A stretch of DNA of 20,000 nt from IMG/VR virus record IMGVR_UViG_3300006922_000015; one strand, given 5' to 3'. This stretch comes from an uncultured virus (IMG/VR IMGVR_UViG_3300006922_000015). Its lineage: Duplodnaviria; Heunggongvirae; Uroviricota; Caudoviricetes. A model generated the notes under the pieces. That model worked only from the letters and a program-made list of their open reading frames with translations, made no database searches and was not told where the DNA came from. This document shows, piece by piece, positions 1-20,000 of this stretch (positions are counted from its first letter, which is position 1; each line of letters starts with the position of its first letter). The position numbers and the translations under genes were made by a program.

Positions 1-1
1 T

Positions 2-331
2 GATGTTACTAGTGCTGACATAGAGACAGATTATAAGTATGCCCGTGGTGAGTTATATGAACTCATTCAGAAGGGTCAGGTTGCCATTGAGGAGTTGCTT
101 GACGTTGCTAGGAGCAGTAATCACCCAAGAGCATATGAAGTCGCCTTCCAGGGCATTAAGAACGTTGCTGACATCACTGATAAATTATCTGATCTTCAGA
201 AGAAGATGAAAGATCTAGGTCAGGAAGAAAAGAAAGGACCAACAACAGTTAACAATACTATGTTTGTAGGATCTACTGCTGATCTTGCTAAGATGTTGAA
301 GCAAGCAAAAAATAAATTAGAAGATAAATAA
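2..331 (+). CDS. gp16: Terminase small subunit (T4 gp16-like), 5'-truncated by the window edge
   Basis: The frame is open from position 2 (DVTSADIETDYKYARGELYELIQKGQVAIEELLDVARSSNHPRAYEVA...TVNNTMFVGSTADL). The HPRAYEV and FVGST motifs are typical of T4-like gp16, and it lies upstream of g17. The track's TTG start at 95 is internal. Confidence 0.9.
   Translation, partial: DVTSADIETDYKYARGELYELIQKGQVAIEELLDVARSSNHPRAYEVAFQGIKNVADITDKLSDLQKKMKDLGQEEKKGPTTVNNTMFVGSTADLAKMLKQAKNKLEDK
324..330 (+). promoter_or_regulatory. gp55-dependent late promoter (ATAAATA)
   Basis: ATAAATA overlaps the g16 stop, 18 nt upstream of the ATG at 349, and matches the T4 late consensus TATAAATA. Confidence 0.7.
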
Positions 332-348
332 TTAAAAATTATAGAACA

Positions 349-618
349 ATGAACGTAGTAAAACTTTTAGGTGAATCAACAGTGCTGTCAGACACACCAA
401 ACAACATTGACTCTGGGGAAAGAATTCTTCTTCAGCATAATCACAATGGTGGCAATGCTCACCTAGTGACAGTCAAGAATGTTGGTGGTGATGTACTTGG
501 TAGTGTATATGTTGCTCCTCATAGACCACTGACAATTCAAAAGCAAAGAACAGATACCATTGAAGTAGCAAATGGTGTTAGTGATTTATATGCCACATCT
601 GTTGCACATTTAGGTTAA
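349..618 (+). CDS. Hypothetical 89-aa late protein, probably beta-rich
   Basis: A clean ORF that fills the intergenic space and has its own late promoter; no recognised motif. Confidence 0.8.
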   Translation: MNVVKLLGESTVLSDTPNNIDSGERILLQHNHNGGNAHLVTVKNVGGDVLGSVYVAPHRPLTIQKQRTDTIEVANGVSDLYATSVAHLG

Positions 619-621
619 CAC

Positions 622-628
622 ATAAATA
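622..628 (+). promoter_or_regulatory. Late promoter (ATAAATA)
   Basis: CATAAATAAA lies in the intergenic gap 24 nt before the ATG at 653. Confidence 0.75.
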
Positions 629-652
629 AACTAGTAAACCCTCCCTGCTGGC

Positions 653-1081
653 ATGAAGTCATTTAAAGAATTTAGAGAACTAAGCGAAGCGAAACGTGGA
701 CTTTATGCCAATATCCACGCAAAAAGAAAACGTGGAGAAGCACCTGCTAAACCTGGATCCTCCGACTATCCAGACAAGGATGCTTTTAAAAAATCAGAGA
801 GGACTGCTAAAGAAGAATTTGAACTCACCCAAGAAGGAGCAGCCTGGACAAAAAAGTCAGGAAAAAGTAAGTCAGGAGGACTTAACGCTAAAGGACGAAA
901 ATCTTATGAAAAGGAAAATCCTGGATCTGACCTTAAAGCACCAAGCAAAAAGGTTGGAAATCCCAGGAGGGCATCCTTCTGCGCTCGAATGAAGGGCATG
1001 AAAAAGAAACTAACTAGTAAGAAGACTGCTAGTGATCCCGATAGCAGGATCAACAAATCACTGAGAGCTTGGAACTGTTGA
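653..1081 (+). CDS. Basic modular protein, candidate internal head protein with a capsid-targeting-like N-terminus (C-terminal module resembles DUF6321)
   Basis: The N-terminus MKSFKEFRELSE resembles the T4 internal-protein CTS MKTYQEFIAE. The protein is very K/R-rich, ends in a GGLNAKGRKSY...ASFCARM...RAWNC module, and has a late promoter upstream. Confidence 0.75.
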   Translation: MKSFKEFRELSEAKRGLYANIHAKRKRGEAPAKPGSSDYPDKDAFKKSERTAKEEFELTQEGAAWTKKSGKSKSGGLNAKGRKSYEKENPGSDLKAPSKKVGNPRRASFCARMKGMKKKLTSKKTASDPDSRINKSLRAWNC

Positions 1082-1084
1082 TAA

Positions 1085-2749
1085 ATGGCTGATAAAGTTT
1101 ATAAAGGTTCGCCCAATCTAAAAGCGGCGAACGTGGAAATGAGTTTCACTCCCAAACAGGTTCAGGAGTGGTTGAAATGTGCTGACGATCCCGTCTACTT
1201 TACTAAAAATTATATCAAGATTGTGTCACTGGATGAGGGTCTGGTGCCATTTAAGATGTGGGACTTTCAAGAAGAGATGATTGAAAGGTTCCATAGTAAT
1301 CGTTTTAACATTGCTAAACTACCACGTCAGACTGGTAAGAGTACCACTGTGGTTTCTTACCTGCTGCATTATTGTATCTTTAATGATAATGTCAACATCG
1401 GTATCCTAGCAAACAAACTAAGTACATCCAGAGAACTTCTCGGTAGGTTGCAACTTGCTTACGAGAACCTTCCTAAATGGATGCAGCAAGGTATTGTGTC
1501 ATGGAATAAAGGATCTCTAGAACTTGAGAATGGTTCTAAGATCATGGCAGCATCTACTTCTAGTTCTGCTGTCCGAGGTATGTCATTCAACATCATCTTC
1601 CTGGACGAATTTGCTTTCGTTCCAACTCACATTGCCGAGCAATTTTTCTCCTCAGTATACCCTACGATCTCCTCTGGTAAGTCTACCAAGGTTATTATCA
1701 TCTCCACCCCTAACGGGATGAATATGTTCTACAAGCTCTGGCATGATGCTGAGAGGGGTAAGAACGAATATATCACTACAGAAGTACACTGGAGTCAAGT
1801 TCCTGGCAGAGATGCTAACTGGAAAGAGCAAACGATTGCTAATACATCTCAACGCCAGTTCACTCAAGAATTTGAGTGTGAGTTCCTAGGATCTGTAGAT
1901 ACGTTAATTGCAGCAAGCAAACTGCGAACAATGGTGTATGATGATCCTATTGCCGATAACGGAAAAGGATTAGTAGTTTATGAGAACCCGAAAAAAGAAC
2001 ACGATTATATTATTACTGTTGACGTTGCCCGTGGTGTGGGCAGTGATTATAGCGCATTTTTGGTTTTTGACATTACAAAGTTCCCTTACAGGTTGGTAGC
2101 ACGTTATAAAAATAACGAAATCAAACCTATGATGTTCCCAACCGTTATCACTGATATGGCAAAGGGATATAATAGGGCATATGTTTTAACGGAAGTAAAT
2201 GATATTGGAGATCAGATAGCATCGATGATGCATTTTGATTTGGAGTATGACAATATTTTAATGTGTGCCATGAGAGGGCGAGCAGGACAAATTGTAGGTA
2301 CAGGATTTTCTGGAAAGAAAACACAACTAGGTGTCAAGATGTCTAAGACCGTGAAGAAGGTTGGATGCCTAAACTTAAAAACTTTTATTGAAGATGATAA
2401 ACTAGTCATCCCAGATTACGATACTATCAGTGAACTTACTACGTTCATTCAAAAAAGTCAATCATTTGAAGCAGAAGAAGGATGTCATGATGACCTTGCA
2501 ATGTGTCTGGTTATCTTCTGCTGGTTAGCAGTACAAGATTACTTTAAAGAGATGACGGACAATGATGTTCGCCAAAGAATTTATGATGAACAAAAAAATC
2601 AAATTGATCAAGATATGTCACCCTTCGGATTTATTTCTGATGGTCTGGAAGATCAAGAAAGTTTTGTAGATAAAGATGGAGATCGTTGGTTCTTGGATGA
2701 GTATGGTGATGTGTCATCAGAATTTACTTACATGGGTTCTTATAACTAA
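1085..2749 (+). CDS. gp17: Terminase large subunit
   Basis: Walker A LPRQTGKST, Walker B IIFLDEFAF, coupling motif ISTPNG, and nuclease residues ITVDVARG and HDDLAM; located between g16 and g18. Confidence 0.97.
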   Translation: MADKVYKGSPNLKAANVEMSFTPKQVQEWLKCADDPVYFTKNYIKIVSLDEGLVPFKMWDFQEEMIERFHSNRFNIAKLPRQTGKSTTVVSYLLHYCIFNDNVNIGILANKLSTSRELLGRLQLAYENLPKWMQQGIVSWNKGSLELENGSKIMAASTSSSAVRGMSFNIIFLDEFAFVPTHIAEQFFSSVYPTISSGKSTKVIIISTPNGMNMFYKLWHDAERGKNEYITTEVHWSQVPGRDANWKEQTIANTSQRQFTQEFECEFLGSVDTLIAASKLRTMVYDDPIADNGKGLVVYENPKKEHDYIITVDVARGVGSDYSAFLVFDITKFPYRLVARYKNNEIKPMMFPTVITDMAKGYNRAYVLTEVNDIGDQIASMMHFDLEYDNILMCAMRGRAGQIVGTGFSGKKTQLGVKMSKTVKKVGCLNLKTFIEDDKLVIPDYDTISELTTFIQKSQSFEAEEGCHDDLAMCLVIFCWLAVQDYFKEMTDNDVRQRIYDEQKNQIDQDMSPFGFISDGLEDQESFVDKDGDRWFLDEYGDVSSEFTYMGSYN

Positions 2750-2976
2750 TGGACTTTGAGGAGGAGTTTCAATTAGAACATCTCCTATTCAAAGAAAGGA
2801 AATGCAGATCTTGTAGTAAAGTCAAAGATCTACTCACAGATTTTTATAGAACTAGGAAAGGAAGATCAACATTATCAGCATACTCTTATGAATGTAAAGA
2901 CTGTACTGTTAAAAGAGTTATGGAGACTAGAAAAAAGAAAGATCGTTTTACTGAAATAGGTTATCCAGACTGGTAG
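2749..2976 (+). CDS. Small Zn-finger protein (CxxC...CxxC), translationally coupled to g17
   Basis: CRSC and CKDC pairs with an intervening FY motif; TAATG overlap with the g17 stop. Confidence 0.8.
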   Translation: MDFEEEFQLEHLLFKERKCRSCSKVKDLLTDFYRTRKGRSTLSAYSYECKDCTVKRVMETRKKKDRFTEIGYPDW

Positions 2977-3013
2977 TTCATGCATTGTTTCCCCAGTTGA
3001 AACATAGGATTTC

Positions 3014-3020
3014 ATAAATA
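3014..3020 (+). promoter_or_regulatory. Late promoter for g18
   Basis: CATAAATA followed by an AGAGGT RBS before the ATG at 3056. Confidence 0.8.
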
Positions 3021-3055
3021 ATCACAGAATAAAATCTGAACTTTAGAGGTAAAAG

Positions 3056-4993
3056 ATGGCATCTCAATCATCGCCAGGTATTATTGTTCAGGAGCGCGAT
3101 TTTACTAATTCACGTCTCCAAGAAACATCTACCAACGTCGGCGCTATTGCTGGTCCTTTCACGAAAGGCGAAGTAGGCGTTGCAAAATTAATCACAAACG
3201 AGAAAGAACTCGTTTCAACTTTCGGTAAGCCAACCGGAGACAACTACGAATTTTGGTTTACAGCTTCCGAGTTTCTTAACTACGGTGGCAATCTTCAAGT
3301 AGCAAGAATTTCTAGTTCTGCCGCTGGATTTTTAACCAACGCCACCACAACAGGTGCAGCATCAGTAAACATCAATAACTTAGGTGATTACGAAGCTAAC
3401 TTTGAAGGCAGTTCACAAGTCTATGATTTTGCTTCCAAAACTCCCGGAACATGGGGTAATGCACTTCAGGTTGTATCAATCGATGCTGGTGCGGATCAAA
3501 TTCTGACACTTGCTAACGGTGTAGCCTTCTCACAAGGAGACGCAGTTACTGACGGAACTGCTACTGGTGTTGTATATGAAGATAACAGCGGAGACACCAC
3601 AAAGGTTGCTGTTGTTCTTGATGCTGGTTCTGATAAGTTCGTCAAGGATGGAACAGTAAGCACAGAAAACGTTGATGGTGTTGCTAGCTGGTATGACGAG
3701 CAGTTTGCTGTCGCTGGTTTAATTAAGTGGAGTGCAATCGCACCTCGCCCTGGTACTTCACCTTTCGCTGCTGAAAAAAGTGGTGCTAATGATGAAATGC
3801 ATTTCGCAATCATCGATGCAACTGGTGGTGTTACCGGAACAGCAAATACAATCCTCGAAAAAATTCTTTTCGTCTCAAAAGCACCTGGTGCTAAGACTAC
3901 CGAAGGAGAAGGTAACTTCTTCAAGAACGTCATCAAAGGTCGTTCAAAGTATATCTATGTAACTGCTTACGAAGATACTGCAGTATACACACCTACTAAT
4001 GGTGTAGATATTTCTGATTCTGCTACTGCAGCAAGCGTCTTCAAACTCTACGGTCCCAAGTCTTATACATTGTCTGGTGGTACTGACTATCAGAATTACA
4101 ATGTAGGAAACGAAACTCAAACATATCTCGATGTCTTCTCTGACACTGAGACCATGTTGATTGATTATATCCTCACTGGTCCTTCAAGTCTTGCAAAAGC
4201 AAACTCACTGATCAACCTTTCTAATACCAGAAAAGATTGTATCACTCTTGTTTCACCACAAAAATCTGACGTTCTTGGATCTGGTGCTTCTACTGGTTCT
4301 GCTCAAACAGAAAACGTTGTAGACTTCTTTGAAGCAATCAGCGATAGTTCTTCATACGCTGTTTTCTCAAACAACTACAAGTACATCTATGACAGATTTA
4401 ATGATGCATATCGTTGGATCCCATGTGATGCTGATGTTGCTGGTCTTTGTGTAAATGCTGCTGACACTGCTGAAGCATGGTTCTCACCTGCTGGTTTCAA
4501 TAGAGGTAACTTGAGAAATGCGATTAAGATTGCTTACAATCCTAATCAAGCACAGAGAGATGAACTTTATGGAAAGCGTATCAATCCTATCGTTTCATTC
4601 CCCGGTCAAGGTATTGTTCTTTTCGGAGACAAAACTGCTCTTCGCAGTCCTTCTGCATTCGATCGTATCAACGTCCGTCGTTTGTTCCTCATTCTTGAGA
4701 GAACAATCAAAGAGTTCTCTAAGAGTGTACTTTTTGAGTTGAATGATGTAACCACTCGTAATAACTTTGCTACGCAGGTAAACAACTACATGCGTGACAT
4801 TCAGGCAAGAAGAGGCATGACTGATTTCCTCGTAGTTGCCGATGAATCAAATAACACTGCCGATGTTATCGACAGAAATGAATTTGTTGCCGACATCTAT
4901 ATCAAGCCTTCTAGATCAATTAACTTCATCACTCTTACATTCGTTGCCACCCGCACTGGTGTTAGTTTTGACGAAGTAGTTGGTAGAGTTTGA
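3056..4993 (+). CDS. gp18: Tail sheath protein
   Basis: N-terminal SPGIIVQERD, and C-terminal WFSPAGFNRG, LFGDKT, SAFDRINVRRLF and IYIKPSRSINFITLTFVATRTGVSFDEV. Confidence 0.97.
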   Translation: MASQSSPGIIVQERDFTNSRLQETSTNVGAIAGPFTKGEVGVAKLITNEKELVSTFGKPTGDNYEFWFTASEFLNYGGNLQVARISSSAAGFLTNATTTGAASVNINNLGDYEANFEGSSQVYDFASKTPGTWGNALQVVSIDAGADQILTLANGVAFSQGDAVTDGTATGVVYEDNSGDTTKVAVVLDAGSDKFVKDGTVSTENVDGVASWYDEQFAVAGLIKWSAIAPRPGTSPFAAEKSGANDEMHFAIIDATGGVTGTANTILEKILFVSKAPGAKTTEGEGNFFKNVIKGRSKYIYVTAYEDTAVYTPTNGVDISDSATAASVFKLYGPKSYTLSGGTDYQNYNVGNETQTYLDVFSDTETMLIDYILTGPSSLAKANSLINLSNTRKDCITLVSPQKSDVLGSGASTGSAQTENVVDFFEAISDSSSYAVFSNNYKYIYDRFNDAYRWIPCDADVAGLCVNAADTAEAWFSPAGFNRGNLRNAIKIAYNPNQAQRDELYGKRINPIVSFPGQGIVLFGDKTALRSPSAFDRINVRRLFLILERTIKEFSKSVLFELNDVTTRNNFATQVNNYMRDIQARRGMTDFLVVADESNNTADVIDRNEFVADIYIKPSRSINFITLTFVATRTGVSFDEVVGRV

Positions 4994-4999
4994 TTAACA

Positions 5000-5006
5000 A
5001 TAAATA
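5000..5006 (+). promoter_or_regulatory. Late promoter for g19
   Basis: ATAAATA followed by a TAAGGAG RBS and the ATG at 5029. Confidence 0.8.
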
Positions 5007-5028
5007 CAAATAAGGAGATAATCAAACA

Positions 5029-5616
5029 ATGGCAAACTTAACCGCATTTAAAGGAAAAATTGGTTACGGTCTTCGTCCTAATCTATTCCGTGTAAGCGTA
5101 GTAGATCTTGAGGCAAACATCAGTTCTATTGATGGTGCTTCCGACGTTAAAGCCGGTGATGGCAAATTTTCATTCCTATGTCGTTCTGCTGGTATCCCTG
5201 CCAGCAGTGTTGGAACTGTAGAAGTTCCTTTCAGAGGTAGAGTTATCAAACTTCCTGGAGACAGAACGTTTGAATCATGGACTGTTACCGTAATGGCTGA
5301 CGAAGACATGGCACTCAGAGGATACTTTGAGAAGTGGATGGATCGTCTGAATAAGCATGATGATGGCGCTGGATATACTTCAGCTTTTGCTTCTACTTTA
5401 CAAGTTGATCAACTTGGTAGAGGAATTAATTCAGGAGATGATCCTTCCGATCCTCATAACGTAGTAAGATCCTACAAATTCAACAACGCTTTCCCGAGCA
5501 ATATTGCTCAGATTGACTTGTCATATGACAACAATAATACTGTTGCTGAGTACACTGTTGAATTCCAGTATGACTGGTGGGAAACTGATGACGTAGGCGC
5601 AAGTTCAATTGCGTGA
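5029..5616 (+). CDS. gp19: Tail tube protein
   Basis: RPNLF, VPFRGRVIKLPGDRTFESWTVT, FPSNIAQIDLSYD and EYTVEFQYDWW motifs; follows g18. Confidence 0.95.
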   Translation: MANLTAFKGKIGYGLRPNLFRVSVVDLEANISSIDGASDVKAGDGKFSFLCRSAGIPASSVGTVEVPFRGRVIKLPGDRTFESWTVTVMADEDMALRGYFEKWMDRLNKHDDGAGYTSAFASTLQVDQLGRGINSGDDPSDPHNVVRSYKFNNAFPSNIAQIDLSYDNNNTVAEYTVEFQYDWWETDDVGASSIA

Positions 5617-5622
5617 TAAATA
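5616..5622 (+). promoter_or_regulatory. Late promoter for g20
   Basis: ATAAATA overlaps the g19 stop. Confidence 0.75.
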
Positions 5623-5652
5623 ACTACAGTAAAACGTAGTTTCATTTATACA

Positions 5653-7284
5653 ATGGCGGAGTTATTCGGATTTTCTTTAGACAAAGATAATCAAAAGAAA
5701 AAAAAGCAGCAGGGGTTAGTATCTCCTGTTGCTCCCAATAACGATGATGGGACCGTAACAATCTCTGCTGGAGGTTATTACGGTCAATATGTCGATATTG
5801 AAGGTGTCTCAAAAAATGAATTTGAGCAGATCAGAAAATATCGCGAGGTATCATTACATCCAGAAGTAGATTCTGCGATTGATGAAGTAGTCAACGAGGC
5901 AATCGTTGCTGATGGTGATGATTCACCAGTAGAAATTGAACTCTCTAATCTTGAAGTAAGTGAATCAATCAAGAAGAGAATTCGAGAAGAATTTAAAGAA
6001 CTTAAAAGACTAATTAAGTTTGACAAAAAATGCTACCACATTTTCAGGCGTTGGTACATTGATGGCAGACTGTATTATCATAAGGTAATTGATGTAAACA
6101 AACCCACTGAGGGTATTAAAGAACTCCGCTACATTGATCCATTAAAGATCAAAAAAATGCGTGAGGTTAAAAAGTCAGCTGCTCCTGCTACAGATAGCAA
6201 TGGAAAAGTTGATTACGGAAGTATTACTGAGTATTATTTGTATAACCCTAAGGGTGTATTTAATAGTAAAGCAACAGTTTCAATTGCAGGCAACGATCAG
6301 TTAGGGGTAAAAATTGCTCCTGACGCAATTACATTTGTGTCATCAGGTTTGCTTGACATGAATAATAACCTTCCATTATCTTATCTTCATAAGGCATTGA
6401 AGGCAGTTAACCAACTGAGAATGATTGAAGATTCTCTGGTTATCTATAGAATGTCTCGCGCTCCTGAGCGTAGAATTTTCTACATTGATGTTGGCAATCT
6501 TCCTAAAGCAAAGGCAGAGCAATACCTCAGAGAGGTTATGTCTCGCTACAGAAACAAGTTAGTGTATGACGCTAACACTGGTGAAATTCGTGACGACAAA
6601 AAGTTCATGAGTATGCTGGAAGATTTCTGGTTACCTCGCCGTGAAGGTGGTAGAGGAACAGAAATCACTACACTTCCTGGTGCTCAAAATCTCGGAGAAC
6701 TGAAGGACGTTGAATACTTCCTGAAGAAACTCTACAAATCGCTTAACCTCCCACCATCTCGCGTGGGCGAGGAGAAGGGATTTAGTCTCGGACGTTCCAA
6801 TGAGATCTTGCGTGATGAACTTAAGTTCGTAAAATTTGTCGGAAGGTTGCGTAAAGAATTCGCACATCTCTTCAATGATATGTTGAAGACACAACTCATT
6901 CTGAAAGGTGTTATCACCACAGATGACTGGGAGATGATGGAACAGCATATTCAATATGACTTCCTGTTCGATAACCATTTCACTGAACTAAAAGAAATTG
7001 AAATGATTGGCGAGAGGTTAAATCTCGTAGAGAGAATGCAACCTTTCCTTGGAGTATATTATTCCAACGATCATATCAAACGTCAGATCCTACAGCAAAC
7101 GGAAGCTGAAATGGAAGAGATTAAGATCCAAATTGACATTGAGAAAAAATCAGGTGAACTGATGGATACTCCAGTCATGCCAGTGGAAGATCCTAATGCT
7201 GTAGCACCTCCAGCAGGCGGACCTGTTGATACAACATCGAAGCCTCCTATGAAAGCACAAACTTCTAAAGAAGTTGAAAACTAA
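5653..7284 (+). CDS. gp20: Portal vertex protein
   Basis: MAELFGFS, IEDSLVIYRMSRAPERRIFYIDVGNLPK and EDFWLPRREGGRGTEITTLPG are the classic cyanophage g20 marker motifs. Confidence 0.98.
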   Translation: MAELFGFSLDKDNQKKKKQQGLVSPVAPNNDDGTVTISAGGYYGQYVDIEGVSKNEFEQIRKYREVSLHPEVDSAIDEVVNEAIVADGDDSPVEIELSNLEVSESIKKRIREEFKELKRLIKFDKKCYHIFRRWYIDGRLYYHKVIDVNKPTEGIKELRYIDPLKIKKMREVKKSAAPATDSNGKVDYGSITEYYLYNPKGVFNSKATVSIAGNDQLGVKIAPDAITFVSSGLLDMNNNLPLSYLHKALKAVNQLRMIEDSLVIYRMSRAPERRIFYIDVGNLPKAKAEQYLREVMSRYRNKLVYDANTGEIRDDKKFMSMLEDFWLPRREGGRGTEITTLPGAQNLGELKDVEYFLKKLYKSLNLPPSRVGEEKGFSLGRSNEILRDELKFVKFVGRLRKEFAHLFNDMLKTQLILKGVITTDDWEMMEQHIQYDFLFDNHFTELKEIEMIGERLNLVERMQPFLGVYYSNDHIKRQILQQTEAEMEEIKIQIDIEKKSGELMDTPVMPVEDPNAVAPPAGGPVDTTSKPPMKAQTSKEVEN

Positions 7285-7287
7285 ATA
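7281..7287 (+). promoter_or_regulatory. Late promoter variant (CTAAATA)
   Basis: Overlaps the g20 stop, upstream of the 7311/g21 unit. Confidence 0.6.
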
Positions 7288-7310
7288 ATATTATAATTTA
7301 ATTTACTATT

Positions 7311-7553
7311 ATGAGTGTAACTAAAGAATTGATTAACCAAATTGTTAACGGAGAAAACTCCGTTGCATCTGATGAAGTGATTGATGTGCTTTATGCCAAG
7401 GCATCTGAAGCATTGGATATTTACAAAAAAGAATATTCCACTCAACTGATGAACCCAACTGAAGAAGAACCTGAAGTTGAGTCTGAAGTTCCTGAAGTAG
7501 AAGCATCTGCTGAAGAACCTACCACAGAACCCGAACCCACAGAAGAACCATGA
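7311..7553 (+). CDS. Small acidic protein, probable prohead core protein (gp67-like by position)
   Basis: Lies between g20 and g21, has an E/P-rich repetitive C-terminus, and overlaps g21 by ATGA. Confidence 0.7.
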   Translation: MSVTKELINQIVNGENSVASDEVIDVLYAKASEALDIYKKEYSTQLMNPTEEEPEVESEVPEVEASAEEPTTEPEPTEEP

Positions 7554-8194
7554 AACTTATCGTAGAGCACATTGAGGATATTGAACTCCTCACTGAAGAG
7601 AAAGATGGAAAAGAGTATACATACATTCAGGGAGTATTTCTCCAGGGCGATCTAAAAAATCGCAATGGTCGTGTATATCCCATGCCTGTTCTTCAGCGCG
7701 AAGTGACTAATTACAATGAAAATTTTGTACAGAAGTCCCGTGCTCTCGGTGAACTAGGTCACCCTGATGGTCCTACCATCAACCTTGATCGTGTTTCACA
7801 TAAGATTGTGGAACTTTACCAAGATGGTTCAAACTATATTGGTAAGGCGAAACTGCTTGAAACCCCTATGGGTCAGATCGCAAAGAACCTTCTTCGCGAA
7901 GGTGTACAACTCGGAGTTTCTTCTAGAGGTGTAGGTAGTTTGGAATCTAAAGGTGGTTCTAACTATGTCCGTGATGATTTCATGCTTACTACTGCTGCCG
8001 ATATTGTAGCAGATCCTTCTGCTCCCGACGCTTTTGTTGACGGAATTATGGAAGGAAAAGAGTGGGTTTGGAATAATGGAGCATTTAAAGAAGCAGATCT
8101 CCAAAGAGTTAAGGAAGAGTTAGACAGTGTATCTCGCAATCAACTTGAGGGTAAAATCCTCGAAGGGTTTGAGAGACTGCTTTCTAACTTGTAA
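7550..8194 (+). CDS. gp21: Prohead protease
   Basis: NRNGRVYP, ALGELGHP (catalytic His), GVSSRGVGS (catalytic Ser) and DIVADPSAPDAFV. Confidence 0.96.
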   Translation: MKLIVEHIEDIELLTEEKDGKEYTYIQGVFLQGDLKNRNGRVYPMPVLQREVTNYNENFVQKSRALGELGHPDGPTINLDRVSHKIVELYQDGSNYIGKAKLLETPMGQIAKNLLREGVQLGVSSRGVGSLESKGGSNYVRDDFMLTTAADIVADPSAPDAFVDGIMEGKEWVWNNGAFKEADLQRVKEELDSVSRNQLEGKILEGFERLLSNL

Positions 8195-8199
8195 TTTTA

Positions 8200-8206
8200 A
8201 TAAATA
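8200..8206 (+). promoter_or_regulatory. Late promoter for g22
   Basis: ATAAATA in the intergenic region, with a TAAGGGG RBS before the ATG at 8248. Confidence 0.8.
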
Positions 8207-8247
8207 AGTAATAGAAAATCAAAAGTATCCATAAGGGGTTATTTTAA

Positions 8248-9366
8248 ATGGCTAATTCGTTAAACGAGAAATTTGAGGACTTTGCATCAAAGAATTTTGA
8301 TGCTGATACCGTTACAGAAATGAAGAATGCTGTAAATGCTGGTGCAGCTCCAGCAGAAGGTACAAATCTTCCTAGTGCATCAGGTGCTGAAGTTGCAGTT
8401 GCTAACGTAGAACCAATGGCTGCCGGTTCTTCGGAAGGTCACTCAGGCAAGTTTGAAAACTCTGGCGCTAAAGCTGCTGCCGCTGTTAAGAAGTCTAAGA
8501 CTGCAGTTAACTCGGGTGAAGGCAAGCAAGATCCTATGCCTAAATTAGAAGGTGGTAAGGATATGTCTGGTAAGAGTACCAGTCGTGGTGGCGGGGACGC
8601 AATGCCTTCTCTTAAGAAAGAAGGTGCTGTTGATGAAACCAAAGAAGTTCTAGAAACAGTTGATGTTTCTGCTGACATTGACGCTCTTGTCAATGGCGAG
8701 GAACTTTCAGAAGGTTTTAAAGAAAAAGCAACAACAATCTTCACTGCTGCTGTTACTTCTAAAATCACAGAAGAAACAACACGTTTGGAAGAAAAGTATG
8801 CCGCTCAGTTAAATGAGCAAATTGACGTGATCAAGGAAGAGATGACCTCTAAGGTTGACTCATTCTTGAATTATATTGTAGAACAATGGATTAGCGATAA
8901 CAAGCTCGCAATTGACGAAGGTATTCGTACCGAGATTGCCGAGTCATTTATGTCTGCTCTGAAGGGTGTGTTCACTGAACACTACATGGAAATCCCTGAA
9001 GAGAAGTACAACATGGTTGAGGGGATGACTAACAAACTAGATGAGATGGAGACAAAACTCAACGAACAAATTGAAAAAAATGTGGAATTAAACTCTGCTC
9101 TGGGAGAATTCGTAAAAGAATCTATCGTTGTAGAAGTATCCCAAGGTTTAGCAGATACTCAGAAAGAAAAACTCTCCTCACTTGCTGAGGGTGTAGAGTT
9201 CACCGCTGAGGAAACATATCGTGAAAAGATTGAGACTATTAAGGAAAACTATTTCCCCAAGGCTCAAGTCAACGAAAGCGTAGAAGCATCTGAGCCCGTT
9301 GTTGAGAAGGAAGTTCCTGCTCACATGGCTTCTTATGTTGACGCAATCGCTCGTTATACTAAGTGA
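8248..9366 (+). CDS. gp22: Prohead core scaffolding protein
   Basis: LSEGFKEKATTIFTAAV, VDSFLNYIVEQW and IKENYF motifs; acidic coiled-coil character; sits between g21 and g23. Confidence 0.93.
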   Translation: MANSLNEKFEDFASKNFDADTVTEMKNAVNAGAAPAEGTNLPSASGAEVAVANVEPMAAGSSEGHSGKFENSGAKAAAAVKKSKTAVNSGEGKQDPMPKLEGGKDMSGKSTSRGGGDAMPSLKKEGAVDETKEVLETVDVSADIDALVNGEELSEGFKEKATTIFTAAVTSKITEETTRLEEKYAAQLNEQIDVIKEEMTSKVDSFLNYIVEQWISDNKLAIDEGIRTEIAESFMSALKGVFTEHYMEIPEEKYNMVEGMTNKLDEMETKLNEQIEKNVELNSALGEFVKESIVVEVSQGLADTQKEKLSSLAEGVEFTAEETYREKIETIKENYFPKAQVNESVEASEPVVEKEVPAHMASYVDAIARYTK

Positions 9367-9374
9367 TTTAAAAT

Positions 9375-9382
9375 TATAAATA
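9375..9382 (+). promoter_or_regulatory. Late promoter for g23, perfect T4 consensus
   Basis: TATAAATA exactly, with an AGGAG RBS before the ATG at 9423. Confidence 0.9.
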
Positions 9383-9422
9383 AATTATAGTTCACAACTA
9401 ACAAAACTTTTAGGAGCACCTA

Positions 9423-10775
9423 ATGTTCAATACCGAACAACTCCAAGAGAAGTGGGCACCTGTTCTGTCTCATGGCGATCTCCCCGAGATCAAAGATAGT
9501 TACAAGAAAGCCGTTACTTCACAATTACTGGAGAACCAAGAAAAATTCCTCCGTGAGGAGAGAATGTTGACCGAAGCGCCTACAAACGCTGGTCCTATCA
9601 ATACTGCTACAACTGGTAGTGGCAACATCCAAGGCTTTGATCCCGTACTGATCTCACTGATCCGTCGTTCAATGCCTAACCTGATCGCCTATGACATTTG
9701 TGGCGTTCAACCCATGAATGGTCCTACTGGACTGATCTTCGCAATGCGCTCACGTTACGAGTCACAGACTGGTACTGAGACATTCTTCAATGAAGTCAAC
9801 CAAGCATGGTCTGGCACCGCTTATGATAGCGGCAACTCTGCTGGTGGTACTGCACAAACCGGAACTAACCCTGCCGTTCTTAACGACAGTGGTACTTACA
9901 CTTCTGGTGCTGGCATGGCATCGACCGCCGCTGAAGCACTTGGCGAAGCAGCATCTGCTGTATTCCCCGAGATGGCATTCTCGATCGAGAAGATCGCCGT
10001 TACTGCTAAGTCACGCGCCCTGAAAGCTGAGTACAGCTTGGAACTGGCACAAGACCTTAAGGCAATCCACGGTCTTGACGCTGAGACTGAACTTGCTAAC
10101 ATCCTTTCTGCTGAGATCCTTACGGAAATCAACAGAGAAGTCGTTCGCACAGTCTTCCGTTCCGCTAAGCCTGGTGCTCAACAGAACACCGCATCACAAG
10201 GAACCTTCGACCTCGACGTTGATAGCAACGGTCGTTGGAGCGTTGAGAAGTTCAAAGGTCTTCTTTTCCAAATTGAGCGTGAAATGAACGCCATCGCGAA
10301 AGAGACTCGTAGAGGGAAGGGCAACATGCTCATCTGTTCTTCAGATGTTGCTTCTGCTCTGTCAATGGCTGGAGTCCTCGACTACAACCCTGCCCTTAAC
10401 ACTGGTCTTAATGTTGATGACACCGGTAGCACCTTCGTTGGTACGCTGAACGGACGCATCCGCGTTTACATCGATCCTTATTCGGCACTTCCTTCTGAGG
10501 GCGCTAACGCTGCTCAGTTCTTCATCGCTGGATACAAAGGTACATCAGCATATGATGCTGGTCTGTTCTATTGCCCTTACGTTCCTCTTCAGATGGTTCG
10601 TGCAATTGGTCCTGACACCTTCCAGCCCAAAATCGGATTTAAGACACGCTACGGCATGGTTCTTAATCCCTTCGCTAAGGGTGACACTGCCCTTTCCGAT
10701 TCCGATCCAGTCGCCGCTGGCAACGTCAACACCAACGTCTACTACAGACGTGTACGTGTTACCAACCTTATGTGA
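9423..10775 (+). CDS. gp23: Major capsid protein
   Basis: LQEKWAPVL, DICGVQPMNGPTGLIFAMRS, AKSRALKAEYSLELAQDLKAIHGLDAE, YCPYVPLQM and FQPKIGFKTRYG. LTE|A is a likely gp21 cleavage site. Confidence 0.98.
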   Translation: MFNTEQLQEKWAPVLSHGDLPEIKDSYKKAVTSQLLENQEKFLREERMLTEAPTNAGPINTATTGSGNIQGFDPVLISLIRRSMPNLIAYDICGVQPMNGPTGLIFAMRSRYESQTGTETFFNEVNQAWSGTAYDSGNSAGGTAQTGTNPAVLNDSGTYTSGAGMASTAAEALGEAASAVFPEMAFSIEKIAVTAKSRALKAEYSLELAQDLKAIHGLDAETELANILSAEILTEINREVVRTVFRSAKPGAQQNTASQGTFDLDVDSNGRWSVEKFKGLLFQIEREMNAIAKETRRGKGNMLICSSDVASALSMAGVLDYNPALNTGLNVDDTGSTFVGTLNGRIRVYIDPYSALPSEGANAAQFFIAGYKGTSAYDAGLFYCPYVPLQMVRAIGPDTFQPKIGFKTRYGMVLNPFAKGDTALSDSDPVAAGNVNTNVYYRRVRVTNLM

Positions 10776-10798
10776 TACAACCTCACACAGGTTCACAC

Positions 10799-10823
10799 AG
10801 ACCCCTTACAGGGGTCTTTTTTT
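10799..10823 (+). terminator. Rho-independent terminator after g23
   Basis: AGACCCCT-TAC-AGGGGTCT stem-loop followed by a T run. Confidence 0.9.
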
Positions 10824-10965
10824 ATGGGTATATATTCGTAGGCATAAATTTTTATTTCCTAATTGTGCTGAAACGAACATTTTTATATACATACTAGTAG
10901 AATTGTTAGGTAACCAATGAACCCTTCTCTTTGATTATGTTTTTTGAAAATTACATGGAGGCACA

Positions 10966-11139
10966 ATGCACAATCTATTATCTAGAGGTCAACTATCTGA
11001 ATGGAAACATTTTGAAAAATCAGTAGATCGAGCGGAGGTAGAATATCAAAAACTCAATGACTATTATGAGTGTTTAATCGAATGCGATTCACTAAATCAA
11101 AGTAAATGCAAACGAGTATGTAGAACAATTTTAAACTAA
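10966..11139 (+). CDS. 57-aa Cys-rich small protein (absent from the ORF track)
   Basis: Manual translation gives MHNLLSRGQLSEWKHFEKSVDRAEVEYQKLNDYYECLIECDSLNQSKCKRVCRTILN*. It has a strong GGAGG RBS 5 nt upstream, a Cx3C-x7-Cx3C motif, and a terminator directly downstream. Confidence 0.85.
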   Translation: MHNLLSRGQLSEWKHFEKSVDRAEVEYQKLNDYYECLIECDSLNQSKCKRVCRTILN

Positions 11140-11149
11140 AGAAATATAG

Positions 11150-11174
11150 AAGACCCCGCAAGGGGTCTTTTTTT
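11150..11174 (+). terminator. Rho-independent terminator with a GNRA tetraloop
   Basis: AAGACCCC-GCAA-GGGGTCTT followed by a T run. Confidence 0.9.
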
Positions 11175-11176
11175 AT

Positions 11177-11183
11177 CTAAATA
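11177..11183 (+). promoter_or_regulatory. Late promoter variant (CTAAATA) for g3
   Basis: Immediately after the terminator, with an AAGGT RBS before the ATG at 11205. Confidence 0.7.
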
Positions 11184-11204
11184 TTTAAAAGGTATATTAC
11201 GAAA

Positions 11205-11720
11205 ATGACCCAGGCAAATTGGTTGGTTGATAAAATTGATAATGCAAATTATCTGGCACCTCAAGGATTTAAACTATCGGTTTTAAAATTTCCTAAGGTA
11301 TCATTTTTGTGTCAATCAGTTGATATCCCTGGCATAAGAATTACTGACATTACAGTACCCAATCCTTTCCGAGACTATTCGATTGCAGGAACTGAAACAG
11401 AATTTGAAGATCTGACAGTTAAGTTTTTGATTGATGAAGATATGTCAAACTATGCCACTATTCATAAGTGGTTGAAGAAGACTGGTTTGGCAGAACAGTA
11501 TGACACAGATAAAGATCCGATCGAAGGTCAGATTGTATTAGAAATTTTAAATAGTAATTGGCAATCCAATCTTGTAATTGAATATGATGATGCATGGCCT
11601 GTATCATTATCACCTGTAGTATTCGATTCTACTGAGACTGGAGTACAATATGTTACCGCAACAGTTACCTTTAAATATCTCATATATAGAATTAAGTATG
11701 ATGGTACAGTGATTAGTTAA
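11205..11720 (+). CDS. gp3: Tail completion / tube terminator protein
   Basis: NYLAPQGFK, FLCQSVDIPG, FLIDEDMSNY and WPVSLS motifs; position downstream of g23 and upstream of uvsY, as in cyanophages. Confidence 0.85.
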   Translation: MTQANWLVDKIDNANYLAPQGFKLSVLKFPKVSFLCQSVDIPGIRITDITVPNPFRDYSIAGTETEFEDLTVKFLIDEDMSNYATIHKWLKKTGLAEQYDTDKDPIEGQIVLEILNSNWQSNLVIEYDDAWPVSLSPVVFDSTETGVQYVTATVTFKYLIYRIKYDGTVIS

Positions 11721-12148
11721 TGACTTTTGATGAAATCCAAGCGATGTGGGAACAGGATGCAAAAATTGATCCTGTCGAATTAGATACTGCCTCACTCAGT
11801 ATTCCACAACTACATTCAAAATATTTTAAAATTTTTTCAGAGTACAGATTTAAAAAGAAACAAGCAGCAGGAAACTTAAAGCAACTCACTCGCCGCAAGT
11901 TTGAATATTATTCAGGTAAAGGAGACCCAGAAGATTATAGGGAAAATCCGTTTGACCTAAAACTTCTTAAATCAGATTTGACAATGTATATCGAATCTGA
12001 TCCTCACATCAAAGATTTACAATTAAAGATAGATATGTACGATATTATTATCGAATATCTTGAGAGTGTTATCAGAATGATAAACACTAGATCATATCAA
12101 ATTAAAAACGCCATTGAATGGAAATCATTTATTGAGGGTATTAGGTAA
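11720..12148 (+). CDS. uvsY: Recombination mediator UvsY
   Basis: IPQLHSKY, EYYSGK and RSYQIKNAIEWKSF motifs; adjacent to uvsW. Confidence 0.9.
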   Translation: MTFDEIQAMWEQDAKIDPVELDTASLSIPQLHSKYFKIFSEYRFKKKQAAGNLKQLTRRKFEYYSGKGDPEDYRENPFDLKLLKSDLTMYIESDPHIKDLQLKIDMYDIIIEYLESVIRMINTRSYQIKNAIEWKSFIEGIR

Positions 12149-13620
12149 TGGCAGACATTGTTATCAGCAAAAGAAATGAAGTCTATCTTCAGATTGATTG
12201 CGAACCATATATTAAACAGGAACTGAGTGAGTATTTTACTTTTGAAGTTCCTGACGCAAAGTTCATGCCACAGTTTAAGAATAGAATGTGGGATGGAAAA
12301 ATTCGTTTGTTTAGTCCTGGTAACGGTCAACTTTATATCGGACTTCTTACATACTTGTTTGAATGGGCGGATGAACGAGAGTATACTTGTTCTCTAAAAG
12401 AAAATGAATACTACGGTAAACCTACTGAACGTGATCCTGATATTCTGCCAGAGACAGTAAGGGAGTATCTAAACTATCTCACTGAAGGAACTGCGATTAA
12501 ACCCAGGGACTATCAGTATAATGCTGTATTCAAAGCACTGAGAAATTATAGAAAGATCATCCTATCACCTACAGGGTCCGGCAAATCTTTTATGATCTAT
12601 GCACTAGTGAGATTTTTCACTGCTGCTAATCTTAAAACTTTAATTATCGTTCCTAGCATATCACTAGTCACACAGTTATTCAAAGACTTTGAAGACTATG
12701 GATGGAACCCTGAAGAGTATTGCCATAAGATATATCAAGGTGAAGCGAAAGTATCTGATGCTCCTGTAGTCATTACTACATGGCAGTCCATCTATAAACT
12801 TCCTAAGAAATACTTTGACTCATATACTGCTGTGATCGGAGACGAATGCCATACATTCAAAGCAAAGTCCCTTACCAGTATCATGACTAAACTTCATGAG
12901 GCTAAGTATCGCATCGGTTTTACAGGAACTTTAGATGGAACTAAAACACATCGTCTAGTATTAGAAGGGTTGTTCGGTGTCTCAGATAGAGTTACCAGTA
13001 CAACTGAGTTAATGCAACGCGATCAGTTGACGCAACTTAAAATTAAAATTCTTACACTCAAACATGAATCGTATAAGTTTGCGAACTATCAAGATGAGAT
13101 AGAATACATTGTAACACATGATAAAAGAAATGTATTCATTAAAAATTTAGTATCTGATCTACAAGGAAATACCTTAGTGTTATTTAATTATGTCGAAAAA
13201 CATGGTGAACCACTTTTTGATTTGATAAATAATAGCATAGGAGATACCAAGAAAGTTTTCTTTGTTCATGGTGGTGTGGAAGCATCTGAACGTGAGAACA
13301 TTAGACAGTTAGCAGAGGTAAATGATAACTGCGTTATCATTGCTTCCTACGGAACCTTCTCTACTGGTATCAACATTAAAAATCTACATAACATTATTTT
13401 TGCTTCTCCCAGCAAATCTAGGATTAGAAATCTACAATCGATTGGTAGAGTTCTGCGTAAAGGAGATAACAAATCACAAGCAGTACTTTATGACATTGCA
13501 GATGATTTTTCTAGAGGAAGTTATATCAACTATACTCTTAATCATTTAAAGGAAAGAATTAAAGTTTACAATGAGGAGCAATTTAATTATGAGATCATCC
13601 CCGTAAACATAAAAAAATGA
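12148..13620 (+). CDS. uvsW: SF2 helicase UvsW
   Basis: WDGKIRLF, Walker A SPTGSGKS, DECH box, GFTGT and QSIGRVLR. Confidence 0.96.
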   Translation: MADIVISKRNEVYLQIDCEPYIKQELSEYFTFEVPDAKFMPQFKNRMWDGKIRLFSPGNGQLYIGLLTYLFEWADEREYTCSLKENEYYGKPTERDPDILPETVREYLNYLTEGTAIKPRDYQYNAVFKALRNYRKIILSPTGSGKSFMIYALVRFFTAANLKTLIIVPSISLVTQLFKDFEDYGWNPEEYCHKIYQGEAKVSDAPVVITTWQSIYKLPKKYFDSYTAVIGDECHTFKAKSLTSIMTKLHEAKYRIGFTGTLDGTKTHRLVLEGLFGVSDRVTSTTELMQRDQLTQLKIKILTLKHESYKFANYQDEIEYIVTHDKRNVFIKNLVSDLQGNTLVLFNYVEKHGEPLFDLINNSIGDTKKVFFVHGGVEASERENIRQLAEVNDNCVIIASYGTFSTGINIKNLHNIIFASPSKSRIRNLQSIGRVLRKGDNKSQAVLYDIADDFSRGSYINYTLNHLKERIKVYNEEQFNYEIIPVNIKK

Positions 13621-14030
13621 ATGATAAATTCTTCGCCTCAATCAAATTAATGACTGGAGAAGAAATTGTCGCTTTTGTTGAAGTTCATGATGAAGGTCTA
13701 ATAGTCAGTAATCCTTTACTGCTAGAAGACATGAGTGCTTTAGAAGATCTATTTGAAGATGTGAAAGCATCTGGATTAAAATTATCTAAGTGGATTAAAT
13801 CAACAACAGACAATTTCTTTTTTATAGATGATACTAAAATTGTAACTATTAACGAACTTATTGAACCTGGACTTTCTCATTATAAGAAAGCAGTTAATGA
13901 AATTAACACTCATGAAAAAGAGTTTACCAACAAAATTAATAAAAGATCAACGCAAAAAAAATATCAAGGGTATCGCGCATCAGTTGATGATGCTAGAATA
14001 TTGTTTGAAGATCTATTCAATAAGTATTAA
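13617..14030 (+). CDS. Conserved hypothetical protein, possibly Sm-like fold
   Basis: N-terminal ASIKLMTGEEIVAFV motif; ATGA overlap with uvsW. Confidence 0.75.
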   Translation: MNDKFFASIKLMTGEEIVAFVEVHDEGLIVSNPLLLEDMSALEDLFEDVKASGLKLSKWIKSTTDNFFFIDDTKIVTINELIEPGLSHYKKAVNEINTHEKEFTNKINKRSTQKKYQGYRASVDDARILFEDLFNKY

Positions 14031-14062
14031 AGCTACTCTGTCTCTTGAACCCTTACAGAGTT

Positions 14063-14091
14063 ATTCTACAGATAAAACCTAATGTTGTCAA
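14063..14091 (-). promoter_or_regulatory. Sigma70-type promoter, leftward (antisense to ORF 13617 and uvsW)
   Basis: The minus strand reads TTGACA (14091-14086), 17 nt, TAGAAT (14068-14063). Confidence 0.7.
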
Positions 14092-14112
14092 GCTCTTAAA
14101 GTATGTTATAAT
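14085..14112 (+). promoter_or_regulatory. Sigma70-type promoter for g55
   Basis: TTGTCA (14085-14090), 16 nt, then TATAAT (14107-14112) with an extended TGn. Confidence 0.75.
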
Positions 14113-14147
14113 ATAAGTACAAATAGTAATAGGACACATGTGTCAAA

Positions 14148-14624
14148 ATGAGAATCAAAAAGAAGCCAGAACATTATGTAGATAATAAAGAGTTCTTGAG
14201 GGCACTCTCTGATTACAAATACCTGGTAAAAAAAGCCTTGACAGAAGAGACCGATCGCCCTAGGATACCGAATTACATTGGTGAGTGCTTCTTGAAGATC
14301 GCACAGCATCTGTCCTACCGTCCTAACTTCATCAACTATCCTTTCCGTGAGGATATGATTTCAGATGGTATTGAGAACTGTGTTCAGTACATCGATAACT
14401 TTGATCCTAACCGTGGTAATCCTTTTGCATACTTTACTCAGATTATTTACTATGCATTCTTGAGAAGAATTCAAAAAGAAAAGAAGCAACTAGAAATTAA
14501 AAGCAAAATTCTTGAGCGTTCTGGATACGATGAAGTTCTCCACGCTGATAAGAATGAACTGAATTACTCCTCTTCAGAATACAATAGTATCAAACAGAAC
14601 ATCGAGCAGAAAACTAGAAAATGA
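14148..14624 (+). CDS. gp55: Late-transcription sigma factor
   Basis: HYVDNKEF, YIGECFLKIA, YRPNFINY, MISDGIENC and NPFAYFTQIIYYAFLRRI. Confidence 0.96.
   Translation: MRIKKKPEHYVDNKEFLRALSDYKYLVKKALTEETDRPRIPNYIGECFLKIAQHLSYRPNFINYPFREDMISDGIENCVQYIDNFDPNRGNPFAYFTQIIYYAFLRRIQKEKKQLEIKSKILERSGYDEVLHADKNELNYSSSEYNSIKQNIEQKTRK
14238..14266 (+). promoter_or_regulatory. Sigma70-type promoter embedded in g55
   Basis: An A-tract followed by TTGACA, 17 nt, TAGGAT. Confidence 0.55.
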
Positions 14625-15667
14625 AAGTTGCCCTGATTACTGATACTCACTATGGATTTAAGAAAGGTAATCAAGACTACCATGATTACTTTCTCAAATT
14701 TTATAATGATGTTTTCTTTCCTACATTAAAGAAGAAAAAAATTAAGCACGTCATCCACTTGGGTGATGTGTTTGATATCCGTCGTAACATAGATTTCTGG
14801 TCTCTTAATTGGGCGAGAGATAATATTTTCAATCCTCTAGAGGAGATGGGTATTACTATGGATATGATGGTCGGTAATCATGATGCCTTCTACAAGAACA
14901 CTCTGGAGATCAACTCGCTAGAGAGTTTACTTCAGGAGTATTCTAACCTAAATGTATATTCAGAACCCTCTGAGGTCATTCTGGACGGGCGTAAGATGGT
15001 TTATCTGCCATGGATATGTGATCAGAACGAAGAGCAGAGTGTTAGTATCCTACGTGACACAGATGCTGAAGTAGTCTTAGGTCATTTAGAGATGGAAGGA
15101 TTTAAAACTAATCCTACTTATGTCTGTAATCATGGTCGTAGCACTAATGAGTTTTCTAAATTTGAACTGGTAATGTCCGGTCATTTTCATACTAAGAGTC
15201 AGAAAGGAAACTTTAAGTATCTTGGAAACTCTTATCAGATGTACTGGAATGATTATGCTGATGAACGTGGATTTCATATCTTTGATACTGAAACTTTAAA
15301 GTTACAGTATATTAAAAATCCTTACGAAATGTTTCATAAAATATTTTATGATGATACTAAGAATGAATATTATGACTTGGATGTTGAAAAATATAAAGAT
15401 ACTGTAGTAAAAGTTGTTGTAGAAAATAAAACAGATTACACTGCGTTTGATTATCTTATCAATTCTTTACAGGATGTCACATTAGATCTTAAGATTATTG
15501 AAGACTTTTCTACTGAGGAAAGTGATGATGAAGACATTCAATTGGAACATGAGGATACTTTAACTATTCTGGAAAAATATATTGAAGAACTTAATACGAA
15601 TTTGGATAGTGGTAAATTGAAAGAAATTATGAAATCTCTTTACGTGGAGGCACTAGAGGTGGTATAA
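14621..15667 (+). CDS. gp47: Recombination endonuclease subunit (Mre11/SbcD-like)
   Basis: Metallophosphoesterase motifs DTHYG, LGD, GNHD and SGHFH. Confidence 0.95.
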   Translation: MKVALITDTHYGFKKGNQDYHDYFLKFYNDVFFPTLKKKKIKHVIHLGDVFDIRRNIDFWSLNWARDNIFNPLEEMGITMDMMVGNHDAFYKNTLEINSLESLLQEYSNLNVYSEPSEVILDGRKMVYLPWICDQNEEQSVSILRDTDAEVVLGHLEMEGFKTNPTYVCNHGRSTNEFSKFELVMSGHFHTKSQKGNFKYLGNSYQMYWNDYADERGFHIFDTETLKLQYIKNPYEMFHKIFYDDTKNEYYDLDVEKYKDTVVKVVVENKTDYTAFDYLINSLQDVTLDLKIIEDFSTEESDDEDIQLEHEDTLTILEKYIEELNTNLDSGKLKEIMKSLYVEALEVV

Positions 15668-15936
15668 TGTATATACTGTGTCTTAAAGGAAAGGAAACCG
15701 AAGGAGCATATGCTGTTTCAAACAGTAAGAATGAAAGAGTTCTTCTGCTCTTCAGCGAAAAGGAAGATGCTGAACGATTTGCCGTTCTGCTTGAGGCAGA
15801 TGATTTCCCATCAATGTCTCCAGTTGAGGTAGACAGCGAATCAATGATTGAGATGTGCGATAGCACAGGTTACAAATATACTGTTGTTGCTCCAAACGAA
15901 CTGATTATTCCACCATCCCACCATGATTATTTTTGA
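15667..15936 (+). CDS. Hypothetical protein resembling cyanobacterial DUF3110
   Basis: The LLFSEKEDAERFAVLLEADDFP segment resembles the DUF3110 core as recalled (not searched). It has a GAGGT RBS and a TAATG overlap with g47. Confidence 0.65.
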   Translation: MYILCLKGKETEGAYAVSNSKNERVLLLFSEKEDAERFAVLLEADDFPSMSPVEVDSESMIEMCDSTGYKYTVVAPNELIIPPSHHDYF

Positions 15937-17650
15937 AACTATTCGTTATAAAAACTTCTTATCTAGTGGGAATAACTTCACTGAGATAACTCTGAATACT
16001 CATACTAATAATGTAATCATCGGAAAGAATGGTGCTGGTAAGAGTACTCTACTAGATGCTCTTACTTTTGTTTTATTCAATAAACCTTTTCGTAGGATTA
16101 ACAAACCTCAACTTGTTAATACTATTAATGGTAAGGATTGTCTTATAGAGGTTGAGTTCTCTCAGGGTAATAAAAAGTATAAGGTTGTCCGTGGCATGAA
16201 ACCTAATCTCTTTGAGGTTTATGTTGATGGAGAAATGCTGAACCAAGATGCTGCTACTGGAGATCAGCAGAAGTTCCTAGAACAAACGATCCTCAAACTT
16301 AACTATAAATCGTTTACCCAGATTGTTGTTCTGGGATCTTCTACGTTCATTCCATTCATGCAGTTGCCGATAGCATCACGTCGTGAAATTATTGAGGATC
16401 TTTTAGATATTCAAGTGTTCTCTACCATGAATACTAATCTCAAAGATCGCATGAAGCGATTAAACGATGATATTCGCTTCACCGAAAAGGATCTTGATCT
16501 AGTAAAGCATCGTATAGAGACACAAGAAGAACTCATAAAGGAACTCGAAACACAAAGTGATAACCTGATTGATTATAAGCAGGATAAAATCGGTAAACTC
16601 ATTACGCAAAGTGATGAAGTAGTTGAGGAAAATAATAATACTAACGAATATATCAAAGAAAGACAGTCTCTGTTATTTGACGGTGATAAACTTTCAAAAA
16701 AGTATGATAATTTAAAAGAATTTAAAGTAAAATTTAAAACTAAGGTTAATAACTTAGAAAAAGAAAACATTTTTTACTCTAAAAATGATAAATGTCCTAC
16801 CTGTAAGCAAGATCTTGATGAAAAATTTAAGACTGATAAGATAGATCGTAACAACGATACTATTACAGAGACTAAAAAGGCGTGGGAAATACTGGAGCAA
16901 CAGATAGATGAAGTCAAGGGACAAATTTCTGAATATACAGAAGTCTCTGATGATATTCGCAAACACTATAGCGTGATTGATAAGAATAATTCTCTCATCA
17001 ATCATATGAATAAGCAGATCAAAGAACTAGAAACTGAAATTAAAACTATCCAAGATAGTAAGAATGATTCTAGTAAAGAGCAGGAACAGTTGAATAATCT
17101 TAACGATCAACGTGTAGGTTATGAAAGTATTCTTGCCGCTCACAAAGAGAATAAAGATTACTACAGCGTTGCTGCTAATCTGCTGAAGGATACTGGTATC
17201 AAAACTAGGATTATCAAACGATATCTTCCAGTGATGAATAAACTCATCAACCAATACCTACAGCAGATGGATTTCTTTGTGAACTTCACACTCAGTGAGA
17301 GTTTTGAGGAGACTATCAAGTCTCGTTATAGGGACGACTTTAGTTATGCATCGTTCTCAGAGGGTGAGAAGTCTCGCATTGACATCGCGCTTATGCTAAC
17401 ATGGAGATCCGTTGCTAAGCTCAAGAACAGCGTAGACACCAACCTACTAGTCCTGGACGAGATCTTTGACAGCTCACTTGACAGCACGGGCACTGATGAG
17501 TTATCATTCATATTGAGGAACTTTACGAACGATCTCAACTTGTTTATTATCTCGCACCGAGAACACATGGTCGAGAAATTCGATCGTGTTCTCAAATTTG
17601 ATAAAGTGAAAAATTTTAGTAAAATGGAACAATTGATTAATGGAGATTAA
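15923..17650 (+). CDS. gp46: Recombination ATPase subunit (Rad50/SbcC-like)
   Basis: Walker A GKNGAGKST, coiled coil with a CPTC Zn-hook, signature FSEGE, Walker B LVLDE and H-loop ISH. Confidence 0.96.
   Translation: MIIFETIRYKNFLSSGNNFTEITLNTHTNNVIIGKNGAGKSTLLDALTFVLFNKPFRRINKPQLVNTINGKDCLIEVEFSQGNKKYKVVRGMKPNLFEVYVDGEMLNQDAATGDQQKFLEQTILKLNYKSFTQIVVLGSSTFIPFMQLPIASRREIIEDLLDIQVFSTMNTNLKDRMKRLNDDIRFTEKDLDLVKHRIETQEELIKELETQSDNLIDYKQDKIGKLITQSDEVVEENNNTNEYIKERQSLLFDGDKLSKKYDNLKEFKVKFKTKVNNLEKENIFYSKNDKCPTCKQDLDEKFKTDKIDRNNDTITETKKAWEILEQQIDEVKGQISEYTEVSDDIRKHYSVIDKNNSLINHMNKQIKELETEIKTIQDSKNDSSKEQEQLNNLNDQRVGYESILAAHKENKDYYSVAANLLKDTGIKTRIIKRYLPVMNKLINQYLQQMDFFVNFTLSESFEETIKSRYRDDFSYASFSEGEKSRIDIALMLTWRSVAKLKNSVDTNLLVLDEIFDSSLDSTGTDELSFILRNFTNDLNLFIISHREHMVEKFDRVLKFDKVKNFSKMEQLINGD
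17478..17507 (+). promoter_or_regulatory. Possible sigma70-type promoter in the g46 3' end
   Basis: TTGACA, 18 nt, TATCAT, about 145 nt upstream of ORF 17653. Confidence 0.4.
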
Positions 17651-17652
17651 TT

Positions 17653-17937
17653 ATGAAATACAATGAAGATGCGCTTCTCAAAGAGTTGCGCGATTATATC
17701 TCAGGAACCTATGGACAACATTATTCTGCTGGTAACGACAGTATTCAAACGTTAGATCTTATTGAATCATGTGGAGACGCTGAGGCATTCTGCCGCAGCA
17801 ACATCCTGAAGTATGCTTCCCGCTATGATCGTAAAGGCACTGCCCGTCGTGATATCATTAAGATCCTTCACTACGCATTGCTGCTGCTCCACTTCTCTGA
17901 CAAATCCAACATTACTGAAGAATACCCTAACCGATGA
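17653..17937 (+). CDS. DUF3310-like protein (T7 gp1.7 nucleotide kinase-related family)
   Basis: The pattern HY...IQTLDLI...FCRSNILKYASRY.RKG...DIIKILHY; GGAG RBS. Confidence 0.7.
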   Translation: MKYNEDALLKELRDYISGTYGQHYSAGNDSIQTLDLIESCGDAEAFCRSNILKYASRYDRKGTARRDIIKILHYALLLLHFSDKSNITEEYPNR

Positions 17938-18599
17938 CCATGAAACTGTCTGAAAATACTTTCAATCTTCTTAAAAATTTCTCTGGCATCAACCAGTCTA
18001 TTTCTGTGAAGTCTGGAAATACTATTCGCACCATTTCAGTAGCAGAAAACATTCTTGCTGAAGCAGATGTAGAAGAAACTTTCCCTAAGAATTTTTCTAT
18101 CTATGATCTTAATGAGTTCCTTGGTGGTATGTCGCTGATGCGTGGTGCTGACATGGAGTTTGGTAGCGATCATTATGTAAAAATTAAGAACAATCGTTCT
18201 GCTATTAAGTATTTCTTTGCTGACTCAAGTCTGATTAAGCAGGCACCAGACCAGGGTATTAAAGTACCATCGGCAGATGTAAACTTTATTCTGAGTGAAT
18301 CAGACATTCAAAGTCTTACTCGCGCCGCCGCTGTCTATCAACTTCCAGATTTTTCTGTGATTGGTGATGGCACTGATGTTACTGTTGTTGTCCGCGATAA
18401 GGAGAATGACACATCAAACACTTTCTCTATTAATGTTGGAAAAACTGATGATGAATTTGTCCTCAACATGAAAGTTGAGAACCTGAAACTTATCAGAGGT
18501 GACTACGATGTAGTAATGTCTAAGCGTCTCATCAGTCGCTTTACTAACAAAAGCATTCCTGTCACATACTGGATTGCTTTAGAACCAGACTCCAACTAA
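17934..18599 (+). CDS. gp45: DNA polymerase sliding clamp
   Basis: MKLSENTFNLLKNFSGINQS, IYDLNEFL and YWIALE motifs; upstream of g44. Confidence 0.95.
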   Translation: MTMKLSENTFNLLKNFSGINQSISVKSGNTIRTISVAENILAEADVEETFPKNFSIYDLNEFLGGMSLMRGADMEFGSDHYVKIKNNRSAIKYFFADSSLIKQAPDQGIKVPSADVNFILSESDIQSLTRAAAVYQLPDFSVIGDGTDVTVVVRDKENDTSNTFSINVGKTDDEFVLNMKVENLKLIRGDYDVVMSKRLISRFTNKSIPVTYWIALEPDSN

Positions 18600-18615
18600 A
18601 CTTTATTTTTATATT

Positions 18616-19557
18616 ATGAGCGACCAGTATCTCTGGGTCGAAAAGTATCGTCCTCAAACGATTGACGATTGTATTCTACCAGATAGCATCAAACGTGATC
18701 TTAAGCAACAGGTTGCTGCTGGTGAGTTGAATAACCTTCTTCTCACTGGACCACCTGGTGTAGGTAAGACTACAGCAGCAAAGGCACTCTGTGCCGAACT
18801 TGGACTATCTTATATTGTAATTAATGGATCTGACGAAGGACGCTTTCTGGATACGGTACGGAACCAAGCAAAAACTTTTGCAACGACCGTATCACTTCAA
18901 GGAAGTAAGCACAAAGTCATCATTATTGATGAAGCAGATAACACAGGGAACGATGTACAACTCCTCCTACGGAGTTCTATTGAGGCGTATCATAGCAACT
19001 GCAGATTCATCTTCACCTGCAACTACAAAAACAAAATCATTGACCCCATCCAATCAAGATGTTCAGTCATTGACTTCACCTACAAAGGAAAAGAAAAGGC
19101 AGCTGTTGCGGGGCAATTCTTCAACCGTGTCAGGACTATACTTGAGGCGGAATATGTTGACTATGATAAAAAAGTTGTTGCAGAATTAATTCAAAACCAC
19201 TTTCCTGATTGGCGTCGTGTTCTGAATCAACTTCAGAAGTATGGCAATACTGGTAGTATTGATACTGGTATCCTTGCTGAGATCACTGACTTCAATCTCA
19301 AAGGACTTATGAATGCTCTGAAGAACAAAGAGTTTAATATTGTTCGTAAGTGGGTAGTTGCTAATCTGGATAACGATTTCAATATGGTTAGTCATCGTAT
19401 CTACGAAGCAATGTATGATGTTCTTACACCTGCTACTATTCCAGCAGCGGTTTTGATAATCGCTAAATACCAGTACCAGGCAGCGTTTGCTGCCGATCAG
19501 GAGATTAATCTTCTGGCATGTTTAACCGAAATTATGATGGAGTGTCAATTCAAATGA
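18616..19557 (+). CDS. gp44: Clamp loader large (ATPase) subunit
   Basis: LWVEKYRP, Walker A GPPGVGKT, IIIDEAD, SRC motif and ADQEINL. Confidence 0.96.
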   Translation: MSDQYLWVEKYRPQTIDDCILPDSIKRDLKQQVAAGELNNLLLTGPPGVGKTTAAKALCAELGLSYIVINGSDEGRFLDTVRNQAKTFATTVSLQGSKHKVIIIDEADNTGNDVQLLLRSSIEAYHSNCRFIFTCNYKNKIIDPIQSRCSVIDFTYKGKEKAAVAGQFFNRVRTILEAEYVDYDKKVVAELIQNHFPDWRRVLNQLQKYGNTGSIDTGILAEITDFNLKGLMNALKNKEFNIVRKWVVANLDNDFNMVSHRIYEAMYDVLTPATIPAAVLIIAKYQYQAAFAADQEINLLACLTEIMMECQFK

Positions 19558-19844
19558 ACGTAAAACTAATTCGTATGTCCTCTGGAGAGGATGTGATTGC
19601 TGAAGTCGTCAACCATGACGATAATTCCCTCACATTAAAGAATGGAATTGTAGGTGTTCCTACACAGCAGGGTACACTATCATTTGTAGCATGGTCTCCG
19701 ATGATTAGTAAAGAAGAAAAAGATATCACTGTGTCTACTAAGTTTGTGGTATATGTTGCTGATGCAGCAGAAGAAATTGTTTCTCAGTATGAGCAGATGT
19801 ATTCTCCTATCACAACTCCTGAAAAAAAGAAATTGATTCTTTGA
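19554..19844 (+). CDS. Hypothetical 96-aa protein, possibly Sm-like fold (start revised from 19518)
   Basis: ATGA overlap with the g44 stop and a GGAG upstream. Reads MNVKLIRMSSGEDVIAEV...QMYSPITTPEKKKLIL. Confidence 0.8.
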   Translation: MNVKLIRMSSGEDVIAEVVNHDDNSLTLKNGIVGVPTQQGTLSFVAWSPMISKEEKDITVSTKFVVYVADAAEEIVSQYEQMYSPITTPEKKKLIL

Positions 19845-20000
19845 TGGAAAGAAAAAAAACTACGCCTCAAAATGTGAACGAAGCACATGAAGGTCTCTTC
19901 TATGCTTCTATGAATCTTCCTGCTGCCGCCGCTCATTGTGGCATGACACAGAAAGAACTTAAAATGACCTTCTGGGAATACCTTAAATATCATGAACCAA
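19844..20000 (+). CDS. Hypothetical protein, 3'-truncated (absent from the ORF track)
   Basis: TGATG overlap with the previous ORF and open to the window end: MERKKTTPQNVNEAHEGLFYASMNLPAAAAHCGMTQKELKMTFWEYLKYHEP. The AAAHCGMT stretch is HTH-like. Confidence 0.7.
   Translation, partial: MERKKTTPQNVNEAHEGLFYASMNLPAAAAHCGMTQKELKMTFWEYLKYHEP

Follow-up and report, generated by a model that had tools for sequence, protein, structure and literature searches.

In phage lambda, the OOP RNA arises from a host-sigma promoter that lies between two genes and reads back over the 3' end of the gene upstream, yielding a non-coding antisense RNA once proposed as a replication primer. T4 uses R-loop origins, including ori(uvsY) and ori(34), in which a MotA-dependent middle promoter is paired with a defined unwinding element, and its UvsW protein removes R-loops. 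For the T4-like cyanophages, by which a large fraction of marine Synechococcus and Prochlorococcus cells are killed, we know of no mapped replication origin; work by Doron et al. in 2016 is said to have host-like promoters driving middle genes in Syn9. According to a review (PMC2984593), early T4 homologues are preceded by sigma70-like motifs in S-PM2 and Syn9, and cyanophages lack motA and asiA. One antisense RNA, CfrI of S-PM2, is reported from a T4-like cyanophage in PMC2984593 and PMC5931967; it is experimentally confirmed in S-PM2 only and, according to the review, predicted in other cyanomyoviruses. The promoter-early stem-loops (PeSLs) of T4-type coliphages and vibriophages, as outlined in PMC4122927, join a stem-loop to a sigma70 promoter that is near consensus and has a 17-nt spacer, and recur as genome repeats near variable genes. 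A search of that paper returned no cyanophage names.

Here we describe a leftward promoter upstream of the late sigma factor gene g55 in a 20,000-nt stretch of DNA from an uncultured virus (IMG/VR IMGVR_UViG_3300006922_000015), hereafter the window. An earlier note on this DNA had proposed two divergent promoters at the locus. The features are as follows, with the minus strand reading leftward.

11148..11171, both strands: strong two-way terminator hairpin (terminator scan)
11205-11720, plus strand: g3-like tail gene, first gene of a tightly packed string
11720-12148, plus strand: uvsY, second gene of the g3-uvsY-uvsW-Sm-like string
12148..13620, plus strand: uvsW helicase (UvsW_N, ResIII, Helicase_C), with a 4-nt overlap with the next ORF
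13347-13472, minus strand: ORF of 41 aa, TTG start
13617..14030, plus strand: cyanophage core ORF, "methylamine utilization" or Sm-like (phrog_471, E 5.7e-25)
13685-13813, minus strand: ORF of 42 aa, TTG start
14031..14056, minus strand: G-rich, C-poor initial transcribed stretch, ending at the stop codon of ORF 13617-14030
14048..14062, minus strand: dyad or small hairpin across the start, AACTCT-GTA-AGGGTT, covering -6 to +9
14057 and 14056, minus strand: predicted leftward start, T(-1) and G(+1), the latter being the seventh base after the -10
14068-14063, minus strand: -10 hexamer of the leftward promoter, TAGAAT (sequence reading and consensus scan)
14069..14085, minus strand: 17-nt spacer of the leftward promoter, constant in length and free in its letters
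14091-14086, minus strand: -35 hexamer of the leftward promoter, TTGACA, inside the plus-strand heptamer TTGTCAA (14085-14091)
14085-14112, plus strand: rightward g55 promoter, TTGTCA (14085-14090)-16-TGnTATAAT (TATAAT 14107-14112), start predicted at ~14119
14148..14624, plus strand: g55, late sigma factor (weak Sigma70_r2 match)

Conservation and arrangement of the leftward promoter

Sequence reading and a consensus scan concur in placing both promoters at the positions first proposed. Each scores 11/12, and the two head the 65 promoter-like sites that the scan returned for the window. The window holds four sites scoring at least 11/12, compared with 0.70 +/- 0.80 in 300 simulated first-order Markov sequences of 20 kb each, and an opposite-strand pair of such sites with -35 elements at most 25 bp apart arose in 0/300 simulations. 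The pairing of leftward and rightward promoters is more than chance.

Conservation was assessed in the best 80 of 598 loci, ranked by similarity to the g55 of the window, so that distant relatives are under-sampled. The minus-strand pattern TANNNT-17-TTGACA was matched in 78/79 upstream regions. The single non-match, L002, carries the element directly 3' of the Sm-like ORF, separated from g55 by an inserted foreign ORF. Counting L002, the leftward promoter with its exact 17-nt spacer is present in 79/79 related g55 loci with sufficient upstream DNA (L007 and L076, where upstream DNA was insufficient, fall outside this count). Across all 79, the -35 is TTGACA. The -10 appears as TAGAAT, TACAAT, TATAAT, TAGACT, TACACT, TAGGAT, or TATGAT, with T1, A2, and T6 unchanging; in alignment A1, the G immediately 5' of the -10 is nearly invariant, and the spacer columns are variable at constant length. 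All 10 named cyanomyoviruses, representing 10 genera, share the promoter (S-PM2, Syn9, P-SSM2, Syn33, S-SRM01, S-SKS1, MED4-213, S-CAM7, S-SZBM1, and S-CRM01). The earlier note had staked its proposal on conservation in related phages: the ATTCTA-N17-TGTCAA geometry and the AACCCTTACAGAG segment are strongly conserved, and the leftward -10 and -35 persist in each of these loci and named phages.

Each of five complete genomes holds 11-22 TTGACA-17-TANNNT sites on the gene strand (control, 0-4) but only 1-4 on the opposite strand (control, 1-6). The pre-g55 site is among the opposite-strand matches in 5/5 genomes and is the sole one in Syn9. A TTGACA-17-TAnnnT site has the 16-18 bp spacing of a primary-sigma (sigma70-type) promoter. 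Fixity of the -35, spacer length, and start context, combined with free spacer letters, is the conservation pattern of a promoter, and, as judged from these alignments, the leftward site is genuine and under selection as a promoter for the host primary-sigma RNA polymerase.

A switch built on a shared -35 had also been envisaged, but this is not supported as a general principle, as one -35 is common to both promoters in only 29/80 distinct arrangements. In 49/80, a separate -35 serves the g55 promoter, 9-24 bp further on, and in the other 2/80 (Syn9 and Syn33) the g55 -35 is located 9 bp inside the leftward spacer. The rightward promoter scores 8-12/12 in 80/80 arrangements, and in all of them the two promoters stand back to back with -35 elements 0-24 bp apart. 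Because the g55 -35 occupies three different relative positions, the leftward promoter is selected independently of the g55 promoter.

The start site and copies of the module elsewhere

T(-1) never varies among the 73 sequences of alignment A1, and at least 90% of them carry G(+1). From this conserved pair 7 nt after the -10, we infer a leftward start at 14056, which agrees with the start near 14056 put forward earlier. The seventh base after the -10 is a purine in 63/81 other gene-strand promoters; the same base places the predicted leftward starts at ~123698 in Syn9 (DQ149023), ~84439 in S-PM2 (AJ630128), ~124805 in P-SSM2 (AY939844), and ~118151 in Syn33.

The dyad across the start pairs better on the promoter-sense strand in 55/63 distinct sequences. 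On that strand, 96 of 504 dyad cells are G-U, and mismatches are always G-T on the sense strand. Compensating changes, with quite different letters in the arms, are seen in S-CRM01 (CUUAG...CUAAG), L009, and L020. The 5' arm of the dyad precedes the predicted start and would therefore be outside the RNA, existing in DNA alone; as single-stranded DNA, the start-spanning hairpin reaches -1 kcal/mol (z-score 0.14), no better than shuffles.

Several other interpretations of this stretch were discarded. A stable hairpin structure was rejected on the energy just given, and the alternative 7-bp CTCTGT...ACAGAG pairing of the window is not conserved in L003 or L004. An intrinsic terminator formed by AACCC...GAGTT on the plus strand would have C-A mismatches in its stem, and these sequences fold at a mean of -1.83 kcal/mol on that strand versus -3.66 kcal/mol on the other. 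A start-spanning dyad is not a general trait of phage sigma70-like promoters (81 promoters, mean -0.99 versus -0.91 kcal/mol for controls). By-eye comparison with consensus sequences gave no fit to NtcA, LexA, RpaB, or late-promoter (TATAAATA) sites; the window has a single TATAAATA, at 9375. An Rfam scan of 13000-15000 returned nothing below E 0.37 and no match overlapping 14030-14112.

The stretch from +1 to +25, taken across 84 copies of the module, is 33% G and 9% C, a GC skew of +0.58, versus +0.05 for the same stretch of 76 other sigma70-like promoters. GGG runs occur in 74% of module copies versus 7% of the other promoters. By these sequence features, the start-spanning dyad and the G-rich leader, the module is set apart as a distinct promoter subclass.

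The module, namely CTTGACAA, 16 nt, and GTAnAAT with the dyad over the start site and the G-rich leader, is found in one to three copies per genome. Copies stand ahead of S-PM2p212 in S-PM2 (at 162.7 kb), of cpeT and of Syn33_083 in Syn33, and of gp88 in Syn9. On contig G007 the module precedes a 115-aa ORF, itself after a terminator, and on L156 a tRNA-Leu gene. Among the 80 viral-contig pattern matches with DNA retrieved, 14 lie away from g55, most with a co-oriented open frame just downstream. Within a genome, the copies tend to agree in their dyad letters: Syn9 has AACAC twice, S-PM2 has AACTCT twice, and two of the three Syn33 copies have AACCTT. The pre-g55 copy alone is universal, reversed, and ORF-less; the others face protein genes or a tRNA. 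The earlier note had overlooked this second use of the module, as a driver of ordinary genes. A scan of 185,579 prokaryote genomes gave 20 matches to the module pattern, against a rough chance estimate of about a dozen; eight were module-like on reading, three of them cyanophage g55 loci binned into bacterial MAGs. The two in Synechococcus assemblies were not assignable to host or phage. With the match count at about chance level, a host origin of the module was rejected.

Possible roles of the leftward transcript

The predicted start falls 26 nt past the stop of ORF 13617-14030, convergent with it and with no conserved ORF ahead, an OOP-type placement. By tblastn, ORF 13617-14030 matched only cyanophage and unannotated marine virus records (213 in total). 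The statement that the minus strand is ORF-free to 12330 requires correction for the two short ORFs at 13685-13813 and 13347-13472; no leftward ORF, however, is conserved in relatives. The longest leftward ORF starting within 200 nt is shorter than 40 aa in 52/73 distinct loci, and starts and codons are scattered. The window scan gave no terminator-like site on the minus strand from 14056 to 11896, and the strong two-way hairpin at 11148-11171 is listed as the first such site that would stand in the path of a leftward transcript from 14056. A hairpin with a T run within 160 nt downstream was present at 9/73 loci, at scattered positions, with no conserved terminator. Neither these loci nor the 14056 to 11896 interval of the window thus delimit a discrete antisense RNA with its own terminator.

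The promoter is near-perfect, faces backward toward the uvsW operon, and serves no gene, so its product is probably a regulatory or priming RNA. We tentatively favor, at a probability of roughly 45%, a non-coding transcript that enters the g3-uvsY-uvsW-Sm-like operon as an antisense or convergent RNA. The promoter would fire in the host-sigma phase of infection, and its non-coding RNA would extend from ~14056 leftward into the 3' end of ORF 13617 and then into uvsW. The likely effect would be antisense pairing with the rightward transcripts of the operon or head-on interference with rightward transcription, either of which would keep uvsW and the Sm-like gene low until gp55-directed late transcription. 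A further effect of the leftward promoter may be to shield or assist the adjoining g55 promoter. An antisense role leaves the dyad and the G-rich leader without explanation, and an RNA acting by overlap needs no invariant promoter of consensus strength.

The leader and dyad are accounted for if the promoter serves a replication origin, a doubtful alternative. The G-rich RNA would stay hybridized to the template, with its 3' end priming DNA synthesis, as at T4 ori(uvsY) and ori(34), and the small hairpin holding the displaced sense strand open; the ORF-less universal copy would act as the main origin, with the forward copies as secondary ones. By extension, and with the same low likelihood, UvsW, encoded next door and transcribed late, would erase the R-loop and lead to recombination-dependent replication. 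Unlike antisense action, priming explains both the G-rich leader (skew +0.58 versus +0.05) and a dyad that is better paired on the sense strand with a DNA-only 5' arm. It also suits a module held at one to three copies per genome, whose universal copy has no gene to express. The forward copies are compatible with this role because T4 origin promoters double as mRNA promoters. An R-loop origin was among the initial proposals, and the G-rich start and sense-strand dyad remain compatible with it; direct support did not emerge from the origin signals. GC- and AT-skew show no inflection at the element in S-PM2, Syn9, Syn33, or P-SSM2, but skew is positive throughout along the gene strand of these four complete genomes and is uninformative, not negative, as an origin test, as skew in one-strand genomes may be. 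Positions +26 to +85 are only mildly AT-rich (AT fraction 0.70 versus 0.656 +/- 0.066 for random 60-mers, ~21% of which are equally AT-rich), and the energy of the single-stranded DNA hairpin is at the level of shuffles. The promoter is of host type rather than the MotA-dependent middle type of T4 R-loop origins.

A role at the DNA level for g55 is less probable still. Here, the action of polymerase at the DNA, rather than the RNA, would be the point, through negative supercoils behind a leftward polymerase that open the g55 promoter, a block to read-through from the left operon, or, as in the switch of the earlier note, competition with the g55 promoter for polymerase. The back-to-back arrangement in 80/80 cases, with -35 elements 0-24 bp apart, accords with such a role, as does the lack of a terminator between the Sm-like ORF and g55 in the window. 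RNA contigs also bear on this point. These derive from unstranded metatranscriptomes of relatives ~95% identical and carry neither strand nor true ends. Contig X1 covers 13271-14078 and 14181-15500, contig X2 from the same sample covers 13800-14039 and 14149-15066, and contig X3 from another study begins at 14144 and 14171; a DNA contig (X10) spans the entire stretch. RNA contigs of two studies thus fail to bridge 14079-14143, but their stops do not coincide, so that an interruption of transcripts over the promoter core is no more than weakly hinted at, and the contigs carry no information on a leftward RNA. The contig covering 13271-14078 goes 22 nt past the predicted leftward start and is therefore not the product of this start. 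A purpose tied to g55 is harder to reconcile with L002, where the element remained beside the Sm-like ORF although the foreign ORF parts it from g55, which gained a different -35, or with S-CRM01, where the element is separated from the Sm-like ORF by an extra ORF. It also leaves the conservation of leader and dyad unexplained, and a precise switch is disfavored because the relative -35 positions are not fixed.

The dyad could instead be a repressor site, phage or host, that controls the one to three copies, with the pre-g55 copy mainly a binding site or sink; we regard this as improbable to a slightly greater degree. An AAC...GTT dyad centered on the start has the form of an operator, its variants match within the genomes of Syn9, Syn33, and S-PM2 as a co-evolving factor would have it, and its pairing energy is too low for a stable hairpin. 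However, the arms show compensating changes in S-CRM01, L009, and L020, the mismatches are one-sided (G-T, sense strand) in a manner that a symmetric protein site does not predict, and no candidate regulator was identified. An operator is compatible with an active promoter. Finally, a mobile PeSL-like regulatory cassette or relic, with the pre-g55 copy kept as a by-product, is very improbable despite near-identical copies at junctions of variable genes and the insertion of the L002 foreign ORF exactly at the edge of the element, since a relic would lose the invariant -35, exact 17-nt spacer, and start context over 10 genera, recombination between inverted copies would flip the intervening genome segment, and PeSLs, as described in PMC4122927, have a terminator stem-loop upstream of the promoter and a high density, whereas PMC4503421 reports their density as low in S-PM2.

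Relation to described promoters and RNAs

An ORF-less promoter that every examined lineage keeps at consensus strength must have an important function. The leftward promoter sits where the structural/uvsW gene string meets the g55/replication gene string, and it offers a testable handle on how uvsW and late genes are restrained before gp55 and on the site of replication priming. Full-text literature searches returned no account of the module or of a backward promoter ahead of g55, with an earlier mention in Doron et al. 2016 (Syn9 start sites) or Weigele et al. 2007 (predicted Syn9 origin) being possible.

The locus resembles lambda OOP as an intergenic host-sigma promoter directed backward against the 3' end of the gene before it. 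OOP, however, is short with its own terminator, whereas the pre-g55 locus has no conserved terminator within 160 nt, and the two have no sequence relation. CfrI belongs to another locus, comprising psbA and a homing endonuclease gene, and has no known promoter module of this kind. With the T4 R-loop origins, the locus shares a promoter transcript that possibly acts on DNA, few copies per genome, and proximity to uvsW; those origins use a MotA middle promoter, in contrast to the host-type promoter before g55. The module also differs from PeSLs, whose stem-loop is an upstream terminator and whose copies are many, in that its dyad spans the start (-6 to +9) and it is held at one to three copies, and we do not class it as a PeSL. 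The closest likeness is to the host-like promoters of the T4-like cyanophages themselves, the 11-22 gene-strand sites per genome, with which it shares TTGACA-17-TAnnnT and a purine start 7 nt on. It departs from them in facing backward, in lacking an ORF, and in being universal at one position, and its start-spanning dyad and G-rich leader are absent from the 76 other host-like promoters.

The divergent promoters upstream of g55

The window is a piece of a T4-like cyanomyovirus and belongs to an IMG/VR record, a contig of 48 kb. The features that frame the promoter region are listed below.

Features of the locus (window coordinates)
9423-10775, plus strand: g23
11148-11171, scores on both strands: strong two-way terminator
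11205-11720, plus strand: g3-like tail gene
11720-12148, plus strand: uvsY
12148-13620, plus strand: uvsW
13617-14030, plus strand: cyanophage core ORF ("methylamine utilization" or Sm-like)
118 nt between the Sm-like ORF and g55: non-coding gap
14062-14048, minus strand: dyad AACTCT-GTA-AGGGTT, directly after the leftward -10, covering -6 to +9
14148-14624, plus strand: g55
14621-15667, plus strand: g47
15923-17650, plus strand: g46
17934-18599, plus strand: g45
18616-19557, plus strand: g44

Downstream of g23 and of the small ORF 10966-11139 lie two strong GC-rich terminator hairpins (10799-10817 and 11148-11171). The latter hairpin forms the left boundary of the g3-uvsY-uvsW-Sm-like gene string, and right after it lies a late-promoter-like CTAAATA, ~25 nt 5' of the g3-like ATG.

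Sequence reading and a consensus scan of the window both place the heptamer TTGTCAA at 14085-14091. Read to the right, it supplies the TTGTCA of a promoter whose spacer is 16 nt and whose -10, TATAAT at 14107-14112, follows a TGn. Read to the left, it supplies TTGACA, separated by 17 nt from TAGAAT at 14068-14063. Each promoter scores 11/12, and they are the top two among 65 promoter-like sites. Sites scoring 9/12 are no more common in the window than in shuffles (65 vs 56.7 +/- 8.3). Those scoring 11/12 are rare: the window has four, whereas first-order Markov simulation (n = 300) gave 0.70 +/- 0.80 per 20 kb and never an opposite-strand pair of such sites within 25 bp. The earlier note had described promoters on both strands using this heptamer as their -35, and in the window the geometry is as claimed and beyond chance. 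Metatranscriptome contigs of close relatives, which are unstranded, do not bridge 14079-14143, although a DNA contig does; one such RNA contig reaches 14078, past the predicted leftward start. Contigs of this kind are compatible with a leftward RNA and equally with none.

Conservation of the leftward promoter

We examined the best 80 of 598 confirmed viral-contig loci by likeness to the window g55 (65-97% amino-acid identity), leaving L007 and L076 out of the count because their upstream DNA was too short. With the window included, ANNNTA-N17-TGTCAA was found within 300 nt of g55 in 78 of 79 upstream regions, and the spacer was exactly 17 in every match. The sole miss, contig L002, carries an intact element directly after the Sm-like ORF, ~600 nt from g55, which brings the tally to 79/79. 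In this contig (L002:835-920), whose g55 is 92% identical to that of the window, a foreign ORF was inserted between the leftward promoter and g55. It spans ~180 aa from an ATG 3 nt past the -35 (211 aa from an upstream TTG), was judged 2OG-Fe(II)-oxygenase-like by eye only, and lacks its own sigma70-type promoter; the -35 serving g55 in L002 is a different one. The element is also present in 10/10 named phages of ten genera: S-PM2, Syn9, P-SSM2, Syn33, S-SRM01, S-SKS1, MED4-213, S-CAM7, S-SZBM1, and the freshwater S-CRM01. The conservation check proposed in the earlier note thus came out in favour of the leftward promoter.

In an alignment of 73 distinct element sequences, the -35 never varies, nor do bases T1, A2, and T6 of the -10; TTGACA/TAnnnT was the search condition of the locus scan, and what counts as evidence is that every locus satisfied it. 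The -10 takes the forms TAGAAT, TACAAT, TATAAT, TAGACT, TACACT, TAGGAT, and TATGAT, and the letters of the 17-nt spacer vary. After the -10, the sixth base is always T and the seventh is G in at least 90%, which puts the start at G 14056, as previously proposed. A covariance model of the element recovered the same letters in five divergent phages (S-SKS1, MED4-213, S-CAM7, S-SZBM1, and S-CRM01). Because the -35 and T1/A2/T6 are invariant, the spacer letters free, and the T/G conserved, the pattern is the one expected of a promoter whose start is fixed. This site is very probably a real, selected, leftward promoter.

A rightward promoter scoring 8-12/12 accompanies it in all 80 distinct arrangements. 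Its -35 is common with the leftward one in 29 (including the window, P-SSM2, and S-SRM01), stands apart as its own hexamer 9-24 bp to the right in 49 (e.g., S-PM2), and lies inside the leftward spacer, 9 bp to the left, in two. The last are the interpenetrating promoters of Syn9 (L083, 23700-23745) and Syn33 (118158-118186). Many loci of the +13 class have their two -35 hexamers arranged as a perfect inverted repeat with a C run between them (TTGTCAAG-CCCC-CTTGACA). Since -35 sharing is one variant only, a switch built on it cannot be the conserved principle, and that part of the earlier interpretation is not supported as a general rule, while its leftward promoter, predicted start, and conservation are supported. 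Across five complete genomes, TTGACA-17-TANNNT occurs at 11-22 sites on the gene strand vs 0-4 in a reversed-pattern control, and at 1-4 sites on the other strand vs 1-6, which is chance level. The pre-g55 site is among these opposite-strand matches in 5/5 genomes and is the only one in Syn9. The leftward promoter thus appears to be under selection in its own right and not just carried along with the g55 promoter.

A promoter module with a dyad and a G-rich leader

In 55 of 63 distinct sequences, the promoter-sense strand gives the more stable dyad fold (mean -3.66 vs -1.83 kcal/mol, RNA parameters); mismatches on this strand are G-U, where the opposite strand would have C-A. In an 84-copy alignment that was fitted to the structure and contains related sequences, 84.9% of dyad cells are paired vs 82.9% in shuffles (reached by 6/500), and the covariation score is 0.266 vs 0.215 (reached by 0/500). 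One pair occurs as CG 28, UA 15, UG 11, GC 5, and unpaired 25; another as UG 56, CG 21, and UA 4. Support from pairing and covariation is moderate. The best single argument comes from S-CRM01, where an unrelated 5-bp dyad (CUUAG...CUAAG) occupies the same place; MED4-213 has no dyad at its element. Pairing is weak as DNA (-1 kcal/mol, no better than shuffles), and since the 5' arm precedes the predicted start, no transcript from there could contain the whole hairpin. Such a dyad was not seen in other sigma70-like promoters of these phages.

Over the first 25 transcribed bases, the sense strand of the 84 copies has 33% G and 9% C (GC skew +0.58), vs a skew of +0.05 for 76 other promoters; a GGG run occurs in 74% vs 7%. 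From +26 to +85, AT-richness is mild (0.70 vs 0.656 +/- 0.066).

An nhmmer profile of the core and the covariance model retrieved further strong copies of this promoter-dyad-leader module, all on the gene strand.

Further module copies
S-PM2, 162.7 kb: followed by hypothetical gene S-PM2p212
Syn33, 13.8 kb: cpeT directly downstream
Syn33, 46.9 kb: followed by Syn33_083
Syn9, 52.7 kb: followed by gp88
IMG/VR contig G007, second copy: after a strong terminator, followed by a 115-aa ORF
IMG/VR contig G004: second copy
MAG contig L156: tRNA-Leu ~55 nt downstream

P-SSM2 has the pre-g55 copy only. Of the viral-contig pattern matches listed, 80 were examined as DNA: 66 were pre-g55 copies (62 flanked by g55 and the Sm-like ORF in the reversed arrangement expected, 4 with g55 only) and 14 lay elsewhere, most of them followed after 25-80 nt by the start of a co-oriented open frame. 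The module therefore looks like a working promoter-plus-leader for ordinary genes, and for that reason the reversed pre-g55 copy likely fires too. The pre-g55 copy alone is universal, reversed, and ORF-less.

Likeness between copies spans ~-45 to ~+17, and copies of one genome have a common variant of the start region. Comparing Syn9 (52740, 123705), Syn33 (13830, 46909, 118158), and S-PM2 (84446, 162737), we observed rare dyad variants common to same-genome copies despite differing spacers, such as AACAC in both Syn9 copies. Such sharing points either to gene conversion or to a trans-acting factor with which the copies co-evolve.

Three near-consensus sites in the window lack the dyad and leader: TTGACA-18-TATCAT (17478-17507, plus strand; 3' part of g46, 5' of ORF 17653), TTGACA-16-AATAAT (1395-1368, minus strand; inside ORF 1085-2749), and TTGACA-17-TAGGAT (14238-14266, plus strand; inside g55). 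The 48-kb record holds one module copy. Cyanophage g55 and the Sm-like ORF are also encoded on GTDB contigs L151, L161, and L165, filed under MAGs of Acidimicrobiaceae, Verrucomicrobiales, and Rhodobacteraceae; these contigs are probably cyanophage sequence that was binned with bacterial DNA. The module is also carried by L153 (from the MAG of L151), L156, and L159. Copies also occur in L154 (Synechococcus MAG) and L163 (single-cell assembly), with no ORF of at least 40 aa, Rfam match, or tRNA match downstream. If these contigs are host DNA, a cellular counterpart of the module would exist.

Candidate roles of the leftward transcript

Related loci hold no conserved ORF after the leftward start, in line with the ORF-less transcript proposed earlier. 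A hairpin plus T-run within 160 nt of the start is not conserved (9/73 loci, scattered), and leftward in the window no minus-strand terminator-like site precedes 11896. The predicted RNA would therefore be antisense to the Sm-like ORF and then uvsW, and possibly, with the strong two-way hairpin at 11148-11171, to the whole g3-uvsY-uvsW-Sm-like string. During the host-sigma phase, the promoter would send non-coding transcription against the uvsW operon, lowering its expression via pairing or head-on interference until gp55-dependent late transcription replaces host-type initiation. We put this reading as a whole at slightly below even odds (roughly 0.45), and purpose is less certain than promoter identity. 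The position at a module boundary, the reversed orientation, and the absence of an ORF fit antisense or interference; the dyad and G-rich leader are left unexplained by it and are the main unexplained observation.

An R-loop or primer promoter is unlikely, even though it alone would give a joint reason for the G-rich sense strand, the sense-strand DNA-only dyad, and the universal ORF-less copy, and agrees with the few module copies per genome. It lacks support from any replication signal: in four complete genomes, neither cumulative GC skew, a check proposed for such an origin, nor cumulative AT skew showed an inflection at the element, though skew may be blind under one-strand transcription. 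A DNA-level role for the g55 promoter seems less probable again. An operator, which could coexist with an active promoter, is slightly more doubtful still, and a recombination cassette is very improbable.

Full-text searches, whose scope did not extend to Doron et al. 2016 and Weigele et al. 2007, found no description of a backward promoter before g55, nor is one mentioned in passages of PMC2984593, PMC3037559, PMC5931967, PMC4122927, PMC4503421, PMC5082946, and PMC5490813. For S-PM2 and Syn9, PMC2984593 reports sigma70-like early motifs; it also notes that motA and asiA are absent, describes the antisense RNA CfrI, and mentions one predicted theta origin in Syn9 without giving its position. 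The element would be a host-type promoter that produces non-coding RNA in the backward direction, with an architecture that is unusual and universally conserved.
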